A program made the position numbers and the translations under genes. Under the pieces are notes generated by a model. That model was not told where the DNA came from, did not search any database, and saw only the letters and a program-made list of their open reading frames with translations. Source: an uncultured Chloroflexia bacterium (GTDB lineage Bacteria; Chloroflexota; Anaerolineae; B4-G1; SLSP01). From it: 64,000 nt of DNA. Within the stretch, counting starts at the first letter, position 1; every line of letters starts with the position of its first letter. Of the stretch, positions 1 through 64,000 are shown piece after piece. Location of the stretch: assembly GCA_963751345.1 (NCBI GenBank), contig CAVVUS010000013.1:1-64000 (forward strand). The letters are read 5' to 3'.

Positions 1-19
1 TGTACATTGTCACGTGTCA

Positions 20-47
20 TTGACAGGGCGGCACCCACGCCTATAAT
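20..47 (+). promoter_or_regulatory. sigma70-type promoter of the metG leader
   Basis: TTGACA (20-25), 16-nt spacer, TATAAT (42-47): perfect consensus hexamers. Confidence 0.85.
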
Positions 48-71
48 GAGCGTGGCAGGAGACACCCTACA

Positions 72-161
72 ATGTACAGAAGCGCGACGACCCGGACCGG
101 CATGATGATGCCCTGGGCCATGGTGATGAGCCATGGCCGTGCCGCGTTGGGGAGTGCCTGA
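72..161 (+). CDS. Met-rich leader peptide (29 aa, MYRSATTRTGMMMPWAMVMSHGRAALGSA)
   Basis: AGGAG Shine-Dalgarno at 57-61, ATG at 72, ATGATGATG at 102-110, further ATG at 120 and 126, TGA at 159-161; directly upstream of metG; too short for the ORF track. Confidence 0.8.
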   Translation: MYRSATTRTGMMMPWAMVMSHGRAALGSA

Positions 162-195
162 GCGCCCGAGAAGATCCGTTCCCGTTGTTGACGAT

Positions 196-227
196 GCGCC
201 TCCCCTGTGGGAGGCGCTTTTCGTTTT
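196..227 (+). terminator. Intrinsic terminator (attenuator) in metG leader
   Basis: GCGCCTCCC-ctgt-GGGAGGCGC stem followed by TTTTCGTTTT, 29 nt before the metG ATG. Confidence 0.85.
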
Positions 228-255
228 CCGAGCTGCCTGAACACAAAGGAGCACC

Positions 256-1842
256 ATGACCGAGCCATTTTACATCACGACGCCGATCTATTACGTGAAC
301 GACGAGCCTCATCTGGGCCACGCCTACACCACCGTCCTCGCCGACGTGCTGGCGCGCTACGCCCGCCTCCGCGGACAGGAGACCTTCTTCCTGACCGGAA
401 CCGACGAACACGGGCAGAAAGTCGAGCGCGCGGCACACGAGCGCGGCATCCCCCCGCAGCAGCAGGCCGACGAGATGGTCGTCCGCTTCCAGGACGCCTG
501 GACGCGTCTTCACATCAGCAACGACGACTTCATCCGCACCACCGAACCCCGGCACGTTGCCGTGGTCGAAGCCGCCCTTCAGGACCTGTGGGACAAGGGC
601 GATATCTATGCCGGTGATTACGAGGGATGGTACTGCGTCCCGGACGAGCGTTACTGGACCGAGAAGGACCTGGTCGACGGCAACTGCCCCGAGTGCGGCA
701 GGCCCGTGGAGCGCCTGGTCGAGAAGAACTACTTCTTCCGGATGAGCGCCTACCAGACCTGGTTGATCGACCACATCGAGACCCATCCCGGCTTCATCCG
801 CCCCGAGTCGCGCCGCAACGAGGTACTCGGCTTCCTGCGCCGGCCCCTGGGCGACCTCTGCATCAGCCGCTCCGTGGCGCGCCTGGGCTGGGGTATCCCC
901 CTACCCTTCGACCCGGAGTACGTCACCTATGTCTGGTTCGACGCGCTGCTCAACTACGTGACGGCAGCCCTCACGCCACGCCCCGTGGACGAAGCGCGTC
1001 CATACCCCTGGGAGCAGGGCGAGGACGCCCGTTTCGATGCCCTCTGGCCCCAATGTATCCACCTGATCGGCAAGGACATCCTCACCACCCACGCGGTCTA
1101 TTGGCCCACGATGCTCCACGCCCTGGGCCTCCCCCAGCCGAAGATGATCTTCGCCCACGGCTGGTGGAACTTCGAGGGCACCAAGATGTCGAAGTCCCTC
1201 GGCAACGTGGTCAAGCCGCTGGATATGGCCGGCCTCTACGGCGTGGACGCCTTCCGCTACTTCCTGATGCGGGAGATGACGCCGGGTCGCGACGCCGGCT
1301 TCAGCCAGGGCCTCATCGATGCCCGCTACCGGTCGGACCTGGCGAACGACCTGGGCAACCTGTTACGCCGCCTTGTGTCGATGACCGGGCGCTATTACTC
1401 CGGGCGGGTGCCCGCCCCCGGTGAGGAGACTCCGGACGACGCGGCGCTGCGAGCGCAGGCCGAGGCCGTGGTAGCCCCCACCTTCGCCGCAGTCGAGGCA
1501 CTCGCGGTGAACGACGCACTCGCCCAGGTCATGGCCCTGGTCGGCGAAATCAACCGCTATCTCGAGCAGACCGCGCCCTGGCGCGAGGCCAAGTCGGGCG
1601 ATCTCCATAGGGTAGCCACCATCCTCTATACCGGAGCAGAGGCCCTGAGAATCGCTTCAGTGCTGCTCCACCCCGTGATGCCCGAGCGGATGGCCGAGCT
1701 GCAGCGCCGCCTCGGCTGGGTGGCCGGGGTCCCGCACCGCGACGACCTCACGTGGGGGCTGCTGCAGCCCGGGAGCACCGTCGGCGACGGCCCCCCACTC
1801 TTCCCAAGGGATATCGCAGAGGAGATAAGTGCCGGCGATTAG
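256..1842 (+). CDS. metG: Methionine--tRNA ligase (short form, no C-terminal tRNA-binding domain)
   Basis: YITTPIYYVN, HLGH (HIGH), LTGTDEHGQK, YVWFDALLNY, IGKDI, KMSKS motifs; AAGGAG RBS. Confidence 0.97.
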   Translation: MTEPFYITTPIYYVNDEPHLGHAYTTVLADVLARYARLRGQETFFLTGTDEHGQKVERAAHERGIPPQQQADEMVVRFQDAWTRLHISNDDFIRTTEPRHVAVVEAALQDLWDKGDIYAGDYEGWYCVPDERYWTEKDLVDGNCPECGRPVERLVEKNYFFRMSAYQTWLIDHIETHPGFIRPESRRNEVLGFLRRPLGDLCISRSVARLGWGIPLPFDPEYVTYVWFDALLNYVTAALTPRPVDEARPYPWEQGEDARFDALWPQCIHLIGKDILTTHAVYWPTMLHALGLPQPKMIFAHGWWNFEGTKMSKSLGNVVKPLDMAGLYGVDAFRYFLMREMTPGRDAGFSQGLIDARYRSDLANDLGNLLRRLVSMTGRYYSGRVPAPGEETPDDAALRAQAEAVVAPTFAAVEALAVNDALAQVMALVGEINRYLEQTAPWREAKSGDLHRVATILYTGAEALRIASVLLHPVMPERMAELQRRLGWVAGVPHRDDLTWGLLQPGSTVGDGPPLFPRDIAEEISAGD

Positions 1843-2080
1843 GTTTCTACCGGCGACAGCACAGTGCGCCGGGAGCTCCTCCCCGTCCTGAGGTGTGTCC
1901 GGCCCGGTCGCCGCAACAGGGGAGGGCCGGCGGGCGATCAGCCCTCCCCGGAGGACGCGGACGAACCCGTTTCCGCGTCAGCAGGTTCGTGCCACAGGGG
2001 ATGCCCCCGCCTATGCATCGTCTGGCGCGGCTTCGCGAGTGGACGATACTATAGGGAACTGCATCAAAGGACTGGCACAG

Positions 2081-2494
2081 ATGAACATCCTGGACAGGAT
2101 TCGCACCTTCAACAAACACGTGATCAACCCCGTGACCCTCAAGATCGGAGGCTTGGTACACAGCCCGATCTCGGTGGTCCACCACGTCGGCCATCGCAGT
2201 GGCAAACCGTACAAGACCCCGGTCATCGTGGCACGCCTGGACGGCCGGTTCGTCTTCGCGCTGACCTACGGCGCGAACGTGGACTGGTATCGCAACATCC
2301 GCTCCGCCGGTCATTGCACGTTACGCTGGCACGGTGACACGTACGCCCTGGAGCGCCCCAAACCGATCGAGGCCGCCATAGCGCGGCCCGCGTTTGCGTT
2401 GCCCCTGCGGCTGATCCTGCGGGTAATAAACACGCGGCGCTTCTTCACAATGGTCATCTCCGAAAACCGCCCTCCGGCACATCCTCACAAGTGA
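2081..2494 (+). CDS. Nitroreductase family deazaflavin (F420)-dependent oxidoreductase
   Basis: HVGHRSGKPYKTPV and YGANVDWYRNI motifs; start moved to ATG 2081. Confidence 0.8.
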   Translation: MNILDRIRTFNKHVINPVTLKIGGLVHSPISVVHHVGHRSGKPYKTPVIVARLDGRFVFALTYGANVDWYRNIRSAGHCTLRWHGDTYALERPKPIEAAIARPAFALPLRLILRVINTRRFFTMVISENRPPAHPHK

Positions 2495-2781
2495 GGGGAG
2501 ACCCTCGCGAGGTGACCAGCCGGCAGCATGACAGCCATACCGCGGGCCCACCGGCGCCCGTTGGCAATTCCGGTTATCAGGCGCCCCAATCGCCCCCTTC
2601 CGCACATCGCCTGAAGGGAGTGTAGTATGGACGAGCAACGGTGGTTGCTGCACGTTGGACTGAATGCGGCGATGCCGGCCCCGAGGCGGTCGATCACTTC
2701 GGCCGCGCTGGCGGCGACCCCACTGACCACCCGTAGGGCCTACCTGCCGCTGGCGGTGCGCGAAAGTGAATCGGGAGAGCG

Positions 2782-3744
2782 ATGCTGATCCTCACAAGCT
2801 TGCACACTGGCGGCCGGCCCGGCATCTACGCAGCCGAGGACGACGGCTCAGCCTTCCGTTGTGTGACTGCGGGATACCGCCTGAGCGCCTACCAGCGGCT
2901 GCGCCTTTCACCCGACCGCACGCGCCTGCTCTTCCACGCCATCCCGCCCGGCCAGGAGAGAGGCCAGTTCTTCGTCTGGCCCTTGGGCACGGACAAGCTG
3001 GGCGTGTACCGTGAGGAAGAAGGTCCCTATCCCTACGACATCCGCTGGCTCACGGACGAGACGCTGCTCTGTGTGAGGAAGGACGCCCTCTGGATCGCCA
3101 ATCTTGTTACCGCCGGCCGCACCAATGTGGACCTCGGCGGCGCCTTCGTGGTGCTTGACGTCGCCCCGGGCGGCAGCCGGCTGCTGATGGTGAAGAGCCC
3201 ACCGAACGACGGCAGCATCTACGTAGGAGACATCGCTCGCGAGCAAGTAAGGGAAATCGTCCGGGGTGAGGACTTCGAGCGGACCCACGCCGTCTGCTAC
3301 CCCGTGGCGTGGTCGCCAGACGGACAAGCGGTCGCCTGCGTGGGCGGCATTGAGGACGAGGTATGGCTCATAGACGCAGACGGGGGCCATCCCCGCAAGA
3401 TCGCCGACACCGACTACTTCTGGAGGGAGATCCGGTGGTCACCCGATGGCGGTCAGATCGCCTACACGCGCACGCTCGATGCGGGCGGACCGGCCGCCGA
3501 CGTCGCGGGGGTCTTCGTCAAGGATCTGGCGACCGGTGAAGAGTCGCAGGCCTTGACCCTGAGGCACTCAGAAACCGGAAGCGACCGGTGGGGGTGGACT
3601 GCAGACGGTCTGGGCATGATCCACGCGAAGGGCGGTCCCGAGGGCGTCTCGCTTCTCCGGGCCAACTTGCAGACCGGTGTCACGGTCGAGCTGGTCAGTC
3701 ACGCCGCTGGGCTGGCAGACGTCGGCGAGCTGGTCATCGCGTAG
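2782..3744 (+). CDS. TolB-like beta-propeller (PD40/WD40-like repeat) protein
   Basis: Repeated LSPD / WSPDG / WTADG blade motifs. Confidence 0.75.
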   Translation: MLILTSLHTGGRPGIYAAEDDGSAFRCVTAGYRLSAYQRLRLSPDRTRLLFHAIPPGQERGQFFVWPLGTDKLGVYREEEGPYPYDIRWLTDETLLCVRKDALWIANLVTAGRTNVDLGGAFVVLDVAPGGSRLLMVKSPPNDGSIYVGDIAREQVREIVRGEDFERTHAVCYPVAWSPDGQAVACVGGIEDEVWLIDADGGHPRKIADTDYFWREIRWSPDGGQIAYTRTLDAGGPAADVAGVFVKDLATGEESQALTLRHSETGSDRWGWTADGLGMIHAKGGPEGVSLLRANLQTGVTVELVSHAAGLADVGELVIA

Positions 3745-3826
3745 GTTCCGCGCCGTCTCCCGTCACGATCTGCTGGACCGCGGGCAGCCTGTCCTGAGCG
3801 CAGCCTCAGGATCTCGCCCGCTCTGC

Positions 3827-3884
3827 GACCTTTGGGGTTTTCTCGTCGAGTAGGCACCTGCTTGTGAAGGAAACCCCAAAGGTC
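3827..3884. repeat. 14-bp perfect inverted repeat between convergent genes
   Basis: GACCTTTGGGGTTT (3827-3840) and AAACCCCAAAGGTC (3871-3884). Confidence 0.75.
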
Positions 3885-3930
3885 TTGGCCGACCGTCGTA
3901 GCTTTCCCGGAGATGTCGCCTGATCTTGCA

Positions 3931-5906
3931 CTACGCCTTGATCGGCAGCCTGGCCCCGTCGCGCAGGTACAGGGGAATCCGCTCCAGCGGCGCGTCAGCA
4001 GCGATCGTCTGCCCGCCGTCGTAGGTTTCGCCCGTCCAGGCGTCGGTCCACACCGCGCCCGCCGGGAGATAGACCTCGCGGCTGCGTGCGCCCTCCCACA
4101 CCACCGGCGCGACCAGCAGATCCGGCCCGAACATGAAGGCGTCGGTGATGTCGCCGCAGGCCGGGTCGTTCGGGAAGTCGACGAAGAGCGGCCGCATCGG
4201 GCGGCATCCCTGCCTCGGCAGCCCTCGCCATCTGCGCCATCACGTAGGGCCGCAGCCGCTCGCGCAGCGCCAGTGACTCGCTGTAGGATCCCGTAGACCT
4301 CGTCGCCGAAGGACCACACCTCGTTGGGCGCGCCGGTCCCCTCGCCTCCCGGCTGGCGAACGCCGTGGAGGCGGAAGAGCGGGCAGAAGACGCCATACTG
4401 GAACCAGCGAACGATCAGCTCGCGGAACGACGGATCCTCGATATTGCCGTCGTGGAAGCCGCCGATGTCCGTGGTCCACCAGGGGATCCCGCTCAGCCCG
4501 ATGTTGAGCCCGGCGGGGATCTGGCGGCGCAGCGACGCGAAGGTCGAGGGAATGTCGCCCGACCAGACGGCGGCGCCGAAGCGCTGGCTGCCCGCCCACG
4601 CGGACCGGCTGAGTGACACGATCTCGGTCTCACCCGCGGCACGCATCCCGTCGTAGAAGCCTTTGGCGTGGAGCATGGGGTAGAGGTTGCCGACCTCCAG
4701 ACCGTTGCCCAGGTAGTAGTGGACGTTCTCCGGATCCACGGGCCGGATCTCGGGCTCATCCGCGTCGAGCCACCAGATCCGCACGCCGTTGTCGAAGTAG
4801 TTCTCCTTCACCCGATCCCACACAAATTGGCGAGCGTCGGGGTTCGTGGCGTCGTAGAAATGCAGGTAGAGCTTGCCCGAAGGCACGTTGTCGGAGAAGT
4901 CGCGCAGCGCCAGGACGCCGCGCTCGCTGCCCGCCAGGTAGCCGCGCTCCTGCATCTCGGCGAAGTTCTCGCTGCGAGCGTTGACCGTGGGCCAGATCGA
5001 GACCATCAGCTTGACGCCCATCTCGGCAAGCTCCGCAGTCATCGCCGCCGGATCGGGCCACAGCTCGGGATCGAAGCGCCAGTCGCCCATCAACGTCCAG
5101 TGGAAGAAGTCGGCCACAATGACCGAGAGCGGAAGCCCACGGCGCTTGTACTCCCGCGCGACCTCCAGCAGCTCCTCCTGCGTCCGGTACCGCAGCTTGC
5201 ACTGCCAGAAGCCCGAGGCCCACTCGGGGAGATCGGGCGCGTGGCCCGTCGCGTCGGCGTAGGCGCCCAGGATGGCCGCCGGGGTCTCCCCGGCCGTGAT
5301 CCAGTAGTCCATCTGGCGAGTCGCCTCGGCGCTCCACCGGGTCCGGTTCACGCCCAGCTCGACCCGTCCGACGCCGGGGTTGTTCCACAGAAATCCGTAG
5401 CCGCGGCTGGAGAGCAGGAAGGGAATCGAGACCTTGGTATTGCGCTGGATCAGGTCGATGACGCAGCCCTTCTGATCCAGCAGGCCGTGCTGCTGCTGGC
5501 CCAGCCCGTAGAGCCGCTCGCCCTCGTACGCGCAGAAAGTCGCGTCGAGGTGATTGAGCCCGCCCTGGAGCGACTTGAACCACCGTGCAGGCGGATCGAT
5601 CACGTCCACGTACATCTCGGTCTCGGCCAGGAGCTCCTCACCGCCGGCGTCCAGGAAGCGTAGACGCCCGGCCTCTGAGAGCTCCGCCGTGATCGCGCCG
5701 TTGTACAGATGGGCTACGCCCTCACCTATCTCCGCGTGGGCCGTCGGTGCCGCCGCCGGCTCCAATAGCGCCTGCGGCAGATCGCCGCGGATCGCGGCGC
5801 CGTCCGCGGCGCGGACGCGCAGGCTGTTCGGTCCCCACGGCTCCACGCGCAAGGTCTGGTATTCGTGCCGCCAGATCAGCGTCCGGCCATCGATGATCTC
5901 GATCAT
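3931..5906 (-). CDS. Glycoside hydrolase family 31 (alpha-xylosidase/glucosidase-like), frameshifted near 4200-4280
   Basis: GFWQCKLRY, WLDADEPE nucleophile motif, WSGDI, DIGGF, PLFRLHG; C-terminal MRPLFVDFP...FMFGPDLLVAP...IPLYLR lies in another frame. Confidence 0.9.
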
Positions 5907-6059
5907 AGTTGGTGTTCTCCTTCACGAACCGGTCACAATCGACATATCGATAGTGTGCTGCGGAATTGCAGAATCGGCAACCTCGTCTGCCTGGGCGCCT
6001 GTGGTGCCGGAAGAGTCATGCTCGCCGGATGCAGTTCGGTGCGCACGCGCGGTTGAAGG

Positions 6060-7636
6060 TCATTCGTGCTGATCGGCTGCGAGCCGGCGACCGGCGAGGT
6101 GGGGTGCAGCACGCTCATCCAGCCGGTGCCGGAAGATGGCCCTGTCGGTCTGGACGTAGTAGTCGTGCCAAGCATCGTGACTGTGACACATGATCATCGT
6201 TCCGGCCTGCTCTGCGATCCGGGCCAGATCGTCAATGGACGCGACCGCGATCGTGTGGGCATCACCCAACAGCGACGTGACATCCTCGATGGCCACCAGC
6301 AGGCGCCGTACTTCTGCTGCACGCGGGATGCCGCATCGCTCCCTGCCGTCCTCAGGGCAGAGATGACCAGCACGCCTACCCCCACCAGCGAGATCACAGT
6401 GCCGACGGCGGCGACGCTCCGGAGGGCTGAGACGTAGAAGGTCTTCTTGAGAAAGGTGATGGTGTTCGGCTCGCTGGCCGCATATGCGATGGATGCTGAG
6501 ACCACGGGCGCCAGAGGATCATCCCCGCCGGATCGGATCAGCCGAAACTGTTGTTCAGTCAGCTCAAATGGTATGCGCGGGGCGAAGAACGAATCGGCAA
6601 GGAAATGCAGTCCGATCCTGCCGGCTACCTTTACCTCGGGGAGGAAGGTCACCGTATAGCTCTTCTGGTGGACACCGACGCCCAACTCCAACGTGTCAAT
6701 CACGGCCTGCAACTCTGATAGAGCGAGCTCATCCGTCGTGGTGAAGGAGGCTCCCTCAAATGGGGTCTCGGGCTGCAGCTCAAACGTTCGTTTCCAGCCG
6801 TCTGAACTCGTCATCTCGACGCTGAGGCGATAGGTCCCCCCTACGACTGAGGGCTGCGCCGCCGTCAGTTGATAGGTGAACCCGATCTGGAGCCGGTCCA
6901 CGACCTTGCGGAAGACAGGGTCGCCCGACCTTACAAGGCCGGCGTCGTAGATGTCCGCCGGAGCATGGGCTGTATACGTGAACTCACCTCTGTGCTGGTA
7001 ATCAAGGCCGCGACTGACCAGCCGCTGAAGAGGCCGCGTGAAGGCGTACCCCGCAAGTCCAAGAAATAGCGCGCAGACGACGCCCACGATGACGAGCAGT
7101 TCGGGGAGTGAGGGGCCGCCACCGGAGGAGACGGGATGCCGCCGCGAGGGCTTCGTGCCGGAACGCTGGTTTGGATTTGTCACTATACTCATGATTGTCA
7201 CTCCTAGGAGGCCGGCGACAGCCGCCATGTTGCCTGGTGATTGAAGCTGCTTGACGTACGTGCCAAGCTTCGGGATATGGACCCAGTACCTGGCGATGAT
7301 ATCGGCCCTCGTGGGACAGTAGGGATCGACGAAGGTGTTATGGTCGCCCTGCATGAGGAAGCAGCCTTCTTCCGTTTCCTCGATGATGCGATGGATCACC
7401 GGCCCGATGCTTGGCTCTCGGTATACAACGATGTCCCCGACCGCATACTCGGAGGCAGTCCGCAGCAGGACCAGGTCCCCCTCCCGCAGCGTAGGATACA
7501 TGCTGTTGCCGCTGATCAGGATGTAGGCCGCGTGCCCGCCGAATTGGATGGGCGCGAGGGACAGCCAGAGGACGCAGATGAGGAGCCAGGGAGCCACGGC
7601 TGAGCCGAGGCTAAGCTTTCTCCGTTTCGTAAGCAT
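6060..7636 (-). CDS. sipW: SipW/archaeal-type signal peptidase I with long C-terminal (DUF5305-like) extension; frameshift near 6300
   Basis: ISGNSMYPTL (catalytic Ser), VIHRII (His), QGDHN..D; TM helices; C-terminus KYG.../V.SIDDLARIAE continues in ORF 6060-6296. Confidence 0.8.
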
Positions 7637-7657
7637 ATCTCTGGTCTCCATTTGCAG

Positions 7658-7686
7658 AAGAGCGCGGCCGACGAGGCCGCGCTCTT
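7658..7686 (-). terminator. Strong hairpin between the pilin-like gene and sipW
   Basis: AAGAGCGCGGCC-5 nt-GGCCGCGCTCTT 12-bp stem, weak U-tract. Confidence 0.6.
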
Positions 7687-7740
7687 GCTCTCAGCATTGA
7701 GCTGGTGATTCTTGGACGTTATACCGACACTCTGCGCAGC

Positions 7741-8144
7741 TTACGGCGTCGGCGTGCGATAGCTACCACCAGAGGTGGCGACGACGGTGAGCTCATTTAG
7801 GGCTACTGTCGACAGACCAACCGTCGGCAGTGGTCAGATCGCATGTCCAAACGAGTTCCAGTATCGATTACGCAGTCGTACCACGTACCATCCACTGTGT
7901 CGACCTGAGCCATCACGCTGCGGCGGGCCTGCGCCGAGCGGTCAAACCCCACGTCCGTCGTGGTGGTCAGCAACCATCGTATACTGGATATTAGTGACGG
8001 GTATCCGGAGATGGCTTCCGAGCCAGAACCTGCCGATGACGCGGGTACCGTATTTGCGGCAGCGAATGCGTAGAATGAACCGGCGAGCACCAACGTGCCG
8101 ACGACGACCAAGAGCGTCCGGAAAACTGATTTTCTTGCGAACAT
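7741..8144 (-). CDS. Small secreted protein with SipW-type signal peptide (TasA/camelysin/pilin-like), frameshifted
   Basis: MFARKSVFRTLLVVVGTLVLAGSFYAFAAANTV signal; GGAG RBS; C-terminus VALNELTVVATSGGSYRTPTP-stop at 7741 in a shifted frame; directly upstream of sipW. Confidence 0.65.
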
Positions 8145-8275
8145 AATATCATCTCCAATTTCTGATGAGTCGTAGTTGATAGGTGATGAAGAAGTTTCAG
8201 AGAGACGATCTGAGTGGTTGTGCGATCCGACTTCTCATCGTGCGGTCGCACCGGGTATCTCTGACTACAAGAGGA

Positions 8276-8303
8276 ATTATACCATATTATAACCAAATGT
8301 CAA
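8276..8303 (-). promoter_or_regulatory. sigma70-type promoter for the pilin-like/sipW operon
   Basis: Minus strand TTGACA-16 nt-TATAAT with TG just upstream of the -10. Confidence 0.8.
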
Positions 8304-8421
8304 TGGTGAGTTTGAAAATGGTATGAGTGACGGGCACCCGCGATGGCGCCTCCCTGGGCACGCTCGTGGCCCGGTCGCCCATCGCCGCCGGAGGCATCCT
8401 CGACGGCGACAGCACGCCGCA

Positions 8422-8448
8422 GAAGACGCCTCGGCGGGGCGTCTCTAC
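8422..8448 (-). repeat. GTAG-type REP palindrome (type A)
   Basis: Minus strand GTAGAGACGCCCCgccGAGGCGTCTTC, near-identical to copies at 31266 and 53719. Confidence 0.8.
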
Positions 8449-8492
8449 GAAGGCCGGTGCGCCCTCGGCCAACTCCTATGTATGCCACCACA

Positions 8493-8520
8493 TTGACACC
8501 CGCCGCCAGAAGCCTATCAT
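8493..8520 (+). promoter_or_regulatory. sigma70-type promoter of the 8598-15362 operon
   Basis: TTGACA-16 nt-TATCAT. Confidence 0.7.
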
Positions 8521-8597
8521 CAACGTGACGGTAAGGCCCGAAACTTGTTCCGTGACCGCCGCCCATAGCTGCCCTGAGCCGGACAAGGAGAGCGCCA

Positions 8598-9201
8598 ATG
8601 CCTGCATTCCTCGACCCAACACAGCCGATCGCCACGTGTACCGCCACGACCTGTGAGGGCTGCCCCGCCGGGCAGCTCGTGCACTGTCACTTTCGCGGTC
8701 GAGACCTGGCCCACTTCCTGTCCATGATGCTGCCGGCCTTCGTCACCGGCGGCGCAGGCATCGCTCGCGTCGGCTGGGTGTGGCTCGTGCCCTGGGCGGC
8801 CATCGCTGTCGGCTACTTCGGATTCCTGGAGATCCGCGTGATGTGCTCGCACTGCCCGCACTACGCCGAACCCGGCACCTCTCTGAAGTGCTGGGCGAAC
8901 TACGGCGCGCCCAAGCTGTGGGCCTACCGCCCCGGGCCGATGTCGCACGCAGAGCGGTTCTGGTTTGCCGCCGGGATGGTGGCCGTCTTGGCCTATCCAC
9001 TCGACTTCCTGCTGCAGGCGCCCAATGGCTGCTGCTGGTAATCTTCGTGCTGACGACGGTCGCCGCAGCGACCACACTCAAGATGTCTTTCTGCACCCAG
9101 TGTATGAACTTCGCCTGCCCGCTTAACGCGACCGGTGACAAGGCTCGCGCGGCCTTCTTCGCCCGTAACCCTAAGGTGGCCGAGGCCTGGGGCGTGGAAC
9201 C

Positions 9202-9205
<4 letters not shown>
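8598..9205 (+). CDS. Cys-rich integral membrane protein of unknown function (frameshift near 9030)
   Basis: AAGGAG RBS; CxxxxCxxC...CHF, CSHCPHY and FCTQCMNFACPLN motifs around ~4 TM helices; stop overlaps next start (GTGA). Confidence 0.7.
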
Positions 9206-11921
<2,716 letters not shown>

Positions 11922-11946
11922 AAGCTGTTAGCCTCATGGAGTCTCT

Positions 11947-12601
11947 ATGACCTACGTCTTCATGAAAGTGCTGGAATCCGCGCCCAGCCGCTACGACCTG
12001 GGCATTCGTCTCCTGACGCTTGGGCCAGGTCGACCGGGCCTACGACCGGCTGGTGGCCCACGTCAAACCGGGCCAGCAAGCACTGGACATCGGCTGCGGC
12101 ACCGGCGCGCTCACGCTGCGCGCGGCACAGGCGGGGGCTAAGGTCACCGGCATCGACGTGAGCGCGCGCATGCTGGAGATCGCCCGCCGGCGTGTCGAAA
12201 GCGCAGGGCTGGGCGAGCGCGTGACCCTGCGCGAGCAGGGCATCGCCGAACTGGGTGGCTGGGCCGATGCCTCATATGACGTCGTGCTCAGCGGCCTGTG
12301 CCTCTCGGAGCTGACTGAGGGCGAGCGAGCCCTCGCGCTAGGCGAGGCACGCCGTCTGGTCAGGCCGGGCGGCCTGCTGCTGGTCGCCGACGAGGTGAGG
12401 CCGCGGCGCGTCGTGCCCCGTGTGCTCAACCTGCTGATCCGGCTGCCGCTCGTTGTTCTGACCTACCTCCTCACCCAGACCACCACCCACGCCCTCCAGG
12501 ATCTGCCGGGGCTGGTCAGAGCAGCGGGTTTCGACATTCTGTCGACCCATCGAAACGGGCTGGGAGGGTTCATGGCGCTGATGGCCACGGCGCCGAAGTG
12601 A
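11947..12601 (+). CDS. Class I SAM methyltransferase, corrinoid protein-associated (CpaM-like); frameshift near 12020
   Basis: N-terminus MTYVFMKVLESAPSRYDLGIRLLTLG, LDIGCGTG motif I, LLVADE; directly upstream of the HgcAB-like fusion. Confidence 0.8.
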
Positions 12602-12614
12602 GAGGAGGCAGAGG

Positions 12615-13752
12615 ATGGCGGGAATGAACTATTGGCTTGCGAACTTCGTGGAGACGCTGCTGCGGATGGCGCCCCTGCCCCACCGCACCGGCGTGATTGA
12701 GATCGGCAACCCCGACCGGCACGCCCCTGTGCTGCTGACGTGTAACTACGACCTCACCGTCAGGCGCGTCGTCCACGCCCTGCAGGGCCAGGACTGCTAC
12801 CTGGTGGTTGCCAACAGCCGGGGCGTCAACGTGTGGTGCGCGGCAGCGGGAGGCCTCTTCACCCACCACGACGTCATCTCTGCGCTCAAGACGAGCGGCA
12901 TCGAGGCCCGGGTTGACCATCGCGAGGTGATCCTACCCCAGTTTGCCGCCGCAGGCATCGAAGCCCGCGAGGTCGCGGCGGGATCAGGTTGGCGCGTCAC
13001 GTGGGGACCGGTGGAGATCCGCGATCTACCCGCGTTCCGGGAGGGCGCGAGGCCTGCCATGCGACAGGTCACCTTCCCGCTCGGCAGGCGGCTGGAGATG
13101 GCGGCTGCGTGGGCCTTCCCGATCTCGGTCTTCGCCGCGCTGGCGCTGCTCCTCTTCTGGCGTACGGCCATCGTGCCCGTCGTGCTGCTCGTCTGGGCGG
13201 TCGCACTCCTGGTCTTCGCTGCGTTCCCGCTCTATGCCGAGCGCCTTGGCGGCGGCGATGCCGGGCCTAAGCCCCTTGGGGCTCGACTTCGCGCACGGCG
13301 GCATCCAGGCCATCCTCTGGGGCCTCTGTCTGCTCGGGTTGGTCCCCCTCACACTGATCTCCGGCTCCTTCGGCCTGAGCGATCTGCTGCGCTGGGCCAT
13401 CGCGACGCTTGCGATCGTGGTCGTCATCACCATCGACCTGCCCGGCAGCACGCCTGTCCTCAAGAGCGGCCTCTATCCCGACCGCTTCCTGCACATCTCC
13501 CTCGACGAGGAGCGCTGTATCGCCGACGGCGCGTGCACGCGCGTCTGCCCTCGCGGCTGCTTCCGCCTCGACCCGGGAGCACCGGCAGTGACGCTCGTCG
13601 CCGCAGACCGCTGTGTCCAGTGCGGTGCGTGCATCATCCAGTGTCCCGCGGACGCGCTCGCGTTCCGGCGTCCTGACGACACACGCATCGCGCCGGAGGT
13701 GACCCGCGCCCACAGAACCGACCTGATGGGACATCGCAGCAAGCCAATCTGA
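12615..13752 (+). CDS. HgcAB-like fusion protein (CdhD/HgcA-type corrinoid domain + TM helices + 2x[4Fe-4S] ferredoxin); frameshift near 13260
   Basis: IGNPD..PVLLTCNYDLT and GVNVWCAAAGG cap helix; TM region; CIADGACTRVCP and CVQCGACIIQCP. Confidence 0.87.
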
Positions 13753-13767
13753 CCCAGGAGGAACCCG

Positions 13768-15362
13768 ATGATAGACCTACTGATCCGCAATGGCTGGGTC
13801 GCCGACGGCACCGGCAACCCGCTGCGCCCGGCGGACGTCGCCATCACCGGGCGACCGCATCGAGGCCGTCGGCCGGCTCGCAGGCATTGGCGCGGCCCAC
13901 ATCGTCGAGGCACGCGGCAAGATTGTGTGCCCCGGCTTCGTCGACTGTCACAGCCACAGCGACAGCACCATCTTGCTCAACCCCACCGCCGAAAGCACGA
14001 TCCGTCAGGGCACGACGACCGAGATCGTCGGCAACTGCGGCGACAGCCCCGCACCGCTAGCGCCCGGCGACAGCAGTGAGAGCGACCCGTTGGGCGTGGG
14101 CAGCGGTGCCCCCAAGGCGTGGTCGACCTTCGCGGAGTATCTCGACACCGTACGGCGCACCGGCATCACGCCCAACATGGCGTGGTTCGTGGGCCACAAT
14201 ACGCTCCGCAGGGCAGCGGGCGTGCTCGGCCGGGAGGTCACCCCCGCGCAGATCGCATCGATGCAGGCGATGGTTCGCGAGGCGATGGACGCCGGCGCGC
14301 TTGGACTGTCGACAGGCCTGGAGTTCGACCCGGGGCGCCGGGCATCGACCGAGGAGATCGTGGCGCTCGCCAAGGTCGTCGGGGAGCGGGACGGCTACTA
14401 CGCCAGCCACATCCGCAACCGCGCCAAGGACCTCCAGCCCGCCATCGACGAGTTCGTCGACGTGGTGCGGCGGAGCGGCACCCACGGCCAGGTGTCGCAT
14501 CTCAACGTGCGCGCCAACACCGGGGCGGCCCCCGATGCGTGGGAGCGAGCCGTCGCCACGGTGGAGGCCGCTCGCGCGGAGGGGCTCGACATCCAGTGCG
14601 ACTGTACGCCCTACGTCGATGGTGGCGGCGGTCCCACGGCAATCCTGCCGATGTGGGTTACCGAGGAGGGTCCGGCGCACGCAGCCGGTGCTGCTGCGCG
14701 ACCCCGCGGTGCGCGAGCAGGTGAAGGCCGACGCCGATCGCTACTGGGCCTTCCTCGTGCGGGGTGACTGGCATCGCATCCGCATCGCCAGCAGCAGCAA
14801 CCACCCCGAGATTGTGGGCAGGAACTTCCTGGAGATCGCCGGGCTCTGGGATCGGGACCCTTGGGACTGCCTCTTCGACCTCTTTGTCGAGAGCCTCAGT
14901 GGCGAGGGGCGGGTCGGCTATATCGGTCAGCTCTTCACCGAGGAGCACGTCGCAGCGACGGTCAGCCACCCGCTCTTCAGCCTCAGTGTCGACGCGGCAA
15001 CGGTGGCCGCTGAAGGCCCGCTGAGGACTCGCTACGTCCATCCCCTGCCCTTCGCCGGGATGGTCCACTTCCTGACCTATTGGGTCCGGGAGAAGGGCGT
15101 GCTGAGGCTGGAGGAGGCGATCCGCAAGATGACGAGCATGCCGGCGTCACGCTTTGGGCTGGAAGGGCGCGGACTGCTGCGCCCGGGCGCCTTCGCGGAT
15201 GTCGTTATGTTCGACTATGCGAAACTGGAGGACGTCGCGACGCTCGAAAACCCGGTCGCCTATTGCCGGGGCATCGAGCTGGTGGTGGTCAACGGCACCG
15301 TGGTCGTCGACGCAGGTCGCCACACCGCCGCGCGTCCGGGACGCGTGTTGACGTACGGTTGA
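13768..15362 (+). CDS. N-acyl-D-amino-acid deacylase family amidohydrolase (frameshifts near 13850 and 14680)
   Basis: DLLIRNG..ADGTG, PGFVDCHSHSD, GTTTEIVGNCG, GLSTGLEF, LEEAIRKMTSMPA, RGLLRPGAFADVVMFD. Confidence 0.9.
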
Positions 15363-15409
15363 GGCAGACGCGCATCGTGTGCCGGCTGGACCGGCTACAC
15401 AGCAACACC

Positions 15410-15553
15410 GTGGAGACGGGGCGGCGCCCCGTCTCCGGACGCGGCATCGCCACCGGTTCAAAGGGGCTTACGGCGAAGATGATACCTGCGTCCCAGGGCG
15501 CCCGCACGCCGGAAGACGCCCCACTTGCGCGTTCCAGCGCGCGACGTCTCTAC
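15410..15553. repeat. Inverted REP doublet (type B on +, type A on -)
   Basis: GTGGAGACGGGGCggcGCCCCGTCTCCGG (15410-15438) and CCGGAAGACGCCCC...CGTCTCTAC (15509-15553). Confidence 0.75.
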
Positions 15554-16537
15554 GACAATGCCTTCCCGGATGGCAGCGGGTAAGTCACTCCATCGCAGCG
15601 GGGCCTTGACCGGCACATCGTCCCAGCCGGGCACCAGCTCCTCACACAGCGCCTCGGGGGACGCGGGGCTACCGCTCCCGAAATCGAGCGCCAGCGCGCC
15701 TACGATATCCGCCAACACAGCCGGGCTCGCCTGTGCCTCCCGGCCTCCCTTGGGGCCCGCCTCCAGCTCGAACTCACTCATCAGAAACTCGTCGTGTAGG
15801 TCCTCGGGATCATCCGTCTCGTCCGCCAGCACCAGGCCCCGCGCGGCAGCGCGCTGCGCCAGCGCGTGGAGTCCCACCACCCCGAGCCCGGTCGCCATAA
15901 AGCGGTAGACCCAGATGTTCGCCGGCTCGCGCCTGAGCAGATCGGCAAGCATCGTCAGACCCAGGTCCAGATTGTCGAGTTGGAGATAGGCACTCGCCAG
16001 GTCGATCAGGCCGAAGATCACGTCGTCGCCCTTCTCATAGCGCAGATTGTGAGCTACCGCCCGCTTCAGCCAATCAACGGCGGTCGCCCGAGTGGCAGGA
16101 TCGTCCTCCACGAGCAGGGCAGCCTCCGCGAGATCCCTGTAGAGCGGCTCGTAGTCAAGCAGGGGACTGACCGTCGGCGAAAGTGCCACGTCCTGCAGCA
16201 GCGCCATGGCGCGTTGCTCCAGTGCCTCAGCAGACGTGGGTCCGTCGGCTGCCGCGGGAGCATCGGCCAACAGGTCAGCCACCACGGCCCGCTTGAAGTC
16301 CGTCATCGGACCGGGTCCCGCCTCGTCAACCAGGCGCCGCAGCGGCAGCGTCACCACCTGGTCAGCATCGAGCGTCACGGCGACGATGATGCGCTTGTTC
16401 TCGTGCGAGATCCACGAAGCCACGCGATAGAGATCTCCACCGGTTCGACTTGTGCGTTGAAGCTCGTCAATGATCTCCTCGGAGATCCTCTGGTAGTGTG
16501 TCGCCGCGTGCTTACCCTGACGATCCGATTTGGCCAT
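15458..16537 (-). CDS. Hypothetical helical (TPR-like) protein
   Basis: Long intact ORF, GGAG-rich RBS before MAKSDRQ, TPR-like LASAYLQLDNLDLG segment. Confidence 0.65.
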   Translation of the reverse strand: MAKSDRQGKHAATHYQRISEEIIDELQRTSRTGGDLYRVASWISHENKRIIVAVTLDADQVVTLPLRRLVDEAGPGPMTDFKRAVVADLLADAPAAADGPTSAEALEQRAMALLQDVALSPTVSPLLDYEPLYRDLAEAALLVEDDPATRATAVDWLKRAVAHNLRYEKGDDVIFGLIDLASAYLQLDNLDLGLTMLADLLRREPANIWVYRFMATGLGVVGLHALAQRAAARGLVLADETDDPEDLHDEFLMSEFELEAGPKGGREAQASPAVLADIVGALALDFGSGSPASPEALCEELVPGWDDVPVKAPLRWSDLPAAIREGIVVETSRAGTRKWGVFRRAGALGRRYHLRRKPL

Positions 16538-16778
16538 GCACCCCTCCCCCATTGTTGGTTCGTACTCGCAGTGTACAGCGGAACGAGAGACGGGCAACGC
16601 AGCGGGGCGTCAGCAGACGCGCTTGCAGCCCGCGAGGTGACAGGTGTGGGACCTCGATATACAATCGGTGCCGGCGACAGGAATGCTTGACGCCCAACTG
16701 ACGCAGAGGGTGGCCGGCGTCCGTGCAGAAATGGGTGCCCCATGGACACGGCCCCACATCGAACTGAGGGAGGCCTAG

Positions 16779-17120
16779 ATGAGCCTGGGACAGCGTGTGC
16801 TTTGGCTGCTGGCGACGGTGTGCTATCTCGCGGCATGCGCGATTCTGATCTCGGGCTTGGTGTTCACAGTCCGCATCGCATCACAGCACGTCGATCTGAC
16901 CGATCTGGGCAAGGTCCTCCAGATACTAGGATTCGACGCACTCTACCAACTGCTCGTCACCTCGATCCACGACGCGATCCTTTTTGCCGCAGGGCTCGTC
17001 TTCGCCGTCACCGTCGTGGTCAGCGTGCTGTTCACGCTCATCGGTTGGCTCCTCGGCAGCGTGCGCCGGCTTGCGAGGCGCGTAGCGGTGCTGGAATCGA
17101 GACACAGCCACGACCTGTGA
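16779..17120 (+). CDS. Small membrane protein
   Basis: GGAGG RBS, two long hydrophobic segments. Confidence 0.65.
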   Translation: MSLGQRVLWLLATVCYLAACAILISGLVFTVRIASQHVDLTDLGKVLQILGFDALYQLLVTSIHDAILFAAGLVFAVTVVVSVLFTLIGWLLGSVRRLARRVAVLESRHSHDL

Positions 17121-17222
17121 CGTGGGCCTTGTGTCGTTTGGGAAGTTGCCTATGATGGGTCCGTGACTGGCCAACTGCGCGCGGGCAGCTCGCGCGCCTC
17201 GAGATGCAAGCGAGGGAGCTGA

Positions 17223-18959
17223 ATGCCGGATCTGGCAGACAAGATACCATCAAACCCTGACGTAAGCGCAACGGGCAGGACGGGCGGCGCAGGTACAGCG
17301 CTTGTGCCCGGTCTGCTGGATCGCGCACCGGACGGCGTCTTCATCCTCAACAGAGATGGCCTGCAGTACGCCAATGCCGCTCTGGCCGATCTACTTGAGC
17401 GCCCTATCGAGCAACTGGTTGATCCCGACTTCGACTGGACCCAGTGCATCCACCCCGAGGATCGCTCAGACACCGTCGCCCGGCTCGAGGATCGCCTTGC
17501 GGGTCGTCTTTTCCCCAGTCGGGATGTTTACCGCATTGTGACGCCGACCGGCTCCGTGCGCTATCTTGAGGTGTCGGTGGGCGATCTGCCCGCGGTGGCC
17601 CCGCGGCTGCTCGGCGTCGCACGCGACGTCACGGCGCGATTCGAGCTGGAGGCCGCTGCCCGGCGCACACACGACCTTCTGCGTGCCGTCTCACAGGCCT
17701 CTGAACTGCTCAGCGTCCGCCACGGTGAGGAACCCCACGTGATGGAGGCCATGGAGGTCATGAGAGTGGCGACCGGGTCGGACCAGGTCTGCGCTCAAGT
17801 GACCGAACACGCGGCCCCGCTGGATTACGGGCATATGATGCACCGTTGTATCGGCGGTCGCGGCAATGCGCGGGGCGTGCGCCTGTCCGAGCACTGGCAT
17901 ACGGTCCTATCCACCGGGAAGGTAGTATGCCGCACGGTGAATAACGCCTCGGAAGATGAGCGCGCGATCCTCGTCGATCTGGGCGCCGGTTCCATCCTCA
18001 CAGTCCCCCTCATCGTCGACGGCGCCTATCGCGGCTTTCTTCGCTTCGACAGTGCAGATGCGGACCCGCCCTGGTCGGACGAGGAGTTGGCCTCGCTTCG
18101 GACCGTGGGCGCCGTCTTCGGCAATGCCCTGGGACATCGTGAGGCCGACCAGCGTTCAACGGAGAGTGAGGGACGCTTCCAGCGGCTGGTGGAGAACGCC
18201 CCCGATATGATCTACCGCGTGCGACTCTCCGATGGCGCGTATGAGTACGTCAGCGCAGCCTCGCGTGAGATCATGGGATATGCGCCGGAGGACTTCTACG
18301 CGGATCCACGTCTGATGCAGAAGGCGATGCACCCGGGCTGGCTCGCCATTTACGAGCAGCAATGGGCAAGGTCAGGTCAAGGTGAAATACCGGCGGTCTC
18401 TGCCTACGCGATCATCCACGGGAAGACGGGGGAGACACGGTGGCTGCACCTGCGCAACGTCCTTGTCCGCGACCCCCAAGGACAGCCGATGGCCGTGGAG
18501 GGCATCGCTTCCGACATCACCCCGCAGAAGGTAGCCGAAACGCGGCTGCGCGAGCAAGAGGATGCCCTGCAGAGCATCCTGCGAGCTGCCCCCGTCGGCA
18601 TCGGGCTGAACACAGACCGCACGATGCTTCTGGTGAACGAGTGGCTCTGCAAGATGACGGGATACACGGTTGAGGAGCTTGTGGGCAAGACGACACGGCT
18701 TCTCTATGCCACGGAAGAGGAATGGGATCGCGTCGGGTTGGTCCTGGTCCCGCAGCTGGAGCGTGGGGATAGCGGGTCGATAGAGACGCAATGGCGGCGA
18801 AAGGACGGGACGGTCTTCGACGTCCTGGTCACGGCGACCTGTCTGACGCCTGAGGACTATGCGGCGGGGGTCACATTCACGGCCATTGATATCAGCGAGT
18901 TGGTCACGAGATGGCAGGCTCAAGGGCGAGGAACCCATGAGAGCATCGTCGCGACATAG
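17223..18959 (+). CDS. PAS-GAF-PAS-PAS sensor protein with no output domain
   Basis: IHPEDR/GVARDVT, SILTVPLIVDG..GFLRFD..PWSDEE, LVENAPDMIYR/GIASDIT, final PAS ending AIDISE. Confidence 0.85.
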   Translation: MPDLADKIPSNPDVSATGRTGGAGTALVPGLLDRAPDGVFILNRDGLQYANAALADLLERPIEQLVDPDFDWTQCIHPEDRSDTVARLEDRLAGRLFPSRDVYRIVTPTGSVRYLEVSVGDLPAVAPRLLGVARDVTARFELEAAARRTHDLLRAVSQASELLSVRHGEEPHVMEAMEVMRVATGSDQVCAQVTEHAAPLDYGHMMHRCIGGRGNARGVRLSEHWHTVLSTGKVVCRTVNNASEDERAILVDLGAGSILTVPLIVDGAYRGFLRFDSADADPPWSDEELASLRTVGAVFGNALGHREADQRSTESEGRFQRLVENAPDMIYRVRLSDGAYEYVSAASREIMGYAPEDFYADPRLMQKAMHPGWLAIYEQQWARSGQGEIPAVSAYAIIHGKTGETRWLHLRNVLVRDPQGQPMAVEGIASDITPQKVAETRLREQEDALQSILRAAPVGIGLNTDRTMLLVNEWLCKMTGYTVEELVGKTTRLLYATEEEWDRVGLVLVPQLERGDSGSIETQWRRKDGTVFDVLVTATCLTPEDYAAGVTFTAIDISELVTRWQAQGRGTHESIVAT

Positions 18960-19569
18960 ACCTTCCCGGACCGTCCTGGCGCTGGGCGCCACGGTGCTCC
19001 TGCTGGTTGTCGTGGCCTGCGGCGCGCTCAACAGCGGCGCCATCGCCCGGCCCCACGGTCGACACGTCACTCGCAGCGACGGTCGCGGCGCAAGGGACCG
19101 CGGTTGCGCGCAATGGTACGATCGTCGCCGCTCTGGCAACCCGCGTCGCGGCGCTCGAAAACGCACAGAGCACATCGCCGGCGGCGCCCCAACCCGAGGG
19201 AGTGCCTTCGGGCGAACCCGAGGGAATCCCTCGGGCGACGTCGAGGGCACCGTCGAGATCGAGGGCGGACGCTGCTGCGTGGGCAGCACCGCGGGAGATA
19301 CCATCGAGGTCGAAGTGGCCTTCTCGGCCACCAGCTCCGCCGGCGAGGTCACGGAGATGCGCGTGGCGACAGCCGGCATCAAGTTCGACGCCGCAGCCAT
19401 GGCCGATGTGCCGTGGGAGCCCTTCGCGCCGAGCAAGAGCTACCCGGTGGCGGTGGCGCTCAACTGGACCGGATACTGGGTCAGCGCCCAATTCCGTGAC
19501 GCCGCGGGCAACGTCTCACCTGTCGTCTACGACGACATCTCGGTCGAGGGCAGCCCGGCGGGCCCATAG
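18937..19569 (+). CDS. Putative lipoprotein (internal frameshifts)
   Basis: Basic N-terminus, hydrophobic stretch, VVAC lipobox; C-terminal beta domain SAQFRDAAGNVS; upstream of lspA. Confidence 0.6.
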   Translation: MRASSRHRPSRTVLALGATVLLLVVVACGALNSGAIARPHGRHVTRSDGRGARDRGCAQWYDRRRSGNPRRGARKRTEHIAGGAPTRGSAFGRTRGNPSGDVEGTVEIEGGRCCVGSTAGDTIEVEVAFSATSSAGEVTEMRVATAGIKFDAAAMADVPWEPFAPSKSYPVAVALNWTGYWVSAQFRDAAGNVSPVVYDDISVEGSPAGP

Positions 19570-19582
19570 CACCGGAGGCACC

Positions 19583-20116
19583 ATGCACCTTACACGCCAA
19601 CGACTCATCTTGATCATCGCCGTCGTCGTCGCCTGTGTCGCGCTCGACCAGGGAACCAAGGCGCTGGCCCAAGCCCTTCTTCCGCCGCGGACCCTGCACC
19701 TGCTCGGAGATCTCGTGCGGCTGCAGCTCTCGGAAAACGTCGGCGCCTTTCTGAGCCTTGGCGCCTCACTCTCCCCCACCCTGCGCTTCTGGATCTTCAT
19801 CGTTGCCAGCAGCGTGATGCTGATCGGCGTGACCTTCTTTCTCTTGACGACACCTGAGATCACAACCGATGTTGTCATCGCGCTGGCGTGCGTGGTCGGC
19901 GGCGGGGTCGGCAACCTCATCGACCGCATCACGCGCCACGGCCGGGTCGTCGACTTCCTCAACTTCGGCATCGGCCCCAGGTTCCGCACCGGCATCCTCA
20001 ACGTCGCCGACATCTTCGTCACCTTTGGCGCCTTGTACATCATCTGGGCAGCGCTGCTTGGCGAACCGAAGGACGACAGCACACAGAATCCGGAAATGGG
20101 GAACGGCAGCGGCTGA
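19583..20116 (+). CDS. lspA: Lipoprotein signal peptidase II
   Basis: LDQGTK, ENVGAFLS, GGVGNLIDR, VVDFL, LNVAD motifs; GGAGG RBS. Confidence 0.93.
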   Translation: MHLTRQRLILIIAVVVACVALDQGTKALAQALLPPRTLHLLGDLVRLQLSENVGAFLSLGASLSPTLRFWIFIVASSVMLIGVTFFLLTTPEITTDVVIALACVVGGGVGNLIDRITRHGRVVDFLNFGIGPRFRTGILNVADIFVTFGALYIIWAALLGEPKDDSTQNPEMGNGSG

Positions 20117-20211
20117 TCCCTGCGCACGACCCCATTGCGTTCTGGCGCGTTCCTCCATCAGGAGTAGAATCCGTAGGTTGTCCTACACTTGATGAAGGAG
20201 CTAGAAAACTC

Positions 20212-21360
20212 ATGTTCAACCTACGTGGTGATACCATCTACACGGGCACCGGCGTCCTCAACGACGGCACCATCGCCATCGACGGCGCCACGATCGTCAG
20301 CGTCGGCGACAAGGCAGAGGGTGAGCCGGCGGGCGCCTATCCCGTGATCACCCCCGCCATTATCGACGCCCACAGCCACATCGGCCTGATCCGCGCCGGC
20401 GAGCCGCGCGCCGAGGCCGAGGCCAACGACCAGATGGACGCGATGTTGGCCCACGCCGATGTCCTGGACTCCATCCAGATGGATGACAAGGGATTCATCG
20501 ACTCCATTGAGATGGGCGTGCTCTACTCGTGCGTCCTGCCGGGAAGCGGCAACATCATCGGCGGCAATTCGGCCGTGATCCGCAACTACGGCAGGGACAC
20601 CAACGCCGCCTTCATCCGCCGGGCGGGCATCAAGGGCGCGTTCGGCTACAATCCGATGTCAACGCGCGATTGGAAGGGTCAGCGCCCCTCAACCCGCATG
20701 GGCGCGCTCGCCATCCTCCGGGCCAAGCTTGTCGACGTGCAGAACAAGATGACCAAGGAAGCCGCCAAGGCCGGAGAAGGTAAGGGCGACGAGGTGACCT
20801 ACACGGCGGAGGAAGCCGTGATGAAGTCAATGCTCGCGGGTGAGGAGCGCTACCGCGTTCACGTCCACAAGAAGGACGACATCGCCGCCATCCTGCGCTT
20901 TGTGGATGACTTCGGGCTCAAGGTCGTCGTCGAGCACACGATGGACGTGCACGAGCCGGGCATCTACGAGGAGTTGGCGGCCCGCGACATCCCCGTCATC
21001 TACGGTCCGATGGACACGCTGGCCTACAAGGTCGAGCTGAAGCACGAGGGCTGGCGCAACCTTCAATACCTGCTCGATTCGGGCGTGACCTTTGGCCTGA
21101 TGACCGATCACCCGGTGATCATGCAGAACATGCTCTTCTACTGCCTGCGCCACTTCCTGCACCTGGGCGTGACCAAGCAGGCGGCGCTGGAGGTCATCAC
21201 GCGCCAGAACGCCGAGATCCTGGGGATCGACGACGTCCTGGGCACCCTGGCGCCCGGCAAGTGGGGCTCGTGCGTCTGCTGGAACGGCGATCCGTTCGCG
21301 CTGGAGAGCCGCCCCGTCGCGGTCTACGCGGAAGGGGAGTTGATCTACAAGGCGGAATAG
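20212..21360 (+). CDS. Amidohydrolase family protein
   Basis: PAIIDAHSHIG, LPGSGNIIGG, MTDHPV, LGTLAPGK; AAGGAG RBS. Confidence 0.9.
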   Translation: MFNLRGDTIYTGTGVLNDGTIAIDGATIVSVGDKAEGEPAGAYPVITPAIIDAHSHIGLIRAGEPRAEAEANDQMDAMLAHADVLDSIQMDDKGFIDSIEMGVLYSCVLPGSGNIIGGNSAVIRNYGRDTNAAFIRRAGIKGAFGYNPMSTRDWKGQRPSTRMGALAILRAKLVDVQNKMTKEAAKAGEGKGDEVTYTAEEAVMKSMLAGEERYRVHVHKKDDIAAILRFVDDFGLKVVVEHTMDVHEPGIYEELAARDIPVIYGPMDTLAYKVELKHEGWRNLQYLLDSGVTFGLMTDHPVIMQNMLFYCLRHFLHLGVTKQAALEVITRQNAEILGIDDVLGTLAPGKWGSCVCWNGDPFALESRPVAVYAEGELIYKAE

Positions 21361-21365
21361 GGAGA

Positions 21366-21517
21366 AGCGATCAGCGGATAGCAGTCAGCGGTCGGCAGAC
21401 GGGCAGAAGTAAGAAGAAGGGAGTAAGGAGTAAGCCTCCGTATGCGGGGCCACCTCCTTACTTCTTACTACATACTCCTGCTGAATGCCGACCGCTGATG
21501 GCTGAAAGCTGATTGCT
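21366..21517. repeat. Long imperfect palindrome built from 7-nt repeat units
   Basis: TCAGCGGTCGGCA (21385-21397) pairs with TGCCGACCGCTGA (21486-21498); inner AGTAAGGAG pairs with CTCCTTACT. Confidence 0.7.
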
Positions 21518-21632
21518 GACGCTACTCCACCGTCCCCATCGCCGGCGGCATCCGGCTGTGTCCCTGTACGCCCGCCGGTGCCCGGCACCGACCTCCTTTC
21601 CTGTCGCCCAATCTGCAGTATCCTACCCCGCA

Positions 21633-22645
21633 ATGGACATCTTCGACTGGATCTCGCGCGAACTCGCGCCCAGGCCCATGACAACCGAAGCGCTGCTCTA
21701 CGATCACATGGACTCCCAGTCAGGCAGGTCGCTGCCGGTCATCTACCAGGCCTTTGACCCCGCCGACCGGGGACACTGGCGCGACCGGGGCGCAGCCCTC
21801 GATTTCGTTCTCTCGACCCAGGGCGAGGGCGGACGGGTACTCGACTTCGGCCCCGGTGACGGATGGCCGTCGCTGATCATCGCTCCCTTCGTGGGCGAGG
21901 TCGTAGGGGTCGAGGGCTCGCATCGCCGGGTCGACGTCTGCAGGGAGAATGCAGCACGGCTGGGCATGGCCAACGCGACCTTTGTCTACAACGAGCCCGG
22001 CGCGCCGCTGCCCTTCGACGACGGGAGCTTCGACGCGGTGGTCGCCGCCTCGTCGGTCGAGCAAAGCCCCGATCCCCAGGCCACGCTCGCGGAGTTCCAC
22101 CGCGTCCTGCGGCCCGGCGGGCGCGTGCGCCTTCGCTATGAGGCGCTCGGCCGCTATCGCGGCGGGAAGGAGCGCGAGGCCTGGCTGTGGGCCATCGATG
22201 CCGCCACGACCCGGCTTATGCTCTACGATCGCCACATCGGATGAGGAATCCGCCGTCCAGGTCGGCTTCACCTTTGCGCTGCCGCGCGAAGCGCGTGGCC
22301 CGCGCGCTCGGCGCCGCCGACGGCGACGTCAGGTTCGACGCTCTCACGGTCGAGCGGCTCGATGCGCTCCGCGACGCGATCACAGACGCCGGGCACGTGC
22401 ACGACGCGCCATCCCTCCGGTGCACACATGGTCCGCGCTGGCTCAGCCGAGATCGGGTTCGCCAGGCTCCAGCCCACCCACGACGGCATGACGGTCGCGG
22501 GAGCGCTCTTCGATCACCTGCCTGCCTGCGCGCCGTCCGGGGACGCTGGAGCGAGATCGATGCCTATCTGCGACCGGTCGTGGCAATGGCGGTGGACCTG
22601 CCCGCGCCCGCTTCGCTCGACCCCGCCATCACCGCGGTGAAATGA
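21633..22645 (+). CDS. Class I SAM-dependent methyltransferase (frameshifts after 22240)
   Basis: VLDFGPGDG, LPFDDGSFDAVV, EFHRVLRPGG. Confidence 0.8.
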
Positions 22646-24719
22646 AGGCCCCGGAAGCGCCCCTCTCCCCGCGTCGCAAGCGCCTTGCGCTGCTCGCCAT
22701 CGTCCTGCTGGCCGCCTTCCTGCGTCTCTATCGCATCGGGAGCCTGCCGCCGGGTGACGGCTACGACCCGGCGTGGTACGGTGTCGATGCGCTCCAGATC
22801 CTCCGCGGCCACCTGCCCGTCTACCTGCCCACCAACATCGGGCGCGAGGCGATGTTCAGCTACCTGGTGGCGCTCTGCGTGGCCGTCTTCGGCATCGGCC
22901 CGGCTGCCATCCACATCGCCTCCGCCCTCGTCGGGGTGGCGACGGTGCCCGCGACCTACCTCGCCGCCGACGCCCTCTTCGCCCGCGAAAAGTGGCCTGC
23001 TCCGCGACTATGGGGGATTGGTCGCAGCGCTGATGCTGGCGGTGTCGTTCTGGCACCAGAACTGGAGCCGCTACGGCGTGCGGGCGATCCTCGTGCCCCT
23101 GTTCGTGGCCCTGACCCTATGGGCTCTGGTACGCGCCGTCCGGACGCAGCGATGGCGTGGCTTCGTGCTCACCGGGATCCTGCTGGGGCTCAGCTTCTAT
23201 ACCTACCAGTCGGCGCGGGTGCTGCCGGCCCTGGTGGTCTGGGCCTTTGTCGTGCTCACTTGGGTCGAGCGCCGGGCGCTGCCGAGGCGCGCCGGCGAGC
23301 TCCGGACACCGCCGTGGCGAGCCAAACCGGTGCGCCGGCTCCTGATCGTCGCCGCCGCATCGCTCGATCGTCGTCGCGCCGATGGGTATCTATCTGGCAA
23401 GGCATGCCGGGATCGGATCGGAGCGCATCGACCAGACCTGGGCCATCGACCCCGAGTTCAGCTTGCGAGACAACGCCCTGCGGGTGCGCAACGAGATCGT
23501 CGACGCGTTCAACGTGATCGTCGTCAAGGGAGATGACGAGCCGATCCACAACCTGCCGGGACGCCCGGCGATGAACGCCTTCCTGGTGGCGCTGCTGTCG
23601 TGGGCCTGGTCGTCGCGCTTGTGCGCCTCCGCCGGCCTCCTTACCTGATCGTGCTGGCCTGGGTCCCCGTGATGAGCGTGACCGCGATCCTGACCCTGGG
23701 CGGGCAGCCGACGAAACGCGCGCTCGGGGCACTGCCCGCAATTGCGATGCTCGTCGCCATCGGCGCGCTCGCCCCGCTGGACCGTCTCCGTCAGGCCGCC
23801 GAGGAATCCCGTAGCAAGCTCTGGCGCGGCGTGGCAGCCACTTGGATGGTCGCGATGGCCATAGGGTTTGGCTACAGCGCCTACGCCACCTACCGCGACT
23901 ACTTCCTGGTCTGGGGCAGCGACCGCAACCTCTTCACCCACTTTGAGGCGGGCCGCGACGCGATCGGGCACTATGCCGGGACGCTGCCGACGGACGAGGT
24001 CGTCTACTCGTCGCCCGAGATGCCGGACCACCCGGCCATCGTCTACAACTCCGGCGCACGACCGGGGATGAAGGGCTACAACGGTCGTCTCTGCATTGTC
24101 TACCCCGAGCAGACGCAGCACCCCACGACCTACATCATCGTCCAGCACGACGAGCAGCAGAGCCTGGATCTGTTGGCGCGCATCTACCCCGAGGGTGAGG
24201 CCATCGGGGCCGGCCCCGACTTCTTCGGTCAGCCCTTTTTCACCGCCTATCGCGTGCCCCAAGGCGCCACAGCCCAGCTGCAGCCCACCCACGCGGTGCG
24301 AGGCCTCGTGGGAGGACACACTGCGGCTGATCGGGTACGATCTCAATGCGGAGTCCGTCCGGCCCGGCGACACGCTGCAGGTCACACTCAGCTACGGCGC
24401 TATCGGCCCGGTCGATCGCAACTGGATCGTCTTCGTTCACCTGATGGGCACGTCGGACAACCCGGCGACCGGTAACGCCCTATGGGCGCAGGCCGACAGC
24501 GAGCCGTGCCAGACCTTCTATCCGACCTCGGTATGGGCGGAGGGCGAGATCGTGCGCGACACGTACGCCCTGGCCATCCCCGCCGATACACCCGCGGGGG
24601 CCTACACACTGGAGATGGGCTTCTACACCTGGCCCGACATGGCACGCCTCACGACCGCGAGCGGCCCCGATGGCACGCCGCAGATTGCGTTCACGTTCGG
24701 AGAGGTGGAGGTACGTTGA
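22642..24719 (+). CDS. ArnT/PMT (GT39-like) membrane glycosyltransferase with C-terminal extracellular domain, multiple frameshifts
   Basis: LAAFLRLYRI..LPPG, multi-TM core (LGLSFYTY), C-terminal LIGYDL..VFVHL..WAQAD..PTSVW..GEIVRD domain. Confidence 0.82.
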
Positions 24720-24724
24720 GCAGT

Positions 24725-25790
24725 CTACGTGTAGCTTCCGTACTTCCTGACCATCTCCATTGCGAACGCATAGTTGTCGAACGAGACGTCGCTGGGCACG
24801 GAGTGATCGCTGTGGTAGATGTAGCCGCCGCCCACCATGCCGGCGGTGACCTTGGTGCGGATCTCCTCCTCGATCTCGGCACGGCTGACCCGCCAGCTTG
24901 CGGACATCGACGTTGCCGATGAGAACGAGGGCGTCGCCGTAGCGCTCCCTGAGTGCGCGTACGTCCATCCCCGCCTTGGCCTCCAGCGGGTGCAGGCCGG
25001 CGAACCCCGCGTCGAGGAAACCGGGAATCAGCGGCAGCAGATTGCCGTCCGAGTGTAGCAGCGTCTTGAGCCCATCCTCCGCGAAGCGGTCGCAGAGCCG
25101 CTTGTGGTGCGGCATCACCAGCGAGCGGTAGAGCGCAGGCGAGATCAGTGGCGCGGTTGCGTAGCCCAGGTCATCGGCCAGGAAAGCGCCGTCGAAGGTC
25201 ATTCCCCGGCCGAGCATACCCTCGTAGACATCGATGACGAGCTGCACCTGATCTGCGTAGAGCGTATCGATAAAGTCAGGGTCATCGAGCATCAGCATCA
25301 GCATCTGCTCCATCCCAATGCGCATCCACGTGGGGTGGAAGCAGGCGTGCGCCGCGTAGCAGACAAAGCGGTCCTCGGCACGCGCCCGGCGGTAGGCCGC
25401 CACCAGACCATTGGAAATCCGTGAGGCGTCGAAGGCCATTCGGTGTCGGTGTAGACGCCAGTCATCGGGCGTCTTGATCGTGAAATCGAGCCATTGCGAC
25501 GTCCACCCCTCGGCCACGTGCAGGTCCCGTCGCAGGGCGCCATCGCTGTCCCAGTAGCGGCGCATCGTCGGGCTCTCCTCCAGCACACGCTCGGGGAACT
25601 GCATCGTGAGATCGCCCTCCAGGCGCACGATCTCGTCGGTGCCGAAGTAGGCGTTTGGCGAGACACCGGCCGGGAGCCCCTCCCCGCGCCAGCGGTCGAT
25701 CGTCGTCTCCCAATAGCCGTCGAACATCGGAACGCGGTCCGGCTGCTGCCCGGACAGCACCCGCGCCACCCGCTCGCGTGATGTCATCAT
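24725..25790 (-). CDS. Uroporphyrinogen decarboxylase family protein (frameshift near 24890)
   Basis: MTSRERV..PDRVP, ADDLG, LHSDGN, LHPLE, GGGYIYHSDHSVP. Confidence 0.88.
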
Positions 25791-26866
25791 GGGTTACCAC
25801 CAAAGACTCTTGCGATTGCCGTCACGTCCTCGACGGCGGCCTCCACGGCGCCGGGAGCGTAGATCTGGATCCATGGCCAGCTTTGGCCCAGGCTCCGGCG
25901 CTCGCCGCGCATCGAGAGCCCGGCGATCTCGCGGTGCGCCACAATGATCTCCTGAGGCGTGACGACGCCGTCCAGGGCACCTGGCCTGGCGTCAGGATCC
26001 GCGGTATGCGAAGAGGTAAGCACAATCAGGGGCAGCCCGCCCAGCGGCGCATCGCCGTGGAATGCGGTGTCGACCTGATCCAGGCTCACCCCCAGGTGCT
26101 TGACTTCATCGATCGCCGTATCGTAGTATGCGCGATCCAGCACCAGCGCGAGGTAGGCGCTCCTCACATCCTGTGGCAGCATAGCCACCCACGCCGGCGT
26201 TGTCATGCGCCGTGCAAAGGGGCGCACAATCCCGAGTAGCCCGGACGAGGTGAGGAACCGCATCTGCTCGTACCCATCCAGCCTGCGGCGCCACATGCCG
26301 CTATACGTCGGGGAGAGGAAGACCTCGGTCCAGGGGTCGACCAGCACCAGCCCGGCGAGTTCGTCAGGATACTTCGCCGCATAGAGCTGGGCGTGAACAC
26401 CCCCCAGCCCGTGGCCGACCAACACGTAAGGCCCGGCTTCGCCCGAGGCCTGGAGCAGGGCGTGCAGTTCGGTCGCGATCTCGTCGGCAGTGCGTGCGGC
26501 GGCCACCGGCTCGCTCCAGCCGTAGCCTGCCCGGTCGTAGAGACAGACGCGGAGCGTACCTTCCAGATCACGCTGAATGCCGACCCAGTCAAGCGAGAAG
26601 TTTGCCGCGTCCGCATCGATCACGACGGTGGGACCGCCATCCTCGGATTCGCCCTGGCAGTCAATGTGCATCTGATGTCCGCTAACGTCGACGAGTCGAC
26701 CGGGCGCCGGATACGTGGTACGCGTCTTGAGGACGGACAGGCGCTGACTCGCTACCAGCAGGATCGGGATGATGACGCCGATGACGACGCCCACGCCCAC
26801 GATCCACGCGATGAGTTTGGGCAGCGGCTGGGAACGTGCCCACTCGAATGGTGTACGTCTGGCCAT
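25787..26866 (-). CDS. Membrane-anchored alpha/beta hydrolase-fold protein
   Basis: PGRLVDV, YDRAGYGWS, VLVGHGLGG (the usual nucleophile Ser is Gly), GLVLVD. Confidence 0.82.
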   Translation of the reverse strand: MARRTPFEWARSQPLPKLIAWIVGVGVVIGVIIPILLVASQRLSVLKTRTTYPAPGRLVDVSGHQMHIDCQGESEDGGPTVVIDADAANFSLDWVGIQRDLEGTLRVCLYDRAGYGWSEPVAAARTADEIATELHALLQASGEAGPYVLVGHGLGGVHAQLYAAKYPDELAGLVLVDPWTEVFLSPTYSGMWRRRLDGYEQMRFLTSSGLLGIVRPFARRMTTPAWVAMLPQDVRSAYLALVLDRAYYDTAIDEVKHLGVSLDQVDTAFHGDAPLGGLPLIVLTSSHTADPDARPGALDGVVTPQEIIVAHREIAGLSMRGERRSLGQSWPWIQIYAPGAVEAAVEDVTAIARVFGGNP

Positions 26867-27063
26867 AGGAGACTCCCTTCCTGGCGGTTCATTGCATGAT
26901 AGGAAGGCGCGTCGGCATGTCAAATTGTGGTACCGGTGAGCAGTCATGAGCCGGTGGCTCCACTCCCGGAGCGACCTATGTCGCTACTACCCACGCCGAC
27001 GTGCACCGAATGCACATCAGGTGTATAACAATCTGGCAGCTACACGGAGGGACACACATACAA

Positions 27064-28125
27064 ATGACAGATACTCAGCGTGAGAGAGAGGCGCTGATGC
27101 GCCGCATGATGGGCGTATCCGGCGTCGACGCGGTCCCGCGCCTCTGGTGCCCGCCGATCACCCACTACACCGCCCAGGGCGCAGTCGACGTACCCCGCAT
27201 GGCCGCGCATTGGCGCACAATGACGCCTTACGTCGGTGGGTTTCTGGTCCCCGGCTCCACCGGCGAAGCGTGGGAGATGGCACCCGAAGAGGTCTCAGAG
27301 CTACTCGACATCGCGATGGAGCTCGCAGTTGAGCTCGACACCCGGCTCTTGGTCGGCGTGCTGCAGACCGACGTCGACGCCATGCACGCCGTCATCGACG
27401 AGACATTACACGCCCTTACGGCCACCTCGGGCGAGACAGACCCACTGGCGGCGATGACTGCGCGCCGTGTGGCCGGCTTCACCGTGTGCCCACCGAGCGG
27501 GGCGGATCTGGATCAGGCCGAGATCAGGTCCGCGCTGGAAAGCATCTTGGATCTTGGCCTTCCGGTAGCCCTCTACCAGCTTCCGCAGATCACGCAGAAC
27601 GAGGTCGCCCCGGAGACGTTTGCCCAGCTTGCATCTCGCTACCCGAACCTCCTGCTCTTCAAGGACACGAGCGGGCACGACCGCGTGGCGATGGCGGATC
27701 GGGGCACCAGCGGCGTCTTCCTGGTTCGCGGCGCCGAGGGCGACTATGCCCAGTGGCTCGAGGAGACGGGAGGATGTTACCGGGGGCTGCTGCTGAGCAC
27801 GGCAAACGGTTTCGCGCGCGAACTCCACCACGTGATCGCGCTGCTGGAGACCGGCGACCTGACCGCCGCAGGGGCACTGTCACAACGGATCGCGCAGGCC
27901 GTCAACGCGGCCTTCGAGGCCGTGGCAAGCGTCCCGGAAGCGAATGCTTTTGCGAACGCCAACAAGGCAATCGACCACTTCCGGGCCTATGGTCGTGCAG
28001 CGATCGAGGTACAGCCGCCGGTGCTTCACGCTGGCGTGCGGCTGCCCGCTCACGTCATCCGCGAGGTCGGCACCATCTTGGAAGATCACGGCCTGATGCC
28101 CGCTGAAGGCTATCTCGCGTTATAG
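27064..28125 (+). CDS. Dihydrodipicolinate synthase family (class I aldolase) protein
   Basis: LVPGSTGE, ALYQLP, FKDTSG Schiff-base Lys. Confidence 0.85.
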   Translation: MTDTQREREALMRRMMGVSGVDAVPRLWCPPITHYTAQGAVDVPRMAAHWRTMTPYVGGFLVPGSTGEAWEMAPEEVSELLDIAMELAVELDTRLLVGVLQTDVDAMHAVIDETLHALTATSGETDPLAAMTARRVAGFTVCPPSGADLDQAEIRSALESILDLGLPVALYQLPQITQNEVAPETFAQLASRYPNLLLFKDTSGHDRVAMADRGTSGVFLVRGAEGDYAQWLEETGGCYRGLLLSTANGFARELHHVIALLETGDLTAAGALSQRIAQAVNAAFEAVASVPEANAFANANKAIDHFRAYGRAAIEVQPPVLHAGVRLPAHVIREVGTILEDHGLMPAEGYLAL

Positions 28126-28279
28126 AAGACGTGGGTGCCGGGGAACTGCGGCGAGCTCCCCGGCACCCCGAAACGACCTCCGCGGCGTCCCGCCTAACGC
28201 CGCAGGGCCAGCGGAAGGTAGACCTGGTGAAGGGATGGAAGCTGAACCACGACCAGCGGTGTCGCCCCTCCGTCGTACT

Positions 28280-28495
28280 TCACCATCCCATGGGTCGGTC
28301 ACTCCGGTGGCGTCCCACGTGGGTGAGAAGGTCGCCACTGCCCCCGGTTGGACGTCGATCAGCGCCCCGGTCAGCACGGCGGTCGCATCTGCAGCGGAGA
28401 ACGAAGCTGGTGTAGTGGAGCCGTGCGGTATCCGCTTCGGCATCGGGGACGGCGTGGGATGCATCACTGTTGGCCGGCTTGGTCTGCGGTTCCAT
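28280..28495 (-). CDS. Small hypothetical protein downstream of the BTAD regulator (probably frameshifted; end uncertain)
   Basis: MEPQ...YTSFVLRC then GALIDVQPG in an adjacent frame. Confidence 0.35.
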   Translation of the reverse strand: MEPQTKPANSDASHAVPDAEADTARLHYTSFVLRCRCDRRADRGADRRPTGGSGDLLTHVGRHRSDRPMGW

Positions 28496-28587
28496 ACGAC
28501 CAGCATAAGCCGGCACTCTCTCACCACTCTCTCGGAGATGGCGCGGAGGCGCGTGCCAGGGGTGACAACGGAGAGATAGGGTTCCGC

Positions 28588-31064
28588 TCAGCCGCGCAGA
28601 ACTGCCAAGTCGCGCTGGATCGTGCGCGGGCTGACATCGAGAGCGCTTGCCAGATCTGCGACGGTGGGCACACCACCCTGAGCGCGGGACTCGGTCAGCA
28701 AGCGGGCGAGCCTGGCACGGCGAAGGGCAACACCACCCCCCGCCCGTTTGAGCGCCACGTCGGTAGGACCGGCGTCCACGGTCCACGCCACGGACAACTC
28801 GCCCCCGCCACGCTCGCCGCGGAGCCGCACGGTCTGCACGCCCGCGCCGGAGGGAGGTGCAATGCCGCACTTCCGGAGATGGTGCATCAGTCGTCGCGTT
28901 GTGGGATTGCGGTGGAAGTAGGCTTGGCGCGCCGCATCGTCCACGAAGGCCGCCGCGCCACCCACCAGCAGGCTATAGGCTTGCTCGAAGTAACGCTGAG
29001 CTTCCCCCTCCCGCCCCTTGGCCGCCAGCGCCATGGCGTGCGCGTAGAGGATGTCGGGCACCACCTCATCACTGACCTCGCCCTGGTCCAGCGAGGACAT
29101 CGCCAGCCGGGTGAGGCGCAACGCCTCATCTGCCCGATCAAGGCCCAAGTGGGCCAGTCCCTGGTATGCCAATAGTTCGGGCAGGTAGCCCAGTTCGCCC
29201 AGGCGATCCCGGGCCATGTGCGCCTCCTGCAGGTGCGTCACCGCATCGCTGTACCGACCGTCCACCCACGAGATGTAGCCCAAGATCGTCTGCGCCGCCG
29301 CCGCCCAGTGAGCCTGCTCGTGGGCACGGAAGATGTCCAGCGCCTCCCGTCCGCTCTCCAGAGCGTCACCGGCCAATGCGTCGTCATGGTAGATCCGGCT
29401 GGCAGCCAGATTATAGAGGCTGATACCCAGGCGGACGGGCTCGCCGAGCCCTCGGCTGATCTCAATGGCCCGCTGCATAGTGGCCAGGCTGTCTGCCGAA
29501 CGCCCCAGGTGGTTCTCGACCAGCGCCAGCCCTTCCAGCGCCGCAGCCTCCTGACGCGGCAGGCCCAGGTCGCGCCAGAGACTCAGCTCCTGTTGGGCCG
29601 CCGCCAGCGCCTCGGCCAACGCGTTGGTATGAGAGAGCACGATCCGCAGCCCACGAAGGGCCGCCGCGGTCTCGCGGCGCAGCCCGTGCTCAAGAGCGAT
29701 CGCGTACGCCTCGCGGAGGCACGCGTGGGCGCCACCGTACCGTCCCTGGTCAATCCGCCGCTGACCGTCCAGTAGGAGTGCCTGGGCCATCCAATGATGG
29801 AACCCGCCTGAGCGAGCAAGTACGAGCGCTCGCTCGATGCTCCGCGCCGCGTGTCCCCCCTTGCCCAACTGCTGTTGCGCGCGGGCCAGGATCAGAAGGG
29901 CTTCCACCTCGATCTCGACGCCCTGGCCATCGGGCCCGTGGGTTCCGGCCTCCCGAGCCATCGCCAATGCCTCAGCGGCCAGGGCACGGGCTGCAGCGGC
30001 ATCGTAGCGACCCAGCGCCAACTGCGCCTCGCGTAGCCGTCTGTCCATTGTAGCGGCACACAAGTCCGCGCCCCGGAGGAGCGCGTCCGCGCGCGCGAAG
30101 TCCTCGTAGAAGAGCGCCAGGTCGATGGCCAACAGCCGCACCTCATCCCGGTCGGAGTCGGGACGCGAGCACAGGACCGCCAGGAAATCCTTAACGCTCG
30201 ACGCGTCGCCCCGCGCCAGCGCGGCTCTCGCCTCTCGCAGCAACTCGGCCGGCCCCTTATCTCCATCGGGAGGGTAGCCGTCGCCGTGACTCTGCTCACC
30301 GTCAGGAGGGCAATCCTGGTCAGGCTGCAGACGACCTGAGAGCGCACCGGGCAGAGCCCGGATCGCCTGCGCCAGCGCGCGCGTCGCCGGTTCGGGTTCG
30401 ACCCCAATCTCGTCGAGCAGGAGAGCCACACAGCGCTCATAGGCAGCCAGCGCGGCCCCTCGGCGCCCCAGCGTCTGGTAGCCGCGCATGAGCGTGCGCA
30501 GCGCGCGCTCGTCGAGCGGCTCGCGCTGCACCAGCCGTTCTGCGATCGGCAGCAACGTCTCGACGCGGCCCTGTTGCCGAGCATGTCGCACGCTCTGTGC
30601 GACAAGTCGACGTAACAGAGATAGACCGCCTCTCGCTCTTCCAGCAGCCAGTCGTCGTAGATGCCCTCCAGAAGATCACCACGATAGAGCGCCAAAGCCT
30701 GCAGCCAACCATCCAGCATCTCACCGGCGGCTGCTTCGCGAAGGACGCGCAGATCGAGCCAGATAGCGTCCGGGGGCAAGTGTACCGTGTTAGGGGTGGT
30801 TTCCAGGGGAAGCGCCGGCAGCCACTGCCGCGCCTGCCAGAGAGTGTGGCTGAGCCGCTGCCGAGCACGCCGTTCGGGCACCTCGGGGAAGAGCACGCCC
30901 GCCAGGCGTACACGCCGCCAGGGGGAGGGACGCAGGAGGAGCGCTCCGAGCAGCCCCTGCACGCCGGTGGGCGGCGTTGCCAACCCCTCGCCATCGACCG
31001 TGGCTGCGAATGCGCCCAGAAGGTAAACGTGAAGCCGTGCGACGCTGGTACGATGCTCTATCAT
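28588..31064 (-). CDS. SARP/BTAD transcriptional regulator with TPR array and C-terminal DUF1670-like HTH (frameshift near 30590)
   Basis: LHVYLLGAF, ALYRGDLLEG.YDDW, EPLDERA..LM, GVEPEPAT; TPRs; QGGVPTVADLASALDVSPRTIQRDL. Confidence 0.87.
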
Positions 31065-31265
31065 CGTGCCCCGTTCTTCGTACTTCAGTGAGACAGAAGA
31101 AAGGCCCGCTACACCGCCACAGCGCATCCATACATAAGATCGCTGCGACATCGCCGCACATACTATAGAAGAGATGCACGCGGCGTCAAACGCAGGGTGT
31201 ACGCATCTGGGTCAGAAATGAGTCGGTGAATAACGCTGATGACGCTTCGTGCTTGTGTCTGCGTT

Positions 31266-31360
31266 GTAGAGACGCCCCGATGGGGCGTCTTCCGGCGACG
31301 TGACAAGGTGCTGAAGCCGTGGCGCGCCTCGCCGGAGACGTGGCGGCGCCACGTCTCTAC
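31266..31360. repeat. Inverted REP doublet (type A on +, type B on -)
   Basis: GTAGAGACGCCCCgatGGGGCGTCTTCCGG (31266-31295) and CCGGAGACGTGGCggcGCCACGTCTCTAC (31332-31360). Confidence 0.85.
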
Positions 31361-31458
31361 GAGATGCGTACGCCCTGTCGTCAGGCGCCGGCTGAGGCTG
31401 CATGTCAGAGAGCCGGTGCGGGCGCACCGGCTCCTATCCACACCAACGGGCGGTCGAC

Positions 31459-31839
31459 CTAGCCCTCCTGGGTCTCGGCACCCTCCTTCGAAGGCCCGAC
31501 GAGCTCAGCGACCCGTGCCTGGATGGCATCCAATTGGATGCGCAGCCAGCCGGCCTCCGACTCGAGATCCATCACTTCCTGCTTCGCCGCGATCTCAGGG
31601 GGTATCGGCCCCCAGTCAGGCGGTGCAAACCGCCCCCACCCGGGGCCGGCTCCCCATCGCGACCAGTGACGATGCTGCCGTCCAGCGTGACGATGCCGAC
31701 CATGGCCACGGCCCCACCGCACTCCCATCCCGGGCCCTCCTGCCCCATATCCGGGCGCCTCACTGCCCGCGCAGTATCCCATCCCGCGACCCGTGCGCGG
31801 GCCCTCACCTTCCGGTCCTGTTCTATCGCCTCTTGGCAT
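31459..31839 (-). CDS. DUF5320 family protein
   Basis: MPRGDRTGPEGEGPRTGRGMGYC, Gly/Arg-rich middle, C-terminal coiled coil. Confidence 0.85.
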   Translation of the reverse strand: MPRGDRTGPEGEGPRTGRGMGYCAGSEAPGYGAGGPGMGVRWGRGHGRHRHAGRQHRHWSRWGAGPGWGRFAPPDWGPIPPEIAAKQEVMDLESEAGWLRIQLDAIQARVAELVGPSKEGAETQEG

Positions 31840-31876
31840 TTCTATCCTCCTGCACTTTCTGAGTGTTGATTACCTA

Positions 31877-32095
31877 CTACCACCGGCCGCGACCGCGACC
31901 GGCACGTCGTCCGCGTCTGGCTGACCACGGCATCCATCCCGCAAACCGACCGAGGAAACCGACGAACGGTCTCTGCCGGCCACCCGCCACAGCGTAGGGG
32001 CGGCCATCCTTGGTCTCAGCGGCCGTGCAGGTTCCACGGCCACGCCCTGTCAAGGGTCCTTCACCTTTCGGCCCTGATCCATCGAATGCTGGCAT
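31877..32095 (-). CDS. Short DUF5320 family protein
   Basis: MPAFDGSGPKGEGPLTGRGRGTC, GRGRGR tail, AAGGAGG RBS. Confidence 0.8.
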   Translation of the reverse strand: MPAFDGSGPKGEGPLTGRGRGTCTAAETKDGRPYAVAGGRQRPFVGFLGRFAGWMPWSARRGRRAGRGRGRW

Positions 32096-32139
32096 CTGCT
32101 CACCTCCTTGGTGCATCATCTGATCCGCAAGACTACGAC

Positions 32140-32532
32140 CTAGCCCTTGCGCCGTTCGTACGCCTCCAGCAGCCGGTCGATGGCGGCCTTGCTCTCGTGC
32201 AACTGAGTCATCCAGTCCGCCAAGACCTGCTCACCATCCGGTGCGATAGCGTAGACTCTGCGGGGCGGGCCCTGCGTCTCGCCCGACTCCCAGTCGGACG
32301 TCACCCACCCCATCTCCTCCATCCGCTGCAGCATCCTGTAGACCCGGCGCAGCGAGACCGTCTCCAGGCCGAAATCGTCCAACTGCTCCACCAGGGCGTA
32401 GCCGTGCGTGGGGCCTGCCAGCAGTACACAGAGCAGCGCCGGCTCCAGCATATGGCCCGCACGCCCATATCCGGGCCGCGGCCCGGGGCCCCTTCCGTGT
32501 CCATGCCCATGTCGTCCGTGACCCATCATCAT
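32140..32532 (-). CDS. PadR family transcriptional regulator
   Basis: HGYAL, VYRMLQRME..G.V.S.W, GPPRRVYAI..G; GGAGG RBS. Confidence 0.9.
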   Translation of the reverse strand: MMMGHGRHGHGHGRGPGPRPGYGRAGHMLEPALLCVLLAGPTHGYALVEQLDDFGLETVSLRRVYRMLQRMEEMGWVTSDWESGETQGPPRRVYAIAPDGEQVLADWMTQLHESKAAIDRLLEAYERRKG

Positions 32533-32563
32533 TCTCCGCCTCCTGTATCTCCTCATTGACTAC

Positions 32564-32592
32564 AGTATACAAGACTATAGTCGCTATGTCAA
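32564..32592 (-). promoter_or_regulatory. padR promoter with a palindrome in the spacer
   Basis: Minus strand TTGACA-17 nt-TATACT; GACTATAGTC palindrome at 32573-32582. Confidence 0.7.
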
Positions 32593-32628
32593 TAGTGAGT
32601 TGCCGCCGATTTCCTGCATGGATTGCCC

Positions 32629-32675
32629 TTGACATTCGACGTGGAAGCAGTACAATCATATTCATAAAACTGAAT
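32629..32675 (+). promoter_or_regulatory. Ferredoxin operon promoter and inverted-repeat operator
   Basis: TTGACA-16 nt-TACAAT, then ATTCA-N6-TGAAT at 32660-32675. Confidence 0.65.
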
Positions 32676-32742
32676 CTTATTGAGAGCCCGAGTCACAAGC
32701 TGGAACGGTGAGGGCTCAGCCAATTCGGAGGTCGTCTTTGCG

Positions 32743-32952
32743 ATGGCAAGCAACTGGTATCCTATCATCGACAGTGAGCACTGCGCAAGCTGCGGCACGT
32801 GCGTGGAGTTCTGTTCTCACGGTGTCTTTGCGATGGACGACGGCGGCCGGCCGCAGGTCGTCAATCCGGATCACTGTGTCGAGTTCTGCCTGGGTTGCTC
32901 GAAGATCTGCCCCTCTGAGGCAATCAGCTACTTCGGCGATACGAACGCATAA
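32743..32952 (+). CDS. 2x[4Fe-4S] ferredoxin
   Basis: CASCGTCVEFC and CVEFCLGCSKICP; GGAGG RBS. Confidence 0.9.
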   Translation: MASNWYPIIDSEHCASCGTCVEFCSHGVFAMDDGGRPQVVNPDHCVEFCLGCSKICPSEAISYFGDTNA

Positions 32953-32980
32953 AGGGCGGTACACCGCCAGGAGGTCTATC

Positions 32981-33355
32981 ATGGGTAAGAAGGGTCTGTT
33001 GTTGTGTGTTTGTCAGGGCACCTGTCCCTCGTTCCACGACATGAACATTTTCGAGGTGGGCAACGCGATTCGCCGCGAGAAGCTGGTGGATTACGCCGCC
33101 GTACATCCGCAACTCTGCGCCAGAGACGGTGACCAATTCCTCAAGTCGCTGCTGAGCAGTGCCGACGACGAGGAGGAGACGGACACGCTCTACGTGGCGG
33201 CGTATGACCCCGACATGCAGGTCAAGATGTATCGGGATGCTTTCGAAGCCGTCGGATTCGAATCGAGCCGGCTGCACGGCGTGGATATTCGCAACAAAAA
33301 CACCGAAGAGGCCGTCCAGGCAATCGAGCGACTGATCGCCCAGGACTCCGCCTAA
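32981..33355 (+). CDS. Small Cys-containing protein resembling the HdrA N-terminal domain
   Basis: LLLCVCQGTC, HPQLC..DG, YVAA, VDIRN; AGGAGG RBS. Confidence 0.65.
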   Translation: MGKKGLLLCVCQGTCPSFHDMNIFEVGNAIRREKLVDYAAVHPQLCARDGDQFLKSLLSSADDEEETDTLYVAAYDPDMQVKMYRDAFEAVGFESSRLHGVDIRNKNTEEAVQAIERLIAQDSA

Positions 33356-33371
33356 GTTAAGGCCGGTGACG

Positions 33372-33405
33372 TGCCACGAGGGCGGCGAGTGCCGCCCTCG
33401 TGGCA
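33372..33405. terminator. 15-bp perfect hairpin
   Basis: TGCCACGAGGGCGGC-gagt-GCCGCCCTCGTGGCA just after the stop codon. Confidence 0.65.
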
Positions 33406-33575
33406 TTCTGGGACCCCACAGCCCGCAAGTGCGACCCCTCTGATCTTGGCGCTTACCTCATTGGGGGTGCCATAACTCCTGAGACGGTGCCGTGTGCATT
33501 GTCGTGGCAGGCATCCTCAACCGTACGTCGACCCAGGAGCTATGGTAACCCACTTGGCCTTCGCAGTCTAGGCAT

Positions 33576-34043
33576 TTGGTACTCTTTTTTTTGCTGCTGT
33601 TCGCGCTATTCATTGTTCGCCAGAGCCGGGAGGCCTCCCGGACAGCAGGGGGAGCCAGGCCCGCCGGTCGAGGTGGTCCTGTTCTACGGCGACTGGGGCT
33701 GCTCCGAGTGCACCGGCACGAAGGAGAACCACGTTGCTTCGACCGGCTTCGTCCAGATCGGCGTCGATTCGGGCGCCGAGGCCCTCAGCTTCCTGAGATC
33801 GCTGGCAACCAAGTACCCGAACTCGAGGTGCACGCCTACGAGGTATGGATGAACACGACCAGCGCGGCGCCCTTCAGACGTATTGCCGCGGCATACGGCG
33901 TCGAACCTTCCGGCGTCCCCATGATCTTCATCGGCGAGCGCACATGGCAGGGCTTTGACAAAAACACGGCGGATGAGGTGACAGCCTACATAGAGCTATG
34001 CCTGGACCGCGGCTGCCCGGATCTCGCCGATATTGGTCCTTGA
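33576..34043 (+). CDS. Exported thioredoxin/glutaredoxin-like protein (frameshifted or degenerate; start uncertain)
   Basis: VEVVLFYGDWGCSEC in one frame and LEVHAYEVW...GVPMIFIG in another; hydrophobic N-terminus. Confidence 0.6.
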   Translation: MVLFFLLLFALFIVRQSREASRTAGGARPAGRGGPVLRRLGLLRVHRHEGEPRCFDRLRPDRRRFGRRGPQLPEIAGNQVPELEVHAYEVWMNTTSAAPFRRIAAAYGVEPSGVPMIFIGERTWQGFDKNTADEVTAYIELCLDRGCPDLADIGP

Positions 34044-34167
34044 CCGCGAAGGCTTCCGCCCTAGAATGACTGGGCCTATTGTTCTGGGTATCGCGTGAGA
34101 TAGCCGGGCGTCTGCGCAGCCGGATACGATGCAGCAGCTCGCAGACAACCGAAAGGGAGGCCATTCT

Positions 34168-35382
34168 ATGAGCATTGTGTCAATCGTGAAGGTGCACAAC
34201 AGCCGTGTGGATGATGCCGTACGACAGGCCGTGGACTTGATTGACGGTATGTCGATCCTCACACCAGGATGCAAGGTCCTCATCAAACCTAACCTCGTGA
34301 AACCCTCCCCCTCTGGTTCGGGCATCATCACAGATGCGCGGGTGACAGAAGCCGTTGTCCGGTTCGTGCTGGAGCACAAGCCCGGACGCGTGATCATCGG
34401 CGAGGGCTCGTCGATCGGCTACGATATGCCGGGACGGGTAGACTCGCTGACTGCAATGGAGGTCAGCGGCACTGCAGATGTCGCGCGCAAGTATGGCTTG
34501 GACATGGTGGACCTCAACCGTGACGAGGTTGTAGAGGTGCACGCGCAGGATGCCTACGTGATGGAGACGTTCGGCGTGGCAAAGACAGCCTGGGAGGCCG
34601 ACGTCATCATCGATCTGCCCGTGCTCAAGACGCACTCGCGGACAGGCATCACCTGCGGGCTCAAGAATATGAAAGGCGTCCTTCCCGGCAACGAAAAGAA
34701 GCGGACGCATCGGCTGGGTCTGGATCGCGGCATTGTAGACCTCAACCGCGTGATGAAGCCACACCTGACGGTCGTCGATGGATTGGTCGGACGCGGGGGC
34801 ACACACACTCGCGATGAAGACCGGATGACGCTAGACTGTATCGTCGCCGGGGCTGACGTGGTGGCCGTCGACGCCGTCTGTGCGACGATTATGGGCTTCG
34901 ACGTTGACGAGATCCTCCACATTCGGCTCGCCGATGAGGCCGGGATCGGCGAGGCGGACCTCGACCGCATCCATGTCTACGGCGAACGGATTGCCAGCGT
35001 CGCCCGTCCCTTCCAGCCCTACGTCGAGGCGGCCAAAGAGCGCTTTGGCGACGCGACGATCATCGAGAAGAACTCATGCACAGGCTGCTGGGGGGAGATG
35101 GAGAGCGCCTTCCTCTACCTCAACCAGGCCGGGTTCAGCGACCGGCTCAAGGAGATCATCCTGGTGATGGGCACGCCCGACGAGATTCCCGACCTCGATG
35201 GCACACCCGTCATTGTGGGCAAATGCCCCAGCGACTTCAAGAGTCTGGGGGTCTGGGTGGGCGGCTGTCCGCCCCACGGCATCAAGATTACCGACGCTGT
35301 CTGCGATGCCCTCGGCCTCGATAAGGAGGCAGTCCACGCGGTGATTGAGCGCCTCCACCAGGCGGAGGCGCAGGCGAGCTAG
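34168..35382 (+). CDS. DUF362 domain Fe-S protein
   Basis: VLIKPNLV, IIGEGS, PVLKTH..GLKNMKG, DVVAVDAV, C-terminal CTGC/GKC/GCPP. Confidence 0.88.
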   Translation: MSIVSIVKVHNSRVDDAVRQAVDLIDGMSILTPGCKVLIKPNLVKPSPSGSGIITDARVTEAVVRFVLEHKPGRVIIGEGSSIGYDMPGRVDSLTAMEVSGTADVARKYGLDMVDLNRDEVVEVHAQDAYVMETFGVAKTAWEADVIIDLPVLKTHSRTGITCGLKNMKGVLPGNEKKRTHRLGLDRGIVDLNRVMKPHLTVVDGLVGRGGTHTRDEDRMTLDCIVAGADVVAVDAVCATIMGFDVDEILHIRLADEAGIGEADLDRIHVYGERIASVARPFQPYVEAAKERFGDATIIEKNSCTGCWGEMESAFLYLNQAGFSDRLKEIILVMGTPDEIPDLDGTPVIVGKCPSDFKSLGVWVGGCPPHGIKITDAVCDALGLDKEAVHAVIERLHQAEAQAS

Positions 35383-35405
35383 GGCGCACAGAGAACATAA
35401 GAGCC

Positions 35406-35438
35406 ACAGAGCCCGGTCCTGATCGGACCGGGCTCTGT
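35406..35438. terminator. Hairpin between convergent DUF362 and hicA
   Basis: ACAGAGCCCGGTCC-tgatc-GGACCGGGCTCTGT. Confidence 0.75.
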
Positions 35439-35466
35439 TGTCGTCTGACAGTTCGAGTCATACAGC

Positions 35467-35712
35467 CTACTCGGTATAGAAGTGAGACCTAAGTTGTTCC
35501 TCCGGCACATACTGGCTTGCCTGCCGCAATATGGCCCGCACCGTCCCTGCATCCAACTCTGTATGGAGTGGGACCGTCAGCGTCTGCCTCTGTCCGTCGA
35601 ATCCAATGCGCCTGAGCTTTACGTGGCTTCCTCTTTGGGATAGCACGACAAAGCCAAGTGTCTCGAAGATTCGGAGCACCTGTGAGCCGGACAGGCGGCG
35701 AAGCCTAGGCAT
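35467..35712 (-). CDS. hicA: HicA family mRNA interferase toxin
   Basis: GF...QRGSHVKL, TVPLH..L..GTVRAIL. Confidence 0.92.
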   Translation of the reverse strand: MPRLRRLSGSQVLRIFETLGFVVLSQRGSHVKLRRIGFDGQRQTLTVPLHTELDAGTVRAILRQASQYVPEEQLRSHFYTE

Positions 35713-35938
35713 AGATCGGTTCCAGCTCCATTGTTACTAGAACGGGAGGATGAGGTGCCAGGCCCATGTCCGCCAGGTCTTCGCCCTCCAGATGGAGCTC
35801 AATCGCTTCCCGAAGGTTCTGGATTGTCTCATCCAGAGTTGCGCCCTGAGTCACAATGGCCAGGTTCAGACACTCTGCCACGTATCCTGACTCATCACCA
35901 GGGTAGACTACAGCCTGAATGGTGTATCGCTGCGCCAA
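35705..35938 (-). CDS. hicB: HicB family antitoxin (short)
   Basis: GYVAEC..L.IVTQG.T.DE...NLREAIELHLE; TTG start after GAGGAGG; overlaps hicA. Confidence 0.9.
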   Translation of the reverse strand: MAQRYTIQAVVYPGDESGYVAECLNLAIVTQGATLDETIQNLREAIELHLEGEDLADMGLAPHPPVLVTMELEPIYA

Positions 35939-36040
35939 GTTTCCTCCTCTGCTTCCCGAGCTGCTACAGCATTGTACCGCATGCGGGGCGCGATGTCGAC
36001 AAACAACAGCCTACCGTGAGCGCGTGCTGCATCCCTCCCC

Positions 36041-39000
36041 CTAGCGCGGTCCCACAGGCCGTTTCGCCCGCGCCGGGAGTCCCTCGCGCAGATCCGGCGC
36101 CTGGCTGGAGGCGACAACCCCGTGTGCGACGTTAAGCTGCCCTACCGTGGCCACGTCGATGTTGTTGTAGAAGCCTCCCTGGATCTCGTGACTCTCCAGC
36201 ACGCCGCCATAGGTCGTGTCGGCGTCGGTTGAGTCGACCTGGGCATAGAGAACCGTGCCCTGGGCCAGTGGCCAGCGGACACGGCTGTAGCTCTCCCAGA
36301 AGTAGGCATCCCCCACGTGCAGCGTCAGGCTGTCGCCCGGCATCAACGGCAGCGCGCCTTCCTCGACACCCCAGACGAGCCCCTGACTCGCCAGATCCTC
36401 CCAAACCTGGTTGACGCCGGTCGGTGCGGGGTCCGGGTTCACGTAGAGATCGACCCAAAAAGCATCGACCACCGGCGCATTGCCGCGGTTGCGGATGACG
36501 ACCTCGACGGTGTCGGCGTCGGCGCGGATCTCGTCCACGATGAGATCAGGCGCCCGCAGGTAGTCCTGCATCACCACCGGGAGGTACACGGTCGCAGGCG
36601 TTCTGCTCGTCACTATTTCCACCTCCAGCGGCCCAAGGGTGGACACATTGCCGGCGGCATCCTGCGCCTCGATGAAGAACGTGTAGGTGCCATCGCGCGT
36701 GAAAAGCACCGTGTCGGTGTAGGCCCACGCCCCACCCACACGCGGGATGCGCGCACCGACCTTCGACCCGTCCGGCGCGACACCCATCAGGCGCACGGCG
36801 CTGACGCCGCCCGCGTCGGCCACCTCACCCGCCATCCGCAGCGGCCCCGCAGGCGACACCGGAACGTCAGGCCACTCGGTCACAGTGATGTCGGGTCCGG
36901 TCGTGTCGATGATGAGCGTCAGGTCGAGCGCCGTTGAGCGGTTGCCGACCGCGTCGACGCCGTAGACCTGGAACGACCGCTCGACGTAGCCGCCCTCGCC
37001 GATTCCGATCGGCGCAGCGTCATCGAAGACAGGATAGTACCAGCGCCCGGTACGGGAGCCGGTGTCCTGCGGCACGAGAATCAGGCGACCCTGGAGGTAT
37101 TGGCCTTCGGCTGCTCCGATGTCGGCACCGCACAGCGATAGCGTCCAGGTGCCCGCCGCCTCTTCGCCCAGGAAGGCCTGGAGGGGCGCGGACGGACGGG
37201 CGAGCCGCGCGTAGGCAGGCGCCGCCGGGATCGTCACCCCGCCCCGAGTGCAGCGCCGATGATGCTGCATCGCTCAGGAGTACGTCGTAATTCGCAGCCG
37301 CGTCTCGCCCGTCAGGGCTTATGATCTCCACCTGGGTGTTGGCGGGCGAGGTCAGCACGCCGACCAGATCGTCGCGATGTGTGTGGCTGATCGTCAGCCC
37401 CACCCGCACCTCGCCGATAGCGAGGGCATCGGTGACGACGAAGGTCCGCTCGATGCACGCCGTCCCACCTCCGGTGACGGCAGGGGCGACCGGCACGTCA
37501 TCCACCACCACGTCCGCCGGCCCGGGATCGAGCTGCACGTCGGCCGGCGCGCAGACCCCGGACTCGCAGACGACCACCTCCCCCAGCCCGCGGTTGTCCT
37601 CTACCGTGCCGCGCAGCGCGAAGGGCGTCTCCCGTACGAGAAGTGCACCTGTTCCTTGAGCAACCTGCTGCTCAGGCGCCACGTTGAGCGCAACCACCGG
37701 CGGCACGCTATCCACGACGAAGGGATAGGCGCTCGACCACGCACCGACCTGTCCGAAGATATCGGTCGCCCGGATCTGGACGCCGAAGGCATCACCGTCC
37801 TTGGGGACAGTGCCACCGTTGAGTGCCGTGAGATCCCAGGGGCACGACCAGCCGCCACTCTGAGCTGCCCATCCCGTGCAAGTCCGCGTCTGCACGCCGT
37901 TAGCGGGCGTCTGAACGCGCAGGGCCACCGCGGAGACGCCCGAGGCGTCGTACGCGTAGCCGCTGAGCGTGGTCGTGCTTGTCGGCACCAGGTAGTCAGG
38001 CGCTTGAATGCCGTAGAAGGTCGGCGCGGCGGTGTCCAGCGGATGGTCGATCCAGACCCACTCCACGGGCGGCCCGCCCTCAGGATGGGCCTGATCGTAG
38101 ACCAGCAGGTCGAGCGCGGCCCACGGTGCGGACCCGGCCCCGGTCACACCGTGCAGGGTCACGTTCGCCTCTCCACCGGCGGCAACGTCCCCCAGCGTGA
38201 TCACCTGCCGGTCGGCCGCACCGCCCAACAACTGCAGGCCGTAGTGCGCCTGGGCCACGAGCTTCACATCCTCGGCGGTGACACTGCCGCGGTTGTGATA
38301 CGTCAGGGCATAGGTCACAACCTGGCCCGCCCCAGTTGCGGGACGTGGGTATTGACGAAACTGAAGCCCGTACTGACGTCTGCAGGCGGCGTGCCGAACA
38401 TCGGGTCCCAGAGCCCGGCCAGGCCGTCGCCCAGGTAGCGGGCAACGACGCCCTCCGGCGCCATGGTCACGTCGAGATAACCGTCCGTGTCGGGGCTCTG
38501 CGCAGCGGGACAGACGCCCGCCCCGAGCGCAGGCCAGAGATAGCCGCGGGCCAGCGCGAAGTCGGCCTGCCCGGCAAGCGCGGGCCCGGCAAGCGTGCTG
38601 TTGGCCGGATTCTGGGGCGGCATCGCCGCCCACAGCCGGAGCCCCGCCGTCCGAGGCGCTTCGTCCTCACTGGCGAAGGCGACCAACCCCAGGCTCCCGC
38701 TTCCATCGGAAGGGAGCCCAAGGAGGTCGATATGGCAGCGCAAGATGGGTAAGCCCGTCCCGCAGGGCGGGGTCATAGGCGAACTGCGCCGCCGTCAGCT
38801 GGGTCTGTGTCACCCAGGTCGACCCGTCCCAACGCCAGAGCCACGCGGTCTCGTCGTCGCTCACCCGGACCATCAGGTCGGCAAGCATCGCGGGCGCGGG
38901 ATCCCCGGCCCGGCTGACGCCGCCCGGCAGCGTCGTGGGGGTACCCCCGGCAGATAGACGTGTGTCTCGGCATCGTCGACGTAGGGATTAAGCGTCTCGC

Positions 39001-42000
39001 TCGTCCCGCCCGCCGCCGTGTCAAGGTAGACAAAGAGGTCGCCGTCGACATCCCAGTCGGCCCCCGCCCAGGCCAGACGCAGCGTGTCCGTCGTCCAGGT
39101 CGCGTAGAATCGCTGCTCGGGCGTGGACGAGGTCTCCGCTGCGCCGCTGCGCGCCGCGCGCCGGTCCACACCGACGAGGTTGCACGGCTCACCCAGCCAG
39201 CCCTCATCGGACGAAGGCGCATAGGCGGGCGTCTGCTCGTAGTCGACCGTCACCGGCCCCACCGTCTGCACCGTCCGGTTGCCGGAGGCGTCCACGACGA
39301 CGACGTGGGCGAAGAGGTGCTGCGCCTCCCCCACCCCCTGCTGGTGTCACGCGGCCGCCGGGCCGTACGTGGTCAGCGAACCGTCGGGATCGGCGGACGT
39401 CGTCCAGCCGGCAAGGTAGCCCATGACATCCGGACTCGTACTTCCCGTCCAGGCGATGTCCAGCGTCGGCGCCAGGACGTCGCGGATCGTCGCGCCCGGC
39501 GTGATCACGGTCTGAACGCTCGACGCGTTGAGGTATGACAGCGTGACCGTCACGGGCTCCGGCGGCTGGGCATCCACCCAGACCGTCGGCTCGTCTCGGT
39601 CGTGTTTCCGGCAAGATCCGTAGCCCGTGCGTACAGCGTTGCCAGGTCGCCGTCCGGCGGAACGTTGCTCCCGGTCCAGGCCGCCCCGGCGAAGGCATGG
39701 GAGGCGTCGGCACCTCGGCGTCGGTCCAGGGGCCATCGTCGTAGCGCACCTGAAGCGCGGCGACTCCGAAGGTATCGGTCACCAAGCCGCGCACCGTAAC
39801 GTACCCCGCGCCGGTGAAGTCGGCGCTGGAGATGACGTCCGTCGTCAGCAGCACGGCCGGAGGCACAGTGTCCACGGTGATGGCAGGCGCGGGAACGGTC
39901 TCCGTGGTCGTGCCGCCTGCCCAGTCGGCGATCTGCGCGGTGATGGTGTAGACGCCATCACCGGGCGGCGTCCAGCTCGTGGTCCAGAGCGTCTCAGTAA
40001 CATCAGCCGTCGCCCAAGTCGTCGTCGAGATCGGCACGCTGTTGACCGTCACCGTGAGGGCCCTCAATGCCTCGGGAGCGTAGGCGTGACCCGTGATTTC
40101 GATCGGGTCAAGCGTAGCGTAGGCCATCCCGTCAGGCGGCGAGAGAACGGCGCTCTGTGCAGCGCTTTGGCAAGGCACGGGCGTGCCAAGGGCGCGAGCG
40201 CCGCCCCAGCCGCGGGCATACCTTCCTCGAGACAGCCAGGAGCTCGCCGTCTGAGGCGCTACCGCCGTCTGAGGCGCTATCACCCCGCCCGGCCCGGCGC
40301 TCACCGACGCGCACTGGCCGAAGATGTCGCATGCCGTCAACGTGTAGGGCGCGCTAGAAGCCTCCAGGCCGCGCCCAATGGGGCTCAACGCCACCAGCCG
40401 CGTCTGGCTGTAGATCGCCGTGTACCACGGCTCGTCGATGTAAGCCTCGGTGTCGGTATAGGTGCGGTCCGTGCCCTTGACGTCGGTGAGCGTGTGCCCG
40501 AGCAGGTTGTAGTCAGATACTGAGAGCCAGTAGATCAAGCGGCTCGACGTCCAGGAATACCCCTGCACCGAGATGCACACCTGTGGCGGCGCGGTATCGA
40601 TTTCGCCGGACCACACATTGGGGATCAGCCGCGTGCGCCCGAAGCCGTCAGTCACCTTGAGGTCCACCTGGTAGGGCCCCTCGAGGCCCGCCATATCGAA
40701 GGTCCAGCCGCTGGCGGGTGCCCCGGGTTCCGCAAGATCTGCGTCCCGCCAACGCTGGGTATCGGCCAGCGCCTCGATCTCGTACGACGTGAGCGCGCGG
40801 TCGTAGACGACCACCTCGTCGAGCGCACCCTGGAAGAAGTTGGTGGGAACTGCGCCCTCCGCCCCCATCGTAAGCGGCACCTTCCGCGAGTCCGTGCTCT
40901 GGCGGCAGGCGTACCCGATGCCCACCAGTTCACCATTGCGGTAGAGATACCAGCAACCGTCGTCGGTCCAAACACCTGCCAGGTGCACCCACGACCCGAC
41001 GTCGCCCACAGGGACATCGTAGGTCGCGAGGTCGTTACCGTAGATCAGATCGACCATGCCGGCCTGGTACTGCCCATCCTTGATGCGCAAGGTGAGGCTG
41101 GCCGGCTCGTTCTCTGCGCCGGTACCGCCGACGCCGTGGAAGAAGATCGTGCGCGTACCGTCAATCGCGTCAGGGCGGACCCAGGCCGCGAAGGTCACCG
41201 GCCTGCCGAGCGCTACCGACCCCAGCGTCACGCTGTCGTCGGTGCCGTCAAAGGTGACGGCGCCGTCGACCATGCCGGCTTCCCCGGTGGCGGGACAGCC
41301 TGTGCCTTGACAATATCCGGGTTGCGACAGCGACCCGAGGTTGTCGAAGACATTCGTGCTCCCTGCGGCCTCATCAAAAGGCAGATAGGCCGGCAGATCC
41401 TCATAGAGCGCCGCGCCCTTGGCGTGGCGGAGGCCGATCGAGAGCTGCGACACTCCGGCAGCCACCGATTGCGCCAGCCCCAGGATCGCATCGTCGGCCA
41501 GCGCCCGTTGGTAGATGCCAGTTCATCCAGTGCTCCGGTGAAGTACGCCGAAGCCCCCGTCTGCGACTGTCTGCCGATAGCGACATCTAAGCGAACCGGA
41601 GAAGGCATCGGTAACGGTCGTGCTGTCGACGCGGACGCCATCCAGCAGCAAGGCGATCTCGTCGCCCTGTTTGACGGCAGCAGCGTGGTGCCACGCCCCA
41701 TCGTTGACCGTCGACGGCGAGTTGACGATGGTCCGCGTTCCGGCGGGCCGGTAGGTGAAAGCCAGATGTCCGTCCGCGTCCAGGCCGACCCAAAGGCCGC
41801 GCGACACGTCACCGGGCGCCGTCGCCGCAAAGATCGTCTGCGGCCCCGGTGAGGACGTGTTGAACCAGAAGGCGATCGTCGCGTCGTCCGGCTCGAAGGC
41901 GTGAATGGTCTCCGTCGTCGTCGCCGTGGTCGTGACCACGCGATCCTCGACCATCAGATAGTCGCTGCCGCCGAAGTAGGCGGCCTCTCCAACGCGACCG

Positions 42001-45000
42001 ACCTCGCCGGCCCTCGGACAGGCCCCCTCGGCACAGGTCGCCGTCATCTGGCGGCCGGACCCATCGTCGAACGACGCGCTGCCCGTGGGTTCCTCGAAGC
42101 CATAGGCCAGCACGCGCCCGCTGGGATACGGCACGTCGGCTACTGTGCCCGCCAGGATGGGCGTCTCGTCACCAATGCCGATCATCAGCCCCGAATCGTC
42201 GTCCGAGCGGGTGACGGCCACATCGGGCGCCATCCCGTCGAGGGAGACGACCTCCTGCTGCCGCGCTACGGTATTCGCGACCGCGTCCTTTGCCTCCAAC
42301 TTGAGCGTGTACCTTCCGTCCACATCCTCGGGCACGGCGTAGGCGACCTGCCAACGCTCACCATCCACCGCCGCCATCTGCCGCCCCCCAAGCGACACGC
42401 CGTTCTGGTCGAGGAGATCGATCCACACGCCGGCGACGCCGGCATCGCCCCGATCGCGTACCCCGCCCGAGAGCCGGACGACCTGATGCGTCCGGGTCTG
42501 TGGCGTGAAGAAAGTCACGGTCGATGCGCCCAGAGGGAGCTTCAGGTTGTGCCCCGAATCCATCCAGAGCTGTACCGCGTAGTGGCTGCCGACGATCTTC
42601 GACGTCGGAGCGAAGGAGAAGCTCACGTCCTTCTCGGTCTCCCCCGGCTGCACGTCGAAGGTGCCGATCTCCTCGTAGTTGATGCTGACGATGAATGACG
42701 CGACGTCCCCCGCGTACATCTCATTCTCGAACGCGAAATGCATGTCGACGCGATCGACCACGTCGGCGTCGATGTATCGATAGCCGGTGGCACTCGCACT
42801 GCTGTGCCACCACCCACCGGAACCCGTGTACAGGGCGTCGCCACTCGCGGGGAACGCCGCCGTCGCTACAGGCACGTCGACCTCGTCCACGGCCGTCTCC
42901 ACCGGCAGCGTGCGCTGAGTGGAGGCGGAGTCGACAGTGACTGCAGGCGGGCTTCCATCGACCTTGAAGGTCACGCTCGCGATACTCGATCGATGGCCGA
43001 CAGTATCCCACGCCCGCGCCTCGATCGTGGTCTGTCCCTCGTGCGAGGGGGTGAAGTAGAAGAGCCACGCGGCGCCATCGCGTGTCGCATTGTGCCACAC
43101 GCCGCCATCGACCCGGTACCAGACGCGTTCGACGGCCGACGTGGCATCCTGAGCCTCGATGGCGATCACACGTTGGGGCGACATGTCGACGACGGGGGCC
43201 GTGAAGTCGATGGCAACCGTCGGCGCCTCGGCATCGACCGTGATGCGATGATCGGCGCTGACGTCGACCCACGAGACCTGGTAGTTGTAGAGCGCCTCTA
43301 CCTCACGCTGCGAAAGGACGCGCCCGTAGACGGCCACTTCGTCAATCTGCCCCGCGAAGGGCAGCGCAGGGCCCGTGCCCCACCCCGCTGAGCTCGTGGC
43401 GCCGATATAGAGCGGCAGCCCCGACTGGCAAGCCCAGAGCGGCGGATCGAGCGACGCGTCCCGCGAGCCGTTGACATAGAGCATCAGGCCATCGTCGCCA
43501 TAGGTGAGCACGACGTGGTTCCACTGATCCTGCAGGAGCGCGTCCGGCGTGCTCGTGAGTGCCTGGTGGCAGTCGTCATACTGCAGCGTCGTGGCGTCGG
43601 GGGCGATGAAGAGCCCAAGGCTTCGCACCGAAGCCCCAAAATCCTCGCGGGTCAGCAGCGTCTGGGAGATCTCACGCCGTTGGGTGGGTTTCACCCACAT
43701 CGCGACGCTGTATCCGGTCGACGGAATGCTCGACCCGGCGTAACTCAGCTTATCATTCATCCCGTCGAATTGGAGCGCCCCACGGATCCAGCCGTCGGTG
43801 CCGCTCTTGGGACAGGTGTCGGTGCCGTTGATGTCCAGGTCGCAGGTCGCATTCTGTGCCGCGCCGGCCTCATTCAGGAAGGAGGTCGCGCCCAGGGACT
43901 CGTCCAGGTGCAGGTTGAGCACCGGGATCTCCTTGGTCAGCGCCGCGGCCTCACCGGCTGACAGGGCGCTGCGGGTGACGACCACGTGGTCGAGGTACCC
44001 CTCGAAATAGTCATTCCCGGCCGCATTTGCCTGCCCAATCGTGAGATCGGTGGCGCCGGCAAAGCCAAAGGTCGTTCGAGAGCCCGACGCCACCAGCGTA
44101 CCATCGACGTAGAGCTTCTGCCCACCGACCGAGCTGCCGATCGTGTGCACGACATTGTGCCACGTCCCGGCCGAGAGTGCGTCGGTGCCGCAGATCGTCT
44201 GGGAGGCCACCTTGGCGCAGAGCGTACCCCCATTGAGGTAGATCTGCGCCTGCTGGCTGTCGTCGTCCACCACGGAGAAGAGCCCGCAGTTGGCGCACTG
44301 GTCGCCGTAGGTCTTGGTCTTGTACCAGAAGGAGACGGCCGCCTCGGTGTCAGGGACGTCGACGTCGACCTGGATCCGATCGTCAACGCCGTCGAGGTGG
44401 ACGGCTTGGTTGGCGCGTCCGGCGACGCCCGGTCACAGGGCAACGACTCCCGTCGCAGATCCCGGCGTCGCCGTTGCCCGAATCGTCGGCAAAGACACTG
44501 GCGCCGGGTGGCTCGTCCAGCCGCAGCTCCAGCACGCGGATGGCGCTCTGGTACAGCTCCTGGACCTCGTAGGGATCCAGGGCCTGCCTGTAGACGCGGA
44601 GGTCATCAAGGCTGCCGTCGTAAAACTCGTTCCGGACTGACCAATAGAGCGTGCCCTCACCGTCGTTGGTGTAATCCTGGGAGTAGGTACCGACCTGGTA
44701 AGGCCAGAAGGACCGGTTCACCTCCAGATCGTCGTCCCCCCGGGCGAGCTCGTTGATGCTCTTGTCGAGCTCGGTCATCGTCACAAAGTGCAGCCAGTCG
44801 CCGTAGACGGTATAGGCGTAAGGGAGCGAGTAGGTTCCCGGGTTCACGTCGAGTTGCGCCCAGATGCGGTGGCCGTCCACGAAAGCCGTTGTACTCCGCC
44901 GAGCCGGAGCCATCGCCTTCGTCGTCGACCACGACCTCGTCGAAGATGACAGTGCTGGCGCTTGAGGCACGGCCCACGTCCAGTCCGCTGGACGCGATGT

Positions 45001-48000
45001 CCAGCGAGCTCGACGCGTAGGGCTTCGTCCCCGCGCACGTCGCGCTGGATCCAATCGCCTTGCCGTTCCGGTAGAGCGTGAGGTTCGTGCCATCAAAGAC
45101 CGCAGCGACCTGCTGCCAGGTGTTGAGCTTGAGCACATTACTGCTGCTGGTCACGTCGCAGACCTGGCTGCCGTTGCCGAACGACGCCTTGATCTCTTTG
45201 AGCGAGGTGTCTACGTAGAGACCGGGATAGCTGCGCTCCGGGGTATCGTGGTCGTCCTGGCCAAAGACCCCGACCCAGCCATTGGAGGCGGGCCGCGGGT
45301 TGATCCACGCAGCGATCGTAAACGTGCCCTCGTCACGGTGCAGGTTGAGGCTGTCGTCTGCCGCAGAGATGGTCAGATAGGACGTCTGGTCGAAGTCCGC
45401 GGCCTTTCCGACGACGCCCGCGATTCCCGCGTCGGGACATTGCGTACAGGTGACGGCGTGGTGGTGCGAGGAGCTGTCCCCATAGTTCGAGGCCGACGAA
45501 GCGTCGAACCTCAGCTGGAGCACCGGTTCCTTGAACCGGGACCGGATGTCGTCGGCGCCTAATACCCGCGGGTAGAGCTCCACCTCGTCGATGAAGCCTG
45601 TGAGATAGTCGGTATCCGCCGCCACGGCATAGCCAAAAAGCATAGCATTCTGCCCGCCGAAATCCGACGACGTCAAGGCGCCGTTCGCCCGGCGCTCACC
45701 GTCGACGAAGATCGCCTGTCCTCCCTGCGCGCCGCCGAAGGTGTAGGCGACGTAGTGCCAGGCGCCGGTGGCGTAGTCGATGCCGTTCGTGCAGATCGTC
45801 TCGGTCGTGCTGCGCCCCAGCCGGGCGCAGAGGTTGCCGCCGTCGAGATAGAGGTCGCGGTCGTGCTGCGCCGTCCCGGCCTTGATCGCGGAGGCGATGC
45901 CGCAGTTCTTGCACGAGGTCTTGAACCACAGCGAGAGCGTGTAGTCCTCCTCCGAGGCGTCGACGCCGCTGGTGACCCGGTCGTTGCCGCCGAAGTTGAG
46001 CGCCCGCAGATATGCGCCATCGGCGCCGGCTGTCGGGCACGCAGCGCCGCTGCACGTGCCGTCGTGGCCCGCGAGCGAGGCATCCGCGAAGGTCGTGGCG
46101 CCCGAGGCCTCGTCGAAGTGTAGCCACAAATCGCGCCCGTCGACCACGGCCTCGCGGATGTTAGCGATGATCGCGCCCGCGCGGTTGGTCAGGCTGATCT
46201 GCTGTGAGATCGCCAGCGGATCGACGGTCACGTTGCCGGTCAGCATCGTCTGCGCCAACGGCCCCAACTCATAGGGCTGTGGGACCAGAGTAGCGTCCTG
46301 CACGGCGGGTGGGAAGTCCACCTCCAGCAGGCCAAGCGCGTAGCGGTCGCGCAGCTCGTTGGCGACGGTCGCAGTATAGGCGACGGTGTCACCGGGCATC
46401 ACCAGCCCGTCCTCGTCGCTGACCTGGGACTCGATCGTAAGCACGGTCGCAGGGCCCGGCACGCGGGGGTTCATCCCGTAGACGCTCTCCAACTTGTCGA
46501 TCAGGCCGTCACCGTCGGTGTCGGGCGAGAGCGGATCGGAGGTCACGCGCGTGATGAGCGGCGCCACCCGATGGCGCGAAACCGTAGACGAACTCCCATC
46601 CTCTTCACCTCGTCGCCATCTTTCAGCCCATCGTGATCGGTGTCGGCGTGCCTGCGGATCAGCCCCGTATCGCACCTCGTCGTAGTCGGAGAGGCCGTCG
46701 CCATCGCTGTCCGCCAGCGTCGGATCGCTGCCCCACCGTACCTCGTAGAGATCCGAGAGCCCATCGCGGTCGGTGTCGGCCGTGCGGTCGCTGGGATCGT
46801 TGCCACCGAAGGCCTGACTGATCAGATCATCGCCGTCAGCATCCATCAGTGCGGGGAAGCGCGTCGAACCCGACTGGCCCCACGCCAGCGCATAGCCGCC
46901 GTCCTTGGGCGTGAGCGCGAAGAAGCCGGAGACCGTCGTGGGCAGGACGTCGAAGACTAGGCCCAGGTCCAGGTGGAGCGAATCGCTCTTGTCGCGCAGG
47001 TAGCAGACGGGGATCGCGGGCGGGGTCAGAAGCGGGTTAGGCACTATGAAGCACTCCTGCGCGTTGATCGCGTGCCCCTCGTTGAGATAGGCGGGCACAT
47101 CAACGTTGATCCCAGCGGGCGTCAGTAGGAAATCGTAGCCGCTGGCCAGCGTCGTCTCGTGCTCGAAGGGATAGTCGCCGGACCACGTCAACGGATTGGA
47201 CGTGGTCAGTCCCTGGAGCAGATCGAGATCTTCCTCCGCCGCTGCGAAGCTGTAGGCGAAACTTGACTCCTTCAGGTACTTGTTCGCGTACTGCCAGCCA
47301 TAGGTGTAGGCTAGCGGCGAGATCGGCCAGTGACGGTAGAGTTTCGTCGTCACGTCAGCACTCAGTTTGACCTCGTTGCCCTCGACGAAGCCGACGGTCG
47401 GATAGGTGTCGCGCAAGTCCAGCGTGAAGCCCTGGACCTGCAGCCGATCGTCCTTCTCAAGATCGACGATCGGGTTTTGGCTGTAGATCAGGAACTGGAC
47501 CAGCTTCGACAGCGCGCCGGAGATCCCCGCGCAGATGTAGTCGCGGATGATGGTGCCGCCGATTTTGTCGGGGTCGTCGGCCTGGAACTCGTCGAGACCC
47601 GTGACCGTGCAGATGATGCCGATCACGGCATCGATCAGGCCGATGATGGCGACGATGATCTGGCCGACGACCGGGATCAGGCCGATGGCAAACATGATCA
47701 CGGCGACGATGATCCCCGCGACGACCGACGCCAGCGCCTGGTCGAACCCAAGCGAGGCAAAGCGCACGCCGCCCATGATCATCTGGGCGACGAAGAAGCC
47801 TATCGAGATCGCGGCTGAGATGACCAGCCCGATGATCGCGGCGACGTTGGCCGCCGACCGCAGATCCACAGTGGCCGTCTCGATCGCGTTGCGCACGCCA
47901 TACTGAAACTGACCGGTGAGGTTCGCCTTGTAGAGCTCCAGCGCCGCATCGAGCACGTCCTTGACGGCCATCGTGAAGTCGATGGCCTGGAGCGCCGCGA

Positions 48001-51000
48001 AAACGATCTCCTCGCCCGAGGCACCGGAGAGCACCGCGTAGGTGATGATGACCACGGCACCCGCAACGGCTGCGCCGGCGGCAAAAGCAACCCCTGCAGG
48101 CACCTTGTTGCCGTAGAACTCGAGGTCGAAGATGTTGTCAATCCACGAGTCCTGCAGGTTCTTCTTCGCGCCGCCGATGGCCGCGAGCAGCTTCTCGCTC
48201 GTGGTACCCATGTACGTCAAGCTTCTTGGCAGCTTGCGCAGCGCGTCGATCGCCCCGCTGATGATCTGCTTGACGAGCCTCAGGGGGACGTTGGTCACCC
48301 CTTGCCAGCTCGACGACAGCCCCGAGTCGATGACACCATCGTCGCTGCGGTCGAGAACCACGTTTCCGGCCTCTACCACACCTGTCACGCCGCGATAGAG
48401 TGCCAGGTAATAGCTCTGGCTGAGGATGATCCGGCCCTTATTCTCGTAGCCCTCGGCGTCACCCTCAACGCTCGCGAAGAGGTCGCCGAGGTAACTCGCC
48501 ATGACGTCCCAATACTCGTCGATCGGGTACGCCTCCCACCCACCGGTCGCGTCGTAGCGGTAGGGCGCCCAGTTGAGCCCGGCGATCACCTCGTCGTAGA
48601 CCTCCGAGGGCGAGAGCGAGAGGCCGAGCGCGTTGTCGACGACCAGGCCGTTGAGCTCCTTCCCCATACCGGTGCTGCGGAAGTGCTCCTCGCGCGCGTA
48701 GAGAATCGTCGGCGCGCTCACCTTGGGCACACCGTTGGCGTCGAGGAAGTAACTGTCAAGGATCTGCGCCGTGTGCGTCATCGGCAGTTCGGCCAGCATG
48801 GACTGGTCGGGGAACGAGAAGGTCTCGACGTTGAGGACCTTGAGCGTCGGCGTGATCCCCCACCGCTCGTCAATCGTCGCCGTCGACGTGAGGTCGAAGC
48901 GGCGGGAGATCTCGGGCACGGTGATGTCCCGGTGGACGACCGGCGCCCTCACCGCTGGCGCGCCCGGTCACAAAGGTGTCGCTGAGGTTCGTCGCAACCT
49001 GCCACAGCCACCGCTCGTAGGTGGGATCGCGGTCGGGCGAGTTGGCGTTCTCGAAGACGGCGGCGACGTCGACGCCGTGGTCCTCGCGCACCGTCAGCCC
49101 CGTCAGGTACCAGTCATCGTAATAGGAGTGGAGAATGCGCGGTGGATTCGACTTCCAGTTGGCATCGTCCGCGCACCAGGTCTCGGCGAACGCATCGCCC
49201 AGAGTCTCGAAGTCTGTCCCGTCGGGTGGAGCGCAATAGTCCGTGATCGCCTCGACGAGCCAGACCAGGCGCACTGTCTGCGCTCTACCGAAATCCACCC
49301 CGTCGGGCCGGTAGAGGATGCGCGATGAGAAAGCCACGGGACTGTCGCCGTTGGTGTCGCGAACCAAGGTGACCGGCGCGTAAACCAACAGTGAGGGTTG
49401 GTCATCACTATTCTTGTACCGGACCGACATCTGGAGGGCGTCGGTCGCTGCCGTGTCGAGCCACGTCGTCACCGGCGTGGTAGCCGAGAGCGACGGCGCG
49501 TTGGGTACGACCGGCAGGTTGCCGTGGTGATCTGCGTCAGTGTAGGGGATCTCAATCTCCAGCATGGGAATCAGGCGCATGTCGCCCTGATCGTCCTTCT
49601 CGCCCACCGGCTCGCCCAATTGCGCATTGACGTCGGCGAAAGTCGAGTCGTTGACCCGCTTGATCTGCCCACCTCTGTCGCCCGACGGCCAATCGAGCAC
49701 GCTCAGACTGTACCAGAGGTGATCGGGGTTGGTCGGGCGGAGCTGGAAATCCACAAAGACAGGCGTGTCGACCGATTGGCTCGACCAGGTAAGATCCAGG
49801 TCAAGGCCGCCATCCTCCAACCCCTGGACGCCACCCTCGGCATTGCGCCCGCCCCCCATCACGGTCGTGCGCGCAGGATCGAGCATGTCGGGCACGCCGT
49901 CGCCGTCGTCGTCGACGTCAAAAGCGTCCGGATCACCATCCCCGTCGGTATCGGCGCAAGCGCTCCCGACACCGCCGGGGTTGAGATTGCTCAATTCGTA
50001 ACACTCATCCAGGTCCGAGATGCCATCGTGGTTCGTGTCGGGATCGTTCGGGTTCAGATACCAGCGCACCCCGTAGAGCTCGAATCCTGCCACCTCGACG
50101 CCATCATCAATCTGGTCGCCGTCCGTGTCGGCCCGGCAGGGATGCGTGCCCAGGTCGATCACCTCCACGCCATCGGAGAGACCGTCACCATCGGTGTCGG
50201 CCGCGGCCGACAGGCAGGCCACGTCGCCCACGGCGCAGGCCACGCCGGAGTCCGTGCAGGCGTCCGCCTCCTCGGCATCGGTCAGGCCGTCGCCATCTGT
50301 GTCAGCCGCCATCCCAGGCGCATCATCTCCGCTCCCCGGCGCATTGTCGGCCAGCAGTGTCTGCAGGGATGCCACGCTGGGAAGGCCGTTCTGCACGGGC
50401 GCCCCTGTGGTGGATGTATCGGCAGAGGGTCCCGCGGCTAGCGGGTCTTGGTGAGGATCAAAGTCAGTCGTCGTAGCCGCCGCTTGTGCTTCATCTGCGG
50501 CCTGCGACCGCGCCATCTCGTCGTCATACGCGGCAGCCTGAGCGTGTTGGTCGGCCTGGAATGCGTATGCCTTCTGCGCCTGAATCTGTGGTACCACGAT
50601 CATCGACAGGATCAGCAGCCCGACCAGCCCGGCGTAGACCGTGCGCGAACGCCGCCACACGAGCACGGCCACGAGGAACGCCACCACCCCGCCGAAGAGC
50701 CCGGCATTGGTGCCTACCCGCGCCAACTGGTGGGCGGTCGCTGAGGGCAGCCCTAACGGTCCCGTCGCGATCTGCTCTGCCCAGCCACTGAAATCGGTGG
50801 TGATCGTCGCGTCGACCTGGTCGCGGCCGGTGGGTGGGAAGTGCGCCTTCACGATCTGGCGCAGCGGAAGCCCCGAGGTGTCGAGCCAGATCTCGCCCTC
50901 GCCGGTCATGTCAGCGTAGAAGCTGGGGGTGTCCAGGTCGACGCCCGCCGGGAGCTCTCCCTTCCGGCGGAGCTCATCCTCGAGCTGGCCGCGCATGTGC

Positions 51001-51542
51001 GTCGCGAAGGCGGTCCCGTCGACCGTGAATGCGTAGCGCGTGAAGGTCACGCCGCCGCGAGACTCGGTGCCCAGCAGTCGCACGTCCGAGGCCCCGGCGA
51101 GATAGCCGAGGAGATCGTTGCCCGGCGCAAAGAGTGACGTACCGTTCTCGATCTCGCGCCACGCCTCCTGACCGACACGGCCGTAGGTCGTGCCTTGCTC
51201 AACCTTGAGCTCGACGCTGCCGTCCTGGTTGGCGACACTCCCGTCGCCGGACCAGAGCCGCATTCGCATCGTCTCGGCCGCGAGGTCCGTCTCACCCTCA
51301 ACGTAGATACGATCCTCGGTCGCCGCCTGCCCGGCGTTCTCCACCCGTAGCGTCGGCCACGTGCTCTGGACGATGTCGGTCGTGTAGCTGTAGGCACCGA
51401 TACGCTGTGCCTCGCGCCACGCACGTTGAACCACCGCCCCAGCATCGTCGACGGAGGCGCCAAAGGTGGGTTGGGCGATGGCAAGCCCGCACAGGGCAAG
51501 CATCAGGAGAACGAGGATAAGGTAGATGGATCGTTTTGTCAT
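36041..51542 (-). CDS. Giant exported multidomain protein (~5,100 aa): signal peptide, LppX-like domain, TM hairpin, Ca-binding DxDxDG repeats, hydrophobic helical bundle, 6 LamG domains, Ig-like domains, P-domain, YLP motif, CARDB; many frameshifts
   Basis: Continuous minus-strand coding across ORFs 48870-51542, 44657-48952, 41523-44273, 39204-41465, 37020-38633, 36041-37270 and bridging ORFs; domains run on across the breaks and no clear internal RBS/start was seen. Confidence 0.75.
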
Positions 51543-51594
51543 CGGATGCCTCCGTCTTTAGCTTCCGGGTTGCTTCGGTACGGCCATATCGTCT

Positions 51595-51632
51595 GAATCA
51601 CGGATTTCGCGGATTGCACAGATTTCACGGAT
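51595..51632. repeat. 9-nt tandem repeat x4
   Basis: ATCACGGAT TTCGCGGAT TGCACAGAT TTCACGGAT. Confidence 0.7.
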
Positions 51633-51694
51633 CGGATGCTCGCTCCCAGCTCGCTGACGGACATGCGCATCGATGGCGTTCGCGCCGCGCACAG

Positions 51695-51864
51695 CGTTCG
51701 CGCCGGATCTGTGATCCGGCGCTCTGCGACGGGCAGTGCCGGCGAATGCCGAACGTATCTCTCGTGATCGAGAGCTCTGCGGCGACCCCTCTCTCGGATC
51801 CCGCCCCGCCAGCCACGCCGCTCCCCCTGACGTTCGCGCCGGATCTGTGATCCGGCGCTCTGCG
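51695..51864. repeat. Two identical 34-bp palindromic direct repeats (second REP-like family)
   Basis: CGTTCGCGCCGGATCtgtGATCCGGCGCTCTGCG at 51695-51728 and 51831-51864. Confidence 0.85.
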
Positions 51865-51908
51865 GCGAGCACGGCGCCGGCAAATCACGTCCGGCCCCGA
51901 CATCCGGA

Positions 51909-54900
51909 TCACTCGCCACGCCTCAGCAGTGGCAGGAAGACCTCCCACGGGCCGTGACCCGTGCCGTGGAAGAGCGCATACTCGCCGGTCTGCGAGACCT
52001 GCACGACCAATCGTCCCATCACGGGATCGGCGCTGACCCCATCGATCCCATCGGACGTCCACGCGGTGCCGCTCCATCGCCTGAGCTCGACCTCGGCCCC
52101 GTCCTGATCAGCGAACTCGTCGGTACCGTAGGCGATCGTCACGGTCAACGGACGCCTGAAGGCGATAGGCGACAGCGGGGCCTCGTCTCGACCTGCGGTC
52201 AGTGCAAAGGCATGCCCCGCGAATCCGCCCGGTGGAGTGGATGCCGCCGTCATCGGAATCGGCACGCAGCCGATCGTCGTGGAGACGGCGACCGCGCCTG
52301 CAGGAACTTCCACGACGGTGGGATGCCCTTGAGCACTAGCGTGGATCAACACGCCCCCAACCATCGGGCCGACCTCGATCTGGAAGATCTCCGCAAGGAC
52401 ATCGACGGTCACCACCGCAGCGTCGTCGAGGCCATCCTCATCGCGCGCCGTATACGTGAAGACGTCTCGCCCCGTGAAGCCGGGCGCGGGGTCGTAGGTG
52501 ACCACCCAACCGTCGGTCGTAGCCGTGCCGTGGCCGGGCGCACCGATGGCGCTCACCTGGAGCGCCGTTCCCTCCGGATCGACGTCACCACGCAGCACGT
52601 CCAGGGACGCCGTCGTGCCCGCCAGCACCGTGAACGCGTCGTTCAGGGCAAACGGCGGCGTCGGGCGGTTGCGCCAGACCGCATTCGGCGCCAGCAGGCC
52701 GTTGTTCGTCCCGGTAAGGGCGTCGAGGTCGCCATCACCATCCAGGTCGCCCAGCGCGACCGACAAGGTATCCCAGTCGCCCAGCGCTTGCCCGGTGTTG
52801 GCGAAGACGCCGGAGCCGTTGTTCTTCCATATCTGGTCGGCCGACTGCGTCACCAGTGGCGCACGGGCATTCCCGACAAAGGCATCGAGGTCGCCGTCGG
52901 CATCGACGTCGCCCAGCGCCACAGCCCACGTCGCGCGCGCACCCAGTCGCCGCCCGCTGTCCACAAAGGCACCCGCTTCGTTCAGCCAGACCTCGTTGGG
53001 CTGCCCGTCCATGTTGCCGACGAACGCATCCGCATCACCATCTCCGTCCAGGTCGCCCGTGGCTACCGCGAAAGTGTCAGCCGCGCCAAGCCGCTGCCCG
53101 CTGTCGACAAAGACGCCGGCTTCGTTGAGCCAGACCTGGTTCGGACGGTTGTTCGCGATGCCGAGGAAAAGGTCGAGGTCACCGTCGCGGTCGAAGTCGC
53201 CTGTTGCCAAGCGCCCGCACCGGCTCGTAGCCGAGGCGCGTGACCGGCGATGAAGGTCCCCGGTGTGCCGCCCTGCAGGCCGCCGTCGTTCAACCAGAGC
53301 ACGTTCGGCTGGCCGACGTCGCTCCCCGTCACAGCGTCGAGATCGCCATCCGTGTCGACGTCCAGCAACACGACGGCATAGGTGTCCGTGTTGCCCAGCT
53401 CCTGGCCGCTGTCGGCAAACCGGCCCGCCTGACCCTGCGCCGTCTGGTTCATCCAGACCGTGTCGGCGCCACCGTAGGTGCCTACGAAGGCATCCAGGTC
53501 GCCGTCGCCGTCGAGGTCACCCAGCGCCACAGCCCAACTGTTCGCGAGGCCGAGTGCCTGCCCACCATCAGAGAGCGTGCCCGTGCCATCGTTGAGCCAG
53601 ACGGCATCCGGCGCCCCGTTGCGCACCACGTAGCCGTCGAGGTCGCCGTCGCCGTCGAGGTCGCCCAATGCCACGGCTTGCGTGTCAAGCACGCTCTGCG
53701 GCCGATCATCAGGTAGTTGTAGAGACGCCCCGGTGGGGCGTCTTCCGGTAGGGCCTCTTCGGGGCCTTGCAGGGCTGCAGCCGTCTCCACCGGGTAGAGA
53801 TCCACCCGGTCGAAGACTCCCGTGCCGCCCGCTACCGGCGCGCGGAACTGCCACGAGAAGGGCGGCAGGGCCCGGCCGTCGGTGGACTGCACGTCGCCGG
53901 TCAGCGTGGCCTCCACGACCTCACCCGGCCGGAAGCCGGTCGAGGGTGTGAACGCCGTCTGAGGCGCGAAGTCAACGACGCCAAACGAGAAGACGTCGTA
54001 GGGCGTGACCCGTACCCCACGTGCCCCGGCGTAGCTCCCGGTCTGTTGGCCGCGAACCAGGAAGCTGGCCGAGGTCAAGGTGTTGCCCGCGATCGGGCGC
54101 GTGCACGTGGCCGATGCCATCGTGCCGATCTCAAAGACCCGGAACGCCGGGTGCACCGTCGCGTCAAAGGAACGCGTGGTCACAGAGAGTCCGTCGGTCA
54201 CGCTGATGGCGACCGATGTCACCCCGAACGTGGCGCCCGTGGGCGTCAGCGTGATCGTGCCGGTGGCGGCCGGGCTCGCATATCCGACCACGGCAGGCTG
54301 CACCAGCGTCGTATCCGCCACGGCCGCCGTGACCGCGAGCGGCTGGCTCTCGTAGGGCCCCGGCCCGATCCCGGCCAAAGCAACCGCAATCGCGGGGCCG
54401 TCCTCGTCGAGCGTCTGGCCGCCGATCGCGCTCACCGTGGGCGGGTCGTTGACCGGGGCAACGTAGACATCGAACGTGCGCACGGTCGACAGCAGCCCAT
54501 CGGTCACCGTCACGTCGATGGTCGCCCAGCCGTTCCGGTCAGGGGCGGGCGCGAGGATCAGCCGGCCCGTCGTATCGGGATTGGTGTAGACCACCGTTGG
54601 CTGGGGCACGACTGGCGGGCGAGCGCGAGCGCCGCGGTCACCGTGACCACCTCGCTCTCATAGGGGCCGGGGCCGATACCCGACAGATCGATCGTCTGGG
54701 CCGGGGCGTCCTCCTTGATGAGGAGCTTGGCCAGCGCGTCCAGCGTCGGCGGATCGTTCACCGGCACCACGGTCACCGGGAAGCTCTTGACCGTGGTCGA
54801 TAGCCCATCGGTGAGCGTCACGACGATCGTCGCCGTCCCTTGCAGATACGGAACGGGCGTGATCGAGACCGAGCCGCCCGTGTAGGTGCCCGGGCCGTTG

Positions 54901-57900
54901 TCATAATAGATGACCGGCTGCGGGATCAGCGCCGTGTTGGTCGAGCTTGCGGTGAAGGCGAGCGCGGGCCGCTGCTCACTCTCGTTGGTCGGGCCGTAGC
55001 TGATCGCGCTGAGCGGGACGTTGTAGGTGCCGACGTTCTCGGCGACCGTGACGCTAACCGGGACCGTGAACTGCGGAGGATCGTTGACCGCCGTGATGTC
55101 CACCTGGAACATCGACGAGGTCGTGGCCACCCCGTCGCTCACGGCGACGGTGAGGAAGGCGACGCCGAACTCGTCGGGCGTCGGCTTGAAGACCAGATCC
55201 GCCGTTGTCTCGGGGCTCGTGTAGACCACCGTCGGCACCGGCACGGCGTAGGGCGCCACCTCCGTCCGCTGGACAGTCACGGTGAGCGCCTGGATCTCAT
55301 TGAAGGCGCCGCTGGAGATCCCGGTGATGTGCACGGTCTGCGTCGGGGCATCCTCCGGAATCGCAATCGCAGGATGCGCGTCGACGGTCGGCGGATCCTC
55401 GACGGAGGTCACCGTGACCGTGATGCGACCCGTCACGGTGAGCCACCCATCGCTGACGGCATAGTCGAAGTGGTCGAGGCCGTAGAGATCGGTGGCGGGC
55501 GCGTAGTGCACGACGTTGCCGGCAATGCTCGCCGACCCGCTGATGGGTGTCCCGACCGAAACGATCGACAGCGTCTGCAGATCGGGGTCGTGGTCGTTCG
55601 CCAACACCGGGATGTCGACCGCCACATCCTCCAGGGTCGATGCCGTGTCGTCAACGACCACGGGCGCAGAATTGGCGCCGCCGACGTCGACGGTGACGGT
55701 CGCCGAAGCGGTCAGGCCGCCACTATCGGCGACGGTGTAGGTGAAGACCTCCGACCCGTAGTACCCCGTGGCAGGCGTGTATAGGATGTGTGTGGTGCCG
55801 CTAAGGATGGCGGTTCCACCGTAGTTGGGGGTCCCCACGGCGACCAACGACAGCAAGGTCGCCATCGGCGTCACTGTCGTTGGCGAGCACGCCCAGCACG
55901 TTGCCCACCGAGTCCGGAACCACGATGAAGTGGTCGTCCACGGCCGAGGGGGCGTTCTTGTTGTTGAACCAAACCGTGTCCGGCTCGCCATAGTTGCCGC
56001 TGTTGCCAACGAAAGCATCCACGTCGCCATCGCCGTCGAGGTCACCAAGGGCGACCGATGTCGTCCCTTCCTTGCCCAGGGTCTGCCCGCTGTCCACAAA
56101 CACGCCCGTGCCATTATTGAGCCAGACGCTGTTGGCCACGTCTGACTCGCCACCGCGACCCAAGAACGCGTCCAGATCCCCGTCCCCATCGACGTCGCCC
56201 AGGGCGAGGTCGACAATCCAGCTGGGCAGCGATGCCCCGCCCTGGGTGGTGAAGATGCCGTCGGTATTGAGGCGCACCGGGCTCGACCCGTTGGCGAGGA
56301 AGAGATCGAGGTCGCCATCCCCGTCCAGGTCGCCAAGGGCCTCGGCCCACACGCTGGACGCGCTTACCTGCTGGCCACTGTCGGTGAAGTTTCCCGCACT
56401 GTCGTTGAGCATCAGCACAGAACCATCGGCGTACCGCCCAAGGACCATATCCAGGTCGCCGTCGCCATCTACGTCACCCAGCGCCACGTCGTTAGTCGAT
56501 TCAGTCCCGAAGCGCTGGCCGCTGTCAATGAACTGACCGGGCGTCCCACCCTGAAGGCCGCCCGCATTCAGCCACACCTCGTCCGCCGCACCTCGGTTGG
56601 TGACGGCGATGTCTTCGTCGCCGTCACCGTCCACGTCTCCAAGGGCGATCGCGGTCACATCATCGGTGCCCAGCGTCTGTCCGGTCGTCGTGAAAGCACC
56701 GTTCGCGTATACCCATACCTCCGCACCTGCGGTGGTTCCCAGCACGAGATCGAGGTCGGCGTCACCGTTGAGCTCCCCGAGTGCCACGGCGGTCGCGGCA
56801 GGCAGGGGTGCGAGACTCGGGGTGAAGACGCCGCCGGTGTTGAGGTAGAGCGTGGTCGTGGGGTAGTGCGCGGCGACAGCATCGAGGTCCCCGTCGCCAT
56901 CCACGTCGCCCAGCGCCACACCCATCGTGGCCTCGCTCCCCAATCGCTGGAAGGTATCGCTGAAGACGCCCGTTCCCTCGGTCACTTCGCCGCGGAACTG
57001 CCAGACGTACGGACGCAGCCCGCTGCCATCATCTGCCTGGATATCGCGGCTGAGCACCGCGACCAGCTCCTCACCCGGTTTGTAGGAATCAGCTGCCTGG
57101 AAGCTGCACATCTCAGGCCCTGCACCGAGGGCATACGTTCCTGCATAGACACCTGTCTGGCGTCCGCGCAACGTGAAGGTCCGTGTCGAGACGGTGGACA
57201 TGTCCAATGCCTTGTCGAAGGTCACAGACACGACGCCGTCTGCGGCAATCTCCCGCCCGTTCCCCGCAGGCGAGGTCGTCACCACCTGGAGGGGGGCGAC
57301 CCAAACGATGGCAGGGCCCACTTGGTTGTTCTCGGACACCTGGTCCGTGATGCAGCCCACGTCGGTCTGAGCGTAGATGACGTGCATGCCCGACGTGGCG
57401 AAGCCCGGATGCGTGAAGGTGAGGGTCACCACCCCGCCCGCAGCCAGCACCGGCGTCGCCTGCTGTGCCTCACTGCCGCTCCCGGCGTCACACGCCGTGG
57501 GGGCCAGGTCACTGTAGATGGCCGTGGAGAACGGCGTATCGACGTCCCCCGTGCCCCGGTTCGCGACAACCACCGTGACCGCAAGCGACGAGCCCAGGCC
57601 TACGGTGTCGCTGCCGACGGCGAAGTCCTCGATGGCCAGATCGCGGAGCCCATTGCTCCACACGGAGACGGGATTGGCCGCCAGAACCATGTCCAGGTCG
57701 AGATCGCCGTCGACATCTCCCAATGCGATGTCCCGTGCCTCGGCTGCGAAAGCTTGCCCGCTGTCGGCGAATTGCCCGAGCGTCCCGCCCTGTGCTCCGC
57801 CCTGGTTTAGCCACAGGCGGCTCGGCTCGTATGGATCGCCGACGGCAACTGCCATATCGAGGTCGCCATCGCCGTCGACGTCCCCCAGAGCGACGGCAAG

Positions 57901-59121
57901 ACTGGCCCAGGCGCCGGGGCTCTGCCCACTATCGGTGAAAACACCGGTGCCATCATTGAGCCAGACCATGTCGGTCTGTTGATCGTTGGCAAGCACGACA
58001 TCGGCATCACCATCGCCGTCAACGTCGCCAACCGCGAGATCGCGCGTGTACCGCACCGCGAGCTGCGAATGATAGACGAAGTTACCCGATCCATCGTTCT
58101 TCCACACCTCAGTGTAGCAGGACAGATAGCCTGCGAAGACCGCATCCAGGTCACCATCGGCGTCGAGATCGGCCAGGGCAACGGCGACATTGGCCTCATT
58201 GCCCAGGTTACCGAGCGCCTGCCCACTGTTGGTGAAATGCCCGGACCCATCGTTGAGCCACACGGTGTTGGCGCTACCGTTCATAGCGACGATCAGGTCC
58301 GGATCGCCGTCGCCGTCCACGTCGCCGAGGGCGAGCCCGCCGGTGCTGCCCGATCCGAGGCTTTGGCCGCTATCGATGAAAGTCGCGCTGCCATCGTTGA
58401 ACCACACCTTGTCCGCCCCCGGACCGTAGCCCAAGACCAGGTCGAGGTCGCCGTCGGCATCGAGATCGCCCAGGGCGGCTGAACGCACGAGTCCCGTGCC
58501 AAACACCTGGGCCGTGACGACGTAGCGCCCCCCACCACCGTTCAGCCAGACCCGCGTGCCGTCGGCCATGAAGTCGCACACCACTGCGTCGAGGTCGCCG
58601 TCCGCGTCGAGGTCTCCCAGAGCGATCACCTGACGCGCCCCGTCACTCAGGACCTGCCCGTTCGTCGCAAAGAGGCCGTTCCCGAGTCCGGCCTCTGCCG
58701 TGAACTGCCAGACCGTGGGCAACACAGGGCCCTCGCCGCTGAGGTTGAGAGTACCCGTCGTCGCGCTGGCCATCACCAGCTCGCCCGGTCTGAAGGGTTC
58801 GGTCGGGGTGAAGCGCGCGGTGGCACCGCTGATGTCGTAAGCGCCCTCCCGAAGGCCGGTCTGCTGGCCATAGACCGCGAAGGTCCGGGTCGAGACCGTA
58901 GCAGGATCGAGCACCTCGTCGTAGGTGATAGCGACCGTGGTCGTGCTGGGTACCGCAACGGACTCACCCAATGGCAACACCGCCGGGTTGCCGGGGGCAG
59001 CGAGGATACGCGGCGCAGGCGCCGCACGTGTATCGTGGACAACCGCGCTTACGACGAAGATCAACCCCAACGCCAACAAGAAGGGCACAGCAAGGCTGCC
59101 CAGAGATCGCGAGGTTCGCAT
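51909..59121 (-). CDS. Giant FG-GAP/VCBS repeat surface protein (~2,400 aa) with Ig-like, CARDB and cadherin-like repeats; frameshifted
   Basis: Signal peptide after GGAGG RBS; 21 ALGD(L/V)DGDGD(L)D-type repeats in three sets of 7; VNDPP/DVLAND repeats; ends WEVFLPLLRRGE. Confidence 0.85.
53719..53790. repeat. Intragenic inverted REP doublet
   Basis: GTAGAGACGCCCCggtGGGGCGTCTTCCGG (53719-53748) and a degenerate type B ...CCGTCTCCAC (ends 53790). Confidence 0.8.
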
Positions 59122-59447
59122 CCTTCGCCTCCTGCCTTTGAGATCCAACGTAGAACAGTAGAATTGATGAAGGGCTAAGTAAAACCAGCAACGCGCCGAG
59201 TCTCGAACGGCCCGGCCCGCACCGGATCTAAGATCTGCCTGCAGGACGATAGGAAGCCGACCCTTCCCGCCACCTCCTGGATCAGCCGCCAATCTAACTA
59301 TAACACTACCATCGAATCGTCGCAATTCGTCCCGACCTGAAATGCATTCCATCTGATTGCCGGGGCGCATACCGCGTGTATCATGAGGTCAGAGTCAATG
59401 CGTGATGCAAGGAGGGATCGATGGACATAGAACCTGAAGCGGAGAAG

Positions 59448-59636
59448 ATGGCCGACCAAAGATCAAACTTCAACAACCCCGATACGTTCTCGCCCGTGAC
59501 CGTGTCCGAGATGGTCGGCACGATCGCGCTGGGTCTTCTCTCACTCATCCTGATCTTCGCCCTGCTGCGCTCCCAAGCGCGCAACCGGAAACTGCTGGAA
59601 AAGCTCGCAGCGCGGGCAGCCGTCGCCGAAGCCTAA
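59448..59636 (+). CDS. Small single-TM protein
   Basis: GGAG RBS, one hydrophobic helix, basic tail; followed by hairpin GAATAGCC...GGCTATTC (59647-59672). Confidence 0.6.
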   Translation: MADQRSNFNNPDTFSPVTVSEMVGTIALGLLSLILIFALLRSQARNRKLLEKLAARAAVAEA

Positions 59637-59685
59637 CGCAGGATCAGAATAGCCCTCCGCGAAAGGCTATTCGCCGTTCGGGGAA

Positions 59686-59786
59686 GACAGCGCGCGTCGG
59701 AACGCGACAGCGCGTCAGAACCGATGGCAGCGCGTCAGAACGTGACAGCGAATCGATCAGAATGCTGCAGCGTGTCAGAACGCTGC
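59686..59786. repeat. Degenerate 18-22 bp tandem repeat x5
   Basis: Core CAGCGCGTCAGAAC repeated. Confidence 0.75.
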
Positions 59787-59960
59787 GGTCACCGGCTGCA
59801 GCACCACCGACCTCGCTTCCACCCGGCAGAAGACGGGGCGCCGCCCCATCCCTAAGGAGATCCCTCACAGAGCACGGAGACCCACACCCCGATAGTTGCT
59901 TCATGTTGTGTGCGCGTCACAACTATTTGAGTAATCACCAAAATATTAGATCATTTACGC

Positions 59961-59989
59961 TTGACACACCTCATTTCTTATGCTATCAT
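59961..59989 (+). promoter_or_regulatory. sigma70-type promoter
   Basis: TTGACA-17 nt-TATCAT with extended TG in an AT-rich region. Confidence 0.75.
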
Positions 59990-60015
59990 TCAAATGAATC
60001 TTAGGGAGGAAGATC

Positions 60016-60399
60016 ATGCGCAAGATCCTGGAACATTGTCCTTCGTGTGGTAGTGACCTGGCGGTCACCCGGATGAGCTGCCCGACCTGTGGCACGGTCA
60101 TCACCGGGGCGTGGGCGCCCTGCCACTTCTGCCAGCTCTCGCCGGAGCACACCCGGCTGCTGGAATCCTTCGTCCGCTCCCGCGGCAACGTCAAGGAGAT
60201 GGCTCGCGAGCTCGACATCTCCTACTGGACGGTCCGCAAGCAGGTGGACGAACTCATCGAGGCGTTGGGCTACGAGCCCGCGCCTCCGACGCCCGAGGAC
60301 ACCTCGGAGCGCCAGATGGAGATCCTCGATCTGTTGGAGCGAGGCGAGATCAGCCCGGATGAGGCAGCGACCCAACTGGCCGAGCTGAGGGCCAACTAG
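60016..60399 (+). CDS. DUF2089 family protein (Zn ribbon + HTH)
   Basis: CPSCG..L.VTR.SCPTCGT, GNVKEMAREL.ISYWTVR, ILDLLERGEIS. Confidence 0.9.
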   Translation: MRKILEHCPSCGSDLAVTRMSCPTCGTVITGAWAPCHFCQLSPEHTRLLESFVRSRGNVKEMARELDISYWTVRKQVDELIEALGYEPAPPTPEDTSERQMEILDLLERGEISPDEAATQLAELRAN

Positions 60400-60473
60400 G
60401 TGTAGGGGAAGACGCGCACGCCGGAGCCGAGTGACGCACACGCGCCGTATAGTGACGAACAAAGGAGCATGAG

Positions 60474-61370
60474 ATGAGCGACCAAACGATGAAGATCCTC
60501 AAGATGCTTGAGGATGGCAAGTTGACGGTGGAGGAGGCGGATCGCCTGCTCGCCAAGATCCAGGAGATCGAGGCCAAGGAGGCCGCGGCCGAGAAGGGGC
60601 CACGGCACCAGGCACATACGGGCTTCCAGATGCCTAACTTCGACGATCCCGCCGATCCCGCCAGATTCCCGACGTCGGTCGGATCGTGGGCGACGCGATG
60701 CGCGACGCCTTTGGGAAGGGGTTCTCCTTCAACCAGGGTCCGGGCACGCCGCCCGGCCAGATGGGGTTCAAAGGCGCCCGGTTTCACGGTGCACGGCTGG
60801 AGCACACGGACTTCAGCGACGCCAAGCTGGACAAGAGCACGCGGTTTGAGGGCGCCAACCTCGCCTACGCCGATTTCAGCGACGCCGATCTCCGCGGGGC
60901 GGATCTGAGGGGCGCCGACTTCAGCTACAGCGACTTCTGCGACGCCAAGCTGCAAAATGCGGACTTGCGCGGCGCGAGGTTGAGCAAAGGCACGTACGTG
61001 GACGCCGACTTCCGCGATGCGGATCTGAAGGGCGCCGACCTGAGCATGAGCGACCTGACCGACGCCGACTTCAAAGGCGTCAAAGAGCCGGGGCTCATGC
61101 CTGCGAGGCGTGAGCATGGTCGGGCTGAAGTACTACGGCAGCCCCGATGAGGGAGCCCCCGAGCACGAAGAGGCCCCTATGCACGAGGAGGGAGAAGCCG
61201 AGGCCTGGGAAGCCCAGGTCGAGGCCGCAGGGGCTGCCGCGGAGGCCGCTGGAGCCATGGCGGAGGAGGCCGCACGCCGGGCAGAAGTGGCGGCTGAGGA
61301 AGCCAAGGATGATGACGAAGAGTGGGGCGCCGAGGGAGACGACCCCGATGGCGAGACTTCCGCGACCTAG
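60474..61370 (+). CDS. SHOCT-like N-terminus + pentapeptide repeats + acidic tail (frameshifted)
   Basis: KILKMLEDGKLTVEEADRLL; A(D/N)(L/F)xx repeats; Glu/Ala-rich C-terminus. Confidence 0.8.
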
Positions 61371-61440
61371 CGCGGCGTGGCGAGGAGACGGTCAGCCTTC
61401 AGGCCGTCTCCCCGTTCGATCTCGGAATGTGAGGCGGGCG

Positions 61441-61645
61441 ATGGATGAGTTACCGAGGTATCGGACCGAAACGCTGCTCGCGACCGATGCCTGCGCCCGG
61501 GCGCGGCTCCACGCCGCCGCAGACCGGGCACATTGTTCGGACGGGCCGCGAGCCGACCGACCTCGCCGTTGGGTCTCTGCTGGTGAAGGTTGGCAGGGCC
61601 ATGGTCCGGGCCGGCGTGAGGCTGCAAGCACAGCAGGGAGGCTGA
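61441..61645 (+). CDS. Small hypothetical protein (frameshifted)
   Basis: MDELPRYRTETLLA start joined to LAVGSLLVKVGRAMVRAGVRL amphipathic end. Confidence 0.35.
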
Positions 61646-61683
61646 CTTGCCGGCGGGCGCAGGCTGACAACGGCAGGCTGGCG

Positions 61684-62235
61684 TCAGTAGATCCGGGGGA
61701 TCAGCTTCCACGTCTTCTCCGCATAAGCGGCGTAGCCGTCGAAATTCTGCTGCAGATAGCGCTCCTCGGTCTCGATACGGGTGATCACGCCCACGAGCCC
61801 CAGCAAGACCGAGAACCACACCAGCCGCACTGCAAGGAAGGTCGGACAGGCCAGGAAGAGCAGCAAGTTGGCCAGATAGAGAGGGTGCCGGAGGGTGGCA
61901 TAGAGCCCCGTCGTGACAAGCCCGCCCGCCTTGCCCTCTTCGAGAAACATCGACAACTGGACGCCAAGGTCAAGGTGCGCCCGCACTCGCACGACAGTCG
62001 CCGCGGCAAAAAGCGCCACACCCGCGGCGAGGGAGATGGCCCCGGGGCGCGGCTCGTCGAGAAAGACGTACTCGGCGGCCGACCCGATGATCACGAGCCA
62101 GTATGGCGCGACGATCAGCCACGCCGAATCTTGCGCCGGCCTCCGTGTCACCGTGCCGGTCTTGGTCATCGCCCAGGTCTCGGAGAACCGGTAGACCAGG
62201 ACCAGGACGATGTAGGCGATGAGGGCGAAATCCAT
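61684..62235 (-). CDS. Isoprenylcysteine carboxylmethyltransferase (ICMT/PEMT) family protein
   Basis: [33 protein letters not shown]. Confidence 0.9.
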
Positions 62236-62328
62236 GCGGACCTCCGGGTGAACTGTCGGTTGGACGGTTGGCCGGCAGATTCACACGATGCCACGTCACC
62301 ACGTGGGATAACATCCGGTAATCGACAG

Positions 62329-62720
62329 CTATACGAGCTTGAGGACGATGGCGATGGATACGCCAAGAAGCAGCAGCCAAATCGCCAGGATGACCGCGCG
62401 CCGCCACCCAGTTGCGCGGCTTGCCGTTCTGCAGCGTCTCTGCCGCCCTCTCGCGGCACTCCGCCATCACCTCAGCCGGGATCATCTTCAGTGCGAGGGC
62501 AATGCCCAGGGGTACCAGGATCAGGTCATCCAGGTAGCCCAGCACAGGGATGAAGTCCGGGATGAGGTCGAGCGGGCTGAACGCATAGGCGACCACAACC
62601 GCGCCAAAGGCCTTGGCGTACCACGGCACGCGCGGATCCCGATAGGCGAGATAGAGCGCGTAGGTCTCGGCCTTGAGCGCCCGCGCCCGCTCGCGCAGCC
62701 GGGAAATGAGCAGCGTTCAC
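62329..62720 (-). CDS. YkvA / DUF1232 family membrane protein (frameshifted)
   Basis: [29 protein letters not shown]; C-terminal TM ends at TAG 62329. Confidence 0.88.
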
Positions 62721-62725
62721 GAAAA

Positions 62726-63445
62726 CTACTTCTCCCCACGATCACGTAGTTGCGCGAGACGGTCGCGAGCGGCAACACCTTCTCCAGGCGGGCGACACCT
62801 GCCGCCAGCGCCTCGTCGGAGATGAGGTGCAGACAGGAGTACGCCCGCTCGCGGAAGGCCCGTGTGTCGGTCAGCACGTAAGGATGCTCGGCTACAAAGG
62901 CATCCAGGATCTCAAATCCGGACCGCCGGTGCAGGTCCAGCAGCCGGTCCACCGAGGGGTACCGCGCCAACTCGTGCGGGACCGTCTCCGGGAAATAGCC
63001 GGAAAGGATCGCCCGCGTGCGAATGGTCTCTGCGGAGTCGGTAGCCGTCAGCAACATTCCCCCCGGGCGCAGCACACGGGACGCCTCGGCGAAGGCCGCG
63101 TCGAGATCGCCGAGATGGTGCACCACGTCGACGGAGAAGGCGAGGTCAAAGCTCCGGTCGGCGAAGGGCAGCGCTTCCGCGCACGCCAGACCCAGGCAAA
63201 GCGCGCCGCCGAGTGCACGCCCTTGTGATAGCATGCCCTCGGAGGGATCGACGCCCCACCCCATGCAGCCCGTCTCGCCCGTAAGCGCTCGCAAGTGGTT
63301 TGCCGTGCCACATCCAATCTCCAGCGCCCGGCTCCCGGCCTCCTCGAACGCCAACAGCGCCACCAGCGCGCGAAGCACCCCGCTCTGGACGCCGCGGTGG
63401 CGGCTGTAGGCGGCGGCAATGGAGGCCGAGTAATGCACTCGACAT
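62726..63445 (-). CDS. Class I SAM-dependent methyltransferase (ends approximate)
   Basis: LEIGCGT, GVDPSEGML, LPFADRSFD, RVLRPGG. Confidence 0.85.
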
Positions 63446-63514
63446 CGGTTACCTCATGGTCGGCTAGTCGGTATAACGTGCGAATGTGCCGACGCAGGCC
63501 TGCGAGCGGGTCCC

Positions 63515-64000
63515 TCATACCCGCGGCCTGAACGTGTCGGTCCGGAATATCACCTCACACGCGACCCCACCTTCGGTCTCAAAGTGGATCTCGCCGCTGA
63601 GCTGGCGCTCAGCCAGGGCAAAGATGGTCTGCAGCCCAAGAGAGGGGACGCTGCGAAAGTCAAAGTCCGAGGGGACGCCCTGCCCGTTGTCGGCCACGCG
63701 CAGCGAGACCAGGCCGTTGCCGTTCACCCGCCGCAGGCTGATGTCGACTCGGTGCTCCTCCCTCCGACTTGAACGCGTGCTTGTAGGCGTTCGAGAGCAA
63801 CTCGGTCAGGATCAGGCCGCAGGGGACGGCGGCATCGAAGAGCACCTCGATGCTCTCCGCCTCGACGTTGACGTTGACGTCGCCGGCGAACGCATGGTGG
63901 CTTGCCTCGACCAAGGGCACGAGGTCCTCGATGTAGGCCCGGAGATCGATGCTGGACAGGTTCTGCGTGCGATAGAGCTTCTCGTGCACCAGGGCCATCG
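63515..64000 (-). CDS. Sensor histidine kinase (HisKA_2 type), C-terminal part; truncated by window edge, frameshifted
   Basis: MALVHEKLY, GLILTELLSNAYKHAF, VADNGQG, SLGL. Confidence 0.88.

Follow-up and report, generated by a model that had tools for sequence, protein, structure and literature searches.

The metG gene near the start of the window (the whole stretch of 64,000 nucleotides of Anaerolineae DNA that was analysed) is probably controlled by a ribosome-mediated transcription attenuator reading methionine codons in a short leader ORF; as judged from sequence comparison, the gene codes for a type-1 methionyl-tRNA synthetase (MetRS) that would be an auxiliary copy in most of the genomes carrying it. 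The leader ORF, its Met codons, a hairpin, the intrinsic terminator and the fixed spacing of these elements are conserved among the leader sequences compared, and we infer a response of the device to Met-tRNA. Charging of tRNA(Met) as the input is supported by the presence of a T-box at the same position before orthologues of the gene. The core of the original prediction, a Met-codon leader-peptide attenuator acting on metG, was supported by a conserved ORF, frame, Met codons and stop and by a hairpin and a terminator that covary.

All the elements lie on the plus strand. The sigma-70-type promoter (20-47) is composed of TTGACA (20-25), a 16-nt spacer and TATAAT (42-47), matching the consensus at 12 of 12 positions, and the transcript likely starts near position 54, around 18 nt 5' of the leader ATG. 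The Shine-Dalgarno sequence of the leader, AGGAG, occupies positions 57-61, with the ATG 10 nt further 3', and the leader ORF itself (72-161) comprises 29 codons plus TGA, its product being MYRSATTRTGMMMPWAMVMSHGRAALGSA with five internal Met codons. Three of these (codons 11-13, ATG ATG ATG, 102-110) are the regulatory Met codons; the other two (120-122 and 126-128) fall within hairpin P1 (116-138), a perfect 8-bp stem with arms GGCCATGG (116-123) and CCATGGCC (131-138) and the loop TGATGAG. The regulatory codons are preceded by segment 1, a C-rich stretch (81-103) that runs into the first of them and is paired with segment 2 in the minimum free energy (MFE) structure of 72-159. Segment 2 (139-159) follows the hairpin and has two possible partners, segment 1 or the 5' arm of the terminator; it holds the conserved core GTTGGGGAG (146-154), including the G-run GGGGAG (149-154), 5 bases before the leader TGA (159-161). 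The intrinsic terminator (196-227) is formed by a G+C-rich stem of 9 bp, GCGCCTCCC (196-204) and GGGAGGCGC (209-217), with the loop CTGT, followed by the T-tail TTTTCGTTTT (218-227). Segment 3 corresponds to the 5' arm of this terminator and contains CTCCCC (200-205), the complement of GGGGAG. Finally, metG (256-1842), the regulated gene, codes for a type-1 methionine--tRNA ligase of 528 aa and has its own Shine-Dalgarno sequence AAGGAG at 246-251.

The consensus promoter, the AGGAG site and the 29-aa ORF with its five internal Met, as well as the hairpin covering the last Met codons and the terminator before metG, were all found where the original prediction had placed them. Taking the window alone, the numbers of promoter-like sites (1 observed vs. 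a shuffle mean of 0.5) and terminator-like sites (2 vs. 1.2) were not far above those of shuffled sequence, and the whole-length fold of the leader (56-255) gave z = -2.8. The promoter is situated near base 1 of the contig, where the window starts, so that the sequence upstream of it is absent. It is the comparative evidence, i.e., the recurrence of the same ordered layout in 14 of 14 collected leaders, that places the arrangement beyond chance.

Leaders for this comparison were gathered from several sources. The element was present before all seven type-1 genes of the window's genus. With the 20-base hairpin core as the query, a species-representative collection of genomes yielded 29 matches, seven of them leaders (six genus loci already found and one new, L051); 20 of the 29 corresponded to a single conserved coding region of Alphaproteobacteria that encodes AMVMSHG by coincidence, and the remaining ones to one coding region of Veillonella and one of Pelolinea, all of which were discarded. 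The scan of metagenomes with a degenerate pattern returned six matches, four real (three duplicating known sequences) and two due to chance, with L060 as the sole new variant and no synonymous variant of the hairpin core. In the class, type-1 MetRS was detected in 27 of 401 genomes (E up to 1e-120); the regions upstream displayed a leader like that of the window at five loci (L066-L069 and L074), a T-box at 10 loci (six of them reaching the Rfam gathering score) and neither of the two at 10 loci, one further locus having no upstream DNA. Carriers of the leader span four families, the window's included, and family-level searches around the genomes G145 and G090 yielded no additional ones. After dropping L061 and L062 (duplicates of L051 in the stretch considered) and L063 (with the same leader as L002), the working set consisted of 14 leaders, from 12 species-level Anaerolineae genomes and two metagenome variants; L004 and L060 are near copies within this set. 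Same-frame, Met-rich ORFs of the kind that the original prediction had proposed to look for before metG of relatives were present in all 14.

Phylogenetic analysis of 32 MetRS proteins, excluding L074 and L051 (partial genes), L060 (near copy of L004) and L090 (cut at a contig end), grouped the leader-bearing genes in one clade (99/99) and the T-box-bearing genes in another (98/96). The T-box-bearing orthologues showed 45-49% identity and carried their T-box at the same position as the leader of the window. Since the 14 leaders belong to one MetRS clade, their conservation reflects in part shared descent.

The layout was the same in the 14 sequences: ATG-NNN-ATG, 6 nt, a 21-nt hairpin, 9-10 nt, a run of the TTGGGGAG or (T)TGGGGAG type and the stop, followed by an unconserved spacer of 19-38 nt, the terminator, another 19-49 nt and metG. 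In the alignment, which was anchored on the hairpin, no indels occurred from the Met codons through the G-run in any of the sequences. The ATG located 9 nt 5' of the hairpin was invariant (14/14) and that at 15 nt was present in 13, the remaining sequence having ATG-ATG; the middle codon, at 12 nt, was ATG in eight. Both Met codons within the hairpin appeared only in the window's genus and in L051 (nine sequences), one of them being retained in L066 and L074, and the N-terminal codons of the leader were not conserved. The original prediction had emphasized five Met codons; all five are indeed present in the window, but conservation across all lineages is limited to the two or three immediately 5' of the hairpin, those within it being lineage-specific.

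The leader ORF was found in the same frame in the 14 sequences, with a length of 27-33 codons. Its start in relatives was an in-frame ATG or GTG situated 6-48 nt 3' of a -10 box, mostly TGGTATAAT-like as judged by eye, and a purine run resembling a Shine-Dalgarno sequence preceded it in 12 of 14; the leaders of L002 and L068, starting 6-9 nt after the -10 box, may be leaderless. The stop codon lay 20-21 nt past the hairpin in 11 sequences and 17 nt past it in L004, and 9-12 nt later in L002 and L051, after an insertion of 2 nt or 1 nt; it occupied the same column in 12 sequences, with TGA and TAG alternating, and the G-run lay 5-6 nt before it in 12. Gaps in the ORF upstream of the G-run measured 3, 6 or 9 nt (L004 and L060, for instance, are 3 nt apart). 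The start with its Shine-Dalgarno sequence, the frame-keeping gaps and the fixed stop with exchange of TGA for TAG suggest that the leader ORF is translated.

The RNA of the hairpin and the peptide encoded over it behaved differently. The eight aligned pairs of P1 were 100% paired in the 14 sequences, with both sides changed in three of them, and the loop sequence was not conserved. The terminator was also present in all 14, with an arm of the GCCTCCC type and T-tail (arm in 12 of 14), and both sides had changed in 6 of its 10 aligned pairs. Taken jointly, hairpin and terminator were 95.6% paired, with nine pairs changed on both sides, a level reached by none of 500 shuffles, and slid controls gave 37-53%. 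AMVMSHG, the peptide encoded over the hairpin in the window, was identical in 9 of the 14 leaders; elsewhere the arms GCCAAGGCC/GGCCTTGGC gave the peptide AKAAGLG, GCCACGG/CCGTGGC gave ATVIRRG and GTCACGGA/TCCGTGAC gave VTECLRD. Compensatory changes in the arms along with free change of the peptide thus indicated selection on the RNA hairpin, on the in-frame Met codons and on the terminator, and not on the peptide.

With respect to the alternative pairings, the MFE structure of the leader from the start codon to just past the G-run was a composite hairpin in which 81-103 is paired with 139-159, P1 forming the tip and an internal loop containing the Met codons. The fold of 72-159 had z = -2.79 and was equalled by 2 of 200 shuffles. 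An equivalent pairing of segments 1 and 2 was present in the MFE structures of relatives, its register varying by lineage; for the 14 folds from start to G-run z ranged from -0.4 to -5.2, and in 11 of them no more than 10 of 200 shuffles were as good. The duplex of segments 1 and 2 taken alone against shuffled segment 1 gave values of 0.09 or lower in only 8 of 14, and the comparison of cognate with non-cognate duplexes had a mixed outcome. We infer from these models that the pairing may represent the classical 1:2 element, here enclosing the Met codons and the hairpin.

The competing pairing, that of segment 2 with segment 3, was modelled by masking the RNA held by a ribosome with its A site on the last regulatory Met codon, at a time when the 3' arm of the terminator has not yet been made. 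Under such masking, the G-run paired in the window's fold with CUCCCC of the terminator 5' arm, which is what the original prediction had anticipated for a ribosome-masked fold; the complementarity that it had pointed out between GGGGAGTGC (149-157) and GCG-C-CTCCCC (196-205) amounts to 9 bp with one bulge and appeared in the fold of the nascent RNA with the upstream part masked. When the segment from P1 to the terminator loop was folded alone, the 2:3 pairing was the MFE structure in 14 of 14 leaders. The six aligned pairs of GGGGAG:CUCCCC were 92.9% paired with one double change, a percentage attained by 121 of 500 shuffles; the frequency of pairing with the terminator arm was similar for segment 2 and for its composition-matched shuffles, and in L007 and L051 just 4-5 bases of the terminator arm paired with segment 2. 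The antiterminator proposed originally can therefore form in all the leaders, but its covariation was not significant and its pairing was no better than that of composition-matched shuffles; in the comparative check that had been suggested along with it, covariation was obtained for the terminator and the hairpin and not for the antiterminator pairs. According to these folds, GGGGAG:CUCCCC would be a possible antiterminator in 14 of 14, and the pairing step within the mechanism is a putative one.

Equilibrium folding gave the terminator as the winner in every masking state, with probabilities of 0.83-1.0. An equilibrium switch was rejected on these grounds and, consequently, any switch must be kinetic. 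The switch of the trp attenuator is likewise kinetic.

In the mechanism that we propose, transcription would start some 18 nt upstream of the leader ATG, with immediate loading of a ribosome. With plentiful Met-tRNA(Met), the ribosome would pass the Met codons (102-110) and the hairpin, reach the stop (159-161) and cover GGGGAG (149-154); the G-run being covered, the terminator (196-217) would form and transcription would end before metG. With scarce elongator Met-tRNA, the ribosome would stall on the Met codons, occupying segment 1 together with the hairpin 5' arm, and the free G-run would pair with the emerging CUCCCC, so that the terminator would be delayed and metG transcribed. If no ribosome is present, segment 1 would pair with segment 2 and the terminator would form. 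Severe undercharging would reduce leader initiations too and would lead, in this scheme, to termination. The objection already made in the original prediction continues to hold here, as the start of the leader needs fMet-tRNA, which is charged by the same enzyme.

The product of the window's metG scored 669.5 bits (cut-off 598) with NF008900 (PRK12267, the type-1 or Gram-positive kind), matched PF09334 and PF19303, and contained the class I motifs HLGH and KMSKS in the translation; it has no C-terminal tRNA-binding domain. The naming of MetRS types 1 and 2 is used here as in the excerpted text of PMC8165550 and PMC9071491. The same genome encodes a second MetRS of 596 aa on another contig, which reached 564 bits with the PRK00133 (type-2) model, just below its cut-off of 587, and was above the cut-off of TIGR00398. 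Type-2 MetRS was present in 41 of 41 genomes of the order and type-1 in only 7 of the 41, all from the window's genus and with 69-80% identity to the window's protein; each of these seven carriers contained both types. Among the five carriers from other families, the type-2 gene was found in three and was not found in two (E up to 1e-40; genomes 92% and 85% complete). The window's metG is not the housekeeping gene; this type-1 metG is the second copy, beside a type-2 enzyme, in 10 or more of the 12 carriers. In five T-box-type genomes the type-2 gene was not found, and the type-1 enzyme is therefore apparently the sole MetRS there.

Within the window's genome, the type-2 gene is located 3' of a sigma-factor-like gene and its terminator and displayed a plain TGGTATACT -10 box and a short 5' UTR, with no leader; the Rfam scan of the 1100 nt before it gave no hits. 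The genes situated 3' of the type-1 metG (1895-11118) encode an F420H2-type reductase-like protein, a beta-propeller, a GH31 enzyme, an S24 peptidase-like protein and a PPDK-like protein, and neither a biosynthetic cluster nor a further methionine gene appeared among them. Nothing in 1895-11118 thus supported metG as a cluster-borne gene for self-resistance.

In relatives, different Met-rich uORFs precede the type-2 metG; they lie 5' of a terminator and 3' of the stop of the sigma-factor-like gene, often overlapping that stop. Their presence counts in favor of the attenuator reading. Four of them were confirmed by coordinates, namely MNKWMVLSVMMCIAQSRGDARRP (L016), ..SMMMRCVHSRGDARRPERDGP (L027), ..TSMMMRNAQSRGATRRPERDGP (L030) and MMFSGCWMGVMGMMC.. 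(L015), and further ones were read in the sequences of L013, L019, L026, L028, L010, L014, L018 and L024. By eye, several of these uORFs repeat the order of Met codons, 6 nt, hairpin and G-run. The Met-rich type-2 uORF was absent in the five examined carriers of the type-1 metG and its leader (G000, G011, G012, G015, and G018), and it was absent too in G002 and G010, both devoid of that cassette. The distribution of the two Met leaders, in these few and related genomes, would thus be partly complementary.

Leader-peptide attenuators known from textbooks use codons for Trp, His, Leu, Thr, Ile/Val or Phe, and T-boxes, SAM riboswitches or repressors are usually held responsible for methionine control. 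The scan of positions 1-400 of the window with Rfam (E up to 10) gave no T-box, SAM riboswitch or amino-acid leader (Trp, His, Leu, Thr, Phe), the sole match being ctRNA_p42d on the terminator with 16.7 bits (gathering score 50, E 0.78). A T-box or SAM riboswitch as the explanation of the leader, which the original prediction had named as the outcome that would count against it, was ruled out by this lack of a match, the same T-box model finding six before orthologues. Full-text literature searches, in which subscription journals were scarcely represented, revealed no account of an attenuator that reads Met codons ahead of a MetRS gene.

The closest known arrangement is of the trpL type, as in pheM-pheST of Escherichia coli, with a short leader ORF, clustered cognate codons, an intrinsic terminator and alternative pairings, the last being putative in the window. 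As in pheST, the gene that would be controlled in the window is the cognate aminoacyl-tRNA synthetase, located behind a leader ORF with cognate codons. In contrast to that type, the codons specify Met, an amino acid that serves in initiation too, and only two or three of them are conserved; the putative 1:2 element holds an extra apical hairpin, the sequences are unrelated (no match to an Rfam leader family), and the host belongs to the Anaerolineae (Chloroflexota). The attenuator class of the trpL and pheM-pheST kind is described in the excerpted text of PMC1183508. For Streptomyces lividans TK24, the excerpted text of PMC8079986 presents predicted leader peptides before alaS, thrS, leuS, and trpS, as well as a 'metL' with two internal Met before metNIQ, proposed for a methionine importer, the termination of which is called unclear, without a typical Rho-independent terminator. 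As far as that excerpted text goes, the S. lividans leaders resemble the window's in preceding synthetase genes and metL in containing Met, whereas the leader of the window differs from metL in preceding metG and in having a strong terminator and a conserved, covarying family.

The T-box (RF00230) of the orthologues shares with the window's leader the position, the gene family and the presumed input, tRNA(Met) charging; the T-box, however, which is known to sense uncharged tRNA, binds tRNA directly without translation, whereas the leader is presumably read by the ribosome. In Bacillus subtilis, thrZ and tyrZ are silent second synthetase genes induced through T-boxes. The situation proposed for the window would be similar, with a back-up synthetase expressed only when cognate charging falls, but the sensor would be a leader peptide instead of a T-box. 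According to Vecchione and Sello, trpRS1 of Streptomyces coelicolor reportedly encodes an auxiliary, indolmycin-resistant TrpRS under an attenuator with Trp codons in the leader. The likeness to the window would consist in a second, normally attenuated synthetase copy that is turned on when the ribosome stalls at cognate codons; amino acid, phylum and sequence are different.

Three other explanations of the conserved leader were weighed against ribosome-mediated attenuation. It is improbable that the leader acts as an RNA switch independent of translation, in which the long interrupted hairpin, with AUG codons displayed in its internal loop, would have tRNA(Met), methionine, SAM or perhaps a protein, e.g., MetRS itself, as its ligand and thus choose between terminator and antiterminator. 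The position of the Met codons in the internal loop of the composite hairpin is loosely like that of a T-box specifier loop, but apart from the hit on the terminator no T-box, SAM or other Rfam family matched at E up to 10, and the element, of about 90 nt, is much shorter than the T-boxes of the orthologues (254-306 nt). Covariation of the stem is what an RNA element would show; the hairpin loop, though, is not conserved and hence does not mimic an anticodon arm. Conservation of the G-run and the ATGs at the nucleotide level would be compatible with a switch of this kind as well, whereas the Shine-Dalgarno sequence and start, the gaps that keep the frame, and the fixed stop with TGA/TAG exchange are unexplained unless the ORF is translated.

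Even smaller chances are given to the two other explanations. Stalling might be triggered otherwise than by the supply of Met-tRNA, through an arrest peptide or an inhibitor of translation as in the erm and cat leaders, a very improbable reading. The identity of AMVMSHG in 9 of 14 leaders would suit an arrest peptide, but the peptide changes freely where the nucleotides of the hairpin change with pairing kept, and the ATGs are the only codons kept in all lineages; similarly, the enzyme is an antibiotic target and is specified here by an auxiliary gene, but MetRS is generally known to give the ribosome no protection from drugs that bind to it. It is equally hard to credit that the terminator is constitutive and leaky, with a small ORF that is incidental or separately functional and with no sensing at all. 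The thermodynamic dominance of the terminator in every modelled state and the lack of statistical support for the antiterminator speak in its favor; yet the Met codons with their fixed spacing from the hairpin, as well as the G-run and the stop codon, are kept in lineages with 65-80% MetRS identity to the window's protein while the flanks drift, and a T-box occupies the same place in orthologues. Ribosome-mediated attenuation at Met codons remains, on the whole of the sequence evidence, the probable explanation.

A broader proposal, which we consider tentative and would not expect to hold in full, is that type-1 metG and its leader constitute a portable fail-over cassette. The cassette would provide a back-up MetRS of different structure, silenced by the Met-codon attenuator and turned on only when the type-2 enzyme fails to keep tRNA(Met) charged, for instance in the presence of a natural MetRS inhibitor. 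It would have spread patchily among four Anaerolineae families and would descend from a gene family under T-box control elsewhere; each genome would hold just one attenuator sensing Met-tRNA, so that carriers would be without the Met-rich type-2 leader.

If the attenuator operates as proposed, leader-peptide attenuation would extend to Met codons before a MetRS gene, that is, to the amino acid that starts every protein, raising the question of the device's behavior under simultaneous undercharging of initiator and elongator tRNA(Met). Rfam 15 does not include the element, which current genome annotation therefore misses. A single gene family would be under T-box control in one clade and under that of a leader peptide in another, and an auxiliary synthetase of a different structural type would be placed under demand control; both cases would be relevant to the way in which bacteria protect translation from starvation or inhibitors of synthetases.

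In two relatives belonging to the set of 14 leaders, L002 (about 1915-1935, reverse strand) and L068 (about 1320-1337), the start codon of the leader ORF lies only 6-9 nt 3' of the -10 box; because of this short spacing, as read from the sequence, the mRNA from which both ORFs are translated may have little or no 5' leader. The genome search also returned type-1 metG matches containing one in-frame stop codon at five loci, TAG in L077 and TGA in the other four (L067, L069, L078, and L086), which could reflect an error in sequencing, disruption of the gene, or a match running past the gene end. The ORF that follows metG in the window (1895-2494, + strand) matched F420H2-dependent quinone reductase only weakly (PF04075, 28 bits), and it is not a conserved neighbor of metG, as far as examined.

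The exact 20-base core of the window leader hairpin was present in 20 Alphaproteobacteria within one conserved coding region (loci L031, L032, L035-L038, L040, L041, L043-L045, L047, L048, L050, L052, and L055-L059), where it encodes the same heptapeptide as in the leader, AMVMSHG, in the context ..AAHDAMVMSHGA.. These matches are not leaders; the identity is a chance resemblance within protein-coding DNA.

Between a sigma-factor-like gene and type-2 metG, the other MetRS gene, relatives presented a Met-rich uORF (MMM or MM) plus a terminator, distinct from the leader of the window. This uORF was located at L016 (748-819, +), L027 (608-694, +), L030 (681-770, +), and L015 (3185-3271, -), and further at L013, L019, L026, L028, L010, L014, L018, and L024. 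It often overlaps the stop codon of the upstream sigma-factor-like gene, and several copies, as judged by eye, again show Met codons followed after 6 nt by a hairpin and then a G-run.

No Met-rich uORF was found upstream of type-2 metG in any of the five examined genomes carrying the cassette of Met-codon leader and type-1 metG. Six congeneric genomes free of the cassette displayed the uORF before type-2 metG, and two more (G002 and G010) had neither. This distribution of uORF and cassette (L092 700-860; L097-L101), drawn from a small sample of related genomes, may indicate one Met sensor per genome.
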